Under the pieces are notes generated by a model. That model saw only the letters and a list, made by a program, of their open reading frames with translations. It was not told the DNA's origin and searched no databases. A stretch of DNA of 64,000 nt from positions 42,616 through 106,615 of the forward strand of contig JBKHFJ010000002.1 in the NCBI GenBank assembly GCA_046540255.1, read 5' to 3'. This document shows positions 1 to 64,000 of this stretch, piece by piece; the stretch's first letter is position 1; every line of letters begins with the position of its first letter. Source of the stretch: Methanomassiliicoccales archaeon. GTDB lineage: Archaea > Thermoplasmatota > Thermoplasmata > Methanomassiliicoccales > JAAEEP01. The position numbers and the translations under genes were made by a program.

Positions 1-1
1 G

Positions 2-469
2 GCGGTGGAGCTGGCCAGGCAACGGGTGAAGGAGGCCCAGGAAGGGGAAGTACCGGTGGAGAAGTTGGTCATCTCCAGGACGGTGAAGGACTTCTCCTTC
101 TACAAGGACCCGGACTCCCAGGCCAACGTGCAGGCGGCCAGGAAGCTGATTGACATGGGCTACGAGTTCATACCGGGGATGAAGGTCTCCTGGGTGGTCA
201 CCGACAACACCAAGACGCCGCAGGAGGTGGAGCCGTACGTCTCCGGCAGGGAGTTCCCCGGGCGGCCGGACCACCGGTACTACGCCGAGAGGGTGGCCCA
301 GACGGTGGCCCGTGCCACCGAGGTGTTCGGCTGGGACGAGAGGAGCCTGATGCTGGGATCCCAGCAGTCCACCCTGTTCGATCAGGACTTCGGCCCTCCC
401 AAGAAGAGCAGGGGCGAGGGGGAAGTAAAGAGGACCGACCGGAACCTCTCCCTCGAGGACTTCATGTGA
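2..469 (+). CDS. polB: Family B DNA polymerase, C-terminal fragment (5' end outside window)
   Basis: The frame is open to the window edge. The tail (...KLVISRTVKDFSFYKDPDSQANVQAARKLIDMGYEFIPGMKVSWVV...YYAERVAQTVARATEVFGW) resembles the C-terminal thumb region of archaeal PolB. Stop TGA at 467-469. Confidence 0.7.
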   Translation, partial: AVELARQRVKEAQEGEVPVEKLVISRTVKDFSFYKDPDSQANVQAARKLIDMGYEFIPGMKVSWVVTDNTKTPQEVEPYVSGREFPGRPDHRYYAERVAQTVARATEVFGWDERSLMLGSQQSTLFDQDFGPPKKSRGEGEVKRTDRNLSLEDFM

Positions 470-583
470 AAACCTTAAATACGGCCTTTCGCTGTGGTCA
501 GGGCCAAGTGACGAGAGGATATCTCGTTGGAGATGTGCCCGAGAGGGTGAATCCGAAAACGCCGCCCCGCGGCAGGTGATACC

Positions 584-1216
584 ATGGACGAGGAATACAC
601 TCAGGAAGACGAGGAGAGGCCAGTTTCCGGGAAGGGAATGTACCACCACATCTCGGAGGCGTGGGAGAAGCCCAAGGACGGCTACCTGAACCGGCTCAAC
701 TGGCAGAGGCTCATCCAGTGGAGGAAGGAGGAGAACTGGATCCGCATCCAGAGGCCCACCCGCCTGGACCGCGCCCGGGCCCTGGGCTACCGGGCCAAAC
801 AAGGGTATGTCCTGGTCAGGGGAAGGGTCAGGAAGGGCTCCTTCCGTAAGAGGCAGATCAAGGGGGGCCGGAGGGCCAAGAGGATGGGCATGAACCGCAT
901 CACCACCTCCAAGAACCTCCAGAGGATCGCCGAGGAGAGGGGCTCCAAGCGCTACCCCAACCTGGAGGTGCTGAACTCCTACTGGGTGGGGGAGGACGGC
1001 AAGCACAAGTGGTACGAGATCATCCTGGTGGACCCCCATCACCCGGTGATCAAGAGCGATCCGAAGATCAATTGGATCTGCTCCCCCAAGCAGAAGGGGA
1101 GGGCCAACCGGGGCCTCACCTCCGCCGGTAAGAGGGGAAGAGGTCTGCACAACAAGGGAAAGGGGGCCGAGAAGCTCCGCCCCTCGGTGAACGCCCACGG
1201 TCAGAAGGGCAAGTAG
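584..1216 (+). CDS. rpl15e: 50S ribosomal protein L15e
   Basis: [12 protein letters not shown]...LIQWRKE...[29 protein letters not shown]...[21 protein letters not shown] is typical of eL15. An AGGTGA SD-like element lies 6 nt before ATG 584. An alternative start at 638 would drop an 18-aa acidic extension. Confidence 0.9.
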
Positions 1217-1217
1217 A

Positions 1218-2063
1218 TCAAACCGCTTCCAATCTCCTTTCTATCTCCTCGTTGGAGAGACCGATCAGCGGATGGTACGAGGGCACCTTGTAGCGATCGT
1301 ACACTATCCTGTCCATATCCTCCAGGGTATGACCGAACACCACGCCGAGGGCTTTGAAATCCTCTATCAACCCCTCCAGGGTGCCCTCCGTCTCCACCCT
1401 GAGGTCGGGCGCCCACCTCTCCAGGGGCGCCCACCACTGCCCAGTGGAGAAAACGGCCACCCGACACCCTCTCTTCATCATCAGCCAGGCCGCCAGGAGG
1501 TCCCTCTCCCTCCTCACCACGGCCACCACCCTCCCCTGGCTGCCCATGGGGAGGCCTCCCGGTCCCTGGACGTACCTGTCGAACACGAAGGCCCGGTTCT
1601 CCCGGACCTCGATGAAGATCTCCACGTCCGGGGAGGAGAGGTCCACGCTCACCTCCCGGTCCAGGTTATGGGAGAGCACCTCCGCCCCGGCCTCGCGGGC
1701 CACCTCCATGCTGGTGAACGGATGGCTGCCCTCCCTCCTGGCACGGATGGCGAATCTCTGCCCCCTGCTCAAAACCTCCCGGGAGAAGTGGGCGGCGGTG
1801 GAGACGATGTCCTCCATGTCCCCCGAGGTCTCCAGGGCTGGGCTGACCGAGGCCACCCCGAACACCCTGGACACGGGCCCAACGGCCGACTGGACGGTAG
1901 TTGGACGGACGTATATGCGTCCCTGGTCGGAGGAGATGAGCGCCTCCTCCCCTGTTTGGGCCAGGGCCTCCATGATGTTCTCCTTCAGGATCTCCTGGAA
2001 TCGCTGCCTGACCGGTCGGCTCTTCAGCCCCATCTCGGCGTAGCGCACCAGTAGGATGTCCAC
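1218..2063 (-). CDS. THUMP-domain ThiI-like protein with degenerate PP-loop
   Basis: The N-terminus MDILLVRYAEMGLKSRPVRQRFQEILKENI and the central region match the ThiI ferredoxin-like plus THUMP layout. The C-terminal AAWLMMKRGCRV block matches the ThiI PP-loop domain, but the SGGxDS motif is replaced by VVRRERD, and the protein is short (281 aa). Confidence 0.65.
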   Translation of the reverse strand: MDILLVRYAEMGLKSRPVRQRFQEILKENIMEALAQTGEEALISSDQGRIYVRPTTVQSAVGPVSRVFGVASVSPALETSGDMEDIVSTAAHFSREVLSRGQRFAIRARREGSHPFTSMEVAREAGAEVLSHNLDREVSVDLSSPDVEIFIEVRENRAFVFDRYVQGPGGLPMGSQGRVVAVVRRERDLLAAWLMMKRGCRVAVFSTGQWWAPLERWAPDLRVETEGTLEGLIEDFKALGVVFGHTLEDMDRIVYDRYKVPSYHPLIGLSNEEIERRLEAV

Positions 2064-2140
2064 ACCACCACCACTTCGTGGGGGGATAACTCTTTTTCGG
2101 TGATGGTAAGAATGAACTACGGGAGCTCCCTTCTACCCTC

Positions 2141-2971
2141 ATGGACCTGATCACCGCCCTGGGCATCATCGCCCTCTCCGTGCTTGCAGGGGTGGTGGGA
2201 TCGATGCTGGGCCTGGGAGGGGGGGTGGTGATCATCCCCTCCCTGGTGCTCGTGTTCGGTCTCCCCATGCAGCAGGCGGTGGGGGCCAGTCTGGTAGGGG
2301 TGATCGCCACCTCTACCGGGGCGGCCTGCCACTACGTCCAGGAGGGGCTGTGCAACGTCCGGCTGGGCATGGTGCTGGAGACGGCCACCGCCCTGGGCTC
2401 CTCGGCGGGGGCCGCACTGGCCATCTACGCGAACGAGGGGGTGCTGGCCCTGATCTTTTCCCTGCTGCTGATCTACAGCGCGGTGTACATGCTCAGGGGT
2501 TTCGTCTCGGGCCGGTACGGGGGAAGGGAGTGGCCCTCCATGTCCGGGGATTACCGGGACGGTTTCAGCGGGGAGCGGGTGACCTACATCCCGCGCCGTC
2601 TGCCCATGGGCATGCTGGCCAGCTTCTTCGCCGGGAGCATGTCCGGCATGCTGGGCATTGGGGGCGGCTCGGTGAAGGTCCCGGTGATGCACGGCTGGAT
2701 GGGGATACCCATGAAGGCGGCGGCGGCCACCAGCAACTTCATGATCGGGGTGACCGCCCTGGCCGGGGCGGTGGTCTACTACTCCCAGGGGATCATATCC
2801 CCCGTGATCACCGCCCTGGTGGCGGTGGGCGTCTTCGCCGGGGCGGTGGCGGGCTCCCGGGTCACCGCGGGGGTGCGGCCGGGCTCGGTGAGGGTCGCCT
2901 TCGCCCTGGTCCTGCTGGCACTGGCCTTCCTCATGATCCTGGGTTCAACGGGGGTGATGGAGGCCATATGA
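2141..2971 (+). CDS. TauE/SafE (TSUP, DUF81) family anion exporter
   Basis: Polytopic membrane protein with repeated GxGGG motifs (MLGLGGGVVIIPSLV..., MLGIGGGSVKVPVM), typical of the family. Confidence 0.85.
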   Translation: MDLITALGIIALSVLAGVVGSMLGLGGGVVIIPSLVLVFGLPMQQAVGASLVGVIATSTGAACHYVQEGLCNVRLGMVLETATALGSSAGAALAIYANEGVLALIFSLLLIYSAVYMLRGFVSGRYGGREWPSMSGDYRDGFSGERVTYIPRRLPMGMLASFFAGSMSGMLGIGGGSVKVPVMHGWMGIPMKAAAATSNFMIGVTALAGAVVYYSQGIISPVITALVAVGVFAGAVAGSRVTAGVRPGSVRVAFALVLLALAFLMILGSTGVMEAI

Positions 2972-3288
2972 ACCTGAACAGGGCGCTCCGTCAAGTACTT
3001 CTGGTGGGCATGCTGGCCTCCGTCGCGGTCATGTCGATCGGTCTTTTACTGGTGGGCCTATCCGGGGAGTGGGAGGAGGTGGCCCTGTCCCCCCTGGAAG
3101 TGATGGAGGGGCTGATCGAGGGGGACCCGATGGCGGTGCTCTACCTGGGCATACTGCTGCTGATCGCCACCCCCTTGGCGAGGGTGGTGGCCTCCGGGGT
3201 ACTGTTCGCCATGGAGGGCGACTGGCGTTTCGCCCTGGTCTCCCTCCTGGTCCTGGGGGTGGTGGCCGTCGCCGTTCTCGTCGAATAA
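2968..3288 (+). CDS. DUF1634-like small membrane protein
   Basis: ATG 2968 overlaps the TauE stop (ATGA). The 106-aa protein has 3 hydrophobic helices (..LLLIATPLARVVASGVLFAMEGDWRFALVSLLVLG..), and this family commonly follows TSUP genes. The track ORF 2350-3288 is an upstream extension in the same frame. Confidence 0.65.
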   Translation: MNLNRALRQVLLVGMLASVAVMSIGLLLVGLSGEWEEVALSPLEVMEGLIEGDPMAVLYLGILLLIATPLARVVASGVLFAMEGDWRFALVSLLVLGVVAVAVLVE

Positions 3289-3332
3289 GGATTAAATCCC
3301 CACATTTGCCTACCCTCCCTCCCGGGGGTGGC

Positions 3333-4652
3333 ATGGCAAGGTCCGACAATCGGTGGTACTTCTCCTTTCTACCATACAATTTGGCCTCGGGAAGCACCTC
3401 TCCGCTGATCCCCCTCTTCATCACCGAGGTGCTCAGGGGGAGCCTGTCACAGGTGGGACTTGCCAGCGCCATATCCTCCGCCGCCTCGGTCCCCTCAAAC
3501 ATCCTGTGGGGAAACCTATCGGACACCACCGGGCTGAGGAGGCCGTTCGTCCTCATCGGCTTCGGGGGGCTGGCCCTGGCGTTGTTCATGATGGGGGTGG
3601 CCACCTCGATTCCCTCCTACTTCTTCGCCAACCTCGTGCTGGGCCTGCTGGCCACGGCCTCCGTCCCCATAGGCACGGTGCTGGTCCTGGAGGTGAACAA
3701 GAGGGAGGACTGGGCCAACGAGCTGGGATCTTTCAGCAAGGTGGGGGGCATCGGATGGGTGGGGGGACTGGCGCTCGGGGTCCTGTGGCTGCAGCTGGGG
3801 GACCTGGGGGTGAACGGGGAAGCGCCCCTGCGCACCCTCTTCATCCTGGCCGCCACACTCTCCACGCTCTCCATCCTGATCGCCCTGAGGTTCATCCCGG
3901 AGCCCCGGAGGAAGGTGGATAGGAGGACGGTGGACCTGAAGCGCCTCTCCTATCCCCTGATCATCTTCGAGAGGGCCAGGTACCTACCCGGGCGGATGGT
4001 GCACGTGCTCTCCCTGAGCACCCGGAACATGTCGTCCAGGAACTTCCCGGTGAACCTGAGGAGGTACTACCTGGTGGCCTTCTTCATATTCGCCGGGACC
4101 CTCAGCTTCTTCGTGATCCTCCCGATCTTCCTCTTGAACGAGATGGGGCTGTCCAGCTCGGAGGTGTTCTTGGTCTACCTCTCCTCCTCCGCCGTATCCG
4201 CCATCACCTATCAGAGGTTCGGGGGCCTGGTCACCGCCATGGGCGGGAAGAGGGTCCAGATGAGGGGGCTGGTAGGCAGGGCGGTGGCCTTCCCCGCCTT
4301 CATACTGATCTCGATGATCCCGCTGGGGCAGTGGGAGAACCTGCTGGCGGCGGCCGCGCTCCACGGACTGGTGGGCTACTGCTGGGCGGCGATCAGCGTG
4401 TCCGGCTTCGCCCTGGTTTCCAACCTCTCCTACAGCGCCTACCGGGCCGAGGGGATGGGACTGTACAACTCGACCCAGGGCATCGCCTCCATCATGGGAT
4501 CCCTTCTGGGCGGGGTGGTGGCCCAGTTCCTGGGATACCTGGCCGCGTTCTGCATGGCCTCGGCCTTCCTGGTAACGGCCATGCTGCTATTGAGGGGAAT
4601 AGATGTCGACACCCCCACCCCGGAGGACGACTCACCGATCAGGAGCGGATGA
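3333..4652 (+). CDS. MFS-type transporter
   Basis: About 12 predicted hydrophobic helices. Start chosen at ATG 3333 (MARSDNRWYFSF...), because the upstream part of track ORF 3069-4652 is Gly/Arg/Pro junk that overlaps the previous gene. Confidence 0.75.
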   Translation: MARSDNRWYFSFLPYNLASGSTSPLIPLFITEVLRGSLSQVGLASAISSAASVPSNILWGNLSDTTGLRRPFVLIGFGGLALALFMMGVATSIPSYFFANLVLGLLATASVPIGTVLVLEVNKREDWANELGSFSKVGGIGWVGGLALGVLWLQLGDLGVNGEAPLRTLFILAATLSTLSILIALRFIPEPRRKVDRRTVDLKRLSYPLIIFERARYLPGRMVHVLSLSTRNMSSRNFPVNLRRYYLVAFFIFAGTLSFFVILPIFLLNEMGLSSSEVFLVYLSSSAVSAITYQRFGGLVTAMGGKRVQMRGLVGRAVAFPAFILISMIPLGQWENLLAAAALHGLVGYCWAAISVSGFALVSNLSYSAYRAEGMGLYNSTQGIASIMGSLLGGVVAQFLGYLAAFCMASAFLVTAMLLLRGIDVDTPTPEDDSPIRSG

Positions 4653-5091
4653 GGGCGGCCAGCTTCCTACCCAGGGTGACGGCCCTCCTCTCCTCCCCCT
4701 GGGCCAGCGGACCCTTGCGACCCTCCACCTGGAAGCCCTCGGGATCGCCCAGCATCTCCACCCCGGCACCCTTCATGACCTGATGGATCCGGCTGGAAGC
4801 CCCCTTGCCCTCGCTGGGCATGCGGGTATCGAACGCCATACCCTTGGAGGCCGGGGCCACCTCCTTCCCCACCCACTTCAGCAGCTTCTTGAACTTCCTG
4901 GTGGGCCCTCCCATGTGGGTGGGACTTCCCAGGATCCACACCTCCGCCTCCCTCATCTCCTCCGGGGTCACGGTATTCCCCTTCTTGGCGGTGACCTGGT
5001 GGTTTCCCACCTCCTTCATACCGGAGCATATGGACTTGGCGATGGCCTCGGTGTTCCCGTGGGACGAGTCGTAGACGATCAGGACCTTCAT
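4639..5091 (-). CDS. Flavodoxin-like protein
   Basis: MKVLIVYDSSHGNTEAIAKSI...VWILGSPTHMGGPTRKFKKLL shows the classic flavodoxin FMN-binding loops. Its 3' end overlaps the MFS gene by 14 nt (convergent). Confidence 0.8.
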   Translation of the reverse strand: MKVLIVYDSSHGNTEAIAKSICSGMKEVGNHQVTAKKGNTVTPEEMREAEVWILGSPTHMGGPTRKFKKLLKWVGKEVAPASKGMAFDTRMPSEGKGASSRIHQVMKGAGVEMLGDPEGFQVEGRKGPLAQGEERRAVTLGRKLAALIRS

Positions 5092-5141
5092 GGGGAGGAT
5101 ATGGGTCCGTCCCGCTTTACCCTTTTTGAAAAGAAATGGAG

Positions 5142-5226
5142 TGCAGGGAGGAGGATTCGAACCCCCGAACGCCTACGCGACTAGACCCTGAATCTAGCAC
5201 CGTTGGCCAGGCTTGGTTATCCCTGC
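5142..5226 (-). tRNA. tRNA-Leu (anticodon CAG), long variable arm
   Basis: The reverse complement folds by hand. Acceptor GCAGGGA/TCCCTGC; anticodon stem CTAGA/TCTAG with loop TTCAGGG (CAG); variable arm TCGCGTAGGCGTTC; T arm GGGGG-TTCGAAT-CCTCC; discriminator A. CCA is not encoded. Confidence 0.9.
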
Positions 5227-5312
5227 GTGAGCATAGGTTCAAACGCAAATTAATACAAAAAGGTTACTCCCCGCGGGCATCATTTTATTCGATGAGCCTC
5301 CTAGGAGGTAAC

Positions 5313-5759
5313 ATGCCGCTCGACGAGTACCGGGAGAAGAGGGACTTCAGGGAGACCCCCGAGCCCTCGGAGGGAGGTGAAGAAGAGAGGATATTCGTCA
5401 TCCAGGAGCACCACGCCTCCCACTTCCACCACGACTTCCGGCTGGCCATGGGGGGCGTGCTGAGGAGCTGGGCGGTGCCCAAGGGGGTCCCCACCGAACC
5501 CAAGGTGAAGAGGCTGGCGGTGCAGACCGAGGACCATCCCCTGGCGTACGCCGGCTTCGAGGGGGAGATACCCGAGGGGCAGTACGGCGCCGGGAAGGTC
5601 ATCATCTGGGACCGCGGGACCTACGAGCTGGAGGAAGAGGAAGAGGGGAAGCTGGTCTTCCGACTGAACGGTGAGAGGTTGGAGGGAAGGTACGCCCTGA
5701 TCAGGTTCAAGGGCAGGGAATCGGAGGAGAAGAACTGGCTGCTCATGAGGACGGGTTGA
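5313..5759 (+). CDS. Stand-alone LigD-type 3'-phosphoesterase (PE) domain protein
   Basis: YREKRDFRETPEP...FVIQEHHASHFHHDFRL...LRSWAVPKGVPTEP..KRLAVQTEDHPLAYAGFEGEIPEGQYGAGKVIIWDRGTYE matches the LigD PE-domain signature. AGGAGG lies before ATG 5313. The upstream part of track ORF 5136-5759 overlaps the tRNA. Confidence 0.8.
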   Translation: MPLDEYREKRDFRETPEPSEGGEEERIFVIQEHHASHFHHDFRLAMGGVLRSWAVPKGVPTEPKVKRLAVQTEDHPLAYAGFEGEIPEGQYGAGKVIIWDRGTYELEEEEEGKLVFRLNGERLEGRYALIRFKGRESEEKNWLLMRTG

Positions 5760-5780
5760 GTCAGGTCTCTCTCATCCATC

Positions 5781-5804
5781 AAAAAATGGGGCCATTGAGG
5801 CCCG
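5781..5804 (-). terminator. Hairpin plus T6 tract downstream of the 72-aa gene
   Basis: On the minus strand, GGGCC-TCAAT-GGCCC (5789-5803) is followed by CATTTTTT (A-run 5781-5786 on plus). It sits 35 nt after the stop of 5839-6057. Confidence 0.35.
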
Positions 5805-5838
5805 CAAGAAAGTGTGTTGTGAAGGGAGACGGAAAAGC

Positions 5839-6057
5839 CTACTTCTTCATTATCTTCATCCATCCGCCGCTCTCGTAGACGGACAGGCCCCGGCTCTTCA
5901 GGGTCTTCTCGAACTCGTCCCAGGAGACGATCTCCAAACGATCGTTGTTCCCCTTGGTAAATTGGATACCATCCGTTCCCTTCACCCTTCCGGGCTTAAG
6001 GCCCTTCTTCTGCGCGATGTTCTTGGCCTTGCCAAGATCGATTTTCTCCATCACCAA
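5839..6057 (-). CDS. Hypothetical small basic protein (72 aa)
   Basis: Clean ORF in a locally lower-GC patch with GGAGG-type (ggaggaaatg) context before the start. No domain recognised. Confidence 0.5.
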   Translation of the reverse strand: MVMEKIDLGKAKNIAQKKGLKPGRVKGTDGIQFTKGNNDRLEIVSWDEFEKTLKSRGLSVYESGGWMKIMKK

Positions 6058-6087
6058 CTACATTTCCTCCCATCAGCTATTCGGAAG

Positions 6088-6106
6088 TCTGGCCATACTG
6101 GCCAGA
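6088..6106. promoter_or_regulatory. Perfect 8-3-8 palindrome TCTGGCCA-TAC-TGGCCAGA in divergent promoter region
   Basis: Read directly from the sequence. A second overlapping inverted repeat is CATACTGG (6094-6101) / CCAGTATG (6111-6118). TATA-like runs follow at about 6133-6148 and about 6180. Confidence 0.4.
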
Positions 6107-6269
6107 CAAGCCAGTATGTAATTGATATGACCCATATATAAAATTTTTCCAATAATGACAGCTATCCAGTATCGAAATAGTATAAAAGGAGGGGGTTAAC
6201 ACCCTGAATACGCTGGACGTTCGGGGAAGAAAATGTATATCTACCGATTCCCTCTCTACCCCGAATCTC

Positions 6270-7562
6270 ATGTCCCTATTCGGCTCGTCGGGCATCAGGG
6301 GCGTAGTGGGGAAGGACATCGATCCCATGCTCGCGGTGAGGATAGGTGCCGCCGTCGGCACCGAGTACCAACGCGTGGTCACGGGCAAGGACACCAGGAC
6401 CACCGGGGATGTGCTGTTGTCGGCCCTCGTCTCCGGCCTCACCTCGGTGGGGGCCGAGGTGCACCATGCCGGCACGGTTTCCACTCCCACCCTGGCCAGG
6501 GCCAGCTCCCGCTTCGACTGCGGGCTGATGGTCACCGCCTCTCACAATCCCCCCGAGTACAACGGGGTGAAGATGTGGAACCCGGACGGCTCCGCCTTCT
6601 CCGAGGCCCAGGCCCGGAGGATCGAGGGGCTGGTGGAGGACGGTGGTTACTCCTTCTCCCCCTGGAGGGGCGCGGGGCGGTTCCACCGGCTGTCCGGGGC
6701 GGAGGAGGAGCACCTCTCGGCCGTGCTGGACAGGGTGGGATCCGCCACGGTCAAGGTGGTGGTGGACCCTGGATGCGGGGCGGGTTTTCGGATCACGCCG
6801 CTGCTCCTTCGCAAGATGGGATGCCGGGTGATCTCCCTGAACGCCCAGGCCGACGGCTTCTTCCCCGGCCGCCCCCCGGAGCCCTCCGAGGAGAACCTCG
6901 GCGATCTCATGGAAACGGTCAGGTCGACCGGGGCGGACCTGGGGATCGCCCATGACGGGGACGCGGACCGCGTGGTGGCAATCGATTCGGCCGGAAGTTA
7001 CGTGGGAGGGGACCGACTGCTGGCCCTGTTCGCCTCCCTCCACCCGGAGGTGGTGACCCCCATCAACGCCTCCATGGTGCTGGACGACATGACCAGGGTG
7101 ATCAGGACCCGCGTGGGGGACGCCTTCGTGTCCCAGACCATGAGGGAGGAGGGCGTGGACTTCGGCGGGGAGCCCTCGGGCACCTTCATCTTCTCCCGTC
7201 ACGGCTACTTCCCGGACGGGGTGCACGCCGCCGCGCTGCTGGCCAGGATGGTCAGCGAGCGTTCACTGGAGGAGATGGTGGAGGGAGTCCCCTCCTACCC
7301 CATGGCCAGGAGGTCCTTCCCCCTCCACCCTTCGGACCGTGGCAGGGTGATGGACATGATGGAGGAGGAGATGGGGACCCTGGAATGCCAGAGGCTCCTG
7401 GACCTGGACGGGTATCGGGCCGAGTTCGATGAGGGATGGCTCCTCCTCCGCCCCTCCGGCACCGAGCCGAAGCTCAGGATGACGGTGGAGGCCCGCTCGG
7501 AGGGGTCGTTGAGCTCCTTGATCGCCCTGGGCGAATCGATCGCCAGGAGGTGCCTGGGATGA
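6270..7562 (+). CDS. glmM: Phosphohexomutase (phosphoglucosamine mutase-like)
   Basis: FGSSGIRGVVG, phosphoserine loop TASHNPPEYNGVK, Mg loop GIAHDGDADR, and a C-terminal RPSGTEPKLR. The stop overlaps the start of a GlmU-like gene (ATGA). Confidence 0.85.
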   Translation: MSLFGSSGIRGVVGKDIDPMLAVRIGAAVGTEYQRVVTGKDTRTTGDVLLSALVSGLTSVGAEVHHAGTVSTPTLARASSRFDCGLMVTASHNPPEYNGVKMWNPDGSAFSEAQARRIEGLVEDGGYSFSPWRGAGRFHRLSGAEEEHLSAVLDRVGSATVKVVVDPGCGAGFRITPLLLRKMGCRVISLNAQADGFFPGRPPEPSEENLGDLMETVRSTGADLGIAHDGDADRVVAIDSAGSYVGGDRLLALFASLHPEVVTPINASMVLDDMTRVIRTRVGDAFVSQTMREEGVDFGGEPSGTFIFSRHGYFPDGVHAAALLARMVSERSLEEMVEGVPSYPMARRSFPLHPSDRGRVMDMMEEEMGTLECQRLLDLDGYRAEFDEGWLLLRPSGTEPKLRMTVEARSEGSLSSLIALGESIARRCLG

Positions 7563-8776
7563 AGGCCCTGATCCTCGCCGCCGGGGAGGGGACCAGGCTG
7601 AGGCCGCTGACCTCCAACATACCCAAGCCCATGCTGACGGTGGCCGGGAAGCCCTTCATCTCCCACCAGGTGGAGGCCCTGATCTCCCTGGGCATAAGGG
7701 AGTTCGTGGTCCTGGTGGGCTGGAAGAGCAACCGGGTGAAGGAGTTCCTGCTGGAGGAGTATCCCGAGGTGGACATGGAGTTCCTGGAGCAGGGGGAGCG
7801 GTTGGGGACCGCCCATGCCATAGGCAGGGCCAGGGAAACCATGGACCGGCCGTTCCTCTGCCTGAACGGGGACCTGGTCCTCTCCCGGGAGGACCTCTCC
7901 GCCCTGATGGACGTTCACCGCCGGACCGGGGAGCCGGTGATGGGGGCGGTGAACGTGGAGTATCCCAGGAGGTTCGGTGTCCTGGATCTGGAGGGGGAGC
8001 GCCTGAGTCGCATCGTGGAGAAGCCCTCGGATCCCCCCAGCCATCTGGTGAACGCCGGGGTGATGCTCCTCACCCCCGAGGTGTTCGACGCCATCGACCG
8101 CACCCCCAGGTCCGTGAGGGGGGAGTACGAGATCACCGACACGCTCAACTCGATCGCCCCCGGCGTCCTGGTACACCGCCTGACCGGCGACTGGATGGAC
8201 GTGGCGCATCCCTGGGAGCTCCTGGAGGCGAACCGGATGCTCATGTCCAGGCTATCCAGTTCCGTGACGGGCGAGGTGGAGGAGGGCGCCCACCTGCACG
8301 GCCAGGTGCTCGTGGAGGAGGGGGCCAGGGTGAGGTCGGGGAGCTACATCGAGGGGCCGGTCCACATCGCCTCGGGATGCGACATCGGCCCCAACGCCTA
8401 CCTCAGGCCGAACACCTGTCTGGGCAGGCGGGTCCGGGTGGGCGCGGCCTCCGAGGTGAAGAACTCGATCGTTCTATGCGACACCCGCATACCCCACCAC
8501 AACTACGTGGGCGACTCCGTCCTGGGGGAGAGATGCAACCTGGGCTCCGGGACCAAGGTGGCCAACCTGAGATTCGACGGCCTCACCGTACAGGTCATGG
8601 AGTCGGGTCGGCCGATGGACACCGGCAGGAGGAAGCTGGGGGCGATCATGGGGGACGACGTGAGCACCGGCATCAACAGCATGATCGACGTGGGCACGGT
8701 CGTATTCGAGAACTCGATAATAGGCCCCGGGGCCAGGGCCTCGGGGACGATCTCCCCCGGAAGCATGATCCTCTAG
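7559..8776 (+). CDS. glmU: Bifunctional sugar-1-phosphate nucleotidyltransferase/acetyltransferase (GlmU-like)
   Basis: MKALILAAGEGTRLRPLT nucleotidyltransferase N-terminus plus a C-terminal left-handed beta-helix with hexapeptide repeats. Start ATG 7559 overlaps the glmM stop. Confidence 0.8.
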   Translation: MKALILAAGEGTRLRPLTSNIPKPMLTVAGKPFISHQVEALISLGIREFVVLVGWKSNRVKEFLLEEYPEVDMEFLEQGERLGTAHAIGRARETMDRPFLCLNGDLVLSREDLSALMDVHRRTGEPVMGAVNVEYPRRFGVLDLEGERLSRIVEKPSDPPSHLVNAGVMLLTPEVFDAIDRTPRSVRGEYEITDTLNSIAPGVLVHRLTGDWMDVAHPWELLEANRMLMSRLSSSVTGEVEEGAHLHGQVLVEEGARVRSGSYIEGPVHIASGCDIGPNAYLRPNTCLGRRVRVGAASEVKNSIVLCDTRIPHHNYVGDSVLGERCNLGSGTKVANLRFDGLTVQVMESGRPMDTGRRKLGAIMGDDVSTGINSMIDVGTVVFENSIIGPGARASGTISPGSMIL

Positions 8777-9147
8777 ACCACTTTCAGCTCCTTCTCCCTC
8801 CCGTTGTAGTCGTAGGCCCTCCAGGAGGACATGTCGTATGGGAGGCAGGTGATGATGTGGGTGTTCCCGTACCTGCCGAACAGGTTGACGTCCGCCCTGG
8901 AGGGGCGGTTGCTGCGGGAAGGGTGGGAGTGGGCGGTGCCCACCACGCTGAGGTCGATGGGCATCATGTTCAGCATCAGGGTGCCGGACCTGGTGCCCTG
9001 TATGGTCCCTGGGAGGAGCATGACCTCGGTGATCACCCCCTTCTCCGCCCGCAGGGTGGCTACGAACTCCCGGGGGTAGATCTCCCGGGCGGACTCGTTG
9101 ACCATCTCCAGGACCTCCCTCTCCACGGCCCACACCTTCCTCCTCAT
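8773..9147 (-). CDS. JAMM/MPN+ metalloprotease-domain protein
   Basis: HSHPSRSNRPSRAD is the H-x-H-x7-S-x2-D JAMM motif, with an upstream Glu (REFVATLRAE). ATGA overlap with the NAD kinase stop. Confidence 0.8.
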   Translation of the reverse strand: MRRKVWAVEREVLEMVNESAREIYPREFVATLRAEKGVITEVMLLPGTIQGTRSGTLMLNMMPIDLSVVGTAHSHPSRSNRPSRADVNLFGRYGNTHIITCLPYDMSSWRAYDYNGREKELKVV

Positions 9148-9950
9148 AGCGACCCCATCAGCTTCTCCCTGGTCCGAGAGTAGAAGTTGCTCTCCAGGCG
9201 AACGAACTCGGCCTCGTTCTCGGAGCGGGTGAACTCGATGGACCGGCTGCCGTCCACGGGCAGCTCGTCCTGGCCGTCCACCACCAGCACGCAGGGCCTG
9301 CGGCGGACCAGATCGATACGGATGGTGCTGTCCGCCGGGACCACGAAGGGTCTGGCGGAGAACTTGAAGGGCGCCATGGGGGCGATGACCAGGGCCTCTA
9401 CGTTGGGGGCCACGATGGGTGCCCCGACGCTCATGGCGTAGCAGGTGGACCCGGTGGGGGTGGCCACGATCACCCCGTCCGCCCTGGTATCCACCACCAG
9501 CTCGTCGTCCACGTATACCCTGAACTGCCTGATCTTTGCTATGTGGGCGGTGTGCACCACCGCCTCGTTCATGGCGTCCTGGCAGCGCTTGCCGCCCATC
9601 ACCGTCTTCAGCTTCAGCCGCCTCTCCAGGATGTAATCCCCCCGGAGCACCCTGCGCAGGCTCTGGGGAATCTCCTCCCGGGGTATCTCGGTGAGGAAGC
9701 CCAGCACCCCGGCGTTGATCCCCAGCACCGGGGCGTCGTTCAGCTGGAGGGCCCGCAGGATGGTCCCGTCACCTCCCACCGTCACCAGGATGTCCACGTC
9801 CATGTTCTCCACCTTCTCCCCGTGAGTGCCCAGGTGGGAGGCGATGGAATCCTCCATGGTGACCTCCTGGTCCCCCAGCCCGTTCAGCACCTCCCTGCAT
9901 ATCTTCAGGGAGTCCGGGACATGGATGTTGGCGGTGAGACCGAATCTCAT
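9144..9950 (-). CDS. nadK: NAD kinase
   Basis: VTVGGDGTILRA (GGDGT motif), NxGxLGFLTE, and a C-terminal ATPTGSTCYAMSVGAP. Start taken at MRFGLTANIH (9950), which overlaps the stop of the IMPase gene (tcat). The upstream part of the track ORF is junk. Confidence 0.85.
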   Translation of the reverse strand: MRFGLTANIHVPDSLKICREVLNGLGDQEVTMEDSIASHLGTHGEKVENMDVDILVTVGGDGTILRALQLNDAPVLGINAGVLGFLTEIPREEIPQSLRRVLRGDYILERRLKLKTVMGGKRCQDAMNEAVVHTAHIAKIRQFRVYVDDELVVDTRADGVIVATPTGSTCYAMSVGAPIVAPNVEALVIAPMAPFKFSARPFVVPADSTIRIDLVRRRPCVLVVDGQDELPVDGSRSIEFTRSENEAEFVRLESNFYSRTREKLMGSL

Positions 9951-10720
9951 ATGATCACCCCTGAGACCTCCCTTCCGCTCACGGCGGCGAAGTTGTTCCT
10001 CTCCTCCAGGTTGAAGCGCATGTCCAGCGGCCGGCCGTCCAGGTTCAGCACCTCTCCCCCCGCCTCCCTGAGCACCAGGGTGCTGGCGGCGATGTCCACC
10101 ACCCGGATGCTCTTGTCGTAGCGCTCGCAGTTCATGTAGTAGGCGTCCACCATCCCGAGGGCCACCATGCACATCTCCAGCGAGGCGCATCCCAGGGACC
10201 TGGTCCTCTCCGATGCCTTGGCCACGTGGATGGTGGCGTCGCTGGCCCACCGTCCCATGTACACCAGGAAGAGGGAGTTGGCCGGATCGAACTCCCTCAC
10301 CCGTATCCTCTCCCCGTCCAAGTAGGCCCCCTTCCCCTCCTCGGCGTAGAAGGTCTCCCCGCTCACCAGGTTCTGCACCAGTCCCATGTGGACGTCCTGA
10401 AGGGAGCGGCGTCCCAGGGCCAGGGAGACGCTGAAGAAGGGGAGCCCCATGATGGCGTTGTTCGTACCGTCTATGGGGTCCACCACCAGGGTGACCTCCT
10501 CCCCCCGGTCCACGAATCCTATCTCCTCGCTGAGTATGTTCACCGGGAGCTCATTCTCCCTGACGTAACGCACCACCTCGTCCTCAGCCAGCTTGTCGAT
10601 GTCCGTGGTCGGGGTCCCGTCCGCGCCAACGGAGAGCTCCCTACCCCTGTCGTAATCCATGGGTAGCCCGTCCACTATGCCCTTCACATGCGCGGAGATG
10701 CGCTCTAGCTCTCTCCTCAT
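9947..10720 (-). CDS. suhB: Inositol-monophosphatase/FBPase family phosphatase
   Basis: SEEIG...VVDPIDGTNNAIMGLPFFSVSLAL and the C-terminal part match IMPase-family metal-binding motifs. Start at MRRELERISAHV (10720) within the long track ORF 9947-11758. Confidence 0.85.
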   Translation of the reverse strand: MRRELERISAHVKGIVDGLPMDYDRGRELSVGADGTPTTDIDKLAEDEVVRYVRENELPVNILSEEIGFVDRGEEVTLVVDPIDGTNNAIMGLPFFSVSLALGRRSLQDVHMGLVQNLVSGETFYAEEGKGAYLDGERIRVREFDPANSLFLVYMGRWASDATIHVAKASERTRSLGCASLEMCMVALGMVDAYYMNCERYDKSIRVVDIAASTLVLREAGGEVLNLDGRPLDMRFNLEERNNFAAVSGREVSGVII

Positions 10721-10798
10721 CGTCCTCAAGATGGTCACAGGGACTATTTTACTTCTGCATCCGACAGATAGAGGGAAATGGTAGTTCCTTGAATCTAG

Positions 10799-11734
10799 GT
10801 GCGGGACGGAGGGGAGGCGACGGTGGACACCGATGGTATACACAGGTTCGGCGGGGAAGAGGGCTGGGAGGAGGCCTTCCAATTCGGTCTCCAAGACAGT
10901 GGGAACGATCTCTCCGGGTTCATGAGGGTGGGGTTGGTCCCCAACCTGCACAGGAAGAACGTGTTCTGCCTCCTGCTGCTTCCGGACGGCGGAGCGGTGG
11001 GCATGAGGAGGGAGGTGCACTTCGATTCCACCGAGCTCAGTGCCGGCGGACTGGTCTTCCAGAGTATCATCCCGGAGGAACGGTGGAAGCTGATGTTCAA
11101 CGGGACCATGCCCGACATGACCGGGAGGAGGGGATCCAGGAAACGCACCTCCCTCCTGCTCGATTTCGAGGCAGGCGGCCCGGTGTTCGATCACCGGGAG
11201 TGCGGATCCTCCTTCCACCATGTACTGTCCGAGGGATCCTACGAGCAGGTGGAGCAGCTGGGAACGATCAGTGGCTCCGTGGAGGTGGCCGGCACCGATT
11301 ACCAGGTGCAGGCGGTGGGGGCGAAGAGCCACTCCTGGGGGGTCAGGTCCCCCTCGGCCGACATGGAGCGGACCTGGATCTCCGCCCTGCTCACCGACGG
11401 GACCGGGTTCTCCCTCACCGCAGTCCGGGTGGGAGAGGAGGAGGTGATGAGCGGCTTCCTCCTCACTGAGGGGGAGAACCATCCCATGACGGACGGGCTG
11501 ATGGTCACCAGGATAGGGGATTCGGGGGAACCCCTGGGCTTCGAGGTGGTCATGAACCACGCAGAGGGTTCCGAGGAGGCGAAGGGCGAGGTTATGAGGA
11601 GTGTGGCTATGGAGCTCTCCCACCCCGAGACAGTCTCCAGAGTCTTTCACAGCGTTTCCAAATTCAGCATGAGTGAGAGGTCCGGTTTCGGGTTGGGCGA
11701 ATACCTGGTCGCTAGAAGTGGAGCGAACCGATAG
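10799..11734 (+). CDS. Hypothetical protein (311 aa, beta-rich, ..AKSHSWGVRS.. motif)
   Basis: GC3-rich ORF with a GTG start at 10799. It is divergent from the IMPase operon. No family recognised confidently. Confidence 0.5.
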   Translation: MRDGGEATVDTDGIHRFGGEEGWEEAFQFGLQDSGNDLSGFMRVGLVPNLHRKNVFCLLLLPDGGAVGMRREVHFDSTELSAGGLVFQSIIPEERWKLMFNGTMPDMTGRRGSRKRTSLLLDFEAGGPVFDHRECGSSFHHVLSEGSYEQVEQLGTISGSVEVAGTDYQVQAVGAKSHSWGVRSPSADMERTWISALLTDGTGFSLTAVRVGEEEVMSGFLLTEGENHPMTDGLMVTRIGDSGEPLGFEVVMNHAEGSEEAKGEVMRSVAMELSHPETVSRVFHSVSKFSMSERSGFGLGEYLVARSGANR

Positions 11735-11945
11735 TCCATGTTTCCAAGAGTCGTCCATACCGCATCAACGGTTCTTTCACCGTTGCCCCTACGAGGACCA
11801 ATGCGAATGACCAGCGAAATTGCCTTCGGACATCGTTTCGGAACCCCGTATATTCATTACGTCCGACCGTTCATGCGCGGTGACCGTAGTAACCGATATG
11901 GAAACGCGGGATACAGATTTTTAGGAAGTTGAGTATTAAAAAGGC

Positions 11946-13001
11946 ATGGGGTACAGAAACATGCTGTCCAAGGAGCGTTTCATTGGTGCCCTAAACCTGG
12001 AAAGGGTAGACAGGGTGCCGGCCCTCTACCAACAGTTATCGGCAGGAGATCATCCTCTTAACCACGCAGGGCTTACCATAAGGGAAGGGTTTAACAGTCC
12101 CGAGAAGTTTGCCAAGATATGTATAGCCCAGATCAATCTCTTCCACTTCGACAACCTTATGGCCTTCTGGGGCGACATCCTGATGTAAGCCCAGGCCTTT
12201 GGGACCAAGATTGAGTTCGAGGATGATGAGTACTATCCCAAGTCCGTGAAATACGGGGTGAAGAACCAAGGGGACGTGGATTCCCTGGAGGTGGTGGATC
12301 CATTGGAGGACCTAATTTGGTCGGTGCCCTTGAAGGCGGCCGCCATAATGAGCTCCGAGGTAGGGGATAGGGTAGCAGTCCTGGGAGGATTGAACTCCCC
12401 GTTCGTGGTCGCCAGCGAGGTATGGGGATATGAGAGATTCCTGATATCCCTGATCAAGCAGCCGGACACGGCGAAAGAGTTGCTAGAGAAGATCTCGGAA
12501 TCCCAAAGGATCTATGCCGATCACCTTGCGGATTACTCAGGGGTGGGGTGCTGCACCATCCAAGACTCCAGCGCCGGCAAGGATCAGAACAGTCCAGACC
12601 TGTGCAAAAAGTTCGATATCGGCTACTGCAAGAAGGTAGTGGAGAGGTTGAAGCGGAACGGGATCAAAGTGATCGTACAGAACAGCGCAGTATCCCCTTT
12701 TCTGGAGGACCAGCTGGATATACTCGCCCCCCATGCCCTGCATTTCGATCTGAACCAGGTGGTGCCCGAGGATCTGATCTCGCGGGCGAAGGATACCTGC
12801 CTCATTCCTGGTCTAGACCACAACAAGCTGATCTACACCGGCAGCGAGAGTGAGATCAAAGAATCAGTGAGGAAGGCCATCGAGGCGTTCCAGGGGAGGA
12901 AGGGACTGATGATCGCCCCCGCGGCTGAAATGCCCTTCGATACGCCCATGAGAAACGTAAAAGCATTACTCTCCGCTGTGAGAGAGTACGGTGACTACTG
13001 A
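11946..13001 (+). pseudogene. Uroporphyrinogen-decarboxylase-family (MtaA/CmuA-like methyltransferase) gene interrupted by an in-frame TAA
   Basis: Track ORFs 11946-12188 and 12246-13001 are in the same frame. The 19 codons between them (AQAFGTKIEFEDDEYYPKS) read through cleanly and look like the conserved family region. The only stop is TAA at 12186-12188. Confidence 0.7.
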
Positions 13002-13050
13002 GACCACGGTAATGGGGACTATTGAATGGGCTCTTGGAGGCACGAACCAT

Positions 13051-13305
13051 CTAGGATCTTTTGAACATCCGTCCAAGACCCGCCTCGTTAACCAGCTTCC
13101 TGAAGCTAAATTGCGAGGTGTACACCTCGGTCAGCCTCTTGGCATTATCCGGGGAGACCCCATTGATGATCAGCTGTCGGTGGAACTCGCGCCCCGCCCG
13201 TTTCACCTTCCGCTTTCCCTTGAGGTAGGAGAATCCGAGATGGAGAAGTAGGGATGGAAACCGGGACACCAACACCAGGACCGCCGATCCGTCATCTCGG
13301 TTCAT
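13051..13305 (-). CDS. Hypothetical small basic protein (84 aa)
   Basis: ORF overlapping the upstream 118-aa gene by 14 nt on the same strand. No domain recognised. Confidence 0.4.
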   Translation of the reverse strand: MNRDDGSAVLVLVSRFPSLLLHLGFSYLKGKRKVKRAGREFHRQLIINGVSPDNAKRLTEVYTSQFSFRKLVNEAGLGRMFKRS

Positions 13306-13648
13306 GTCCCAATTCTTCCATCTCCCTCTCCATCTCCTTCCTGATCTTCTCCTTGACCATCTTGCTGATGTCGTCCTCCTCGCGGTGTCCCTTCATGAAC
13401 CCCTGGATCATGCTTCCCAGGCTCATGGAGGACATGTATTCCTTGGTCAGGGCGTAGGCCTGTTCGCTGCTCATCCCGCTCTTGATCAGGGCGGAGTAGA
13501 AGGAGGCCACCGCCTGACCCATCTTCTCCCCCTCCTCCTGGTCGTAGAGCACCTTGGTTATGCTCTCAAGCAGTGCGGGCACCGTGTCGGAGAGCACCTC
13601 CATGACGCCCTTCAGCTCCTTTACATCCTTCAGATCCTCGTCTTCCAT
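13292..13648 (-). CDS. Hypothetical acidic helical protein (118 aa)
   Basis: Clean ORF (MEDEDLKDVKELKGVMEVLSDTVPALLESITKVLYDQEEGEKMGQAVASFYSALIKSG...). Coding-like GC3 bias. No domain recognised. Confidence 0.55.
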   Translation of the reverse strand: MEDEDLKDVKELKGVMEVLSDTVPALLESITKVLYDQEEGEKMGQAVASFYSALIKSGMSSEQAYALTKEYMSSMSLGSMIQGFMKGHREEDDISKMVKEKIRKEMEREMEELGHEPR

Positions 13649-13835
13649 CTACTGCCGTGCTCCCGATAGAGGTCGAGCAGCCTGAAGTACCGGTTCACGA
13701 TCTCCTGGAACCTCAGGATGTGGTCGGAGAGCTCCGAGTAGGGCGGGCCACCTCCCTCAGGGCCTCCTCCAGCCTACCGATCCTCTCCGACAGGTCCTCC
13801 AGACTCTCGCCGCCCCCGGAATCCTCCTCGGTCAC
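13630..13835 (-). pseudogene. Unlisted small coiled-coil ORF (about 68 aa if repaired) with a 1-nt frame break
   Basis: GTG 13835 opens VTEEDSGGGESLEDLSERIGRLEEALREVA. From about 13740 the coding-like frame changes and reads PYSELSDHILRFQEIVNRYFRLLDLYREHGSRWKTRI, with its stop at 13630-13632. Both parts are GC3-rich. The length is 206 nt (3n+2). The break falls at G-run 13741-13743. Confidence 0.3.
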
Positions 13836-13860
13836 TGCCCGGAAATGGGCGATGGTAGGA

Positions 13861-13867
13861 TTAATAT
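13861..13867. promoter_or_regulatory. Shared TATA-like element (TTAATAT) of a bidirectional, probably leaderless promoter
   Basis: It lies 25 nt before the flpA ATG (13892) and 26 nt before the GTG at 13835 on the other strand. Confidence 0.35.
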
Positions 13868-13891
13868 GTTGGCCATCCTCTTCTCGGAAGG

Positions 13892-14551
13892 ATGCCTGAT
13901 ATCAGGGAGAGCCGCCTTCCAGGGGTGTACACCGACGGCAACAGGCTCTTCACCCGCAACCTGGTCCCCGGGGAGCGGGTGTACGGGGAGAGGCTGTTCA
14001 CCCAGGATAGAACGGAGTATCGGGAGTGGAACCCCAGGAGGAGCAAGCTGGCCGCCTACATCATGCTGGGGGGGGAGTACCTGCCCCTCTCCGGGGACAG
14101 CAGGGTGCTCTACCTGGGCGCTGCCAGCGGCACCACCGCCTCCCACGTCTCCGATCTGGTCCCCCGGGGCACGGTCTACTGCGTGGAGTTCTCCAGACGC
14201 TCCTTCAGGGACCTGGTGGGGGTATGCGAGTCCAGGGGGAACATGGTGCCGATACTGGCCGATGCTTCCCTCCCCTCCGGATTCGGCTTCGCCCTGGACA
14301 GGGTGGACTGCGTCTACCAGGACATCGCACAGAGGAGGCAGGTGGACATCCTCTGCAGGAACATGAGGTTCTTCCGCTCCCCACGGGCCCTCCTGGCCCT
14401 CAAGTCCCGCTCGGAGGACGTCTCCGCCACCCCCAGGCGCATCTTCGAGAGGGCCCAGGAGAGACTCCGGGAAGAGGGGATGAGGGTGGAGGACCTCCGC
14501 CCCCTGGATCCGTACGAGGGGGACCATGCCATGATCGGGGTGAGCAGGTGA
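13892..14551 (+). CDS. flpA: Fibrillarin (rRNA/tRNA 2'-O-methyltransferase)
   Basis: GVYTDGNRLFTRNLVPGERVYGERL...EYREWNPRRSKLAA...VLYLGAASGTTASHVSDL is the canonical archaeal fibrillarin sequence. Confidence 0.92.
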   Translation: MPDIRESRLPGVYTDGNRLFTRNLVPGERVYGERLFTQDRTEYREWNPRRSKLAAYIMLGGEYLPLSGDSRVLYLGAASGTTASHVSDLVPRGTVYCVEFSRRSFRDLVGVCESRGNMVPILADASLPSGFGFALDRVDCVYQDIAQRRQVDILCRNMRFFRSPRALLALKSRSEDVSATPRRIFERAQERLREEGMRVEDLRPLDPYEGDHAMIGVSR

Positions 14552-14877
14552 GGACGGTTTACGGGGTGGGGATCGAAGGGGAGAGATTCCTGATGGTCTT
14601 CAATCCCGCCAGGGGCGGCTGGGAGATGCCCGGCGGTCACGTGGAGGAGGGGGAGACCCCGAAGGAGGCGGTGATCAGGGAGTTCAGGGAGGAGGCCGGA
14701 CTGATCTTCCATCCGGAGAAGAGGTTTGAAAGGGGAGAGGTCACCGTCTTCGCGGGCAGGCTGGGCGGACCGGCGGGGAGGGGGGAGATGACCTGGGAAC
14801 TGTTCAAGGAACTCCCGGGGGAACTGGCCTTCCCGGAGGAGGAGTACCGGGAGGTGATCGATTGGGCCACCCGTTAA
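14548..14877 (+). CDS. NUDIX hydrolase
   Basis: Nudix box GGHVEEGETPKEAVIREFREEAGL. The GTG start at 14548 overlaps the flpA stop (GTGA). The upstream part of track ORF 14026-14877 lies out of frame inside flpA. Confidence 0.7.
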   Translation: MRTVYGVGIEGERFLMVFNPARGGWEMPGGHVEEGETPKEAVIREFREEAGLIFHPEKRFERGEVTVFAGRLGGPAGRGEMTWELFKELPGELAFPEEEYREVIDWATR

Positions 14878-14952
14878 CGGGAAACCTGCAAGACTTATAT
14901 AGTTGGAGTCTTATTGGCTCGTACCCCGCACGGTTCAGACGGGAGGATGAAA

Positions 14953-15408
14953 ATGGCCCGTATGCATGCCAGGACAAGAGGGAGTTCAGGTTCGCACCGA
15001 CCACTCGTGGAGGAGAGCCCCGAATGGGTGCCGCTCAGCAACGAGGAGATAGAGGAGCGCATAGTGAAGATGGCCAAGGACGGCGTCACCTCTGCCAGGA
15101 TAGGGCTCATCCTTAGGGACCAGTACGGGGTCCCCTCTGTCAAGCTGGCCCTGGGCAGGAGCATCACGGAGGTCATGGAGGAGAACCAGGTGCAGCCCCG
15201 ACTGCCGGAGGACCTGATCTCCCTGATGAGGAAGGCCATCAACCTCAACGAGCATTTGAAGGAGAACCCGAAGGACACCGCCAACCGGCGCAACCTCCAG
15301 CTGGTGGAGTCCAAGATCAGGCGCCTGGCCGCCTACTACAAGGGACAGGGCACCATCCCCCAGGGCTGGAAGTACTCACTGAGGACCGCGGAGCTACAGA
15401 TAGAGTGA
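14953..15408 (+). CDS. rps15: 30S ribosomal protein S15 (uS15)
   Basis: MARMHARTRGSSGSHRP... and the C-terminal KDTANRRNLQLVESKIRRLAAYYK are typical. GGGAGGA lies before ATG 14953. Confidence 0.9.
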   Translation: MARMHARTRGSSGSHRPLVEESPEWVPLSNEEIEERIVKMAKDGVTSARIGLILRDQYGVPSVKLALGRSITEVMEENQVQPRLPEDLISLMRKAINLNEHLKENPKDTANRRNLQLVESKIRRLAAYYKGQGTIPQGWKYSLRTAELQIE

Positions 15409-15414
15409 GGCGCG

Positions 15415-16767
15415 ATGGCCCTTTCCCAGCCTCCGCAGGAGCTTCTCGATAGGTTATCCAGGGCAGCGGAGTCGGTGAAGGGTTTCCCCGAGGTCAGGAT
15501 CGTTTCCCACTACGACGCGGACGGCATCGCATCGGCGGGGGTGCTCTGCAACGCCCTTCTGCGGGAGAACATACAGTTCCAGGTGAGCCTCAGCAAGGCC
15601 CTGGATGAGGAGAGCATCTCCCAGATCGCCGATAACGGGTACGAGTGCATCGTCTTCTCGGACATGGGAAGCGGCCATCTGGAGAGGCTGGAGGAGCTGG
15701 GATCCGAGGTGGTGGTCCTGGACCACCACCGTCCCCCCAGGGACTCGCAGGAGTTGCATCACCTGAACCCCCACCTGCACCAGGTGGACGGGATGACCGG
15801 ATGCTCGGCCAGCAGCATGTGCATGCTCTTCGCTTTGACCATGGACGAGGGGAACTGGCCGCTCCTCCCCATCGCCCTCGCCGGCGTCTCCGGGGACCGG
15901 CAGGACATCAAGGGCCTCAGCGGGTTCAACCAGTACCTGTTCCAGGAGGGGGAGTCCAGGGGGCTGGTGGAGAGGCGCTCGGGATCCCTGGTGCCCGACG
16001 GTCCGGTGGAGGAGGGGCTCCTCCACTCCTTCGACCCCTACATCGTCGGGATCACCGGGAACAAGAGAGGCATAAGGGAGCTCCTGGAGAGGGCCGGGGT
16101 CGATCCCGGGGAGAGCATCGACGAGGTGGACCAGGGAAGGAAAAGGAAGCTGCATTCCCTGCTGTCCCTGCGGTTATTGGACCAGGGGGTGGAGGCCAGC
16201 ACCCTGATCCAGGCCACCAGGGAGCGCTTGTACCTGCCCTCCTGGGAGATGGACTCCGGCCGTCTGTCATCCCTTCTCAACGCCTGCGGTAGGATGGGCA
16301 AGGAGGGGCTGGGAGTGGCCCTCACCCTGGGCGATGGGACCGCCCTGGAGGAGGCCACCGTTTCCCAGACCTCCTACTGCCAGGAGGTCATATCCGCCCT
16401 GGAGCAGGTGAGGAAGGAAGGGATCTCCCAGAGGGAGCACATCCAGTACCTCTACAGCCCCCATCCCTCCCTTTCCGGGGTGGTGTGCGGCATCACCATG
16501 GAGTACCTGGCCCCGGGCAGGAAACCCACCATGGCCCTCTCCCGGAGGGAGGGTAAGGTCAAGGTTTCCGGCAGGGCCAACTTCCCCATACTGGAGATGG
16601 GTGTGGACCTCTCGGAGGCGCTTTCAGCGGCCGCCGGGGCGGTGGGGGGCAGTGGTGGCGGCCACTCGATAGCCAGCGGGGCCAGCGTTCCCCAGGAGAG
16701 GGAGGCCGAGTTCCTGGAGGAGCTGGACAGGATCGTGGGGGAGCAGAAGGCTAGTCCCTCCAGGTGA
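15415..16767 (+). CDS. RecJ-like DHH/DHHA1 phosphoesterase (archaeal RecJ/GAN-type nuclease)
   Basis: DHH motifs SHYDADGIASAG, SDMGSG and VLDHH, plus the DHHA1 motif GGGHSIASGA. Confidence 0.8.
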   Translation: MALSQPPQELLDRLSRAAESVKGFPEVRIVSHYDADGIASAGVLCNALLRENIQFQVSLSKALDEESISQIADNGYECIVFSDMGSGHLERLEELGSEVVVLDHHRPPRDSQELHHLNPHLHQVDGMTGCSASSMCMLFALTMDEGNWPLLPIALAGVSGDRQDIKGLSGFNQYLFQEGESRGLVERRSGSLVPDGPVEEGLLHSFDPYIVGITGNKRGIRELLERAGVDPGESIDEVDQGRKRKLHSLLSLRLLDQGVEASTLIQATRERLYLPSWEMDSGRLSSLLNACGRMGKEGLGVALTLGDGTALEEATVSQTSYCQEVISALEQVRKEGISQREHIQYLYSPHPSLSGVVCGITMEYLAPGRKPTMALSRREGKVKVSGRANFPILEMGVDLSEALSAAAGAVGGSGGGHSIASGASVPQEREAEFLEELDRIVGEQKASPSR

Positions 16768-17734
16768 CCTCCACCTGGTCGGTGCGAAACCGCTGGTCCA
16801 CCCGGGTGTCCTCAACCTCCATCCTGATTCCGGCCCGACGCATGAGCAGGCCGGTCCAGGCGATCATCGCCCCGTTGTCCACGCACAGGTCGGGGGAGGG
16901 CACGAACATCTCTCCTCCCCGGTCGCGGGCCATGGTGTCCACCATCTCCCGGAGGCGTCTGTTCTGCACCACCCCGCCCCCCAGGAGTACCTCGTCCTTC
17001 TCCACGTGGGCCATGGCCCTCTCGGTCACCTCGGTGAGCATGGCGAAGCAGTTCTCCTGGACCGAGAAGCACACCTCCTCCACTCCCTCTCCCCGCCTGG
17101 AATGATGGATGGCCGAGGTGAGTATACCCGAGAAGGCCATGTCCATGCCCTTCACCGAGTAGGGGATGTCCAGGAGCCTGTGGCCCCGGGAGGCCATCTC
17201 CTCTATCCTTGGCCCGGCGTAGTACCCCAGGCCCAGCTCCCTCCCCAGCTTGTCCAGCATGTTCCCGATGCCGATGTCCATGGTCTCACCGAAGATCCGG
17301 TACCTGCCGTTGGCGTAGGCGATGACCTGGGTGTTCCCCCCGGAGGCGTAGAGGAGCACCGGATCGCTGGCACCTGTCTTGGCCACCCCGATCTCCAGGT
17401 GGGCTATGCAGTGGTTCACCCCGATTATGGGCACCCCCAGGGAGAGCGATAGCGCCCTGGAGGCGGTGGCCACCGTCCTCAGGCATGGGCCCAGACCGGG
17501 GCCCTGGGAGAAGGCCACCAGATCCACCTCCCCCACCCCCAGGTCTGCCTTCTCGAGAGCGCGGCGGACCACATCGGGCAGGTGGTCCGCATGATGATTG
17601 GCCGCTTCCCTGGGATGTATGCCCCCGCTCTCCGGCCTGTACATCTTGATCTCGTTGGCCAGGACGTTGGCCCCGGAGTCAACCACTCCCACTCCCACCG
17701 TGTGGGCGGTTCCCTCGATCCCCAGGGCGATCAT
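16751..17734 (-). CDS. kae1: tRNA N6-adenosine threonylcarbamoyltransferase Kae1
   Basis: MIALGIEGTAHTVGVGVV..., HCIAHLE, YASGGNTQV, VPSPDLCVDNGAMIA. There is no Bud32 fusion. Confidence 0.92.
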   Translation of the reverse strand: MIALGIEGTAHTVGVGVVDSGANVLANEIKMYRPESGGIHPREAANHHADHLPDVVRRALEKADLGVGEVDLVAFSQGPGLGPCLRTVATASRALSLSLGVPIIGVNHCIAHLEIGVAKTGASDPVLLYASGGNTQVIAYANGRYRIFGETMDIGIGNMLDKLGRELGLGYYAGPRIEEMASRGHRLLDIPYSVKGMDMAFSGILTSAIHHSRRGEGVEEVCFSVQENCFAMLTEVTERAMAHVEKDEVLLGGGVVQNRRLREMVDTMARDRGGEMFVPSPDLCVDNGAMIAWTGLLMRRAGIRMEVEDTRVDQRFRTDQVEVTWRD

Positions 17735-17737
17735 TTC

Positions 17738-17977
17738 CTATCCCTCTACCAGGGAATTAAGCCTGTTCAGGATGTTGATGGCCCCGGTGATGGGCTCCTC
17801 CTCCCCCACCACCAGGATAGGGGTGGACATCTCCAGGACCTCGTAGAAGGCCGCCTCGGCCATGCCCTCCGCGGTGGAGGCGTCGATGATCTCCACCTCC
17901 ACCCCATCGGGGATCCTCTCCTTGACGTAGTCGCACTTCTGGCAGTCTGGTTTGGTGAACAGGATCGTCTCGGACAT
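17738..17977 (-). CDS. Glutaredoxin/thioredoxin-fold small protein (CxxC)
   Basis: MSETILFTKPDCQKCDYVK... (79 aa) with GGAGG before the ATG at 17977. It lies directly upstream of kae1 on the same strand. Confidence 0.65.
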   Translation of the reverse strand: MSETILFTKPDCQKCDYVKERIPDGVEVEIIDASTAEGMAEAAFYEVLEMSTPILVVGEEEPITGAINILNRLNSLVEG

Positions 17978-18088
17978 ACTCCTCCCCACGGTATAATGGA
18001 CCCGGCTTATTAGATTTGTCGCCGGGGGCGGAGGGTGCCAGGTGCAGCGAAAAAGATATAGATGGGAAAACATATGCCACAGACCGCT

Positions 18089-18184
18089 GGGCTCATAGTC
18101 TAGTGGTTATGACGTCGCCTTGACATCCTCCACGGGAGGTCGAAATGGCGGAGATCCCCGGTTCAAATCCGGGTGAGCCCACCA
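18089..18184 (+). tRNA. tRNA-Val (anticodon GAC) with 20-nt intron; CCA encoded
   Basis: Acceptor GGGCTCA/TGAGCCC + A + CCA. T arm CCCGG-TTCAAAT-CCGGG. Anticodon stem TCGCC/GGCGG enclosing TTGACA[20 nt]T. The mature length would be 76 nt. Confidence 0.85.
18126..18145 (+). other. tRNA-Val intron (canonical 37/38 position)
   Basis: The intron TCCTCCACGGGAGGTCGAAA has an internal hairpin CCTCC-ACG-GGAGG. GTC pairs with the GAC anticodon, and the flanking 3-nt bulges are consistent with a bulge-helix-bulge motif. Confidence 0.7.
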
Positions 18185-18247
18185 CCAATTCTCCCAATAG
18201 GATCGGTTCGCGAATCCCTTATATCCCTGCGAGGCTTTGTCACGTCC

Positions 18248-18943
18248 ATGGGCAAACGGGCGGATCATGCCGTCCCTGAACGGGCTATCCAGATCGAGGT
18301 GGGAGAGGCGGGTCCGGATTCCCTGACCTCCCCGGAGGTGCTCGCCCTCCTACAGGAGATCGGGCACACCTCCATCTCCCACGTGGAGTGGGTGGGGGGC
18401 CGCCTGCTGGAGAGGGGGGACTGGGCGGACCTGCTCCACCGGTCCCACCTCCTGGAGCTGACCAATCATCTGTGGGTCCACGGGAGGGAGCTGCTCGATC
18501 CCTGCCTCTCCCGCAGGGTGGTGGACCTCACCCCGGGCGGGACGGTGGTCCTACACATAGGTCCCGAGGACCGGGAGGAGCATTTGAAGGGGCTGGAGAG
18601 GCTGCTGGAGGTGGAGAAGCCGGCGGCCCTCCTGCAGAACCGGATCCCCGCTGGGGAGGGGTCCCTCGAGTCGATCAGGGAGACGGTGGAGATGATCGGT
18701 TCGTTGGGCATACCCTCGTTCGTCGACGGTCACATACCGCCCCTGAAGAGAAGAATGAGGGACTGCCCCGGCCCCACGATGCTGGTGGACGACGAGGGTT
18801 TCGCCCATCCCTGCTACCCCTTCAGGTGGGAGCTGGGCAATGTGAGGGAGGAGGGGCTGATGGACCTCACCGACCGGGTGCCCCGGACCGAGGCCGGGGA
18901 GGGTTGCTCCGGGTGCCTGCGATGCAGGGGCACCCTCCCCTGA
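18248..18943 (+). CDS. Radical-SAM/SPASM-like protein lacking the CX3CX2C cluster motif
   Basis: Collinear with the radical SAM core (..WVGGRLLERGDWADLL.., ..LWVHGRELLD.., ..VVLHIGPEDREEH..) and a SPASM-like C-terminus (CPGPTMLVDDEGFAHPC...GNVREEGLMDL...CSGCLRC). There is no Cys in the first 85 residues. ATG 18248 was chosen because 18173 overlaps the tRNA. Confidence 0.5.
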   Translation: MGKRADHAVPERAIQIEVGEAGPDSLTSPEVLALLQEIGHTSISHVEWVGGRLLERGDWADLLHRSHLLELTNHLWVHGRELLDPCLSRRVVDLTPGGTVVLHIGPEDREEHLKGLERLLEVEKPAALLQNRIPAGEGSLESIRETVEMIGSLGIPSFVDGHIPPLKRRMRDCPGPTMLVDDEGFAHPCYPFRWELGNVREEGLMDLTDRVPRTEAGEGCSGCLRCRGTLP

Positions 18944-19099
18944 ATTTTCGAATGGGCAGATGACCTGGGCTTCACGCATCTCTTCCAATGGATGCTTCGA
19001 GCAACCCGGTCCTATCTCCGATATGTCTTGTTTTCAAGGGGCCCGAGACCCGCCACCGGGGCACCTTAATATACACCCTCCCATATTCCACGGATTGAA

Positions 19100-20533
19100 G
19101 TGAGCGAGATGTCCGGTGAGATCAATCTAGAAGGGGTGTTTCCGGCGCTGATCACCCCGTTCACCAAGGAGAGGGATGTCAACGAGGAGAAGTTCAGGGA
19201 GCACATAAGGAACATCCACGAACACGTCGACGGCTTCGTGCCGTGCGGCACCACCGGTGAGTTCGATTACCTGACCATGGAGGAAAGGAAGAGGCTCTTC
19301 GACATCTGCATCGAGGAGGCCGAGGGGAAGCCGGTCATCGCCGGCACCGGGGCCCCCGGCACCAAGCAGGTCATCGAGCTGACCAGGTACGCCGAGGAGG
19401 CGGGGGCGGATGCCAGCCTGGTGGTCACCCCCTACTTCATCCATCCCTCGGACAAGGGGATATACGAGCATTTCTGGCAGGTGGCGCGGTCCACCGATCT
19501 CCCCTTGATCCTCTACAACATACCGCCCGCGGTGGGAGGGGTGCTCCCCCGCCGGGTGGTGGAAGACCTGGCCGAGATGGACAGCGTGGTGGCCCTGAAG
19601 GACTCCTCCGGGGACCTGCCCTACACCATGGAGATCATAGAGAAGGTGAAGGGGGACATCGACGTCCTGGTGGGCAACGACGAGGTGGTCCTCCCCTCCC
19701 TGGCCGGCGGCTGCAAGGGGATGATCCTGGGCTCCGCCAACGTCTACCCGGACATCTGGCAGAAGGTGTTCAGGGCCTTCAAGGAGGGCGACATGGGCAC
19801 CGCCCAAAAGCTGCAGTTCGAGGTGCAGAAGCTCTCCAGGATATTCGTCCGGTACGGGGGGATGGTCCCCATCAAGGCGGCCCTGCGCTACATGGGCACC
19901 TCCATGGGGCGCACCAGGCATCCCTTGGTGGAGGGCGGTGTCATCCTCCACGAGGATCGGGAGGAGATCAAGCTGGAGCTGGAGAAGATCGGCAAGATAC
20001 CTCCCTCCGAGCCCCCCGCCGAGATCCCGGAGAGGCCCCTGGAGGAGAGGTTCGAGGACCTGGACATCTCCCCCGATTCGGTGCTCCGCAGGGACGTGCT
20101 GGCCGGGAGCGGCGCCGCCGGGGAGGACAAGAACCGGGTGATGATCGACCTGGTGGCCGGGCCAAACGACGGTCCGGTGGGGGAGGCCTTCTCCTCCCAG
20201 ATCACCTATCTCCGAAGGGGATACGAGGCCCTCCCCAGCGTGCTGGAGCCCAACCTGTCGGCCAAGCCGCACACCCTGATCATACCCACTGTGGAGCTGA
20301 AGAGTCTGAGGCAGGCGAACATCATGTACGGACCAGCGCAGGCCGGCATAGCCAAGGCCATATCGGACAAGGTGGAGTCCGGGGAGATCCCCCGGGAGGT
20401 ACTGGAGAGCCACGTCATGCTGACCAAGGCGTTCGTTCAGCCCAACGCCCTGGACAGGTCCATCCTGTACCACAACTTCTACCGGGCCACCACCGAGGCC
20501 ATAGGGGCGGCCTTCTCCGGGGGGGTGAGATAG
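19100..20533 (+). CDS. DapA/NAL-family class I aldolase fused to a Fae-like (formaldehyde-activating enzyme) domain, copy 1
   Basis: N-terminal domain: ITPF, CGTTGEFDY, TPYF, YNIP, VALKDSSGD. C-terminal domain: MIDLVAGPNDGPVGEAF...LEPNLSAKPHTLIIPTVELKSLRQANIMYGPAQAGIAKAISDKVESGEIP...FVQPNALDR..YHNFYRATTEAI. GTG 19100, or ATG 19109 as an alternative start. Confidence 0.8.
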   Translation: MSEMSGEINLEGVFPALITPFTKERDVNEEKFREHIRNIHEHVDGFVPCGTTGEFDYLTMEERKRLFDICIEEAEGKPVIAGTGAPGTKQVIELTRYAEEAGADASLVVTPYFIHPSDKGIYEHFWQVARSTDLPLILYNIPPAVGGVLPRRVVEDLAEMDSVVALKDSSGDLPYTMEIIEKVKGDIDVLVGNDEVVLPSLAGGCKGMILGSANVYPDIWQKVFRAFKEGDMGTAQKLQFEVQKLSRIFVRYGGMVPIKAALRYMGTSMGRTRHPLVEGGVILHEDREEIKLELEKIGKIPPSEPPAEIPERPLEERFEDLDISPDSVLRRDVLAGSGAAGEDKNRVMIDLVAGPNDGPVGEAFSSQITYLRRGYEALPSVLEPNLSAKPHTLIIPTVELKSLRQANIMYGPAQAGIAKAISDKVESGEIPREVLESHVMLTKAFVQPNALDRSILYHNFYRATTEAIGAAFSGGVR

Positions 20534-21994
20534 ATGAAGGTGGACTGGCTCAAGGGCATCATCCCGGCGATGGTCACGCCCTTCGACGAGAACGAGGAGC
20601 TGGACGAGGAGGGCCTGAGGAGACTGGTCGACTTCCTGGACCCCCATGTTGACGGTTTCCTGGTCAACGGGACCACCGGCGAGTTCGTCTACATGACCCG
20701 GGAGGAGAGGAACCGGGCCATCGAGGTGGTGGTGGACCAGGTCGGGGGGAAGAAGCCGGTCATCGCCGGCACCGGTGCCTCCTCCACCCGGGAGACCGTT
20801 CAGCTGACCCAGGATGCGAAGGACAGGGGCGCGGACGCCTGCCTGGTGGTCACCCCCTACTACTTCAATCCCACCTACAAGGAGATCTACGAGCACTACG
20901 ACAAGGTGGACCAGGTGGGCCTGCCCATGATCATCTACAACATACCGCAGGCGGCCAACGTCCACCAGCGGTGGTGGACCACCGAGGGAGTGGCCTACCT
21001 GGACAACGTCATCGGGGTGAAGGACTCCTCCGGGGACATGCCCTACATGGACGCCCTGTTCGAGAAGTTCAGGGGGATGGTCAGCATACTCTGCGGCAAC
21101 GACGAGATCGGCACACCGGCCCTGGCCGAGGGGGCCGACGGGCTCATACTGGCCTCGGCCAACCTGATCCCGGACGTGTGGCAGAGGATATACGATCACG
21201 TGCAGAGGGGTGAGCTGGAGGAGGCCAGGGGGCTGCAGCAGAAGGTCCAGAAGCTGGTGAGGATCGTGACCAGCACCAGCGGTCCCGAGGCCTGCAAGCA
21301 GGGCCTGTGGATGAAGGGGCTGGACGTGGGGAGGGCCCGCCGCCCCACCATGCCCGGCGACGCCTTCAAGCACGAGGATAAGGAGGAACTCCGCATCGAG
21401 CTGGAGGTCCTGGGGCAGATCGGGAAGAAGAAGGTGAAGTACGACCTGGGCCACAAGGTGGTGGAGACCGAGATCCCCTTCACCCCTCAGACACCGGACG
21501 AGGTGGGCAACTTCGCCCTGAAGGTGGGCGAGGGGCTGGCCGGCCCGCCGGAGCACGAGACCGCCCACACCGACCTGCTCATCGGCCTCAAGGGAGGTCC
21601 GGTGGAGAGGTCCATCGAGAAGGCCCTGGCCGCCGATGAGGAGGGCAAGATGAAGATCGTCATGGACCGCCCCAGGACCCTCCTGGTGCCCACGGTCACC
21701 ACCAGGACCAAGAAGCAGGAGGAGCTGCTGCACGATCACGCCGTGGCGGGTCTGAAGTGGGGCATCAACGCCTCCATAGAGGACGGGTTCCTCCCCGAGG
21801 GGATCCTGGACGACATAGTGATCATCGCCAACGTGTTCGTCCACCCGGCGGCGGCCAACCGCCGCAGGGTGATGGTGAACAACTACAAGGGGGCCCGCCA
21901 CGCCATCAGAAGGGCGGTCGAGGGGCGGCCCACCCTGGAGGAGATCTTCTACCAGAAGGAATCCGTGCGGCATCCGAACAAGTACACCCCGTGA
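20534..21994 (+). CDS. DapA/NAL-family class I aldolase fused to a Fae-like domain, copy 2
   Basis: N-terminal domain: VTPF, NGTTGEFVY, TPYY, YNIP, IGVKDSSGD. C-terminal domain: VGEGLAGPPEHETAHTDLLIGLKGGPVE...ANVFVHPAAANRRRVMVNNYKGARHAIRRAVEGRP...VRHP. The ATG abuts the TAG of copy 1. Confidence 0.8.
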   Translation: MKVDWLKGIIPAMVTPFDENEELDEEGLRRLVDFLDPHVDGFLVNGTTGEFVYMTREERNRAIEVVVDQVGGKKPVIAGTGASSTRETVQLTQDAKDRGADACLVVTPYYFNPTYKEIYEHYDKVDQVGLPMIIYNIPQAANVHQRWWTTEGVAYLDNVIGVKDSSGDMPYMDALFEKFRGMVSILCGNDEIGTPALAEGADGLILASANLIPDVWQRIYDHVQRGELEEARGLQQKVQKLVRIVTSTSGPEACKQGLWMKGLDVGRARRPTMPGDAFKHEDKEELRIELEVLGQIGKKKVKYDLGHKVVETEIPFTPQTPDEVGNFALKVGEGLAGPPEHETAHTDLLIGLKGGPVERSIEKALAADEEGKMKIVMDRPRTLLVPTVTTRTKKQEELLHDHAVAGLKWGINASIEDGFLPEGILDDIVIIANVFVHPAAANRRRVMVNNYKGARHAIRRAVEGRPTLEEIFYQKESVRHPNKYTP

Positions 21995-22018
21995 GGGTGG
22001 AAACCCCTTCCCCCTTCT

Positions 22019-22762
22019 TCAGTAGACCTCTGGCTCGATGACGTACTTGCAGTAGTTCTGGCCGGTGCCGAAGCACTCGGTATCGGTGACCTTGAGCGGC
22101 ATGCCCGAGGCGGTCTCCAGGATGGCCTCGAGTATCCCCTCGTTGAGCAGGCAGAGGGTCTTGCTGGCCTCGGGTATCCCCGAGCAGTTGTAATCGTCCC
22201 TTACGATGATGGTCAGGGGCAGGAAGGAGTACACGCACACCTCCCCCAGCTCGTGCAGCTCGTAGAACTCCTGCACCTCCTCCACCAGGTCCTCGATGCT
22301 CTCCGACTTCATCTGCTTGGACAGCTCCCTCCCGATCTGCCTGCCGATGTCCTTGAGCACCGGGTCCATGCTGAAGCCTATCGACTCCACTCCCAGTATG
22401 ATGGACCTGATCATCCCCTTGAGGAAATGGCTGGGAGTCCCCACCGACTCGCTGATGGTCTGCCCCACCGCCCTTCTAAGGTCCTCCCTGGGGACCACAG
22501 AGCTCCCCACCGGCCGGGAGATGAGGTAGAAGATCTTCCTCCGGTTGTCCGATGGGTCGTCCTTGGAGGCCACCAGTCCCTCATTCACCATCTTGTCCAG
22601 ATGGACGGAGAGGGTGGATTGGGCCTTCCCGGTCAGGTTGGCGATCTCGCTCAGACTCAGATCCTTTCTCTGCAGCTCCGACAGGATCTTCTGCCTGACC
22701 GGATTCGACACCTGCTTGAGTCCAGAAGTGGTTGAGTAGACGTCGAAGGCCGACTTCTTCAT
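22019..22762 (-). CDS. ArsR-type winged-helix regulator with C-terminal V4R-like domain
   Basis: The N-terminus NPVRQKILSELQRKDLSLSEIANLTGKAQSTLSVHLDKMVNEGLV is an ArsR HTH. The C-terminal 150 aa (..CLLNEGILEAILE...ECFGTGQNYCKYVIEP) resemble a V4R ligand-binding domain. Confidence 0.7.
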   Translation of the reverse strand: MKKSAFDVYSTTSGLKQVSNPVRQKILSELQRKDLSLSEIANLTGKAQSTLSVHLDKMVNEGLVASKDDPSDNRRKIFYLISRPVGSSVVPREDLRRAVGQTISESVGTPSHFLKGMIRSIILGVESIGFSMDPVLKDIGRQIGRELSKQMKSESIEDLVEEVQEFYELHELGEVCVYSFLPLTIIVRDDYNCSGIPEASKTLCLLNEGILEAILETASGMPLKVTDTECFGTGQNYCKYVIEPEVY

Positions 22763-22791
22763 TCTCTTTCCCGCTGTTGAAGAACTCCCGG

Positions 22792-22819
22792 CGATATATA
22801 GCTATCGTCCCGGTCGGGA
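22792..22819. promoter_or_regulatory. Two adjacent palindromes in the regulator promoter (CGATA-TATAGC-TATCG; TCCCG-GT-CGGGA)
   Basis: Read directly from the sequence. They lie 30-57 nt upstream of the ArsR-V4R start (22762), and the first one embeds the TATATA element. Confidence 0.35.
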
Positions 22820-22866
22820 CCTCTTTTACCTTTATGGATCAACCCTTTCCAGATGTATGAGGCAGT

Positions 22867-23931
22867 TCAAAGCCATCCCTTCCTCCGGAAGTAGATGATC
22901 ATGATGATCACGATGGCGATCATCACCCCCCACACCGCAGGGTAGGCCCATTCCAGGGACAGCTCCGGCATGTGGGCGAAGTTCATCCCGTAGACGCCGG
23001 CCACGAAGGTGAGGGGTATGAATGTGGTGGCTATGATGGTCAGGGTCTTCATGATCTCGTTCATCCTGTTGCCGATCAGGGACATGTGAAGGTCCAGAAG
23101 ACCGGACAGGACGTCCCTCAGGGTCTCCACCGTCTCGCTGATCTCCACCACGTGGTCGTACAGGTCCCTCAGGAAGACCGTCAGCCCGTCGTCCAGGTAG
23201 GGGGCCTCGCTCCTCATCAGGCCGTTGACCATCTCCCTCAGCGGCCAAGAAGACCTTCGGAGGAAGATCATCTCCCCCTTCAGTTCGTTGATCATCCCTG
23301 GGACCTGGGGCGAGCTTCCCCCGGATATGAGGGCGTCAAGTCCCTCCATACGGTCACCCATCTTCTCCAGCACCAGGAAGTAGTTGTCCACGATTGAGTC
23401 CATGAGGGCATAGGCGAGGTAGCTGGCGCCCATCCTCCTCACCCTCCCTTTCCCCGTGCGGATCCTTTCCCGGACGTGATCGAAGACGTCCCCGGGCGCC
23501 TCCTGGAAGGTGATCAGGTAGCCGTCCCCCAGGACCATGCTGACCTGCTCGGACTGGATTTCCCCCTCTCCATCCAGGCGTATCATCTTCAGGACCAGGT
23601 AGATGTGGTCCCCGAACTCCTCCACCTTGGGCCTCTGCCCGGTGTTCAGGATGTCCTCCAGCATCATCGGGTGGAGGCCGAAGGCCTGCCCCAGCTCCCG
23701 GATCTTCTCCACCTCCACCAGGCCCTCCACGTCGATCCAGGAGACGGTCTGCCCTCCCCGCAGGCAGCTCAGCTCCCCCAGGGGACGGGAGATCTCCTTT
23801 ACCCCGATCTCGTCGAAGTCCAGCACCGATACGGTGGTCCTGTCGGCCCTGGGTTCCCCGGTAAGGATCAGCGATCCCGGGGGGGAGCCCACCTTCCTGG
23901 AGTACTTCCTGGCCCTGATGGCAAGTCTCAT
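22867..23931 (-). CDS. corA: Magnesium/cobalt transporter CorA
   Basis: C-terminal two-TM region with FIPLTFVAGVYGMNF (YGMN motif) and a large N-terminal cytosolic domain. Confidence 0.9.
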   Translation of the reverse strand: MRLAIRARKYSRKVGSPPGSLILTGEPRADRTTVSVLDFDEIGVKEISRPLGELSCLRGGQTVSWIDVEGLVEVEKIRELGQAFGLHPMMLEDILNTGQRPKVEEFGDHIYLVLKMIRLDGEGEIQSEQVSMVLGDGYLITFQEAPGDVFDHVRERIRTGKGRVRRMGASYLAYALMDSIVDNYFLVLEKMGDRMEGLDALISGGSSPQVPGMINELKGEMIFLRRSSWPLREMVNGLMRSEAPYLDDGLTVFLRDLYDHVVEISETVETLRDVLSGLLDLHMSLIGNRMNEIMKTLTIIATTFIPLTFVAGVYGMNFAHMPELSLEWAYPAVWGVMIAIVIIMIIYFRRKGWL

Positions 23932-23944
23932 CGGATCCAGGGGA

Positions 23945-23987
23945 GTATCGTCCTCCGGCCAAGATATACCCTTCCCCTCGACGATAC
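23945..23987. promoter_or_regulatory. Inverted repeat GTATCGTC ... GACGATAC bracketing a TATA-like element upstream of corA
   Basis: 8-nt arms at 23945-23952 and 23980-23987 enclose AAGATATACC. The repeat lies 14 nt upstream of the corA start (23931), in the region shared with the divergent mtnA-like gene. Confidence 0.35.
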
Positions 23988-24055
23988 ATTTCTATCCTCC
24001 GGGGCCAATCAAGGGAGCGGGTGAGCGTCTGCGAGTGGTTACCCCCCATGGGGAG

Positions 24056-25033
24056 ATGGAGATGAGGGCGGTGTGGTTCGAGAACCACCGGGTGAGGATG
24101 ATCGATCAGAGACTCCTTCCCCAGCGGTTCCAGGTGGTGGACCTGGGGAACACCCAGGAGGTGGCCTGGGCCATCGCCAACATGGTGGTGAGGGGGGCAC
24201 CCTCCATCGGGGCGGCCGCCGCCTACGGCATGGCGCTCTCGGTGGCCGCCGGGGAGGACCCGGAGCAGGCCGGCGGACTGCTTAGATCGGCCAGGCCCAC
24301 CGCCAACGACCTGTTCTATGCGGTCGACCACATGATCGGGGAGATCGAATCCGGTCGGAACGCCTTGGAGGCGGCCGAGGCCTACGCGCAGGATATCGTG
24401 GACCGGTGCGTGAGGATAGGGGAGCACGGCGCCTCACTGATCGCCGACGGGGACAAGGTGATGACCCACTGCAACGCCGGCGCGCTGGCCGCGGTGGACG
24501 TGGGGACCGCCCTCGCCCCCATCCGGGTGGCCTGGAGGAAAGGAAGGCAGCTCTTCGTCTACGTCTCGGAGACCCGACCCAGGATGCAGGGGATGAGGTT
24601 GACCGCCTGGGAGCTGGTGAACGAGGGGATACCCCACGCCATCATCGCCGACGGGGCCTCCGGTCACTTCATGAGGCAGGGCGTCGACTTGGTCATCACT
24701 GGGGCGGACAGGATCGCCGCCAACGGGGACTTCGCCAACAAGATCGGTACCTATGAGAAGGCGGTGGTGGCCCGCGAGCTGAAAATACCCCTGTACGTGG
24801 CCGCACCGGTCTCCACCTTCGACCTGGACCTGGAGAACGGTGACCGGATCGAGATCGAGCACCGGGGGGCGGAGGAGGTCACCTCCCCCTGCGGACATCC
24901 GATGGCCCCCCAGGGCTCCCAGGCGTTCAACCCGGCCTTCGACGTCACCCCGGCACACCTGGTGACCGGCTTCATCACCGAGAGGGGTATCCTCAGGCCT
25001 CATCAGGTGGCCGAGATGGGGGAGGAGAGATGA
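24056..25033 (+). CDS. mtnA: Methylthioribose-1-phosphate isomerase family (aIF-2B-related MtnA-like)
   Basis: VWFENHRVRMIDQRLLP...VRGAPSIGAAAAYG...THCNAGALA...ETRPRMQG.RLTAWEL...GADRIAANGDFANKIGTY. ATG 24056, or GTG 24035 as an alternative start. Confidence 0.8.
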   Translation: MEMRAVWFENHRVRMIDQRLLPQRFQVVDLGNTQEVAWAIANMVVRGAPSIGAAAAYGMALSVAAGEDPEQAGGLLRSARPTANDLFYAVDHMIGEIESGRNALEAAEAYAQDIVDRCVRIGEHGASLIADGDKVMTHCNAGALAAVDVGTALAPIRVAWRKGRQLFVYVSETRPRMQGMRLTAWELVNEGIPHAIIADGASGHFMRQGVDLVITGADRIAANGDFANKIGTYEKAVVARELKIPLYVAAPVSTFDLDLENGDRIEIEHRGAEEVTSPCGHPMAPQGSQAFNPAFDVTPAHLVTGFITERGILRPHQVAEMGEER

Positions 25034-25641
25034 TGGACAGGGAGACCGCCCTGAGGATGGAGCTGGTGAGGTACTGCCATCTGATGTACGAGAGGAATCT
25101 TACCTTCGCCACCGGGGGGAATCTCAGCGTGAGGCTGGACGAGCGGAGCATCCTGATCACCCCCTCCGGTCTGAGGAAGGGGGAGGTGAGGGAGGACGAC
25201 ATCATCCGGGTGAACCTGGATACGGGGGAGTGCCTGGGCAAAGGCCGGCCGTCCATGGAGACCCCCCTCCACACCGCCATGTACTCCCGGAAGGTGGGGG
25301 CGGTGGTCCACGGTCATCCCCCCTACTGCACCGCCCTCTCCGTATCCGGCATCGGGCTGGCCACCGACATGGTCCCCGAGGGCGTGCTGATCCTGGGAAA
25401 GGTGCCGCTGGTGCCCTACCGCACCCCTGGAACGGAGGAGCTGGCCGAGTCCCTGGCCTCCCACGAGGCGGTGGCCTATCTCATGGAGAACCACGGCGCC
25501 CTCACCGTGGGGAGGGATCTGGAGGAGGCGTTCAACAGGCTGGAGGAGATGGAATTCCTGGCCCGGGTGCAGGTGATCGCCGGCTCCTCGGGCGGTGTGA
25601 GGGAGCTGCCGGAGGAGGAGCTGAGGAGGCTACGGCCCTGA
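25030..25641 (+). CDS. Class II aldolase/adducin-family protein (MtnB or fuculose-phosphate-aldolase-like)
   Basis: ..TFATGGNLSVRLD..ILITPSG..., ..ETPLHTAMY.., ..AVVHGHPPYCTALS.. are Zn-binding His motifs. ATGA overlap with the mtnA-like stop. Confidence 0.75.
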   Translation: MMDRETALRMELVRYCHLMYERNLTFATGGNLSVRLDERSILITPSGLRKGEVREDDIIRVNLDTGECLGKGRPSMETPLHTAMYSRKVGAVVHGHPPYCTALSVSGIGLATDMVPEGVLILGKVPLVPYRTPGTEELAESLASHEAVAYLMENHGALTVGRDLEEAFNRLEEMEFLARVQVIAGSSGGVRELPEEELRRLRP

Positions 25642-25642
25642 A

Positions 25643-26260
25643 TCACCTGGTCCTCTCGGCCAGGTAGTGGTTGGTGTTGAAGGTCCTGAGCACCATCCCC
25701 CTCCGGCCGCGCCTCAGCTCGGTGATGGCGCAGTGGTCCTGGGCCAGGTGGTACATGCGGTCCAGGGACCCGCCCAGCACCTGGACGGTCATTATCTGGC
25801 AGAGGCAGTTGTGGGTCACCGCCAGCACGTTCCCCTCCATCCCGGCCGCCTGACGGAGGAAGCGGTCGGTGCGGTCCGCCACCTCCTGGATGCTCTCCCC
25901 GCCTGGGAATCGGAACACGGAGGGCGTCTCGCTCTGGACCCTGAACTCCTCGGGGTATTCCTCCATCACCCGGGTGACCTCCATGCCCTCCCATTCCCCC
26001 ACGTCCGGATCGATCAGCAGTTCCCACGCCTCCGGCTCCAGGCCCAGGAAGGGGGCCACGATCCGGGCGGTCTCGGTGGCCCGGGCCAGGGGGCTGACCA
26101 GCAACCTGTCGATGTTCAGACCGGCGAGGTGCTCCCCCGCCGAGCGGGCCTGCTCCCTCCCCAGCTCGGAGAGGGGGACCTGGGACCGGCCGCGGTACAC
26201 CTTCCGGCGGTTCCAGGGCGTCTGCCCGTGCCTCATGAGGTACAGCCTGTCCCGGGGCAT
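25643..26260 (-). CDS. Histidine phosphatase family protein (phosphoglycerate-mutase-like)
   Basis: LYLMRHGQTPWN (RHG catalytic motif) ...SPLARATETARIV...AVTHN. Confidence 0.8.
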   Translation of the reverse strand: MPRDRLYLMRHGQTPWNRRKVYRGRSQVPLSELGREQARSAGEHLAGLNIDRLLVSPLARATETARIVAPFLGLEPEAWELLIDPDVGEWEGMEVTRVMEEYPEEFRVQSETPSVFRFPGGESIQEVADRTDRFLRQAAGMEGNVLAVTHNCLCQIMTVQVLGGSLDRMYHLAQDHCAITELRRGRRGMVLRTFNTNHYLAERTR

Positions 26261-26335
26261 GACTAAGGGGGAATGGTAAAGGTGGTATTAATGCCCAGCA
26301 GAAAAAGGATTAAGCACCGGGTCGATTTCCCGGTG

Positions 26336-27373
26336 ATGATATTGGTCACCAAGTGGTTCGGCGTCTTCCTCCTGGAGGGGCAGGAGGTAAAGGATCACCG
26401 CCTGTTCCCTCAGGATCCCCAGGCCATGGCGCAGAAGATGGCCACCATCCAGAAGGGGGGGATCCTGCCGGAGGAGAGGGAGATGGCCGGCGAGGGCGTG
26501 CAGGTGACCGAACCCAGGATCTCCTCCATGGGGCAGGTGGTGGAGAGGGACACCTCCTTCATCAGGCCGGAGGACTTCTCGGTCGATCCGGGCCTGCTAC
26601 AGAGGGCCATGGTGGAGCTGGGGAAGATCCGGACCAGGGAGGCGGTGGGCCCGGACGCGGCCATCGTGCAGGCCATCCGGGCCATCGACGATCTAATAGA
26701 GACCATCAACCTGATGAGCGAGAGGATCCACGAGTGGTACGGCCTGCACTTCCCCGAGCTGGAGGGGATGGTGGGGGAGATCGAGTACCTGAGGGCCATA
26801 CACGAGCACGGTCACCGGGAGAGGGTGACCGAGGCGCTGGAGATGGACGTGGACTCGATCGGCGGGGAGATGGAGGAGGGGGACCTGCAGGTGATCATGG
26901 AGATGGCCGGGCAGGTGCTGGACCTGCACTCGAGGAAGGAGTCGCTGGAGTCCTACGTCTCCGACAGGATGGAGGACTGCGCCCCCAATCTCACCGCCCT
27001 GGTGGGCGCGAACCTGGGGGCCAGGCTGATCTCCCTGGGCGGGGGACTGGAGAGGCTGTCCAGGCTGCCCTCCTCCACCGTTCAGCTGCTGGGGGCGGAG
27101 AAGGCGATGTTTCAGCACCTCAGGGCGAACAAGAAGCCGCCCAAGCACGGCATCATATTCCAGCACCCCGCCGTCCACCGCTCCCCCCACTGGCAGAGGG
27201 GGAAGATCTCCCGCACCTTGGGGTCGAAGATCTCCATCGCCGCCAAGGTGGATCACTGGCAGGGGGAGTACATGGGCGACCGGCTGAGGGAGGATATGGA
27301 GGCTCGTGTGGAGGAGGTGAGGAGGAAGTACCCCTCCCCGCCCAGGAAGAAGAGGAAGAAGCGGGGGAAATGA
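26336..27373 (+). CDS. nop5: Nop5 (Nop56/58) C/D box sRNP core protein
   Basis: The N-terminus MILVTKWFGVFLLEG..., a coiled-coil middle, the NOP domain ..APNLTALVGANLGARLISLGGGLERLSRLPSSTVQLLGAEKAMF..., and a basic KKRKKRGK tail. Start taken at ATG 26336 within track ORF 26273-27373. Confidence 0.85.
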   Translation: MILVTKWFGVFLLEGQEVKDHRLFPQDPQAMAQKMATIQKGGILPEEREMAGEGVQVTEPRISSMGQVVERDTSFIRPEDFSVDPGLLQRAMVELGKIRTREAVGPDAAIVQAIRAIDDLIETINLMSERIHEWYGLHFPELEGMVGEIEYLRAIHEHGHRERVTEALEMDVDSIGGEMEEGDLQVIMEMAGQVLDLHSRKESLESYVSDRMEDCAPNLTALVGANLGARLISLGGGLERLSRLPSSTVQLLGAEKAMFQHLRANKKPPKHGIIFQHPAVHRSPHWQRGKISRTLGSKISIAAKVDHWQGEYMGDRLREDMEARVEEVRRKYPSPPRKKRKKRGK

Positions 27374-27416
27374 GCAATTTTTTTATGTTGAAGGCCATAT
27401 CCTTCAATCGATTGTC

Positions 27417-27803
27417 ATGTCGTGGACCCAATCCGAGGTTAGAGAGCTCAAGGAGAACAGGTACGTTATGATCGACGATGAACCCAGCAGGATCACCAGC
27501 ATATCGACATCCAAGCCCGGGAAGCACGGTGAGGCCAAGGCCAGGATAGAGGCAGTTGGCGTGTTCGACGGGCAGAAGAGGAACATCGTGAAGCCCGTCA
27601 CCCACAAGATCAGGGTCCCCATCATTGACAAGAGGAAGGCGCAGGTGCTCTCGTTCGTGGGGAGCGAGGTGCAGCTCATGGACCTGGAGAACTACGAGAC
27701 CTTCAACCTTCCCCTGCCCGAGGAGCTGGAGGGCCAGATGGACGAGGGGCAGGAGATCATGTACATGGAAGCCATGGGGAAGAAGAAGATCACCAGGACA
27801 TAG
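27417..27803 (+). CDS. eif5a: Translation initiation factor 5A (aIF5A)
   Basis: ..STSKPGKHGEAKARIE.. contains the hypusine-site lysine context. The remainder is an SH3-like plus OB fold. Confidence 0.9.
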   Translation: MSWTQSEVRELKENRYVMIDDEPSRITSISTSKPGKHGEAKARIEAVGVFDGQKRNIVKPVTHKIRVPIIDKRKAQVLSFVGSEVQLMDLENYETFNLPLPEELEGQMDEGQEIMYMEAMGKKKITRT

Positions 27804-27807
27804 GATC

Positions 27808-28638
27808 ATGATCCCGGGGCTCTCCTTCGCCGACGCCGACTCCACCTACCGGGAGTCGGATTGGATCATTCTGGGGGTCCCCTTCGACCGGACCTCCTCG
27901 TTCCGACCCGGTTCCAGGTTCGGGCCCAATGCCATCCGGGAGGCTTCCTACAACTTCGAGACCTTTCTATTCGAGCATCAGGTGGACCTGAGGGAGGTCC
28001 CCTACCACGACGCCGGGAACCTGGAGGAGTTCGGCAGCGTGGGGGACATGGTCGCCATCGTCCAGGGGGAGGTGGAGAGCATGTTGGGGGATGGGAAGAG
28101 GCCCCTGCTGCTGGGAGGGGAGCACAGCGTGACCATCCCCGCCCTGAGGGCCATGGAGGACCTGACCTTCGTGTCCATCGACGCCCACCTCGACTTCAGG
28201 GAGGAGTACCTGGGGGAGAGGCACAGTCACGCCTGCGTCACCCGACGGGCGGTGGAGCAACTGGGGAGGGAGAGGGTGCTGGTGGTGGGCGTCCGATCGA
28301 TCTCCCCGGAGGAGAGTGAGGGCACCCCTCCCTACCTGGACGCCTTCACCCTCCGAAAGGAGGGGGAGGGGGCGATCGAGCGGGCCCTGGATGACCTGCC
28401 AGGGGAGAGGGTCTACCTGAGCCTGGACATCGACGGCATCGACCCGGCCTACGCCCCGGCCACCGGTACGCCGGAGCCCTTTGGACTGGATCCTTACCAG
28501 GTGAAACTGATCATCGACCTCTTGGGGGAGAGGCTGGTCGGCTTCGACCTCACCGAGGTGGCCCCTCCCTACGACCGAGGGAACACGGCAGCCCTGGCAG
28601 CCAGGCTGGTCAGGGAGGTGCTGGCGGTCTCCAGGTGA
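27808..28638 (+). CDS. speB: Agmatinase (ureohydrolase family)
   Basis: GVPFDRTSSFRPGSRFGPNAIR, GGEHSVT, DAHLDFR, LSLDIDGIDPAYAPATGTPEPFG are the Mn-binding motifs. Start ATG 27808. Confidence 0.85.
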   Translation: MIPGLSFADADSTYRESDWIILGVPFDRTSSFRPGSRFGPNAIREASYNFETFLFEHQVDLREVPYHDAGNLEEFGSVGDMVAIVQGEVESMLGDGKRPLLLGGEHSVTIPALRAMEDLTFVSIDAHLDFREEYLGERHSHACVTRRAVEQLGRERVLVVGVRSISPEESEGTPPYLDAFTLRKEGEGAIERALDDLPGERVYLSLDIDGIDPAYAPATGTPEPFGLDPYQVKLIIDLLGERLVGFDLTEVAPPYDRGNTAALAARLVREVLAVSR

Positions 28639-28642
28639 GGGG

Positions 28643-29207
28643 TTGGACCCTGGGGCCGTCCTCCCGGCTTTCGTGCTCCTCCTGCTCACCGAGATGGCGG
28701 ACAAGACCATGCTGGCGGTGATCACCCTGTCCTGCCGCCATCCTCATCGCCAGGTCTTCGTGGGGGCGGCCACCGCCCTCCTACTGCTCACCGCCGTGGG
28801 GGTGGCCCTGGGCGGGGCCATCTACCGGCTGGTCCCGGGCTGGGGTGACCCTGTTCGTCGCCCTGCTGTTCCTGGCGATGGGGGCGTACACCATATGGAA
28901 GGAGGAGGGGGAGGTCCCGCTGTCGAACCGATGGTGGGGAGGGGCGATGACCGCCTTCTCCCTGATCGCCCTGATGGAGCTGGGGGACAAGAGCCAGCTG
29001 GCGGTGATCGCCCTCTCCGCGGAGTCGGGCGCGCCCCTAGCAACCTTCATCGGGGCGGCCTCCGCACTGGTTCTCCTGACCGCCTTGAACGTGGTCCTGG
29101 CATGGCAGCTGAGGAAGCGGGTGTCCACCGGGTACCTGAGGCTGGGTAGCGGACTGGTCTTCCTGGCCTTCGGGGCGTTGTTCCTGGTCCAGCTACTGCT
29201 CCAGTAG
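28643..29207 (+). pseudogene. UPF0016 (GDT1/TMEM165-type) cation transporter with a 1-nt frame break
   Basis: The first E-x-G-D-K-(T/S)-like motif (TEMADKT) is in the frame of 28643. The second (MELGDKS) is in the frame of 28845-29207. The third TM helix (VTLFVALLFLAMGAYTIW) continues only in the second frame. The break falls at GGGG 28842-28845, and the length is 565 nt (3n+1). Confidence 0.65.
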
Positions 29208-30554
29208 CCGCTTGACCAGCGCCTCGAACTCCCGGCCATGGGCCTGGGCGGCCTCCCTGGTCCTGCCCTCCGAGTAGATCCTGACGATAGGCTCTGTCCC
29301 CGAGGGCCGGATCAGGGTCCATCCGTCCTCGAAGAACACCTTCACCCCGTCGGTGGTCTCCACCTCACCCTCCAGGTCCTCCCCCTCCAGCCTGGCCAGT
29401 ATCCCCGACTTCTTCCCCTCGGGGCACTCCACCTTCCTCTTGTCCAGGAAGTAGTCCGGGATGGTGGATAGTAGCCTGGACAGCGGGCCGTTCCTGGCCA
29501 CGATCTCCAGCACCTTGACGGCGGCCATGGCGCCGTCCCGGCAGTACTGGTGGGAGGGGAATATGAGCCCTCCGTTCTCCTCCCCCCCGAAGGTGGCCCC
29601 GATCTCCATCATCTTGCGGGCGACCACGGGGGCGCCCACCTGGGTGTAGACCAGCTCGCCACCCTGCTCCCTGACCACGTCCGCCACGCAGGAGGAGGAG
29701 GACACCGGGGTGACCACCGTGCCCCCCTCCTCCCGGACCATCTCCCTAGACACCAGGGCGAGGGTCTTGTCCCCGTACACGTAGGAGCCGTTCTCGTCCA
29801 CGAATATGGTGCGGTCGGCGTCCCCGTCGTGCGCTATCCCCAGGGAGGCCGACGATCCCCTCACGGCGGAGATCAGCCCCTCCAGATTCTCCGGGGTGGG
29901 CTCGCTGGGATGACCGGGGAAGGAGCCCTGCGGATTGGAGTTCAGGGTGATCGCCCTTACTCCCAGGGCGTCCAGCAGATCTGGAGTGACCACCGATCCG
30001 GCCCCGTTGGCGCAGTCCAGGATCACGGTGAGATCGGCCTCGGCTATCGCCCGGCCGTCCACCTGAGCCTGGACTGCCCTTGAGTAAGAATGGGTGGCGC
30101 CGGGACGGGGCAGTATCTGCCCCACCTGATCCCAGCCCTTGAGGGCGAAGCCCCCCTGGAAGTAGATGCGCTCTATCCGCTCCTCCTTCTCCCTGGGCAT
30201 CTCCGTTCCATCGGAGTCGATGCACTTGATCCCGTTGAACTCGGGGGGGTTGTGGGAAGCTGTGATCATGACCCCTCCGGAGACGTCGTTCCGCTTGACG
30301 TAGAACTGCAGGGCGGGCGTGGGCATCATCCCCAGGTCCACCACCTCCGCCCCCACCGAGGTCATGCCCGCGGAGACGGCGCTCCTGAGCATGTGCCCCG
30401 AGGTCCGCGTATCGGATGCCAGGGCCACCGTGCCCCCCATGAAGGTGCCTATGGCCTTGCCCAGGTCGAGGGTGAGCTGGGCGGTCATGTCCTGGTTGAT
30501 GATCCCCCTGACACCGTTGGTGCCGAAAAGCCTCTCCGTCATAGGTGCTCCCAT
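29193..30554 (-). CDS. Phosphoglucomutase/phosphomannomutase (second phosphohexomutase paralog)
   Basis: FGTNGVRG, TASHNPPEFNGIK, GIAHDGDADR, RPSGTEPIVR. An alternative start is Met5 (30542). Confidence 0.85.
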   Translation of the reverse strand: MGAPMTERLFGTNGVRGIINQDMTAQLTLDLGKAIGTFMGGTVALASDTRTSGHMLRSAVSAGMTSVGAEVVDLGMMPTPALQFYVKRNDVSGGVMITASHNPPEFNGIKCIDSDGTEMPREKEERIERIYFQGGFALKGWDQVGQILPRPGATHSYSRAVQAQVDGRAIAEADLTVILDCANGAGSVVTPDLLDALGVRAITLNSNPQGSFPGHPSEPTPENLEGLISAVRGSSASLGIAHDGDADRTIFVDENGSYVYGDKTLALVSREMVREEGGTVVTPVSSSSCVADVVREQGGELVYTQVGAPVVARKMMEIGATFGGEENGGLIFPSHQYCRDGAMAAVKVLEIVARNGPLSRLLSTIPDYFLDKRKVECPEGKKSGILARLEGEDLEGEVETTDGVKVFFEDGWTLIRPSGTEPIVRIYSEGRTREAAQAHGREFEALVKRLLEQ

Positions 30555-30622
30555 GACGCCGGTAACGACAGGCCAGAATAAATATTGCTCGGGCTTCTGA
30601 CCGCCTCACGGGCGCGCGGCCA

Positions 30623-30838
30623 TCACATTGGTGAGATGCTGACCACGTTGTTGCCCCTGAGCACCACCGTCCCCAGCCTCCTGGTCTGCTCAGAGGTCCT
30701 CTCCTCGGTCTCCTCCAGGACCATGTTCATGTAATCGTCATACCCGGTGAGCTTCCCCTCAAGTATCCGGTTGTCCTTCAGGAGGAGTGAGATCTTCTTA
30801 TCCATCGATTTCTCAAGTAACGCCAGCGGCATCACCAT
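30623..30838 (-). CDS. Sm-like archaeal protein (SmAP/LSm)
   Basis: The Sm1/Sm2 motifs LLKDNRILEGKLTGYDDYMNMVLEETEE...VVLRGNNVVSISP. Confidence 0.85.
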   Translation of the reverse strand: MVMPLALLEKSMDKKISLLLKDNRILEGKLTGYDDYMNMVLEETEERTSEQTRRLGTVVLRGNNVVSISPM

Positions 30839-30945
30839 GTTATCACTGCCCTGCCAACTACTGTGGTGGATTTAAACCTTTCCTTATCATTCAGCCCCTG
30901 GGCGGGTGAACGAAAGCCTAATCCCCGACCATAACTATCTAGTCA

Positions 30946-31980
30946 ATGAAGCACATGGAACAGCGTCTCCTGGAGATCGTCATCCCCACCAGCCGGGCCC
31001 ACCGGGTCAGGGACATCGCCGAGGAGAACGGATATCTGGACATGTGGGAGGAGGAGTGCGTGGACGACCGCACCCTCTTCAGGATCCTCACCAAGGGGGA
31101 CCAGACCGAGCTGCTCCTGGACGATCTGGAGAGCCACTTGTCCTGGATAGACGGCTTCCGCATCGTGATCCTGCCGGTGGAGGCCTCACTGCCCCGACCC
31201 GAGGAGGAAGAGGAGGAGAAAGAAGGGGAAGAGGAGGTCGACGAGGAGGAGAGGGAAAAGAAGAAGAAGGCGGCCACCAGGATCAGCAGGGAGGAGCTCT
31301 ACTCGGACGTCAGCGCCATGACCAAGGTCTCCACCGGCTTCATCATGCTGGTGATCCTCTCCGCCTTGGTGGCCACCGTGGGCCTCTACTCGGACAGCGT
31401 GGCGGTCATCATAGGGGCCATGGTCATCGCCCCCTTCCTGGGGCCGAACGTGGCGTTCTCCATGGCCACCACCCTGGGGGACAAGAGGCTGGCCGGCTTG
31501 GCCGGAAAGGCGAACCTGACGGCCATAGGACTCGCCCTGGCCTTCTCCATCGTCATCGGTCTCTTCCTCAACGTGGACCCCACCAACTTCGAGATCAGCA
31601 GCAGGACCACCGTGGGGGTGGGGGACGTCGTCCTGGCCCTCGCCTCCGGCACAGCGGGGGCCATCTCCATCACGGTGGGGGTGGGCACCGCCCTGGTGGG
31701 AGTGATGGTGGCGGTCGCCCTCCTGCCCGGCCTGGTCGCCTTCGGTCTGCTCCTGGGCGCCGGCTACGTGGACCTGGCCATGGGCGCCATGCTGCTGTTC
31801 CTGATCAACCTCATATGCGTGAACCTCTCCGGGGTGGTGGTCTTCCTGGCCAGCGGAGTCCGCCCCCGGATATGGTGGGAGGCCGAGCAGGCCAAGAGGT
31901 CCACATGGATAGCCATCGGCATGTGGACGGTCATGCTCATGGTCCTGGTGATCGCCGCCTACTTCTCCCAGGCCTGGTGA
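30946..31980 (+). CDS. DUF389-type membrane protein with cytosolic N-domain and poly-Glu linker
   Basis: ..VIIGAMVIAPFLGPNVAFSMATTLGDKRL.. and several following TM helices match the DUF389/TIGR00341 pattern. The acidic linker is EEEEEEKEGEEEVDEEERE. Confidence 0.7.
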   Translation: MKHMEQRLLEIVIPTSRAHRVRDIAEENGYLDMWEEECVDDRTLFRILTKGDQTELLLDDLESHLSWIDGFRIVILPVEASLPRPEEEEEEKEGEEEVDEEEREKKKKAATRISREELYSDVSAMTKVSTGFIMLVILSALVATVGLYSDSVAVIIGAMVIAPFLGPNVAFSMATTLGDKRLAGLAGKANLTAIGLALAFSIVIGLFLNVDPTNFEISSRTTVGVGDVVLALASGTAGAISITVGVGTALVGVMVAVALLPGLVAFGLLLGAGYVDLAMGAMLLFLINLICVNLSGVVVFLASGVRPRIWWEAEQAKRSTWIAIGMWTVMLMVLVIAAYFSQAW

Positions 31981-32478
31981 TCAGGTGCCCAGGCGCTCCT
32001 CCATCCACCGCTTGATGTCCTCCTTCTTACTGCTCTCCAGCCCGAAGTACTCGGAGAACCTCCTGGTGGTGCTCAGGCTGAGGGTGTGCCCCTTCTTCAC
32101 GGCCCGGATGAGTCCCATGGAGCGCAGGATGCGCACGTGCTCGTAGACCCCACCGCCGAGCATCCTGACCAGATCGCTCTGCAGTATGGGCTGGCGGTAG
32201 GCGATCATGGCCGCCGCCTTCAGGGCCTCGTCCGGGACCTCCTTCTCCACGAAAGGTGAGACCACCTCGAGGTAGTCGTCCCGCAGCTTGATGGAGTAGT
32301 GGGAATCCACCTTGTCCACCTCCAGGGCGGAACCCCTCTCCTCGTACTCCTCCCCCAGGACCCTGATCGCCCTCCGGACGGTCTGGGAGCTGTACCCGGT
32401 GCCGCGGGCTATGTCCACCACCCGAAGGGGCCTCTCCGCCGAGAACAGGACGGCCTCCACCACACTCTTGGAATCCAA
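31981..32478 (-). CDS. scpB: Segregation and condensation protein B
   Basis: VEAVLFSAERPLRVVDIA..., ..AAAMIAYRQPILQSDLVRMLGGGVYEHVRILRSMGLI. It is the last gene of the smc-scpA-scpB operon. Confidence 0.8.
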   Translation of the reverse strand: MDSKSVVEAVLFSAERPLRVVDIARGTGYSSQTVRRAIRVLGEEYEERGSALEVDKVDSHYSIKLRDDYLEVVSPFVEKEVPDEALKAAAMIAYRQPILQSDLVRMLGGGVYEHVRILRSMGLIRAVKKGHTLSLSTTRRFSEYFGLESSKKEDIKRWMEERLGT

Positions 32479-32479
32479 T

Positions 32480-33379
32480 TCACATCACCAGGTGCTCGTC
32501 GGCCACGTCCTCCAGACCGGCGTCTACCAGCTTGCCGATGTCCCAGGGGATGTTCACCTCCAGGAAGATCTGCCCGTGGGGCAGGTCCTCCTGCCAGACG
32601 TCTATCCTCCCCATCCTGGCCAGGAACAGGAGGGAGACGAAGACCTTGACCATGTCCTCCTTGCGGTCATGGCAGAGGTCGTCCATGGGCAGCGCTCCAC
32701 CGCCGCAGTGGACTATGCGGCACCAGATCTCCTCCATGTCCTTCTCAAGCTCCTCCTTGTGGGATTTCTCGTCGAACTCCTCCTTCTTCTTGGGGGCCCT
32801 CTTCGGACGGCTGAGATTCCTGCTGGCCTCCCTCCTGGCCTCGTCGAAGGCGTCCAGCAGCTCGACCAGGGAGACCGGCCTCCTGGTGTGACGCCTCACC
32901 GCCTGGTCCAGGGGGGGCTCCTCCCCCATCTCCGGGAAGTAATCTTCCTCCTCCCACTCGCAGAGCAGGTCCAAATTCTCCACTTCCCAGTCCAGGAAGA
33001 AGGGCTCACCCTGGTCCTCCCTCTCCTGGGTGGTGAGGATTCGCTCGCTCTGCCTCTTTAGGATGCTCCAGGCCATGAAGAGGAGCTTGCCGGCCACTAT
33101 GAAGTCGATCTCCTCCTCTTTCATCCTCCTGGCGTACAGCCTGGAGAACTCCATCAGGTCGATCTCCCAGGGGTCCAGCTGCTCCTCAAGGACGAGGTCG
33201 AACACCATCTCTATCGAGCGGTCCACCGGGTTGCTGCAGGAGTAGCGGTCGGACGAGTCCAAGTCCTTTAGGATGCCCATGTAGCGCTCGATCTTCCTGG
33301 ACCGCTCCCCCTCGTCGATGATGGCCTGGTGGAACATCAAATGGTCCAGGGCAGCCTCGGCCTTCTCCTCCACCATCAT
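32480..33379 (-). CDS. scpA: Segregation and condensation protein A (kleisin)
   Basis: ..FDLVLEEQLDPWEIDLMEFSRLYARRMKE..IDFIVAGKLLFMAWSILKRQSE.. and the C-terminal ..VFVSLLFLARMGRIDVWQED. It overlaps the smc stop by 4 nt. Confidence 0.8.
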   Translation of the reverse strand: MMVEEKAEAALDHLMFHQAIIDEGERSRKIERYMGILKDLDSSDRYSCSNPVDRSIEMVFDLVLEEQLDPWEIDLMEFSRLYARRMKEEEIDFIVAGKLLFMAWSILKRQSERILTTQEREDQGEPFFLDWEVENLDLLCEWEEEDYFPEMGEEPPLDQAVRRHTRRPVSLVELLDAFDEARREASRNLSRPKRAPKKKEEFDEKSHKEELEKDMEEIWCRIVHCGGGALPMDDLCHDRKEDMVKVFVSLLFLARMGRIDVWQEDLPHGQIFLEVNIPWDIGKLVDAGLEDVADEHLVM

Positions 33380-36300
33380 GCCGCTCCCTCCGCCTCTTCC
33401 GGGGCCTCCTTGAACATCTTCTGGTCCTCCATGTGGGGCCTCATGATCACCTTGCTGATCCCGGAGTCCCGCATGGTCACCCCGATCAAATGATCGGCCT
33501 TGTTCATGGTCACCTTCCTCAGGGTGATCTGCACGAACTGGGCCATCCTGGAGGCCTTCTGAACCCTCCTGGCCACCATGTCCGCGTTCACCGCGTCCAG
33601 GAACATGTCCACCTCGTCAAGCAGGTAGAACGGGGAGGGTTGGTACTCCTGGATGGCAAATATGAAGGAAAGGGCGGTCAGGCTCTTCTCCCCCCCGCTA
33701 AGCGCCTGCAGGCGGGTGGACTTGCCCGACTTGGGCCTGGCCCGTATTATCAGACCTCCCTGGAAGGGTTCCTCGGGATCGGCCAGTGACAGACTGGCCT
33801 CCCCCCCATCGGAGAGCTCCGAGTAGACGCTCTTAAAGTTCTCCGAGACCGCCTCGAACACCTCCAGGAAGCGCACCTTCTTCTTCTCGTTCAGCTCCTC
33901 CATCAGCTCCAGGAGATCGCCCTTCTGGGACTCCAGGCGCTCCATCTCCCCCCTCAGCTCCTCGTACCGGTTGACCTTTTCCTGGTGGTCATCGATGGCC
34001 CGGAGGTTCACCGCCCCCATGTCGGACATGGCCGTCTCGCACTCCCTGATGGTCTGCTTCAGCTTCTCCAGGGTGGGCAGGGGGAAGGAGACCTCCACCT
34101 CGTACTGGGAGATCTCCTCCTCCACCTCCTTGAGCCTTTCCTCGGCGATGGAGAGCTTGGTCCTCAGCCCTATGGTGAAGTCGGAGGAGGTCTCGATCTT
34201 CCCCTGGATCTTGTCCCTCTCGGCGTCCAGCCTGGTCCTCTTCTGGAAGAGCTGGTCCTTGGTCTCCTTTAGCCGCTTGATCTCCTGGTCCATGGAGTCC
34301 TCTATCTTCCTCAGGCCCGCCAGGTCCTTCTTCAGCTCCTCCTCCCTCCCCTCGGCCTCCTCAGCCTGCCGATGGAGATTCCCGATCTTCTGCTGGGCCT
34401 CTCTCTCCATCCTCTCGAAGTCGTCCCTCCGCTCCCTGAGGAGGCGCAGCTGGGTCTCCAGGCTCTCCTTCTCCCCCTTCATCTCCGATACCTGACCGGT
34501 CAGCCGATGGACCTCCTCCTGGAGCTCCTTGAGCCCGGAGGAGAGTTCCTTGGGGGCCAGTTCCATGATCCTGGAACTCCTCCGCTCCCTGGCGGACCGC
34601 AGGCGCTCCATCTCCTCGTTCAGCTCCCTCTCGGTGCCTTCCAGGGTGGAGATCTCCTCCCCCAACCGGTCCATCTCCTCCCCCTTCTTGGCCAGCTCGT
34701 CCTTGATGCCTCCCAGCTTATCCCTGAGCTCTCCCTTCCTTGACTCCAGGTTCTTCACCCGGTCCCCCTTGAGGTCCCCCGAGCCCCCCAGCTCCCGTAT
34801 CTGGGACTCCAGTTCCATCATCTCCTGGCGGACCTGCTGGAGCTCCTGGTTGACGTTCTCGGACTCGGCGGTCATGGCCTGCAGCTCCCTGCCCAGCTCC
34901 TCCAGCTTTCCCCTGGAGGACCCGCCGAACTTGAGCCTGCCTCCTCCCAGGTTCCCGCCGGCCATGGCCCCGGAGGCCTCGATCACCTCCCCGTCCAGGG
35001 AGACCAGGCGGACGCCGCCCATCAGCTCCCTGGCCTTCTTCAGGTCCTCCACCACCATGGTGTCCCCCAGGACGTAGGAGAACACCGCCCGATACCTCTC
35101 GTCGAAATCGATCAGGTCGATGGCGTACCCCATGGTCCTGTGGACCACCATGCGGGCCTTGCCCCTAGGCCTGGAGACCCGCATCTTGTTCAGGGGCAGG
35201 AAGGTGGCCCGGCCCAGCTTGTTCCCCTTCAGGAACTCGATGGCCTCCGCCCCCACTTCGTCGTCCTCCACCACGATCGACTGCATCCGGGATCCGGCGG
35301 CCACGTTCAGGGCGGTCTCGTACCTGTCCTCTACCTTGGCCAGCTCGGCGATGGTCCCGTGTATGCCCTTGATCCGGCCCTTATCCCTGGCCTCCAGTAT
35401 GGAGCTCACCGCGCGGTTGTACCCCTTGGCCACGTTCTCGGCGGCCTCCGCCTCCGCCTTCAGGTGATTGTACTCCCTGGTCATCCGCCTTATGGCCTGC
35501 TCCAGCTCCTCCGACTGGCGGGAGAGCTTGTCCTCCTGCCGCTTCCTCTCGTGGAACTGCTCCCTCAGCTCCCTCAGCCTCTCCGAATAGTCCTTGGCCT
35601 CCCCCTTGATCTGCTTGATGTTCCAGTCGATGTCGCTGATCTCGAACTCGATGTTCTTGTACTCCTCCTCCAGCTCGGCGACGTCCACCTGGAGCCGCTC
35701 CCTCCTGTCCTCAAGGCGCTCCCTGTTCAGGTTGAGGCGGTGGAGCTCGCCCTCCCTCTCCTTCAGCTCCCGGTCGAGGCCGTCCACCTCCTCCTCCAGG
35801 GACTGCACCTCGTCGTCACAGGCCCTCATCCTCTGGTTGAGCTGTTCCAACTCCTCCCTCTTCCCCTCCAGCTCCTGCTTCTTCTCCTCCAGGGCCGATC
35901 CCTTCTTCTCCAGCCGGGACTCCATCCCCTGAATCTCGGAGGCGATGTCCTCGTTCTTCCTTTCCTCAAGGTTCTCCTTGATCTCCTCGGCGTCCGACAG
36001 ATACCTGTCCCGGTTGTCCTGGGTTCGGGCCAGCTCTATCTTGGCCTGGTCGATCCTCTCCTTGAGATCCTGGTACTCCTCCCCGCCCTTCGCCTGGATG
36101 CGCTCCTCGATCTCCGAGGTCCTGCTGTCGATCCCCTCGATCTCGGACTCCAACCTCCCCTTGCTCTCCCTCAGGGCCTCGACCTCCCGGTCGTACTCCT
36201 GGATCTGCTCCTTGATGGATTGGATCTCGCTCAGGGTGGACTCCTTCCTCTTGTGGGCCATCTCCGCCCTGGACCGGGTGAGCAGGTCCCGAACCTCCAG

Positions 36301-36960
36301 GTAGCGCTCCGCCGCCCGCTTCTCCTCCTCCAGCTGCTCGATCTGTCTCTGCAGCTCGGTGAGTATGATGGAGATGCGCTCGATGTTCTGCTCGGCCTGG
36401 TCCCTCTCCCCCTCCGCCTTGGCGATGTCGTTGTCGAAGCGGGAGATGCCGGAGATATCATCCAGTATCCTCCTCCTTTCCAGGTCAGACATCTCCACTA
36501 TGTTGGTGACGTCGCCCTGCTGCACCAGGTTGTAACCGTCGGCGGAGATGCGGGAGTTGGACAGGAGGGTGTCGAACTCGGCCAGGGTGGACTTTCGACC
36601 GTTGACGTAGAAGTAGGAGTTGTAGCCCTCTCCCCCCTGGGTGAGCTTGATCAGCCGGGTCAGCTTGACCGTGTCCGCCTCCAGGGGGATCATCCTGTCC
36701 CGGTTGTCGAATACCAGGGAGACCTTGGTGAAGCTGGCCGGATCCCTGGACTTGCCCCCGTTGAAGATGAGGTCGGTCAGCTTCCCCGCCCGCAGGGCCC
36801 TGGAGCTCTTCGGCCCCAGCACGAAGAGGATGGCGTCAGAGATGTTGGACTTGCCCGATCCGTTGGGTCCGGTGACGGCTGTGTATCCCTCCATCAGGGG
36901 GATGGTCAACCTCTTACCGAACGACTTGAAGTTCTCCAGCTCGATCTGCCTGAGGTACAT
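33376..36960 (-). CDS. smc: Chromosome segregation ATPase SMC
   Basis: MYLRQIELENFKSFG...VTGPNGSGKSN (Walker A), long coiled coils, a hinge, the signature LSGGEKSLTALSFIFA, and Walker B FYLLDEVD. Start at 36960; the remainder of track ORF up to 37575 is a spurious extension. Confidence 0.92.
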   Translation of the reverse strand: MYLRQIELENFKSFGKRLTIPLMEGYTAVTGPNGSGKSNISDAILFVLGPKSSRALRAGKLTDLIFNGGKSRDPASFTKVSLVFDNRDRMIPLEADTVKLTRLIKLTQGGEGYNSYFYVNGRKSTLAEFDTLLSNSRISADGYNLVQQGDVTNIVEMSDLERRRILDDISGISRFDNDIAKAEGERDQAEQNIERISIILTELQRQIEQLEEEKRAAERYLEVRDLLTRSRAEMAHKRKESTLSEIQSIKEQIQEYDREVEALRESKGRLESEIEGIDSRTSEIEERIQAKGGEEYQDLKERIDQAKIELARTQDNRDRYLSDAEEIKENLEERKNEDIASEIQGMESRLEKKGSALEEKKQELEGKREELEQLNQRMRACDDEVQSLEEEVDGLDRELKEREGELHRLNLNRERLEDRRERLQVDVAELEEEYKNIEFEISDIDWNIKQIKGEAKDYSERLRELREQFHERKRQEDKLSRQSEELEQAIRRMTREYNHLKAEAEAAENVAKGYNRAVSSILEARDKGRIKGIHGTIAELAKVEDRYETALNVAAGSRMQSIVVEDDEVGAEAIEFLKGNKLGRATFLPLNKMRVSRPRGKARMVVHRTMGYAIDLIDFDERYRAVFSYVLGDTMVVEDLKKARELMGGVRLVSLDGEVIEASGAMAGGNLGGGRLKFGGSSRGKLEELGRELQAMTAESENVNQELQQVRQEMMELESQIRELGGSGDLKGDRVKNLESRKGELRDKLGGIKDELAKKGEEMDRLGEEISTLEGTERELNEEMERLRSARERRSSRIMELAPKELSSGLKELQEEVHRLTGQVSEMKGEKESLETQLRLLRERRDDFERMEREAQQKIGNLHRQAEEAEGREEELKKDLAGLRKIEDSMDQEIKRLKETKDQLFQKRTRLDAERDKIQGKIETSSDFTIGLRTKLSIAEERLKEVEEEISQYEVEVSFPLPTLEKLKQTIRECETAMSDMGAVNLRAIDDHQEKVNRYEELRGEMERLESQKGDLLELMEELNEKKKVRFLEVFEAVSENFKSVYSELSDGGEASLSLADPEEPFQGGLIIRARPKSGKSTRLQALSGGEKSLTALSFIFAIQEYQPSPFYLLDEVDMFLDAVNADMVARRVQKASRMAQFVQITLRKVTMNKADHLIGVTMRDSGISKVIMRPHMEDQKMFKEAPEEAEGAA

Positions 36961-37027
36961 GGTGGGGCCCCCGGAACGGAAGCTGCGATCGAGTGATAGG
37001 TCAGGCCTAACTCGCATCCCATCCGCG

Positions 37028-37046
37028 GTCCGACAGTATGTCGGAC
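37028..37046. promoter_or_regulatory. Perfect 8-3-8 palindrome GTCCGACA-GTA-TGTCGGAC in the smc/flippase divergent region
   Basis: Read directly from the sequence. It sits next to TATA-like runs (GTAATATTG, GGGTATATAATAG at about 37050-37078). Confidence 0.4.
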
Positions 37047-37215
37047 ACCAGTAATATTGTGAACTGGGTATATAATAGTTGGCTCCACCCTTTGATGGCG
37101 CAGTAAAGGACGCTGGCCGCCTGTCGTGCCCCACCGGAGGCAACAAGACAGAGTTAAATACGGTCCAGATTATCGCTACAGGGATACCTTGATCGGGCGC
37201 AGGTCGGTCCTCATA

Positions 37216-38691
37216 ATGACCTCCAGGCTCCTGGCCAACGGATTGGCCTTCGTGGGCCTGCTGTTCATATTCCGCTACCTGGGGCAGGAGACCTACGGCA
37301 CCATCCAGTGGTCCCTGTCCCTGGTGGCCACCTTCAACGCGGTGGCCGACCTGGGGTTCAACCACGCCCATCTGAAGAGGGTGTCCGAGGGGAGGGATCC
37401 GTCCGACTGCCTGTCCACCTTCGTGGTCACCAAGCTGGCGTTGACCGGGTCGATGACCCTCCTGGTCCTGGGGGGCGTGAGCATCTGGACCATGATGGGG
37501 AACACCCTCACCGACACCTCTATGGACATCATCCTTTTGTTCGTCCTCTACCACGTCTTCCACGACATCGCCCACATAGCCACCTTCACCTTCGACGCCA
37601 AGCTGCAGTCGGCCAAGGCCCAGCTCTCCATCCTGATGGACCCGCTTCTCCGACTGCCCTTCATCGTCATCGTGGCCCTCTACGGGCTATCCGACACGGC
37701 CCTGGCATTCACCTACGTCATCGGGGGCCTGGGATTCGCCGTCACCGCCCAGGTGCTGCTGATGAGGGACGGGTTCGTCTGGAAGAGGCCCACCCTGTTC
37801 AGGCCCTATTTCCAGTTCGCCCTCCCCATCGCCACCATAATCATCATCACCGTCCTATCCGAGAACATCGATCGCATCCTGATAGGTCTGTTCTGGAGCT
37901 CTGCCTCGGTGGGCAGCTACGCGGCCGGGCTGCGCATGGTGGAGATGCTCTCCATCATCGGCGTGGCGATCACCAACCTCATCTTCCCCTTCCTCTCCAA
38001 GCTGTACGCCGAGGGACGACTGGAGGAGGTGAAGGAGAAGACCGCCCAGGCCGAGAGGTACATCGCCATGCTGGCCCTGCCCGCGGTGGTGCTGCTCTTC
38101 CTGTTCCCCTCACAGATCGCCACCCTCTTCCTGGGGAGCGGGGCGGGGGAGGTGGGGCCACCACTGAGGTTCCTGGCCCTGGCCATATTCCTTAACCTGC
38201 TCAACGAGGTGCACGTCAGCCAGATCAACGCCATGAACCGCCCGGAGCTGGCCGCCAAGCTCCGCTTCCTTGGACTGGCGATCAACGTGGGGGTGCTCCT
38301 CCTGCTGGTCCCGACCAGTCTGTTCGGGTTCACCACCGCCGGACTGGGGGCCGAGGGGGCGGCGATTGCAAAGCTGGTGGAGTTCTCGGCCCTGTTCCTG
38401 ATGATCCGGTTCGCGGTCTTCAGGTTGGCCGGCGTCGTCCCCAACCACCACCTCCTCAGGATGGTCCCGGGGGCCCTGCTCGCCTCGGGCCTCCTGTACC
38501 TCCTGGGAGAGGTCTGGTCGCCCGCGGGTCCGATCGCCCTGCTGATGTACGGCCTGCTATCCCTGGGCCTGTTCGTCTCCCTCTTCGCCCTTTCTGGAGA
38601 GGTGACCAGGAGGGATTTCGACTTCCTGCTCCGGGCCATCAATCCCAGGGAGATGCTCGACTACATCCGGTCCGAGCTTCGGAGGGAGTGA
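37216..38691 (+). CDS. Polysaccharide/oligosaccharide flippase (MOP/Wzx family)
   Basis: About 14 hydrophobic helices, with ..RYLGQETYGTIQWSLSLVATFNAVADLGFNHAHLKRVS.. typical of Wzx/RfbX. The start is uncertain: ATG 37216 was chosen, with TTG 37189 and GTG 37126 also in frame. Confidence 0.75.
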   Translation: MTSRLLANGLAFVGLLFIFRYLGQETYGTIQWSLSLVATFNAVADLGFNHAHLKRVSEGRDPSDCLSTFVVTKLALTGSMTLLVLGGVSIWTMMGNTLTDTSMDIILLFVLYHVFHDIAHIATFTFDAKLQSAKAQLSILMDPLLRLPFIVIVALYGLSDTALAFTYVIGGLGFAVTAQVLLMRDGFVWKRPTLFRPYFQFALPIATIIIITVLSENIDRILIGLFWSSASVGSYAAGLRMVEMLSIIGVAITNLIFPFLSKLYAEGRLEEVKEKTAQAERYIAMLALPAVVLLFLFPSQIATLFLGSGAGEVGPPLRFLALAIFLNLLNEVHVSQINAMNRPELAAKLRFLGLAINVGVLLLLVPTSLFGFTTAGLGAEGAAIAKLVEFSALFLMIRFAVFRLAGVVPNHHLLRMVPGALLASGLLYLLGEVWSPAGPIALLMYGLLSLGLFVSLFALSGEVTRRDFDFLLRAINPREMLDYIRSELRRE

Positions 38692-38786
38692 GCTCTCCCT
38701 TGGTCATCCTGGAATGAGCGATCGGGCGAACATCGAGCCCTCTCGAATCCTCTCATAGTGGACGGTGGGCCGTGAGCCCGGGAAGA

Positions 38787-39257
38787 TCACTTGAGGGAGC
38801 GCTGGTCCCGATCCAGAGGGTCACGGTCGACCTTTTTCCCGATCCATCCCCTGCTCACCTCCTCCTCTACCTCGCCCACGAAGGGTTTGATGTCCAGCAC
38901 CGGGGTCCCGTCGATCATGTCATGTCCCCCTATGCGGAGCCGGGACCCTTCCCTCCCCAGCAGGCGGACCACCGAGACACCGAGGGGATTGGGGCGTCGG
39001 GGGGAGCGGGTGGCGAACACGCCGTGCGGCTCCTCGTCCCATGGGGTCCTCACCACCAGCTCGTACCCCTCGGACCGATGGATGTGGAAGACGATCATGA
39101 TGTGAGAAAAACCGTCGATGTCCCTCAGCCCCTCCTGGAGTGAGGGATGGATCTCGATCTCCCCCTCGATGTCGGGGGCGAACCGGGGCTGGCGGGGCGC
39201 CTCCCCCGGGGAGAGCGGTGAGTGAACGGTCCCGATGGGGCGGTAGACGATGTCCAT
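38787..39257 (-). CDS. trmO: TsaA/TrmO (YaeB) family tRNA methyltransferase
   Basis: ..PIGTVHSP...PRQP.....IEIHPSLQEGLRDIDGFSHIMIVFHIH...GVFATRSPRRPNPLGVSVVRLL...IDGTPVLDIKP. Confidence 0.8.
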   Translation of the reverse strand: MDIVYRPIGTVHSPLSPGEAPRQPRFAPDIEGEIEIHPSLQEGLRDIDGFSHIMIVFHIHRSEGYELVVRTPWDEEPHGVFATRSPRRPNPLGVSVVRLLGREGSRLRIGGHDMIDGTPVLDIKPFVGEVEEEVSRGWIGKKVDRDPLDRDQRSLK

Positions 39258-39341
39258 GGGCCTCCATTCCCGGGGAAGTCCTTCATCTTTGCGCGGGGGT
39301 CGAAAGTATGATTAGCCGGCCGGGCCATTCGGCCAGTGCCG

Positions 39342-40130
39342 ATGAAGCTATCCGTTGTCCTCACCATCCTTAACGAGGAGAGGAATATCTCCGACTTCCT
39401 GGACACCATGATCGTGCAGGAGCAGCCCCTGGAGATAATCGTGGTCGACGCGGGCAGCAGGGACCGCACCCAGAAGATAGTGCGTCGGTACTCGGAGCGG
39501 TACCCCTTCATCAAGCTGCTGGTCAAGGGGGGGACCCGGGGAAAGAGCAGGAACTACGGGGTGTCGGTTGCCGAGGGGGAGGTGATCGCCTTCATCGACG
39601 GCGACACCATAGCCAACCCCTTCTGGGCCTCCGAGATACGAAAGTCCATGCGGGCCGGGGCGGACATCGTGGCAGGCAAGGTGATCAACATCGGGCTGAA
39701 GGCCTGGGAGGACCTGGAGCGGGTGGAGCTGTACCACAAGGGCTACGACATCTCCTTCCCCACCTGCAACCTCACCTACCGGAAGGAGGTGCTGGAGGAC
39801 ATCAAGGGCTTCGACGACTGGTTCGTCACCGCCGAGGACATCGACATGAACTACAGGGCGGTGGAGGCGGGGTACAAACTGACCTACAACCCCAAATGCA
39901 TCGTGTACCACCGGACCAGGGGGGACATATACGGATTCTTTCGCCAGGCCTTCTGGAACGGGGCCGGGAGGAAGCAGCTGACCCTGAAGCACGGGAGGCT
40001 GTGGGACTCCTACGATCCCCTGAGGATGTTCAGACAGCAGGTCAACTCCTGGTCCCTGCTCAGACTGGCCTGCGCCATCACCGGATACCTGGGCTTCAAG
40101 CTCTTCGGGGACCGCGGTCCCTACGATTGA
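39342..40130 (+). CDS. Family 2 glycosyltransferase
   Basis: KLSVVLTILNEE...IVVDAGSRDRT...AFIDGDT (DxD). ATG 39342, with GTG 39336 also possible. Confidence 0.8.
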   Translation: MKLSVVLTILNEERNISDFLDTMIVQEQPLEIIVVDAGSRDRTQKIVRRYSERYPFIKLLVKGGTRGKSRNYGVSVAEGEVIAFIDGDTIANPFWASEIRKSMRAGADIVAGKVINIGLKAWEDLERVELYHKGYDISFPTCNLTYRKEVLEDIKGFDDWFVTAEDIDMNYRAVEAGYKLTYNPKCIVYHRTRGDIYGFFRQAFWNGAGRKQLTLKHGRLWDSYDPLRMFRQQVNSWSLLRLACAITGYLGFKLFGDRGPYD

Positions 40131-40232
40131 TTCTCAGATGAGGAATATCTTGATGAAATGGATGTTCCATCTTCACCCGATAATAATATTTAAATGATAT
40201 ATAAAAATAAATGGGTTTGCGAATTGAGGGGT

Positions 40233-40532
40233 TCAATAGCCGGGATAGTTCTGATTGCTTGTCCGGTAGGCTTCTGAATTAATCCTTTCCGCTGTCTTGT
40301 AGGCATCAAAGATGCCCCAGAGCCAAACGACGAGAGCCACAATTAGGGTAATAAATAAGGTTAAAAAGGAAAAAACGACTAACAGGGGAACCCCTATCAG
40401 AATCAGCAGTCCCTTCCCAATCTGACCATTATAGATTTGCCCGGCCCCTGGAATAACGAGAGAAAGAACTGCCGCCAAACCAGAACTCTTTGTACTGACA
40501 GGCATCTGACTTGGCGCAGATTCGACTCTCAC
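40233..40532 (-). CDS. Small membrane protein (PGAGQIYNGQIGKG motif); zinc-ribbon coding sequence continues upstream without a start codon
   Basis: The track ORF starts at GTG 40532. In the same frame, upstream, it reads ..KFCKNCGEQIDARAEICPKCG. There is no ATG/GTG/TTG between the stop at 40692-40694 and 40532. An ATG at 40648 lies in the -1 frame. See findings. Confidence 0.55.
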   Translation of the reverse strand: MRVESAPSQMPVSTKSSGLAAVLSLVIPGAGQIYNGQIGKGLLILIGVPLLVVFSFLTLFITLIVALVVWLWGIFDAYKTAERINSEAYRTSNQNYPGY

Positions 40533-40818
40533 TCCACACTTAGGACATATCTCTGCTCTCGCGTCGATTTGTTCCCCACAATTCTTGCAGAACTTAGTAT
40601 TCTGCTGGTGTTGGTATTCTTGAGATCCTTCGATTTTTCCAACCCCATTTAGCGAACGGGAAAATGATTTATATTCTTTTAGATTGCATTTTCAAATATG
40701 TAAAACTGTTTCTTAATTTGGTGCTAAAAGTGGACTCAATTTTTTGATATTGGCGTAATTTAATATCCTGATTAGAAGGATATTATCTCATTATTTGGAT
40801 CACATCAAATGATTCAAT

Positions 40819-40866
40819 TCGACTGACCCGAGTTTGGAGTTCGGAAGTCGATTCACTCGGGTTTTT
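40819..40866 (+). other. Interleaved inverted repeats followed by T5 (terminator- or switch-like element) upstream of the csd gene
   Basis: TCGACT (40819-24) / AGTCGA (40846-51) is interleaved with CCCGAGT (40827-33) / ACTCGGG (40855-61), followed by TTTTT (40862-66). Confidence 0.3.
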
Positions 40867-40987
40867 ACCTATACGGTTTAAAAGATTGAAATCATATGTT
40901 TGATCGGAGAGACATCCCACTCAAGACATCGAAAATAAACCAAACATTTAATAGGTGGTCTTACCTGCACATGTCTAGGTTAATACT

Positions 40988-41179
40988 ATGGAAGGAACAG
41001 TAGTGAAATGGCTTACATCGTACGGCTTCATCAAGACCGATGAGGTCGACGACGACGTGTTCGTCCACGAGTCGGAAGTGAGATCGCAGGGCCGGCTGTC
41101 CGAGGGTCAGCGGGTTTCCTTCGAACTGGAGAACGCTCCACGTGGACCAAAGGCCGTGAACGTCGAAGTAATCGAGTAG
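40988..41179 (+). CDS. Cold-shock domain (CspA-family) protein
   Basis: MEGTVVKWLTSYGFIKTDEVDDDVFVHESEV...LSEGQRVSFELENAPRGPKAVNV aligns by eye with bacterial CspA (KWF..KGFGFI, DVFVH, EGQ.V.F). A TATA-like ATTTAATA lies at 40946-40953. Confidence 0.8.
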   Translation: MEGTVVKWLTSYGFIKTDEVDDDVFVHESEVRSQGRLSEGQRVSFELENAPRGPKAVNVEVIE

Positions 41180-41420
41180 TCGGAAGTCGGGTAAGGCGTC
41201 AGTCTTCGTTCTTCAAACTACGGATCATCCTCGAGATGATTGGTTACCGTGAGGTATACGCCTCTCGGCGGAAGAACGGCACGAGGAGAGGACGGTATGG
41301 CCCCTCTCCCCCATTCCCATATTTTACACCATCTCCCTGAAATAGAACAGATAAAACTCTATATGGTCAGGGGAATCCCGGGCCGGTGTCATCCTGAAGG
41401 TCTCGGTCATCATACCCACC

Positions 41421-42071
41421 ATGAACGAGGAGGAGTCCATAGGAACCGTTCTCGACCAGGTGGCCACGGCCATGATCTCTTCCTCCCTGGAATACGAGGC
41501 CATGATCGTGGACACCGACTCGAGGGACCGTACCAGGGAGATCGCCCAGTCCAAGGGGGCCAGGGTGATCGACGAGCCCCGCAGGGGGTACGGCAGGGCG
41601 TACAAGACGGGTTTTCAGAACGCCCAGGGGGACATCATAGCCACCCTTGACGCCGACTGCACCTATCCGGCCGAGGAGATCCCCAAGCTGTGCGGCATGC
41701 TGATCGAGGAGGAACTCGATTTCATAACCACCAACCGCTTCGGTCGCATGGAGGCGGGGGCCATGAAGCCCTCCCACCGATTCGGGAACCGGGTGTTGAC
41801 CATGACCCTGAACCTGCTGTTCGGTCTGCGCCTGAAGGACTCCCAGAGCGGCATGTGGGTGTTCCGGTCCTCCTGCCTTGAGCGGCTCGAGCTGACCAGT
41901 GATGGCATGCCCCTGTCGGAGGAGATCAAGGTGGAGGCGTTCAAGAAGGTCCGGGCGAAGGAGGTGCCCATCTGCTACCGGCAGAGGAGGGGGGAGGTCA
42001 AGCTCTCCTCCTGGAAGGACGGCAGGAGGAACTTCGCCTTCCTGTGGAGGAAGAGGTTCTCCAGGTCATAG
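41421..42071 (+). CDS. Dolichyl-phosphate-sugar synthase-like family 2 glycosyltransferase (5' end apparently disrupted)
   Basis: NEEESIGTVL...IVDTDSRDRT...LDADCTYP...SQSGMWVFR. The conserved first beta-strand (KVSVIIPT) is encoded in frame just upstream of ATG 41421 but has no in-frame start codon. ATG 41363 is in a different frame. Confidence 0.7.
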   Translation: MNEEESIGTVLDQVATAMISSSLEYEAMIVDTDSRDRTREIAQSKGARVIDEPRRGYGRAYKTGFQNAQGDIIATLDADCTYPAEEIPKLCGMLIEEELDFITTNRFGRMEAGAMKPSHRFGNRVLTMTLNLLFGLRLKDSQSGMWVFRSSCLERLELTSDGMPLSEEIKVEAFKKVRAKEVPICYRQRRGEVKLSSWKDGRRNFAFLWRKRFSRS

Positions 42072-42593
42072 CTCCTTCTTGATGATCCCGATCGCCTCCC
42101 TCAGGCCCTCCCGGGCCGTCAGGTTGAACAGGCAGGCGGCCGGATGATAGGTGGGCATCACCACCAGTTCCAGGTGGTTGACCTTGGCCTGGACCTTCAC
42201 GTTGGCGTCCCTGGACAGGTTGATCCCTTTCCCCAGGATGTTCGAGGAGGCTGTCCTCCCCAGGGTGACCACCAGGCTCTTTCCCTCCAGCTCCTGCTCC
42301 AGGTACGGGAAGCAGGCCCGGCGCTCCTCCGCCCTGGGCACCCGGTTGTCCGGCGGACGGCACTTCACCGTGTTGGTGATCAACACGCTCTCCCTGGACA
42401 CCTCTCCCTCCTCCAGCATGCGGTCCAGCATATTCCCCGCCCGGCCGACGAAGGGGCGGGCCTGGAGGTCCTCCATCCTCCCGGGTGCCTCGCCCACCAG
42501 GGCCACCGGCGATCGCCTGTCCCCGTCGGGCGGTACCACGTTGGTCCGATCCCTGCTCAGGGGGCAGCGTGTGCAGTCAGGGTCAAACTCCAT
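42066..42593 (-). CDS. udg: Uracil-DNA glycosylase, family 4
   Basis: CTRCPL...VALVGEAPG..ED....PFVGRAG..L...L......V.ITN.VKCRPP.NR.P......C...L..E...HPAA, including the Fe-S cysteines. Confidence 0.85.
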   Translation of the reverse strand: MEFDPDCTRCPLSRDRTNVVPPDGDRRSPVALVGEAPGRMEDLQARPFVGRAGNMLDRMLEEGEVSRESVLITNTVKCRPPDNRVPRAEERRACFPYLEQELEGKSLVVTLGRTASSNILGKGINLSRDANVKVQAKVNHLELVVMPTYHPAACLFNLTAREGLREAIGIIKKEL

Positions 42594-43119
42594 CCCTTCC
42601 CTCCAGGAGGACGGAGGCGGTGAGCAGGGGGTGCAGGGTGACGCCCATTCCCCTCAGGCGGTCACTTCCTCCGCTCTCCCTGTCCACCACGGCCAGCAGG
42701 TCGGTTACCGTCGCCCCCTGGCCGCGAAGCTCCTCCACCGCCCCGGCGGCCGAGCCGGCCGAGGTGATGACGTCCTCCACCACGATCACCCGCTCTCCTG
42801 CCTCCAGTTCGCCCTCCACGCTCCTCCCGGTCCCGTGTGCCTTCCTGCCCCCACGGACCATCAGGTAGGGGAGGCCGGTCTGCAATGAGAGGGCCACCAC
42901 CAGGGGGATGGAGCCCAGGACCACACCGGCCAGCCTGTCGCAGCCGAGCCCCCTGGACTCCATGAGGGCGGCCATGGAGGCGGCCATCTCCCTCAGCACC
43001 TCGGGCCTGGTGCTGGCCTTCTTGATGTCGAGGTAGTAGTCGCTCCTCTCCCCGGAGGAGAGGGTGAACTCGCCGTAGAGCAGGGCTCCGCACTCCTTTA
43101 GGGCCGATTCGAGTTCCAT
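42583..43119 (-). CDS. pyrE: Orotate phosphoribosyltransferase
   Basis: ..LYGEFTLSSGERSDYYLDIK.. and the PRPP loop VIVVEDVITSAGS. ATG 43119 chosen; the alternative at 43137 would overlap carS. Confidence 0.85.
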   Translation of the reverse strand: MELESALKECGALLYGEFTLSSGERSDYYLDIKKASTRPEVLREMAASMAALMESRGLGCDRLAGVVLGSIPLVVALSLQTGLPYLMVRGGRKAHGTGRSVEGELEAGERVIVVEDVITSAGSAAGAVEELRGQGATVTDLLAVVDRESGGSDRLRGMGVTLHPLLTASVLLEGRDGV

Positions 43120-43123
43120 GGGA

Positions 43124-43681
43124 TCACCAGGGTACATCCTTCTTCCCCATCTTGTACCCTACGATGTTAACCGCCCGGTGCAGAAGGGGGACCGCCACCA
43201 GCAGCACCGCCAGGGCCAGGAGGGAGTCGCCCTCCAGGAAGCTCCGGTAGAACCAGTCCCCGTGAAGGAGGGCCAGCGCGAAGGCACCGATCAGGAAATC
43301 GTACTGGTCCAGCACCGGGAACCGGGCCCCCCGGGGGAGATCCAACCTCCTCTTGAGGAACGAGCCTCCCATGTCCCCCATCAGGGAGCCGAGGGACAGG
43401 GTGGCCACCAGGAGCAGGTTCCCCGGGAATGGGCCGAAGCCCCAGAATCCGGCGGGATCGAAGGGCAGGGCGATCATCAGCTGGACGATGCCCAGGGAGA
43501 CCCCGGCCGCCCAGCCGCCCGCCAGGCCCATCCAGGTCTTGCCGTCCCCCAGGATCCTCCTTCCCCCCAGGGACCGCCCCATATCCACCGGCCTTCCCCC
43601 TCCGAACAGCACCGCCGCCGAGTTGGGGAGCAGGGCCGGCAGCATCAGCCAGAGACCGCTCAGGATCAACGGGACCTCCAT
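43124..43681 (-). CDS. carS: CDP-archaeol synthase
   Basis: ..LPALLPNSAAVLFGGGRPVDMG......RILGDGKTWMG...GD..GSFLKRR. Start at MEVPLIL (43681); the upstream part of the track ORF overlaps xpd. Confidence 0.8.
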   Translation of the reverse strand: MEVPLILSGLWLMLPALLPNSAAVLFGGGRPVDMGRSLGGRRILGDGKTWMGLAGGWAAGVSLGIVQLMIALPFDPAGFWGFGPFPGNLLLVATLSLGSLMGDMGGSFLKRRLDLPRGARFPVLDQYDFLIGAFALALLHGDWFYRSFLEGDSLLALAVLLVAVPLLHRAVNIVGYKMGKKDVPW

Positions 43682-43704
43682 CGGTGGTGGATTGCCGCTG
43701 GCGA

Positions 43705-45612
43705 TTAAGTGCTTTTCGTCCCCCGGAAGAAGGCCTGGAGATCCTCCGCCGGCCGCTCCGAGGGGCGCATCTCCATCCGGTGGGAGAGCCTCTCCGCCCT
43801 CCAGTCGAGTATGACCGCCACTCCCATGTCGCTCTCCCTCCGGATCAGGCGGCCGACAGCCTGAAGGGTCTTCCGCATGGCCGGCGCTTGAACGGTGTAC
43901 TCCCAACCGCGACCGAACCTCAGCTCGTAGTAGTGCAGTAGGGCCCTCTGCCTGGCGGTGGGCTTCGGGTAGGGGATGCCCACCAGAACGGCCACCTCCA
44001 GGTCCCTGTCCGGGAAGTCCAGGCCCTCGGAGATGCGCCCCCCCATCACCGCCAGGAGGGCGCCGCCCTCCCCCCTCTGCCCCCGGAACTCCTCCACGGT
44101 CTCCATGAGATCGGACTGGGACATTCCCCTCTGCTCCATCAGCACCTTCCGGTCGATCCTATTCTCCAGGCCGTCCTGCAGGAATCGGTCCATCAGGGAG
44201 TAGGAGGGGAAGAAGACCACCGTGTTCCGGTGCGTGGCGTTGACCAGGGAGACCGCCTCCTCCTCCAAGAGGTCCACCATCCCCCCCTCCCCCGAGACCT
44301 GTGGATACTTGGTGGTCAGCTCAGGATGGTAGAGCACCAGGCGGTTGTCCCGGGGGAAGGGTGAGGGAAAGGACCTGGTGACCGTGGTCGTGGGTAGACC
44401 CACCGAGTCCCGGTACTCCTCCAGCGGCCGCAATGTACCGGACATGTGCACTGTGGCCCTGCACCTGAGCAGGGGGGAGCAGGCCAGGGAGGGGTCCAGG
44501 CAGTAGGCCTGTAGGGCGGGGTTCTCCCCGCCCACCACCACCTTGACGAAGCACTCCTGGTCCATGTTCACCCAGGCCTCCAGAAATCCCCCCAGGGAGT
44601 GGATGTAGGACCGGGGCAGCAGCCCCTGCTCCTTCCTCTTCTCCCTGATGATCTCTCCCTGGACCCTGAGCGCCCTGGCCGCCCCGTCGAGCGACCTGGA
44701 GGTGATGCGGAACGCGGACATCAGCCCCTCCTCGATGAAGGAGGGCGGGATCAGGCCGTCATCGTCAATCAGGTACTCGTCGAGGGCCGCGTCCAGCAGG
44801 GAGTCCATCTCCCTCACCAGGTCCATCACGCTCACCCCATCGGCCACCTCCGGGTCACCGTACCGCTCCACCTCCCCCTCCAGCTGTGGGAGGGCCTTCC
44901 TGGAAAGGGCGAAGGACCGGGTCTCCCGGGCGTATTCTGGAAGGTTGTGGGCCTCGTCAACGATGACCACGATCTCCTCCAGGGGCACGTTCATCCAGTC
45001 CAGGAGGGAATTGCGTATGAAGGGGACGAAGAAGTAGGGGTAGGGGGCCGTGACCACGTCCGCCACCCGGGCCAGCTCCTTCATCAGTTCGTAGGGGCAC
45101 ACCCCGAGGGAGTCGCAGTACTCCAGGAACTCCTCCACCGTGGGCATCTCCCTCCGACCGAAGGACTCCACCTCGTCGAACGGGGTGGAGAGGGTCCTGC
45201 CGTAGTAGGGGCAGCCCCCCTCCCGGCCCTCCATTGTCTTCCTCTTCCGGTCCCCGCACAGCTTGGAAAGCTCCTCCGGGGTGCCCTTGAGGGAGGGGTC
45301 GTTGCGCACCAGGGGGCAGGTGATCCTCCTCCCCTGCAGGCCGGTGCCGAAGACATCCGAGTGCCGGGAGAGCTCCCTCAGCTCGAGCATCACCTGCCTC
45401 TGCTGGGAGTTGGTCCTGGTGAGGTAGAGGAGCTTCCCGCCCCTCCCCATCGTCTCCTGGAGGACGCCGCAGAGGGAGCATACCGTCTTGCCCGTCCCGG
45501 TCCCGCTCTCCAGCACCAGGTTAGAGCCGGTGCTGACGGTCCTGGAGACGAGATCGACAAAATCCTGCTGATGGGGGCGGGGGGTGTAGGGGAACAGACG
45601 CATTCCCCTCAT
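43705..45612 (-). CDS. xpd: XPD/Rad3-type Fe-S DNA helicase
   Basis: Walker A ESGTGTGKT, a four-Cys Fe-S insert (..CPLVRN..C..CPYYG..CPYE), DEAH (VDEAHN), and C-terminal helicase motifs. Confidence 0.85.
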   Translation of the reverse strand: MRGMRLFPYTPRPHQQDFVDLVSRTVSTGSNLVLESGTGTGKTVCSLCGVLQETMGRGGKLLYLTRTNSQQRQVMLELRELSRHSDVFGTGLQGRRITCPLVRNDPSLKGTPEELSKLCGDRKRKTMEGREGGCPYYGRTLSTPFDEVESFGRREMPTVEEFLEYCDSLGVCPYELMKELARVADVVTAPYPYFFVPFIRNSLLDWMNVPLEEIVVIVDEAHNLPEYARETRSFALSRKALPQLEGEVERYGDPEVADGVSVMDLVREMDSLLDAALDEYLIDDDGLIPPSFIEEGLMSAFRITSRSLDGAARALRVQGEIIREKRKEQGLLPRSYIHSLGGFLEAWVNMDQECFVKVVVGGENPALQAYCLDPSLACSPLLRCRATVHMSGTLRPLEEYRDSVGLPTTTVTRSFPSPFPRDNRLVLYHPELTTKYPQVSGEGGMVDLLEEEAVSLVNATHRNTVVFFPSYSLMDRFLQDGLENRIDRKVLMEQRGMSQSDLMETVEEFRGQRGEGGALLAVMGGRISEGLDFPDRDLEVAVLVGIPYPKPTARQRALLHYYELRFGRGWEYTVQAPAMRKTLQAVGRLIRRESDMGVAVILDWRAERLSHRMEMRPSERPAEDLQAFFRGTKST

Positions 45613-45669
45613 ATCCAGTGGATTCCACGGAATAACATTTCGGAAGGGTGGTTGAAAATGGTGTCGGGA

Positions 45670-46068
45670 TCAGGCCCTCTGCCAGATCTCCTCCGGGATC
45701 TCGTCGTACACGCTGTCCCCGTCCTCCTCGGCGTAGACCGCGTGACCGTTCTCCGAGACCAGCTCGCTTATCCTGGACTTCCTGAACAGCCAGTAGTGTA
45801 TCCTCCACTCCCGGCCGTCGTAGAGGGTGGTTTCCTCCCTCTCGGTGGTCAGGATGCCCGTGTCCTCGAGCATATAGAAGGCGTCCCTGTCCTCCGGCTC
45901 GAGGATGTTATCGATGATGCGCTCGCTGTAGCCGAAGAAGTTCAGCACGTGCTGGGCCATAGCCCTGGCCTGCTCCTCCGGCATCCCGCTACTGTCTATG
46001 CTCCTCCTGATCGCGTGCGTCAAATGCTCCACGGTCAGGGTGGAGTGTCCATTTCCATCCAGCTTCAT
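45670..46068 (-). CDS. Hypothetical protein (132 aa)
   Basis: Clean GC3-rich ORF downstream of xpd. No domain recognised with confidence. Confidence 0.55.
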   Translation of the reverse strand: MKLDGNGHSTLTVEHLTHAIRRSIDSSGMPEEQARAMAQHVLNFFGYSERIIDNILEPEDRDAFYMLEDTGILTTEREETTLYDGREWRIHYWLFRKSRISELVSENGHAVYAEEDGDSVYDEIPEEIWQRA

Positions 46069-46257
46069 AAACTAGAACCCCCGGTCGTTACCCGTTCCAA
46101 TCGGCACTAAAAATCCATTATAGGGGGTATATATAAACATTGTGTGAGATTCATCAACTGGCGTCCAATGCAGATTTGCTAATTGAATGTCTACTTAGCT
46201 AAGTCCATCCATTCATAAAATCTTAAGAGGTATGGACGACAAGCTAGACCTGATAAG

Positions 46258-46551
46258 ATGTTGGCGGAGTTCAGCGTGACCCCGATCGGTGCGGGGGAGA
46301 GCGTTAGCGAGTACGTGGCGGAGTGCGTCAGGATCCTCGAATCCAGGGGCCTGAAGTACCAGTTGACCCCCATGGCCACCGTGGTAGAGGGGGAGACCTC
46401 CGAGGTCATGGACGCCATCATGGAGTGCCACCGGAAGGTGATGGGGATGTCCAATCGGGTGATCACCTCCATCAAGATCGACGACAGGAAGGGCCGGGAG
46501 GACGCCATTACCTCGAAGACCGAGAGTGTGATGAAGAGGCTGGACCGCTAG
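46258..46551 (+). CDS. MTH1187/YkoF-family (UPF0045) thiamine-binding-like protein
   Basis: MLAEFSVTPIGAGESVSEYVAECVRILESRGLKYQLTPMATVVEG....M.....CH is the typical family pattern. Confidence 0.75.
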   Translation: MLAEFSVTPIGAGESVSEYVAECVRILESRGLKYQLTPMATVVEGETSEVMDAIMECHRKVMGMSNRVITSIKIDDRKGREDAITSKTESVMKRLDR

Positions 46552-48155
46552 ATCTGCATGTACTCCCTGGTCTCCATGTGGCTCAGCTTGAGGTAGCGGG
46601 CGTCGGTCAGGCCGCACTCTTTGATAAGCTCGTCCAGCAGGGACTTGTCCACCGGCTCGTCCACCCCGATGAGCATGAGCGCCCTGGCCCCCCTCTCCTT
46701 CCGGCCGACGCGCATCCGGCCGATGTTCACACCGTGCCTGCCCAGGATGGTCCCCACCTTGCCGATCACCCCGGGGACGTCCTCGTGGATGGTGAGTATG
46801 AAGTCGTCCTCCAGCGGCATGTCTATGTCGAACTCGTCGACGCCCAGCAGGCGGGGCTCGTTGGAAGGGAAGGCCGTCCCCCTCACCTCCACCGTCTCCC
46901 CGTTCGACTGGAGGGTGATCGAGATCATGTTGACGTAGTGGTAGCACTCGTCCACCTTGGACTCCATCACCTTGATCCCCTTCTCCTTGGCGACGGCCTC
47001 GGCGTTGATGATGTTGGTGTTCTCCCCGGTGATGTTGGAGAGCACCCCGATCAGGGAGGAGATCCGGAGGATGCCGGTCTCCATGCCTGCCAGGTCCCCG
47101 CACACCGTGACCTTGACCTTCTCCAGCGGATTGTCGAACAGGTTGATGGCAAAGGCCCCCAGCTTCTCCGCCAGGGGGATGAAGGGCGCCACCTTGGGGT
47201 CCACCTTCTCCCGGGGGGCGTTCACCGCGTTGCTGATCCTCCCGCTCTTTAGGAAGGTCATCACCTGCTCGGCCATCTCCAGGGAGACCTTCTCCTGTGC
47301 CTCCCTGGTGGAGGCCCCCAGGTGGGGCGTGGTGACGATGTTGTCCAGCTGGAAGAGCTTGCGGTCCTGAGGCGGCTCCTCCTCGTAGACGTCCAGGGCC
47401 GCCCCGGCCAGCCTTCCCTCGGCCAGGGTGTCGTGCAGGGCGTCCTCGTCCACTATGCCCCCGCGGGCGCAGTTGACCAGGAGTGCCCCGGGCTTGACCC
47501 GGGAGAGCTTCTCCTCGTCAAGAAGGTGGTAGGTGGAGGAGGTGAGGGGTGCGTGGACGGTGATGATGTCCGCCTCCTCCAGCACCCTGTCCAGGGGAAG
47601 GAGCCTCACCCCCACCTTCACCGCCTTCTCCGGGGAGATGAAGGGATCGTAGCCCACCAGCCTCATCTGGAAGGCCTTGGCCCGCTTGGCCACCTCCCCG
47701 CCTACCCGGCCGATGCCCACTATACCCAGGGTCTTCCCGGACAGCTCGGTCCCGGTGAACCTCTTTCGCTCCCACTTCCCCTCCATCAGGGAGTTGTGGG
47801 CCCACACGATCCTCCTGGCCAGGGTGAGCATCATGGCCATGGTGTGCTCCGCGGCCGAGAGGATGTTCGCCGATGGCGTGTTCATCACCAGCACGCCCCT
47901 CCTGGTGGCGTGGTTGATGTCCACGTTGTCCACGCCGACGCCGGCCCGCCCGATTACCTTGAGCCGGGTCCCGGCGTCGATGACGTCGGCGGTGACCTTG
48001 GTCCCGCTCCTGACGATGAGGGCGTCGTACGCCCCCACCTCCTCCAGCAATCTCTCGTGGCCCAGATCGGGCTTCACGTCCACCTGGACGTCGTTCTCCC
48101 TCTCCAGCAGGGCCAGGCCCTCCTCGGAGATGGGATCGGTAACCAGCAATCTCAT
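46548..48155 (-). CDS. serA: D-3-phosphoglycerate dehydrogenase with ACT domain
   Basis: MRLLVTDPISEEG..., NAD fold GIVGIGRVGGEVAKRA, catalytic ..NCARGGIVDE.., HLGAST, and a C-terminal ASB+ACT region. Start at 48155 overlaps the stop of the upstream aminotransferase (ATGA). Confidence 0.9.
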   Translation of the reverse strand: MRLLVTDPISEEGLALLERENDVQVDVKPDLGHERLLEEVGAYDALIVRSGTKVTADVIDAGTRLKVIGRAGVGVDNVDINHATRRGVLVMNTPSANILSAAEHTMAMMLTLARRIVWAHNSLMEGKWERKRFTGTELSGKTLGIVGIGRVGGEVAKRAKAFQMRLVGYDPFISPEKAVKVGVRLLPLDRVLEEADIITVHAPLTSSTYHLLDEEKLSRVKPGALLVNCARGGIVDEDALHDTLAEGRLAGAALDVYEEEPPQDRKLFQLDNIVTTPHLGASTREAQEKVSLEMAEQVMTFLKSGRISNAVNAPREKVDPKVAPFIPLAEKLGAFAINLFDNPLEKVKVTVCGDLAGMETGILRISSLIGVLSNITGENTNIINAEAVAKEKGIKVMESKVDECYHYVNMISITLQSNGETVEVRGTAFPSNEPRLLGVDEFDIDMPLEDDFILTIHEDVPGVIGKVGTILGRHGVNIGRMRVGRKERGARALMLIGVDEPVDKSLLDELIKECGLTDARYLKLSHMETREYMQI

Positions 48156-49216
48156 GATGATGCCTCCATGACCTCTTCCAGCGAGTCCAGGAGATGGCCG
48201 ACGTCCTCCACGGTCAGATCTCCCATGTGGCCGATACGGAAGGTGGAGTCCTTCAGCTTCCCGTAGCCGGGGGAGATCTCGATCCCCCTCCGGCCCAGGC
48301 CCTCCTGGATCCTCTCGAAGTCCCCCTCGGGGTCGTTGACAACGGTGATGGTGTTGGACCTGCACCCGGCCTCGGCGAACAGCCCCGGGAAGGGATCTGC
48401 CCATCCCCTCACCATCTCGGCCATCCGGCGGTGGCGGTCGTACCTGGTGGGCATGCCCTCCTCCAGCATGCGGTCAAGCTGAAAATCCAGACCGTAAAGG
48501 AGGGAGACCGGCGGGGTGGTCAGGGCGAAACCCCGGTCGGCGTACCTCTTCAGCTCCACCAGGTCGAAGTAGTACCCCCGAGCGTCCACCTCCTCCGCCT
48601 TCGCCAGCAGTCGATCGCTGACGCATATCACCGCCAGACCGGGGGGAAGGGCCAGCGCCTTCTGGCTCCCGAAGACCAGGGCGTCCAGGTCCAGGGAGTC
48701 TATGTCCAGGTCCATGCCCCCCACCGAGGTCACGCCGTCGACGAAGACCAGGGGGTCATGCTCCTCCCGGGCAGCGTCCACCAGCTCCTTTATCGGGTTG
48801 AACACCCCGGTGGAGGACTCGTTGGAGACCAGGGCCACCGCCTCCGTCTCCGGGGTCACCGCCCGGGCGACCTGCTCGGGCCTGACCGGGCTTCCCCAGG
48901 GTGCCTCCACCCTGTCGACCTCCTTGCCGTTCGCCTGGACGATCCTCTGCCACCTCTCCCCGAAGGCGCCGTTGGACGCCCCCACCATCCTGTGATGCAC
49001 CCCGCACCTGACGCAGGACTCCAGGAATCCGGTGGAGGAGCAGGCGGCCAATATGATGTGCATGTCCGTCTCCAGCACCCGGTGGAGCTTCTCCACCACA
49101 CCCTCGTGGAGCCGCTTGTACTCCTGGCTCCGGTGAGTGATCATCTGCCTGGACATCGAGTCCAGGACCTCTTGACGGACCTCGACAGGACCTACAGTGA
49201 ATAATCTATGAGTCAC
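48152..49216 (-). CDS. serC: Class V aminotransferase (phosphoserine/serine-pyruvate aminotransferase-like)
   Basis: ..LFTVGPVEV...MITHRSQEY.., with the PLP lysine context FGSQKALALPPG. GTG 49216 was chosen because GGAGG lies 6 nt upstream. The track ORF extension to 49372 does not look like protein. Confidence 0.8.
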   Translation of the reverse strand: MTHRLFTVGPVEVRQEVLDSMSRQMITHRSQEYKRLHEGVVEKLHRVLETDMHIILAACSSTGFLESCVRCGVHHRMVGASNGAFGERWQRIVQANGKEVDRVEAPWGSPVRPEQVARAVTPETEAVALVSNESSTGVFNPIKELVDAAREEHDPLVFVDGVTSVGGMDLDIDSLDLDALVFGSQKALALPPGLAVICVSDRLLAKAEEVDARGYYFDLVELKRYADRGFALTTPPVSLLYGLDFQLDRMLEEGMPTRYDRHRRMAEMVRGWADPFPGLFAEAGCRSNTITVVNDPEGDFERIQEGLGRRGIEISPGYGKLKDSTFRIGHMGDLTVEDVGHLLDSLEEVMEASS

Positions 49217-49237
49217 AGACACCCTCCAGAAATCTTC

Positions 49238-49393
49238 CGGGACCGCATCAGGAGCGGGCCGGGGAGGAGGGCATCTGCGATGATCCTCCACATCCCCATC
49301 CGCTTCCGACCCCGGATACGGGACCGCGGGCCCTGCCCAGCGCACCATCTGCCGAAAGCTGGGAGAAACCATGCTCGCCGGGCGCGGGACCGC
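49238..49393. repeat. Three copies of CGGGACCGC (minus strand GCGGTCCCG) in the serC upstream region
   Basis: Exact 9-mers at 49238-49246, 49319-49327 and 49385-49393. Copies 2 and 3 are flanked by GATACG / CGTATC in inverted orientation. Confidence 0.7.
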
Positions 49394-49426
49394 GTATCAT
49401 ATCGATTGACCGTTAAAGAGGATGGG

Positions 49427-49434
49427 CTTATAAA
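49427..49434 (-). promoter_or_regulatory. TATA-like box (TTTATAAG on minus strand) upstream of serC-serA
   Basis: GAAAGTTTATAAGCCC on the minus strand lies about 210 nt upstream of the serC start, which implies a long leader if this element is used. Confidence 0.3.
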
Positions 49435-49467
49435 CTTTCCGATTCTTGGGGGCCGGATCTCCGGCAT

Positions 49468-50499
49468 TCACTGGAGCAGGGCCTCCAGTCTGGACAGCGC
49501 CTCCTCTATGTCCTCCCTCCCTATCCCCCGATGGGTGACGAACCTCACCCTGCGGGGCCCAAAGACCGATACCAGGACGCCCTGCTCGGCCGCCCGGAAG
49601 GAGAATTGATGGGCGTCCATCTCCAGATCGTCGGTGTGCATGACCACGATGTTGGTCTGCACCGATTCGAGATCCACATGGCCCAGCCCCATCCCCTGGA
49701 TTCCCTCTGCCAACAGGCGGGCGTTCCGGTGGTCGTCCGCCAGACGGTCCACCATGTCCCTGATGGCCACCAGCCCGGGGGCGGCGATGATACCGGCCTG
49801 CCTCATGCCCCCGCCGAGCATCTTCCTGACCTTCCGGCAGCGCTCGATGAACTCCTCGCTGCCCACCAGCAGGGATCCCACCGGAGCGGAGAGGCTCTTG
49901 GAGAGGCAGAAGGAGACGCTGTCCACCTGCCTGGCGAAGTCGGACACCTTCGCCCCCAGGGCCACCGCGGCGTTGAACACCCTGGCCCCGTCCATGTGGA
50001 CCTTCATACCCCGCCGCCTGGCCTCGTCGGCGACGGCGGCCACCTGATCGACCGTCCACACCGTTCCGCCGGCCCGGTTGTGGGTGTTCTCTATCTCCAG
50101 TAAAGAGCTCCTGGGGAAGTGAAGATCGTCCCCCCTGTACACCTCCCTGACCTGATCCGGAGTGTAGACCCCCCTGCGCCCCTCCACCAGCCTGGGGATC
50201 AGGCCGGCGATGGCGGACATCCCTCCCACCTCGTAGTAGTAGACGTGGGATTCGGCCTCCATGATCACCTCCTCCCCTGGATCGCAGTGGGCCATCAGCG
50301 CGGTCAGGTTGGACTGGGTGCCGCTGGGGAAGAGGAGCGCCCCCTCGGTACCGAAGGTGCGGGCCGCCAGGTCCTCCAGCTCGTTGACGGTGGGATCCTC
50401 CCTGCTGACGTCGTCCCCCAGCCTGGCCCGGGCGATGCTGTCCATCATCTCGTCGGTCGGCAGGGTCACCGTGTCGCTCCTCAGATCGATCGTCTTCAT
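49468..50499 (-). CDS. ltaE: Low-specificity L-threonine aldolase
   Basis: MKTIDLRSDTVTLPTDEMM....A..GDDV..EDPTVNELE......FG.E.ALLFPSGTQSNL. Start at 50499 within the longer track ORF. Confidence 0.85.
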   Translation of the reverse strand: MKTIDLRSDTVTLPTDEMMDSIARARLGDDVSREDPTVNELEDLAARTFGTEGALLFPSGTQSNLTALMAHCDPGEEVIMEAESHVYYYEVGGMSAIAGLIPRLVEGRRGVYTPDQVREVYRGDDLHFPRSSLLEIENTHNRAGGTVWTVDQVAAVADEARRRGMKVHMDGARVFNAAVALGAKVSDFARQVDSVSFCLSKSLSAPVGSLLVGSEEFIERCRKVRKMLGGGMRQAGIIAAPGLVAIRDMVDRLADDHRNARLLAEGIQGMGLGHVDLESVQTNIVVMHTDDLEMDAHQFSFRAAEQGVLVSVFGPRRVRFVTHRGIGREDIEEALSRLEALLQ

Positions 50500-50596
50500 C
50501 CGGCTCACTCTGTCCGAAAAGCGATATCTCTTAAATATGTAACTGATACCCTCGACCAAGAAGGGATATAAATGGGGGAGGCCATTCCTTCGACCG

Positions 50597-50779
50597 ATGA
50601 AGAGGGAATTACTCGACATCCTGGCCTGCCCGGTGTGCAAGCATCACCCCCTGGAGCTGGAAGTGGAGAAAAAGGAGAAGGGGGACATCGTGGAGGGGAG
50701 GCTGCGCTGTCCCCGATGCGACATCGATTATCCCATAGAGGAGTCCATACCCAACCTGCTCCCGCCGGAGGACGGTTGA
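50597..50779 (+). CDS. Trm112-like zinc-ribbon protein (UPF0434)
   Basis: LLDILACPVCKHHPLELE....G.L.CPRCDIDYPIEESIPNLLP. Confidence 0.75.
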   Translation: MKRELLDILACPVCKHHPLELEVEKKEKGDIVEGRLRCPRCDIDYPIEESIPNLLPPEDG

Positions 50780-50780
50780 T

Positions 50781-51935
50781 TCACAGCCTTTCCAGGGCCT
50801 CCTTGATCCTCTCCAGACCCTCCTTCAGGTCCTCCCGGCTGGCGGCGTAGGAGATACGGAAGTGTCCCTCGCTGTTCGGACCGAAGGCCGAACCCGGGGT
50901 CACCCCCACCTTGGCGTTCTCCAGCAGGTAGGTGCAGAAATCCTCGGAGTTCATCTCGAAGTCGTAGGAGGGGAACACGTAGAAGGCCCCCTTGGGCCGC
51001 TGGCATTCCACTGAGGGGATTTCATCCATCATGTCCATGACCAGGTCCCTCCTGGCCCGGAACTCCCTCACCATCTCCTCCACCTCGTCCCTGGGACCCT
51101 TCAGCGCCTCGATGCCTCCCATCTGGGCGAAGGGTACCGCGCAGGTCACAGAGTGGGACTGTATCTTGCTGACCGCCTTGAATATCTCCGGAGGGGCCAC
51201 CATCCACCCCAGCCTCCATCCGGTCATGGCGAAGGTCTTGGAGAAGCCGTTGACCGTGATGGTCCGGTCGAACATGCCGTCCATCGAGCCGATGGAGTGA
51301 TGCTCGCCCTCGTACACGATCTTCTCGTACACCTCGTCGGAGAGCACGGTGAGGTCATTGTCGATTACCAGGTCGGCTATGCCCTTCACGTCCTCCCTCT
51401 CCAGCACCGATCCGGCCGGGTTGGAGGGGGAGTTGAGCACGATCATCCTGGTCTTGGGACCTATCAGCTCCTGCACCGTCTCGGGGGTCATCCGGAAGCC
51501 GTTCTCCTGGTCGAGGACGGCGTATCGGGGCACGCCACCGGCCAGGCGGATGGAGGCATCGTAGGTGCCCCAGGCGGGGTCCGGGAGGATCACCTCGTCC
51601 CCCTCGTCCACCATGGCCAGGATGCTCATGAATATGGAGTGCTTGGTGGGCGTTACCAGGACGTTGGAGGCGTCGCAGGGTATGCCGTTCTCCTCCCTGC
51701 TCTTCTCCGCCACCAACTCCCTCAGCTCCGGGAAGCCGGCGGAGGGGGTGTAGTGGGTGTACCCCTCCTCCAGCGCCCGTATCGCTGCCTTTCGGATGTT
51801 CTCTGGCGTGGTGAAGTCCGGCTCCCCCATGGAGAAGGAGAGTATGTCCTCACCCTTCTCCTTCAGCTTGGAGACCATGTTGGCGATCCTTACCGTTCCA
51901 GATTCGGGCATGTACCCCATGCGTTTGGCGACCAT
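50781..51935 (-). CDS. aspC: Aspartate/aromatic aminotransferase (class I)
   Basis: ..ILSFSMGEPDFTTP..., ..YTPSAGFPELR.., ..NSPSNPAG.., and the PLP lysine in GFSKTFAMTGWRLG. Confidence 0.85.
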   Translation of the reverse strand: MVAKRMGYMPESGTVRIANMVSKLKEKGEDILSFSMGEPDFTTPENIRKAAIRALEEGYTHYTPSAGFPELRELVAEKSREENGIPCDASNVLVTPTKHSIFMSILAMVDEGDEVILPDPAWGTYDASIRLAGGVPRYAVLDQENGFRMTPETVQELIGPKTRMIVLNSPSNPAGSVLEREDVKGIADLVIDNDLTVLSDEVYEKIVYEGEHHSIGSMDGMFDRTITVNGFSKTFAMTGWRLGWMVAPPEIFKAVSKIQSHSVTCAVPFAQMGGIEALKGPRDEVEEMVREFRARRDLVMDMMDEIPSVECQRPKGAFYVFPSYDFEMNSEDFCTYLLENAKVGVTPGSAFGPNSEGHFRISYAASREDLKEGLERIKEALERL

Positions 51936-52058
51936 CGATTCGCCGTTATCGAGTCTAAGGTTTATTCATTTTCCGCATGGACTGGAGGGACCGTCCGATG
52001 AAGGGGGCTACGAAAGTGCTAAATAACCGTCCAGAGCTAAGGCTGAACGGGAGTAGAA

Positions 52059-52967
52059 ATGCCGTTTGAACTCGACATGACCAGTCTCCGCCACGGAACC
52101 GAGCTGGTGAAGAGAGGATTTGCCCAGATGCAGCAGGGCGGAGTGGTGATGGACGTGACCAACGCGGAGCAGGCCTCCATAGCCGAGGAGGCCGGCGCGG
52201 TCGCCGTCATGGCCCTGGAGAGGGTGCCGGCCGACATCAGGGCCGAGGGCGGCGTGGTGCGTATGGCCGACCCGGCCAAGATCGTGGAGATCATGGATGC
52301 GGTGACCATACCGGTCATGGCCAAGTGCAGGATCGGTCACTTCGTGGAGGCCCAGATACTGGAATCCCTGGGAGTGGACATGATAGACGAGTCGGAGGTG
52401 CTCACCCCGGCCGATCCCTTCTATCATGTGAACAAGAGGGACTTCACCGTCCCGTTCGTGTGCGGTGCCAGGGACCTTGGGGAGGCCCTCAGGAGGATCG
52501 ACGAGGGGGCCGCCATGATCAGGACCAAGGGCGAGGCAGGCACCGGGAACATCATCGAGGCGATGAGGCACCAGAGGCAGATCATGGGCAAGATCCGGGA
52601 GCTCAAGGGCAAGGACGAGGAGGAGCTCGTCACCATCGCCCGGGAGATCGAGGCCACTCCCCAGCTGGTCAGGGAGGTGGCCAAGAGGCAGAGGCTGCCG
52701 GTGATCAACTTCGCCGCGGGGGGCGTGGCCACCCCGGCCGATGCCGCCCTGATGATGCAGATGGGAAGCGACGGCGTTTTCGTGGGGTCCGGGATCTTCA
52801 AGTCCAAGGACCCCCAGCCCAGGGCCAGCGCCATCGTGGAGGCGGTCACCAACTACGACGACCCCTCGGTGCTGGCGGAGATCTCCAAGAACCTGGGTGA
52901 TGCCATGGTGGGCATCACCATAGAGAGCATCGTGGAGGAGGAAAGGCTCCAGGAGAGGGGCTGGTAG
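52059..52967 (+). CDS. pdxS: Pyridoxal 5'-phosphate synthase lyase subunit PdxS
   Basis: ..[42 protein letters not shown]...[16 protein letters not shown]...[10 protein letters not shown]. The sequence is near-invariant across PdxS proteins. Confidence 0.93.
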
Positions 52968-54038
52968 TCAGCTGATTATCCTTTCCAGCATCCCCTTGTC
53001 CATGGCCGACTGTATGTCCTGGGCGATCCTCTTTCCGGTGCTGAGGTTGGGCTCGATGAGCTCCGAGTAGGCCGACCCGGAGACGAACGGGTTGGTCCCG
53101 GCCACTATGCGGGAGGAGATCTCGAACACCTTGAAATCCAGCTGATCGGTGACGATCGACTCCAGGCAGAAGGGGCCGGTGATCCCACCGAACATCTCCT
53201 GGGAGCGGGCGACCACCTTCTCCCCCATCTCGAATATCTTGGGCAGCAGGCTCTCCCTCACCACCACCGGTATGTTGCCGGTGACCACGAAGGAGGGGAA
53301 CAGGCCGTGCTTCTTCAGCTCCTCCTGGGCGCCAAGCTTGTACATCTCGTCGATGTTGCTCTCGTCCCTCCTGTCGATGGACAGCAGCTCCAGGGCACCG
53401 TCCGAGGTGCGGTAGCCGTCCTCCCGGACGGGGGAGAAGAAGTAGTGCAGGTAGTACCTGGTCCCCAGGATGTACTCCTGGATGGTGTAGGGCTGGGAGT
53501 AGTCGATCCCCAGCTTGAAGTCGGCGTAGTCCTTGGCGATGAAGAAGCCCCGGCCGCCCTTGGCCCCGTGGTACTTCACCAGCACCGGGCGGTCGATGTC
53601 CTCGGGATCGCTCAGCTTATCGGGCATGCTGATCCCGGCCGACTCCAGCCACTCCCTCTCCTTCTCCCGGTCGGACTCCCAGTGCAGGACCGCCCTGTTG
53701 CCGTATATGGGGACCTCCAGGCGCTCGAACCTCTCGTGGCCCAGGTACTCCACGAAGGATCCGTGGGGGATGATGATCACGTTGCTGTCGGTGAGCTCCT
53801 CCGCCCGGTCCATGAGCTCGTCGTAGCTGTCCATCCTGAGTATCTCGTCCGGCTTTCCCATGGGAAAGGCATCGTAGAACTTGGTCCTCTGATCCACCGC
53901 CAGACCCAGGGTCTTGAATCCCATCGACCTGGCGCCGTGGAATATCTGAAGCGAGGAGTGCGAGCAGAGGGTGGCGATGACCACGTCGTCCCGATCGTAA
54001 TCTTCGAGAATGCCGAGGATCTTATCCTTTGGAACCAT
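52968..54038 (-). CDS. purP: FAICAR synthetase PurP (ATP-grasp)
   Basis: ..IATLCSHSSLQIFHGARSMGFKTLGL.., ..IIIPHGSFVEYLG.., ..VKYHGAKGGRGFFIA.. are typical archaeal PurP motifs. Confidence 0.88.
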   Translation of the reverse strand: MVPKDKILGILEDYDRDDVVIATLCSHSSLQIFHGARSMGFKTLGLAVDQRTKFYDAFPMGKPDEILRMDSYDELMDRAEELTDSNVIIIPHGSFVEYLGHERFERLEVPIYGNRAVLHWESDREKEREWLESAGISMPDKLSDPEDIDRPVLVKYHGAKGGRGFFIAKDYADFKLGIDYSQPYTIQEYILGTRYYLHYFFSPVREDGYRTSDGALELLSIDRRDESNIDEMYKLGAQEELKKHGLFPSFVVTGNIPVVVRESLLPKIFEMGEKVVARSQEMFGGITGPFCLESIVTDQLDFKVFEISSRIVAGTNPFVSGSAYSELIEPNLSTGKRIAQDIQSAMDKGMLERIIS

Positions 54039-54084
54039 ATTTCAGCATATCAATGGGATATATAAAATTTTCTAATCCTACTGG

Positions 54085-54597
54085 CTATCCGAACAGGTTG
54101 ATTCCGCAGAACTCCAGGAGGATGAACAGGGACCAGGCACGGATCACGCCGCCGATGAAGTTGACCAGGGCGAAGTACCTCATCTCCAGGACGCGCCCCT
54201 CCTTGTTGAAGATGGAGAACAGGTAGATGGGGATGGTGTCCACCATCCCCGGTATGGACAGGAGGATGAGGAGGCCCACGTAGCCGAATTTCTGCACCAG
54301 CTTCTCAGACTTCTCCACGAACCAGGTGAACCAGGGCCACCTCTCCCACCGGCGGACCATGGGCTCCACCCTAATGCCCAGGTAGAATACCAAGATGCTG
54401 CCCACGCACTTGCCGGCTCCCAGGATGAGGGCCTTGACGAAGAAGGGGGTGGCGGGGCTCCAGATGAGCCCAAGCTCCACCGGTATGGGCAGGAAGACCG
54501 CCGCCAGTATCCCGTATATGAAGAATAGCACCGAGTAGATGATCGGATCGGTGGAGTACTGGAACAGGAAGTCCATGAGGGCCTGGAACGGGTCCAT
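54085..54597 (-). CDS. DedA/TVP38-type (VTT domain) membrane protein
   Basis: ..LAAVFLPIPVELGLIW...LILGAGKCVGSILVFYLG... with 4-5 TM helices. Start at MDPFQAL (54597); the upstream part of the track ORF runs across the tandem repeat. Confidence 0.7.
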   Translation of the reverse strand: MDPFQALMDFLFQYSTDPIIYSVLFFIYGILAAVFLPIPVELGLIWSPATPFFVKALILGAGKCVGSILVFYLGIRVEPMVRRWERWPWFTWFVEKSEKLVQKFGYVGLLILLSIPGMVDTIPIYLFSIFNKEGRVLEMRYFALVNFIGGVIRAWSLFILLEFCGINLFG

Positions 54598-54657
54598 GTT
54601 GCCAGGGGTACATATCAAACGGTAAAAACTCTTTCGAAGTGAGTGCACACTTGGAAT

Positions 54658-54693
54658 CTCTCGTTCTCCGTGTAGCTCTCGTTCTCCGGGTAG
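54658..54693. repeat. Tandem direct repeat, 2 x 18 nt (CTCTCGTTCTCCGTGTAG / CTCTCGTTCTCCGGGTAG)
   Basis: Read directly from the sequence; 17 of 18 positions are identical and the copies are head to tail. It lies in the 163-nt divergent intergenic region between 54597 (-) and 54761 (+). Confidence 0.85.
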
Positions 54694-54760
54694 CCAGTCG
54701 ATGGAAGCGCTGAGGAAGCTTTTTATGCACGTATTATTATTACGCACACTGGGATTTACG

Positions 54761-55372
54761 ATGGCGTCTACGGGTGGAAAATCGGACGATTGGTTTCAAG
54801 AGTTGGATGAGGAGCTGGAGAAGAAGACCCAGGCCATCACACAGGATGTTGTCGAACTCAGCAACCAGAAGAGGGAGATCAACCAGACCTTTATCGAGGA
54901 CTTCTGGAAGATCCTGATGAGGTTCGGGAAGATCAACGTCCACCTGACCATGGAGCCCTCCTACAGCGCCTTCGCCCAGTTCGAGGAGTTCCCCAACGAG
55001 TGGAAGTTCAAGGAATCCTTCAACTTCGCCGGTGTGAACAAGGTCCAGCTCGTGGACAGGACCCAGGAGCAGGGAAGGATGGGGGACTCCCTGAGCGTGC
55101 TCCACTACTCGGAGGACTCCACTCCCAGGATCAGGATGGTGTTCGAGTACTGCGAGGGTGAGCAGTACTACAAGTACGCCGGCTGGAAGAGGATATTCGC
55201 CCAGTTCATCATCTACGACAACGAAGTGTCCAAGCTGGACATGGACGACCTGCACGAGAAGCTGGGTGACGTGATCAAGGCATGGTACGAGTCCCATCTG
55301 CGCCGGAACCGGGAGCTCCTGATCAAGCACCTCAAGGAGAACTACGAGAGGGGAGAGACCTTCACCCAGTGA
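54761..55372 (+). CDS. Hypothetical protein (203 aa)
   Basis: Clean ORF with somewhat lower GC than its neighbours. ATG 54761 is preceded by a TATA-like GTATTATTATTAC (54731-54743). No domain recognised. Confidence 0.55.
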   Translation: MASTGGKSDDWFQELDEELEKKTQAITQDVVELSNQKREINQTFIEDFWKILMRFGKINVHLTMEPSYSAFAQFEEFPNEWKFKESFNFAGVNKVQLVDRTQEQGRMGDSLSVLHYSEDSTPRIRMVFEYCEGEQYYKYAGWKRIFAQFIIYDNEVSKLDMDDLHEKLGDVIKAWYESHLRRNRELLIKHLKENYERGETFTQ

Positions 55373-55465
55373 TGCATGGTCACTTTCGGTGACCACCTCG
55401 AACAATACTTTTAAGCGGAAACCGGATATCCGATACCATCCGTGTTCTCGGGCGGAGGCAATCAA

Positions 55466-56785
55466 ATGAAAAAGGAAGAAATTGCACCCCACGTCGAGGA
55501 GATAACCAGGGTGCTGGAAGGAGAAGTGGAGGAGCAGGAGATCTGGAAGGAGTTCGAGGACTACATCAACCTCTACAAGGTGGACCTGGAGACCGCCAAG
55601 AGGGGGATAGTCCGTAAGTACGGGGGCGACCCCGGGATGCTGACCCAGGGGGTGAGGAGGACCATCGACTCCCTGAGGACCACCGACGGGAGCGTCGATC
55701 TCCTGGTCAGGGTGGTCACCGTCAACGAGAGGACCATCGACAAGAAGGACGGGACCCAGAAGAAGATAAACTACGGCATCTTCGGGGACGAGACGGGAAC
55801 GGTGCCCTTCACCGTCTGGGAACCGGACAGGTTCGACTTCCAGAAGGGTGAGGTCTACCAGATACAGAACGCATACGTCAAGGAGTTCCAGAACAAGCCC
55901 CAGATCAATCTGAACGAGAGATCCGTGGCCACCAAGGAGGACCAGGACGCCCTTTCCATGCCGGAGGGATACTCCTCCGCCCCAGCGGGCGAGGTGGGGC
56001 TCTCCCAGCTGCAGGAGGGCATGAGCTCCGTGACCGTCACCGTGCGCATCCTCTCCCTGGAGGAGAGGGAGGTCAACGCCAAGGGGGAGACCAAGACGAT
56101 CTGGTCCGGCGTGGTGGCGGACGAGACCGCCAAGTCCCAGTTCACCTCCTGGACCGACCTGGGCCTGAAGGAGGGAGAGGTGGTCAAGATCCAGAACGCC
56201 TACGTGAAGAGCTGGAGGGGGATACCCCAGCTGAACGTCAACGAGCGCTCCGAGGTAACCAGACCGGACATCGATTTTCCCTCCACGGAGGAGTTGTCCC
56301 CCTCCAGGGTCAGGAAGATCGCCGACCTGGAGCGGGTGGGCGGGGGCGTGGACGTCGCCGTCAAGGGCGTGGTGGTGGACATCAAGAGGGGGAGCGGACT
56401 CATCTTCCGCTGCCCCGAGTGCAACCGCCAGGTCCAGTCCAATACCTGCCGCGTCCACGGCAAGGTGGAGGGGCAGCCCGACCTGAGGATCAAGGCGGTG
56501 GTGGACGACGGCACCGGGACGCTCACCGGCATAATCAACCGGGAGGTCACCGAGGCGCTCCTGGGCATCGAGCTGGACTCCGCCCTTCAGAGGGCCAGGG
56601 AGGCCATGGACCACGAGATCATCAAGGAGGAGATGGAGGAGAAGATGCTCGCCTACCTTCTGTGGGTCCAGGGCAACGTGATCAGCGACGACTTCGGGCT
56701 GATGATGATCGTGAACGAAGCCCGCTTCCCCAAGGAGGACGTGACGGGGGATGCCAGGGAGCTCCTGGCCAAGTTGGAGGCCTGA
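55466..56785 (+). CDS. rpa: Replication protein A (multi-OB-fold ssDNA-binding protein with zinc finger)
   Basis: Repeated OB modules (..GIFGDETGTVPFTVWE....GEVYQIQNAYVKEFQNKPQINLNERS.. and ..GVVADETAKSQFTSW....GEVVKIQNAYVKSWRGIPQLNVNERS..) plus CPECNRQV...C.VHG. GGAGG lies before ATG 55466. Confidence 0.8.
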   Translation: MKKEEIAPHVEEITRVLEGEVEEQEIWKEFEDYINLYKVDLETAKRGIVRKYGGDPGMLTQGVRRTIDSLRTTDGSVDLLVRVVTVNERTIDKKDGTQKKINYGIFGDETGTVPFTVWEPDRFDFQKGEVYQIQNAYVKEFQNKPQINLNERSVATKEDQDALSMPEGYSSAPAGEVGLSQLQEGMSSVTVTVRILSLEEREVNAKGETKTIWSGVVADETAKSQFTSWTDLGLKEGEVVKIQNAYVKSWRGIPQLNVNERSEVTRPDIDFPSTEELSPSRVRKIADLERVGGGVDVAVKGVVVDIKRGSGLIFRCPECNRQVQSNTCRVHGKVEGQPDLRIKAVVDDGTGTLTGIINREVTEALLGIELDSALQRAREAMDHEIIKEEMEEKMLAYLLWVQGNVISDDFGLMMIVNEARFPKEDVTGDARELLAKLEA

Positions 56786-56788
56786 TCC

Positions 56789-57685
56789 ATGATATCCAGA
56801 GAGATAGCCTGGAGGGTGTTCGCCGGGGAGTACAACTCCTCGGACCTGGAGATCAAGGGGGAGGGGGAGAGGGCCCCCTCCTACGTGGTCACGCCCCTGG
56901 GGGCGATGGTGAACCGCCTCTTCGTGGTCGGGGTGATGACCGACAAGGACAACATCGGCACCGAGGAGGAGCCCCTGTGGAGGGCCCGCATCTCCGATCC
57001 CTCCGGCATCTTCTACATCTCCGCCGGACAGTACCAGCCCGAGGCGGCCCTGGCCGTGTCCAAGATCGAGCCGCCGGCCTTCGTGGCCGTGGTGGGCAAG
57101 TCCCGCACCTATTCGCCGGAGGAGGGGACCGTGTACGTGTCCATAAGGCCGGAGGCGGTCAAGGTGGTCGAGGAGGAGATACGCGACTACTGGGTCCTCG
57201 AGGCGGGGCAGGCCACCGTCAAGCGGATCGAGGCCATGGAGGACGCCCTGGAGATGGAGGAGCCGTCGGTGGAAGAGTTGGTCAAGCTGGGGCACGAGAG
57301 GAGGCTGGCCCAGGGAGTGGTTCAGAGCCTCTCCCACTACGTGGGGGTGAACCTCAGCACCTACAGGGAGATGGTGGTGGACGCCCTGCGCTACCTGCTC
57401 CCCGAGCATGAGATGGAGATGGAGGTGCCCAAGGGGGAGCCGGAATCCCCGGAAGAGATCGAGGTCGAGGAGGTCGAGGAAGAGGAGGACATCGACCGGG
57501 AGGAGCAGGTCCTGGGGATCATAGATGCCCTGGACAGGAACGAGAAGGGTGCCCCGTGGGACGAGATCATGGAGGAATCGGAGAAGGTCGGGATCGGGCA
57601 GACCGATCTGGAGGAGATCACCAACTCCCTCCTGGACAAGGGTCTAATCTACGAGCCGGTCCTGGGAAAGATGAAAAGGATATGA
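56789..57685 (+). CDS. RPA-associated second subunit (COG3390-like OB-fold plus C-terminal winged helix)
   Basis: It starts 3 nt after the rpa stop. The layout is an N-terminal OB-like region (..YVVTPLGAMVNRLFVVGVMTDKDNIG..), an acidic linker, and a C-terminal wHTH-like ..ILGIIDALDRNEKGAPWDEIMEES....LEEITNSLLDKGLIYEP. Confidence 0.6.
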   Translation: MISREIAWRVFAGEYNSSDLEIKGEGERAPSYVVTPLGAMVNRLFVVGVMTDKDNIGTEEEPLWRARISDPSGIFYISAGQYQPEAALAVSKIEPPAFVAVVGKSRTYSPEEGTVYVSIRPEAVKVVEEEIRDYWVLEAGQATVKRIEAMEDALEMEEPSVEELVKLGHERRLAQGVVQSLSHYVGVNLSTYREMVVDALRYLLPEHEMEMEVPKGEPESPEEIEVEEVEEEEDIDREEQVLGIIDALDRNEKGAPWDEIMEESEKVGIGQTDLEEITNSLLDKGLIYEPVLGKMKRI

Positions 57686-57704
57686 GGAAGTGGTTTGGGA
57701 AGGG

Positions 57705-58229
57705 TCAATCCCTGAACTCCTTCCGGGATATCGCGACGAGGATCAGTCCTATCAGCCCCAGCAGGGTGCCCAGGAAGAAGCCTCCCGAGGCGAAGAAGGC
57801 GAGTACGCCCCCGGCCACGGCCAGCCCCCATCTCCGTCGTTTCACGGCCATGTATCCCCCGACGACCGCGATGACACCGAAGATGATCGTGATCGCGCCG
57901 ACCGCGAGGATGAGGTCGGTGGTGATCTCGTAGCCGAGCCCCTCGCTCAGGGATTCGTACATCTCCACGAACGCGGCGGCGTCGGCTGCCATGTACAGTC
58001 CGGTCAGTATGGCCAGAATTCCAGAGATCAGGATGAGGGCCCCGCCCAGGCCGGCCTTGCCGGTGGTCACCGACCGAGGCTTCGCCTCCCGGGCCGGAAT
58101 CTCCTTGGGCTCCTCCGCACGGATCCTGTATCCGCAGTTGGGGCAGACAGCCGCTCCCGCAGGGACGGTGACGCGGCAGCTGGGACAGGTCTCGTCGATC
58201 AGCTCCTCGTAGGGCGTCTCTTCCACCAT
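57705..58229 (-). CDS. Zinc-ribbon membrane protein
   Basis: An N-terminal CPSC..x10..CPNC ribbon, then four hydrophobic helices. Confidence 0.65.
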   Translation of the reverse strand: MVEETPYEELIDETCPSCRVTVPAGAAVCPNCGYRIRAEEPKEIPAREAKPRSVTTGKAGLGGALILISGILAILTGLYMAADAAAFVEMYESLSEGLGYEITTDLILAVGAITIIFGVIAVVGGYMAVKRRRWGLAVAGGVLAFFASGGFFLGTLLGLIGLILVAISRKEFRD

Positions 58230-58339
58230 GTCCTCCTATACCCCAGTAGTATAGATGGGGCGCCGGAGTATATATTCGTATTGCAGGGGGATGACATCAG
58301 CCGGAACGCCAGCAGTGGCCCTCCATAGGGGGATTTGGA

Positions 58340-58371
58340 GGAAATAATGGAAAGTGAGGCCGAAGGGCCCC
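58340..58371 (-). terminator. Hairpin (GGGGCC-CTTC-GGCCTC) plus T-rich tract after gene 58381-59283
   Basis: On the minus strand the hairpin occupies 58371-58356, 10 nt after the stop. It is followed by ACTTTCCATTATTTCC. Confidence 0.35.
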
Positions 58372-58380
58372 TTTGATCGC

Positions 58381-59283
58381 CTACTGCATCTCGTTGAGTA
58401 GCTGGTCCTCGAACTGCCACTGCGCCCGGAAGTGATCGTTCATGTCCTTGATCAGTATCCAGTACCAGTAGATGATGAATATCCCGAAGGTCACGATGCT
58501 CAGTATCAGATAGATGGCGAAGGACCTGCTGGGAAGGGTCTTCCACGATGGAAGGACCACGGTCATTCCCAGCTGGGAGCCCGCCGCCTGCACCTGCTGG
58601 GTGAAGGCGTGCCATCTCCTGTCGTGCTCCGGAGGGTACTTGGTCAAAAAGTACAGGTCGATCAGCAGGAATATCCACCCCACCAGCGGGATGATCGGGA
58701 GGATGGCCCATACCAGGCTGGTCTCGCTCTCGTTGCTCCTGGAGTCGTAGTGGATGCTCTCCATGGTCTGGATCTGGGAGGACATCTGGTCGGAGACGCC
58801 TGTCTCCGTCCCCTTCTTCTTGAAGTAGTCGATCACCGCCTCCCGAAGCATCCCCTCCCGGCGGGTGTGCATGTTGTTCCGATTGAACAGCTTGTACAGT
58901 AGTAGGACGAACAGCACCAGGACGACTATGTTCACCGCGATGCCCACTCCGGTCATGACGGCCCAATCACCCGGACCGACCAGGAGGCTGACGCCTCCCA
59001 CGATCGCGATGTTGAGCACCACCGCCAGGACCGGGAGGAACGCCCAGATCTGACTGAGCTCCTCGTCAGTGCTAGACCTCCATCTAACCGCCTCCCTGAT
59101 CCTCCCCTCCGGGGAGGTATCACGGGGCTGCTGAGGAGGGTACTGTCCCTGCCACTGCTGCTGGGGCGCCTGGGGGCCCTGGTCGGGCCCCACCGAGGCC
59201 AGGTTGGCCCCGCAGTTGGGGCACCACTCGGCACCGGCGTCCACCAGCCTCTTGCAGTTCGGGCAGGTCTTCTCATCTGCCAT
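58381..59283 (-). CDS. Zinc-ribbon protein with Gln/Pro-rich linker and DUF4234-like membrane domain
   Basis: An N-terminal CPNC..x10..CPNC ribbon, a QAPQQQWQGQYPPQQP linker, and several TM helices, including ..LILSIVTFGIFIIYWYWILIKDMNDHF. Confidence 0.65.
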   Translation of the reverse strand: MADEKTCPNCKRLVDAGAEWCPNCGANLASVGPDQGPQAPQQQWQGQYPPQQPRDTSPEGRIREAVRWRSSTDEELSQIWAFLPVLAVVLNIAIVGGVSLLVGPGDWAVMTGVGIAVNIVVLVLFVLLLYKLFNRNNMHTRREGMLREAVIDYFKKKGTETGVSDQMSSQIQTMESIHYDSRSNESETSLVWAILPIIPLVGWIFLLIDLYFLTKYPPEHDRRWHAFTQQVQAAGSQLGMTVVLPSWKTLPSRSFAIYLILSIVTFGIFIIYWYWILIKDMNDHFRAQWQFEDQLLNEMQ

Positions 59284-59353
59284 TATAGAATCCCCCTTAG
59301 ATTGTCAGGTGACGGAATCCCTCTCTTAATAGATAAAATAAATGATTAGAGTG

Positions 59354-60163
59354 TCACTCGACCACGATGGCCGCGTAGCCCACCACCTCCCGGGAGGGCA
59401 TCACGTCCCCGGAGGTGCCGTACCTGATCAGGCGGGCCTGCGATCCCTGCACCGCCTCGAGCATGGCCATCACCGGGCCGTAACCGCAGGTGGACACCCG
59501 CTCTTGGACCACGGTCTCGTACACCCCCTCGGGGTCGAGGTTCAGGATGCGCTCTATCACCTTCCCGTCCTTCTCCTCCGCCTCCTTCTGGGGCACGTAG
59601 TGGGAGAAGTCCGAGGAGGCGATGACCAACACGTCCCGGTCCCCGATGGCCTCCCTGATCTGGGCCCCCAGGTCCCTGGCGGTCTCGTAGTCCTGCAGGG
59701 ACATGAGCAGCGGCACGAAGGGAACGTCCCTGGAGAAGTACTGTATGAAGGGGAGTATTACCTCCAGGGAGTGCTCGTTCTGATGGGTGAACGGTTCGTC
59801 GTCCACCCATTTCTCCAGCCTACTCTGCAGGTCCCTGTCCACCCGGGCCACCCCCAGAGGGGTCTGGAAGTCCTGGGTGGTGGTGGAGACGGCGGCCCCG
59901 AACCCCTGATGGTTGGGGCCTATGATGATGAAGACCTCCGGGAAGCCGTCCTTGGCCAGCGCGTGAAACAGATGGGCTGCGACCGGGCCGGAGGCGGCCA
60001 GTCCGGCGTGGGGGCACACCGCCCCCCTTACCTTCCTCTCGCCCTTCCTCAGATCGGGTATCTCCCCCGGTCCCAGTGAGGAGAGGAAGCACCTCTCCAC
60101 CTCCCGCAGAAGACCTTCCTCATCGTCGGAGTAGAACATTCCCGCGACGGCCGGATACCTCAT
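59354..60163 (-). CDS. MEMO1-family protein (AmmeMemoRadiSam system protein B)
   Basis: MRYPAVAGMFY.....L......C......G.V.PHAG...SG..AA......IIIGPNH.G....SSDFSHY....A...D. Start at 60163 within the longer track ORF. Confidence 0.85.
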   Translation of the reverse strand: MRYPAVAGMFYSDDEEGLLREVERCFLSSLGPGEIPDLRKGERKVRGAVCPHAGLAASGPVAAHLFHALAKDGFPEVFIIIGPNHQGFGAAVSTTTQDFQTPLGVARVDRDLQSRLEKWVDDEPFTHQNEHSLEVILPFIQYFSRDVPFVPLLMSLQDYETARDLGAQIREAIGDRDVLVIASSDFSHYVPQKEAEEKDGKVIERILNLDPEGVYETVVQERVSTCGYGPVMAMLEAVQGSQARLIRYGTSGDVMPSREVVGYAAIVVE

Positions 60164-60201
60164 GATATCGTAGAGGGATGGGGGGCCTATATCAAGCTTT
60201 T

Positions 60202-60813
60202 CTACAGGCTGGCCTCGAAATCCTCGATCTCCAGCTTGAAGTCCTCGTCCTCCGAGATCAGACCCTTCTCCTTGAGAAACTCCCTGGTGAGGAGCCAGTA
60301 GATGCAGGCCAGTGCCCTCCTTCCCTTGTTGTTGGTGGGTATGATGAGGTCCACGTTCCTGGTCTCGTTGTTGGCGTCGCAGAGGGCGACGATGGGGATG
60401 CTGACGTTCAACCCCTCGGAGAGGGCCTGGTTGTCCGCCGCCGGATCGGTGACCATGAGAACCTCGGGCTCCACGTACTTGGGGACCTCGGGGTTGGTCA
60501 GGGTCCCGGGGACGAAACGACCGGGGAAACACATGGCCCCGATGGTCTTGGCGAAGGTCCTCACCGGCTTCTGCCCGTACTGCCTGGCCGATACCACCAG
60601 TATCCTCTCGGGGTCGTAGTTGGCAAGGAACTTGGCCGCAGCCCTGATCCTGTTATCGGTGAGCTTCACATCAAGGACGTACAGCCCGTCCGATCGCACC
60701 TTGAAGATGAATTCCTTCATATCGGCGCTCTTCTGCTGAGTGCCGATGTGGACCCCTGATGTGAGATAAACGTCCTCTGGTACCAGAAGTTCAGTGGTCT
60801 CTTCATCGTTCAT
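60202..60813 (-). CDS. rps2: 30S ribosomal protein S2 (uS2)
   Basis: ..[42 protein letters not shown]......ILVVSAR.YG. It sits directly downstream of rpoK, as in many archaea. Confidence 0.9.
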
Positions 60814-60822
60814 CGAATTACC

Positions 60823-60996
60823 TCATGTTTCCCTATTCACGGTTATCGGTATCAATCCCTTGTCGAACTCGATCATGGCGATCTTTATGGGGTCGATCAT
60901 GTCCTCGAGGACATCCACTATCATCGGCGCGCCGAGTGATATCTGGAGTGCCCTGGCACCTATTATGCGCGCCTTCTCAAACCTGGTATACTCCAT
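60823..60996 (-). CDS. rpoK: DNA-directed RNA polymerase subunit K (Rpo6)
   Basis: Absent from the ORF track (57 aa). My hand translation is [57 protein letters not shown], and [20 protein letters not shown] is the RpoK/Rpb6 signature. The stop lies 10 nt before the rps2 start. Confidence 0.8.
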
Positions 60997-61086
60997 GGAT
61001 TCACCGTCAAGGGAGTGTCCCCATATTGGAATGGCCCTTATAAACCTTTTGCAGAATCCCGCTCAGTTCGATGCGTGACTGGCCCC

Positions 61087-62610
61087 TCACTCCGGGGGCC
61101 GGGGCAGCTCGAACCTGGAGTGCTCCCACAGGCCCAGTAGCCTCCGCCTTCCCCACAGCGAGTTCACCTCGAAGACGGCGATCGCCCTCTCGTAGATGTC
61201 GATCAGGTTGAAGGAATTCCCGAACAGGCTCCTCTGGTAGACGCTGGAGAGGGAGTTGGCGTTCACCACCACAGTGTGGTCCACCCTGGCCGCGTGGGGG
61301 TGGGAGGAGGTCCCGGTGAGCACCATGTCCACCTGGGCGTCCACCAGGTTCTTCAGCAGGTCCCCGCTGTCCTCCAGCAGCCCCTTTTCCCGGCTGTGGG
61401 GTATCGGCAACACGTTGTGATGCAGGAAGACGCCCCTCATCCTCTCGCTGGAGGATCCCAGGGCCTCCAGGAGCTCCCTTCTCTCGGTCGGCCCAACGAT
61501 GCCGGTGGGGGAGTCGTACTGGGCCGAGGAGACCCCCTGCAGGAGTATCTCCCCGTCCGAGTAGGACTGATCGAAGGGACCGAAGGTCCTCTCGAACAGG
61601 TGGTAGCCCAGGTAGTTGATGTCCCTTCCCGCCGGGGTGAACACCATGGGGCCGTCCACCGAGGACAGCTTCTCCATGGCCTTCTCGTAATCATGGGGTA
61701 TCCCCTCCCTCACCACCCCCCCGCAGTGGACGATCAGATCCGGCCCCAGGTCCCGGATCTTGGCCATGGCGTTGTCGAAGTGCGGTTCGAGGAAGCCCTT
61801 CGAATCGGTGATGAAGGTGTTGGAGATGTGGACCAGCCGGAAGAGCCTCTTCCCCAGGTCTGAGAACACCCTCTTCTCCCCGCGGGGGAAGGACTGGAGG
61901 GTGACCGCTCCGTCCACCCGCTTGGAGGTGACCCACATCTCCCCCTCCCCGATCCTCACCGAATCGTAGGAGTTCAGGTCCCCGTACCTGGTCTTCCTGG
62001 CCGAAGCGGTCCCGGCGTTCAGGAACACCGTGTTCCCGATCCGGTATATGTTGGGGTAGTGGCGGTGACCGGACAGCACCAGGTCCACGTCCGCCTTGGT
62101 GATCAGGTCCAGCATGTCCCCCGCGTTGAACAGGATGTTCCTCTCCCTCCCACCCCTGGGCACGGGAACGATGTGGTGATGGACGGCCACCACCTTCACC
62201 CCCTTCTCGCTGTACCTGTTCAGGGCCTCCCGGATCATGTTGAACTTGACCATGCCTACCCGACCCTGGTCGCTGTCGGCGAAGGCGCTGTTCACATGGA
62301 TGATCACCGTGTCCTCCAGCAGCCTCACCCCGCTGGTCGGCCCGATGTACCTCTCGAATAGGGAAAGCCCCCCGGATCGGGCGTCGTGGTTTCCGGGGAT
62401 GACGATGTAAGGTGGCTCCAGCCGGGAGAGGACCTCCTTCGCCCGCTCGAACTCCTCCACCCGACCTGACTGGGTAAGGTCGCCGGTGTGGATCAGGAGG
62501 TCGTAGTCCCCGGAGTTGGCCTCCTCCACGATCCCTTCCAGTGCTTTGGAGTTGAAGTGGGACTCCGATCCCACGTGCGTGTCGGATATGTGGAATATGC
62601 GCATCCTCAT
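61087..62610 (-). CDS. Tandem-domain metallophosphoesterase (intact N-domain, degenerate C-domain)
   Basis: N-domain: HISDTH, HTGDLTQSG, GNHD, HHH, GHRH. C-domain: HISNTF, HCGG, AGRD, LHHN, SSHPH, so most metal ligands are replaced. Confidence 0.8.
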   Translation of the reverse strand: MRMRIFHISDTHVGSESHFNSKALEGIVEEANSGDYDLLIHTGDLTQSGRVEEFERAKEVLSRLEPPYIVIPGNHDARSGGLSLFERYIGPTSGVRLLEDTVIIHVNSAFADSDQGRVGMVKFNMIREALNRYSEKGVKVVAVHHHIVPVPRGGRERNILFNAGDMLDLITKADVDLVLSGHRHYPNIYRIGNTVFLNAGTASARKTRYGDLNSYDSVRIGEGEMWVTSKRVDGAVTLQSFPRGEKRVFSDLGKRLFRLVHISNTFITDSKGFLEPHFDNAMAKIRDLGPDLIVHCGGVVREGIPHDYEKAMEKLSSVDGPMVFTPAGRDINYLGYHLFERTFGPFDQSYSDGEILLQGVSSAQYDSPTGIVGPTERRELLEALGSSSERMRGVFLHHNVLPIPHSREKGLLEDSGDLLKNLVDAQVDMVLTGTSSHPHAARVDHTVVVNANSLSSVYQRSLFGNSFNLIDIYERAIAVFEVNSLWGRRRLLGLWEHSRFELPRPPE

Positions 62611-63023
62611 TCCCTGGAAATGTAGGTCTCCAGTCTCAGCCTGTCCAGGTCCTCCAGGTCCCTCAGGGTGACTATCCCCTCGATCTCTCCTTCCTCGGTG
62701 ATCAGAAGGTGCTTTATTCGTCGCCTGTACATGATCTCCAGCGCGTCCTTCACCGGGGTGTTGATGTCCGCGGTGACCGGGTCCTCGGTCATCACCTCCT
62801 CCGCCCGGGTGTCCACCGACATGCCGGATGCGATGAGCCTCCTGATGTCCGAGTCGGTGATCAGGCCGACGACCTTCCCGCCCTCGGTCACCACGAGCGA
62901 GCCGATGCCGAACTCCACCATCCTCCCGGCGCCCTCCTGGATGGAGGTCCCTGCCTCCACCCCGATCAGCTTCTTGGTCACCATGTTCCTCACCGGCTCG
63001 TCCAAATCCCTGGTCGACCGCAT
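62607..63023 (-). CDS. CBS-domain pair protein
   Basis: Two CBS repeats (..VGSLVVTEGGKVVGLITDSDI.. and ..IKHLLITEEGEIEGIVTLRDL..). It overlaps the metallophosphoesterase start by 4 nt. Confidence 0.8.
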   Translation of the reverse strand: MRSTRDLDEPVRNMVTKKLIGVEAGTSIQEGAGRMVEFGIGSLVVTEGGKVVGLITDSDIRRLIASGMSVDTRAEEVMTEDPVTADINTPVKDALEIMYRRRIKHLLITEEGEIEGIVTLRDLEDLDRLRLETYISRE

Positions 63024-63025
63024 CT

Positions 63026-63895
63026 CTACACCTCGTGCTCCAGCCTCATGATTATATCGTCCAGTATCGTCTGGACAGTCCCGTCGAAATCCTCGTTCTC
63101 GATGACCCTCACCCCCTTGCTTTCGGCGCTCTCCACGATGAATTCCTGGATGCGGCGGATGTTCTCTATCTGGTTCACGTACCTCTCCGGGTTCCTCAGG
63201 CTGCCCTCCGACCGGAAGTAGATGTGCTGGATGTGGCGATCCTTGTCCTCCAGGTGGAGGACATAGTGGAACAGGTAGCAGGAGGGCTCCTCCGTATCGA
63301 TATCCAGAAAACCTGGCACCAGGTGGATGCCGTCGATCACCGTGTGCAGCCCCTCCCTGATCCCCCGCCGGATGAAGGACATCACCCCGGCGGCCACCAG
63401 GGAGACCTGCTGGGAGTAGGTGTAGATCAGGGTATCCTTGATCAGGGAGTCCTTGACGTGCCGGGAGGCGGCGAAGCTGGACTCGTGGAGCACCGGCATC
63501 AGCTCCCGGGGCATCATGAACCGCATGATCTCCCTTATGCCGTCCGAACCGATGGAACGGGTGATCCCCAGCCGATGGGCCACCTCCGAGGCGATGGAGG
63601 ATTTCCCCACCCCCGTGCCCCCTCCGATGAGCACCACCATGGGCGTCTCCAGGTACCGGATCCTGTTGATCACCCGGTAGTACCTCTCCGCCCTCTCGTA
63701 GCCCCTTTCCAGAAGATACCGGGAGACCATCTTGGCCAGCTCCCCCTGCTCCAGCACATCCTCTTCATCCAGGTCCCGGTGTATCTCCCTCGCCAGCTCA
63801 TAGACCTCGTCGTGGGGCAGTCCCGCCCTGGACAGGGACTTGGCCAGGATGCCCTCGGAGAACGGGAACCGCTGATCGCCCTTCACGATGTGCAC
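63026..63895 (-). CDS. 2-phosphoglycerate kinase
   Basis: An ATP-cone-like N-terminus, the P-loop VLIGGGTGVGKSSIASEVAHRLGITRSIGSDGIREIMR, and the rest collinear with archaeal 2PGK. GTG start at 63895. Confidence 0.8.
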   Translation of the reverse strand: MHIVKGDQRFPFSEGILAKSLSRAGLPHDEVYELAREIHRDLDEEDVLEQGELAKMVSRYLLERGYERAERYYRVINRIRYLETPMVVLIGGGTGVGKSSIASEVAHRLGITRSIGSDGIREIMRFMMPRELMPVLHESSFAASRHVKDSLIKDTLIYTYSQQVSLVAAGVMSFIRRGIREGLHTVIDGIHLVPGFLDIDTEEPSCYLFHYVLHLEDKDRHIQHIYFRSEGSLRNPERYVNQIENIRRIQEFIVESAESKGVRVIENEDFDGTVQTILDDIIMRLEHEV

Positions 63896-63902
63896 CAGTG
63901 GA

Positions 63903-64000
63903 TCACCCCTCCTCCCATCTATTGGCCCTCTCCCATAAAGTAACTATCGCCTCCTCCAGGTCGTCCACCGTCCCACCCACCAGCACGGGCTGGTTGTGCA
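63903..64000 (-). CDS. 3' end of an unidentified gene (5' end outside window)
   Basis: The minus-strand frame is open to the window edge and reads ..HNQPVLVGGTVDDLEEAIVTLWERANRWEEG, with stop TGA at 63903-63905, 7 nt before the 2PGK start. Confidence 0.3.
   Translation of the reverse strand, partial: HNQPVLVGGTVDDLEEAIVTLWERANRWEEG

Follow-up and report, generated by a model that had tools for sequence, protein, structure and literature searches.

A resident cold-shock-domain gene probably adjoins a separate AT-rich islet of foreign composition in a Methanomassiliicoccales archaeon

Cold-shock-domain (CSD) proteins are rare in archaea (PMC5572242), where they are encoded by bacterial-type genes in only some lineages (PMC5572242; PMC9585477), and a gain of CspA has been placed at the base of the Thermoprofundales (PMC9585477). 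The gene analysed here, from a member of the Thermoplasmatota, likewise encodes a small protein consisting of a CSD alone, and it is by description, not by sequence, that we liken it to those published from a few psychrophilic or mesophilic archaea and to the Thermoprofundales CspA. By sequence and fold it compares with bacterial cold-shock proteins (CSPs) such as E. coli CspA and CspE and B. subtilis CspB (PF00313), which are 66-70 aa long; cspA has a long 5'UTR, whereas the gene here has an archaeal-type promoter, a short leader and an archaeal host. The AT-rich segment directly upstream resembles small genomic islets, i.e. single-gene foreign insertions, in its atypical composition, its abrupt borders, one at a gene end and one at a promoter, the lack of a counterpart next to the right border in a close relative and its apparently decaying cargo, but unlike them it lacks an integrase, a tRNA target and flanking repeats and has no donor that could be identified. 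The cargo gene matches the family named 'TM2 domain-containing membrane protein YozV' or 'zinc ribbon domain-containing protein' in its N-terminal CxxC...CxxC ribbon, its GLAAVLS..PG.GQIYNGQIGKG motif and its C-terminal W..DAY.TA..IN motif, and departs from it in having no in-frame start, a GC3 of 0.45 in a genome of GC3 0.87 and a sub-threshold DUF5683 score.

The locus lies in the window, the whole 64-kb stretch of DNA that was analysed, whose archaeal character is borne out by a CarS gene and by the NCBI naming as Methanomassiliicoccales. The initial annotation had read 40131-41240 as one AT-rich island carrying the CSD gene. The GC counts that it gave are exact (17/60 at 40141-40200, 35/60 at 40021-40080) and the block as a whole is AT-rich (42.7% GC in a 62.5% window), but the anomaly ends at about 40938, and the CSD gene itself has 55.7% GC. 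We consider it probable that a resident CSD gene here adjoins a separate foreign islet, two unrelated things side by side (Table 1).

Table 1. Coordinates of the features at the CSD locus (GT2, family-2 glycosyltransferase; L171, the only close relative found)
Feature	Coordinates	Strand	Basis or remark
Native left flank, GT2a	39336..40130	+	PF00535, 78.8 bits
AT-rich islet, foreign composition	40131..40938		808 nt, 39.5% GC; left edge set by composition only
Spacer between convergent GT2a and zinc-ribbon genes	40131..40232		31% GC
Zinc-ribbon and TM2/DUF5683-like membrane-protein gene, apparently frameshifted	40233..40648	-	145-codon ORF; translation, Pfam
Non-coding AT-rich part of islet	40651..40938		33% GC; holds hairpin and T-run and the first TCGGAAGTC copy
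First TCGGAAGTC copy	40841-40849		In islet part without L171 counterpart
Putative CSD promoter and short leader	40939..40987	+	TATA-like TTTAATA 40947-40953, AGGT 40977-40980; 88% identical to L171
CSD protein gene, 63 aa, Thermoplasmatota-specific subfamily	40988..41179	+	PF00313, structure model, clade alignment
Second TCGGAAGTG copy, inside CSD gene	41072..41080	+	Encodes S-E-V of conserved HESEV
Spacer CSD-GT2b	41180..41384	+	94.7% identical to L171; third TCGGAAGTC copy 41180-41188
Native right flank, dolichol-phosphate-mannose-synthase-like GT2b	41385..42071	+	PF00535, 98.4 bits; 92.6% nt identity to L171

The 63-residue reading of the CSD protein held, with SYGFI and DVFVH as first read, and the protein matched PF00313 at 66.5 bits (cut-off 27, E = 2e-18) over profile positions 4-65 of 66. 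In its AF2 model (pLDDT 89.2), five strands (2-8, 12-16, 24-27, 42-50 and 53-61) make up an OB-fold β-barrel, and the top 23 Foldseek matches in the PDB were all bacterial CSPs (TM 0.77-0.90), with CspE 3i2z at TM 0.88. The five-stranded barrel of the bacterial proteins is thus retained (rmsd 1.5 Å, 39-45% identity), as are W8, the GFI core of RNP1, the VFVH of RNP2 and the RGP-A-NV motif at the C-terminus. In place of the canonical RNP1 K-G-F-G-F-I and RNP2 V-F-V-H-F, however, it has T-S-Y-G-F-I and V-F-V-H-E: a three-residue deletion before RNP1, in the β1-β2 turn, takes out the Lys-Gly of KGFGFI, Phe is replaced by Tyr, and two residues including an aromatic Phe are lost from the β3-β4 loop, while the last Phe of VFVHF is Glu or Gln across the Thermoplasmatota clade. 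Sequence matches in the PDB were bacterial CSPs at about 1e-10, in alignments that display both loop deletions, and the scores fell far below the NCBIfam equivalog cut-offs (52.5 vs 120 bits for CspE, 47.2 vs 115.4 for CspD). NCBI already names the protein 'cold-shock protein' (MFP4196359, Methanomassiliicoccales MAG). The finding is ordinary and carries little weight beyond correct annotation.

Judged from its sequence, we take the gene to encode a functional single-domain CSP with an archaeal promoter of its own and a short leader, a trimmed Thermoplasmatota branch of the bacterial-type family. By homology, W8, Y12, F14, F25 and H27 would make up a face to which single-stranded RNA or DNA binds, and the protein may serve as an RNA chaperone, preventing transcripts from folding. 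The 40939-40987 segment would act as its promoter; the TATA-like box lies about 38 nt ahead of the ATG, a comparable AT-rich box occurs 35-50 nt 5' of the ATG at all clade loci, and an Rfam search of 40000-41450 gave zero matches at E ≤ 1, cspA-type leaders included. Codon differences between the gene and its L171 counterpart comprise eight synonymous and one non-synonymous, and purifying selection is indicated. Pyrrolysine read-through past the CSD stop (TAG TCG GAA GTC GGG TAA) was rejected, because TAG is a normal stop here, ending 16 of the 55 genes called in the window.

The CSD clade was assembled from at least 51 clusters of protein homologs and placed in a tree against 78 bacterial CSPs. 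Every named member among the 51 homologs was from Thermoplasmata or Thermoplasmatota, the clade was monophyletic, and its members have the two loop deletions in common. TSYGFI is near-invariant across the alignment, so the altered RNP1 is a signature of the clade and not a sign of decay. A recent import of the CSD gene, as first suspected, does not agree with this Thermoplasmatota-only clade, nor with composition, as CSD GC follows host GC in every lineage (31% in genomes of 36% GC, 52-58% in genomes of 60% GC). At 0.69, the GC3 of the present gene ranks within the bottom 3.4% of native 63-codon windows; a mildly atypical CSD composition was likewise seen in homologs of other GC-rich hosts. 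Clade loci sit among core genes, e.g. Pcc1/TrmO, TBP and Csl4/RpoL, each homolog with its own TATA-like box. Neighbours vary between the deeper lineages, so over long periods the gene has changed its position in the genome. The nearest relatives outside the clade were bacterial (40-50% identity, among the matches listed), and a scan of a genome collection with the CSD profile returned, among the matches listed, mostly bacterial DVFVH proteins and two Thermoplasmatota loci, neither from the species of the window. A profile search of a representative library was topped by multi-CSD proteins and was uninformative for placing the clade. A conserved flippase-CSD linkage with the P0015 lineage was considered and rejected, as the flippases are not detectably related. 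Methanomassiliicoccales-related archaea have a lineage-specific, sequence-trimmed CSP that has apparently never been characterised biochemically.

The islet upstream is the deepest compositional trough of the window: 300-nt sliding GC reaches its minimum there (0.327; 64-kb mean 0.625, sd 0.051), and the next-lowest 808-nt stretch elsewhere has 51.9% GC. The dip is not ordinary intergenic composition, since other intergenic regions of the window range over 40-71% GC and mostly over 50-66%. L171 aligns to 40939-41792 at 93.5% identity and is collinear for the promoter, CSD gene, spacer and GT2b (88-95% nt identity; CSD 98% aa), with zero similarity left of 40939; its similarity starts at ACCAAA, just 5' of the CSD TATA box. 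At the position upstream of CSD, L171 has a different, GC-rich membrane gene of native composition (GC3 0.86) on the opposite strand, only distantly related to the zinc-ribbon gene, and therefore the segment would have been gained or replaced after the lineages split. The L171 contig ends 352 nt upstream of the breakpoint, so that composition alone indicates where the islet begins on the left and which of the two lineages changed. The 808-nt segment would thus have brought a zinc-ribbon/TM2-like gene with AT-rich flanks of its own directly to the 5' side of the CSD promoter, most likely by illegitimate recombination. A compositional trough beside a 'sporadic' gene is accordingly no proof of import for that gene; the foreign border here lies about 10 nt 5' of a resident TATA box.

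We found no integrase, terminal repeat or target duplication at the islet and no tRNA gene within 20 kb of it; repeats that could serve as element ends were only 10-14-nt pairs at chance level, and the neighbours are core genes. The islet had no DNA match in phage and plasmid collections, the zinc-ribbon family had no match in a PADLOC search and only three weak loci in viral collections, and a mobile-element origin was rejected on these grounds. No donor was found, the best zinc-ribbon homologs being 53-55% identical. The stretch of roughly 340 nt first described as AT-rich and non-coding proved to be 337 nt of 33% GC (40651-40987). A hairpin with a T-run at 40826-40866 (-16.7 kcal/mol) is modest at z = -1.4, the whole non-coding region gave z = -1.5, and small ORFs of the 288-nt islet part had no Pfam match; considering also the empty Rfam search, a structured RNA or small gene there was rejected. 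A replication origin was rejected as well: repeated boxes are absent, and GC skew, which tracks gene orientation, does not turn near 40.5 kb.

The zinc-ribbon ORF, described from the outset as start-less, indeed has no in-frame ATG, GTG or TTG; relative to the ORF, the frame of the ATG at 40648 is displaced by +1, and the apparent shift lies at an A5 run (T5 on the plus strand, 40634-40638). When one A was added, the translation read MGLEKIEGSQEY..., aligning with P0181 from residue 5. The ORF DNA has 46% GC, and its GC3 is 0.45 against 0.87 ± 0.06 for native genes. The protein scored 25.7 bits with Zn_Ribbon_1 (threshold 25) and 23.9 bits with DUF5683 (cut-off 26.7), and it has a CxxC-x(n)-CxxC ribbon followed by the membrane motif G-x-G-Q-I-Y-x-G-x-x-G-K-G. 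In archaea and bacteria 622 homologs were found, and the protein conforms to their alignment in each of the 16 invariant and 21 near-invariant columns. On the minus strand, a T-rich run 3' of the gene's stop (CCCATTTATTTTTATA, about 40200-40215) may be an archaeal oligo-T terminator.

We suggest that after its import the gene was thrown out of frame by one base in the A-run, as a putative pseudogene, or at best needs -1 slippage. That it is functional, through -1 ribosomal slippage on G-GAA-AAA-T after ATG 40648 or through a start at the non-canonical ATC or the internal GTG 40532, is the strongest of the alternatives, although we regard it as unlikely. While 145 codons stay open in DNA of 46% GC with every family-invariant residue in place, tRNA-Lys could, by sequence, slip back by one base on the A5 run with full pairing, and the adjoining GT2b also seems to start at a non-canonical codon, the slippage run does not have the classical X XXY YYZ form of a heptamer and homologs begin with an ordinary Met a few residues ahead of the zinc ribbon, which an internal start would remove. 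The NCBI pipeline, moreover, gave the gene no protein, there being no accession between those of GT2a (…358) and CSD (…359). With frameshift decay as the preferred reading, the locus would be a clean small example of recent uptake of foreign DNA followed by decay in an otherwise core chromosomal region.

A somewhat more doubtful view concerns both neighbours. The trimmed Thermoplasmatota subfamily has lost the RNP1 lysine and two stacking phenylalanines and lies repeatedly beside core RNA and transcription genes (Pcc1-tRNA-TrmO, TBP, Csl4/RpoL); it may differ from the bacterial cold-shock chaperones and be an anciently captured domain with a distinct, constitutive role in archaeal RNA metabolism and a shorter or different binding site. 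Separately, the islet would mark a site at which a distant homolog took the place of a native membrane gene.

It is improbable that the AT-rich segment is older and maintained, e.g. as a regulatory or structural region common to divergent promoters, and that L171 was the one rearranged. L171 shows a difference only, not which state is derived, and the islet does give AT-rich, promoter-like sequence to both divergent genes. However, a long-resident gene in a genome of GC3 0.87 would not keep a GC3 of 0.45, the L171 gene has native composition, the non-coding part contains no structured RNA, repeats or conserved element, and the CSD core promoter is complete without the islet.

As for the original view, in which the whole 40131-41240 block including CSD was one acquired island with TCGGAAGT/CGAGT as insertion scars, we find it very improbable and largely refuted already. 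The dip is real, CSD GC3 lies under the native mean, CSDs are rare in archaea with bacterial relatives nearest outside the clade among the matches listed, and a 10-nt direct repeat, TCGGAAGTCG at 40841 and 41180, brackets the CSD gene. Yet L171 has everything from the CSD promoter through GT2b and not the AT-rich part, and the CSD protein belongs to a monophyletic archaeal clade whose composition follows its hosts. The repeats fare no better: the upstream copy lies in the non-shared segment and the other two in the shared one, the downstream copy reads TCGGAAGTAA in L171, and the internal copy encodes clade-conserved residues. The motif does occur at 6081, 40841, 41072 and 41180, and the caution that it was not statistically compelling was justified (four found vs 1.46 expected; 8/100 shuffles reach four). 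Taken literally, CGAGT precedes only two copies within 0-7 nt; at 41072 its T is shared (CGAG followed directly by TCGGAAGT). Within the 64-kb window 47 other 8-mers occur at least three times within 350 nt, and we estimate that 64 kb should contain about 24 pairs of exact 10-nt repeats lying no more than 400 nt apart; the TCGGAAGT clustering is coincidental.

An assembly chimera, with the AT-rich piece taken from another organism of the metagenome, would suit the abrupt composition jump and a MAG source, but it is highly improbable: Logan contig L001, from another run, crosses both islet junctions at 100% identity, L002, from a second run, spans the right one, and two NCBI MAGs agree in gene order as judged from their accession numbers. 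Sampling of the lineage is poor; with TrmO as the anchor, a metagenome scan gave matches of at most 57% identity with no neighbours in common, and a TrmO protein search gave one 97% match on a 1-kb contig, the others reaching at most 58%. Finally, a role of the CSD protein in defence, as an effector like that of retron type V/Se72 and not as a housekeeping chaperone, is scarcely credible. It matches PADLOC CSD_V (39.7 bits) and NCBIfam retron_eff_Se72 (40 bits, far under the cut-off of 82) only weakly, the CspE and CspA models score higher, the neighbouring genes are glycosyltransferases and core genes with no reverse transcriptase among them, and no Rfam retron RNA was found.

Both flanks encode glycosyltransferases. 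GT2a (61% GC, GC3 0.91) is named 'glycosyltransferase [Methanomassiliicoccales archaeon]' by NCBI (MFP4196358). GT2b likely starts at CTG 41394, where its LKVSVIIPT lines up with the MKVSVIIPT found in P. furiosus DPMS 5mlz.

The stretch at 40131-41240, described in the initial annotation as an AT-rich island carrying the cold-shock-domain (CSD) gene, had a GC content of 42.7% against the window average of 62.5%, and the local counts that drew attention to it (17/60 G+C at 40141-40200, 35/60 at 40021-40080) were exact. In 300-nt windows, this trough was the GC minimum of the whole 64 kb (0.327; mean 0.625, sd 0.051), and GC never fell below 0.447 elsewhere. Considering that the remaining intergenic regions in the window have 40-71% GC, mostly 50-66%, the dip goes beyond ordinary intergenic composition. 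It was uneven across its length, and the contrast between native genes and the zinc-ribbon gene, which encodes a putative membrane protein, was sharper at third codon positions. While GC3 of native genes from a crude ORF call averaged 0.87 (sd 0.06), that of the zinc-ribbon gene was 0.45, and the CSD gene, with 0.69, lay at the 3.4th percentile among native 63-codon windows.

GC content of the features across the trough
Feature	Positions	Strand	GC
3' spacer	40131-40232		31%
Zinc-ribbon ORF	40233-40650	minus	46%
Non-coding	40650-40987		33%
CSD gene	40988-41179		55.7%

To locate the border of the foreign segment, we compared the window with the 1.2-kb contig L171, which encodes a CSD protein 98% identical to that of the window; further close relatives were sought for synteny, and L171 was the only one found among the matches listed. 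L171 aligned with 40939-41792 at 93.5% identity (promoter and leader 88%, CSD 95%, spacer 95%, downstream family-2 glycosyltransferase gene, GT2b, 93%), whereas no similarity whatever was present to the left of 40939. The similarity begins at ACCAAA, just 5' of the TATA-like TTTAATA (40947-40953). Upstream, L171 carries a membrane-protein gene on the plus strand whose composition is native (GC3 0.86) and whose relationship to the minus-strand zinc-ribbon gene of the window is only distant (41% in the family alignment, 47% across 30 C-terminal residues). Based on this comparison, the CSD gene, its promoter and GT2b appear to form a conserved native unit, and the variable, compositionally foreign piece would be 40131-40938. 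GC is 39.5% over these 808 nt, compared with 51.9% in the lowest window of this size elsewhere. The left edge was set by composition only, since L171 ends too early. An assembly chimera at the trough is unlikely, because contigs from two other sequencing runs matched the region at 100% identity and one of them crosses both trough edges. The initial observation was partly confirmed and its interpretation partly supported: the window does contain compositionally foreign AT-rich DNA, in the form of a small, apparently decaying islet that lies next to the CSD gene and is not the carrier of that gene, which L171 shares from the promoter through GT2b.

The 145-codon ORF in the islet belongs to a family of small archaeal and bacterial proteins (622 matches, best 53-55% identity) with an N-terminal CxxC...CxxC zinc ribbon and a TM2/DUF5683-like membrane part, and all invariant family residues are present. 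No ATG, GTG or TTG was found in its frame, and the ATG at 40648 is off frame by one base. One extra A in the A5 run (40634-40638) would give MGLEKIEGSQEY..., with an N-terminus that aligns with a homolog. Furthermore, in both MAGs the NCBI accession of CSD comes directly after that of GT2a, the glycosyltransferase gene on the left, so the gene seems to have been issued no NCBI protein. We read it as a probable recent import inactivated by a one-base deletion, while its translation via -1 slippage is possible. Nothing points to a vehicle for the islet: no tRNA, integrase or meaningful repeat was found there, phage and plasmid DNA collections gave no match, and viral loci were only three and weak. 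Its 288-nt non-coding part gave no Rfam or Pfam signal, and the hairpin at 40826-40861 was unremarkable (z = -1.4).

The recurring TCGGAAGTS motif had been noted as possible insertion scars, which our analysis does not support. The four copies compare with 1.46 expected, a count reached in 8/100 shuffles, and the clustering is shared by 47 different 8-mers with at least three occurrences inside 350 nt in the real window. Of the three copies near the CSD gene, the upstream one falls within the islet and the remaining two belong to the native unit, so that they cannot mark both ends of one insertion. The copy inside the CSD gene codes for a conserved S-E-V, and a preceding CGAGT is literal in two cases only. 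The second-lowest GC region (5760-6275, minimum 0.447) lies between divergent genes and contains an ORF of 72 aa on the minus strand (5839-6057) as well as copy no. 4 of TTCGGAAGTC, at 6080-6089, which is directly followed by the palindrome TCTGGCCA-TAC-TGGCCAGA.

The CSD gene belongs to an old archaeal subfamily and is both resident and under selection. All organism-named homologs were from Thermoplasmata or Thermoplasmatota, and in a neighbor-joining tree the 54 sequences of this Thermoplasmatota-specific clade were monophyletic and separate from 78 bacterial cold-shock proteins (CSPs), which speaks against recent horizontal transfer. Its GC tracks the host (31% in 36% GC genomes, 52-58% in ~60% GC genomes), staying a little under host GC in every lineage, and an AT-rich box lies 35-50 nt 5' of the ATG at every locus. 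Between the window and L171, codon changes were 8 synonymous and 1 non-synonymous. The neighbors are core genes that depend on lineage, such as Pcc1-tRNA-CSD-TrmO and TBP-CSD. In L005-L007, contigs of a 36% GC Thermoplasmata lineage, CSD (L005 3846-4037) lies 10 nt from TrmO, with a tRNA gene on its other side, at the end of an exosome/L37ae/RpoP/Pcc1 cluster. The TrmO-CSD distance in the window is 1.7 kb, a proximity that may be coincidental or left over from an old linkage. In L182-L185, from another lineage, CSD (L182 5001-5192) is directly 3' of the TATA-binding protein gene in a block that also holds a MiaB-like enzyme, Csl4, RpoL and TruD. Since the nearest non-clade relatives among the matches listed are bacterial at 40-50% identity, an ultimate bacterial origin is plausible, and any such transfer would be ancient. 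For a different Thermoplasmatota order, acquisition of CspA at its base has been reported (PMC9585477), and csp is described as absent from most archaea (PMC5572242).

The CSD protein matched PF00313 with 66.5 bits, and its predicted structure is a confident five-stranded barrel (pLDDT 89), with TM values of up to 0.90 when superimposed on bacterial CSPs. In sequence alignments to solved structures, it differs from bacterial CSPs by a three-residue deletion before RNP1 (NxxKGFGFI to TS-YGFI), a two-residue deletion in which the loop phenylalanine is gone, and the replacement of the final Phe of VFVHF by Glu. These changes do not represent decay, because 51 homologs of 55-70 aa all share Y12, G13, I15, F25, H27 and S29, and conservation reaches at least 90% at W8, T10, S11 and F14. 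A few clade members (P0050, P0051 and L012) have intermediate loop lengths and retain bacterial-length loop parts (FFNRRKNYGFI, WMTGKSYGFI, GDGFRE), a pattern suggestive of step-by-step trimming of a standard CSP. By homology, the protein is presumably an RNA chaperone. It reached none of the NCBIfam ortholog cut-offs, and a role as a retron effector was ruled out by score and genomic context. Both islet and CSD are of known kinds, the latter already annotated as such: an exact-sequence look-up at NCBI returned 'cold-shock protein' for its product and '[Methanomassiliicoccales archaeon]' for the flanking proteins.

In GT2b, which resembles dolichol-phosphate mannose synthase (DPMS), no ATG, GTG or TTG precedes the essential first strand (41385-41423). 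Its LKVSVIIPT aligned with MKVSVIIPT, the initiator segment of P. furiosus DPMS (5mlz), which points to CTG at 41394 (or ATC at 41391) as the apparent start. Considering that the 93% relative has the identical sequence there and that the gene's changes are 16 synonymous versus 9 non-synonymous, this non-canonical start is probably real and not an error.

A CDP-archaeol synthase gene identifies the DNA as archaeal. Core genes surround the locus (SMC/ScpA/ScpB, phosphoglucomutase, XPD-like helicase, uracil-DNA glycosylase, phosphoribosyltransferase, TrmO), together with a small group of glycosylation genes, namely a flippase gene and two GT2 genes. Among 5.8 billion proteins, the closest sequences to TrmO (38787-39257) were at most 58% identical, one 97% fragment excepted, and several were named as bacteria (Gemmatimonadales, Longimicrobiales); sampling of the lineage is very thin. 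Despite the NCBI order assignment, TAG, which is described as depleted in pyrrolysine-using Methanomassiliicoccales, did not appear to be depleted here: it ends 16 of the 55 called genes, and TAA only 1. A tRNA gene at 18089-18184 (Rfam, 58 bits), for which ARAGORN gave an odd 4-base anticodon, is probably an intron-containing archaeal tRNA.
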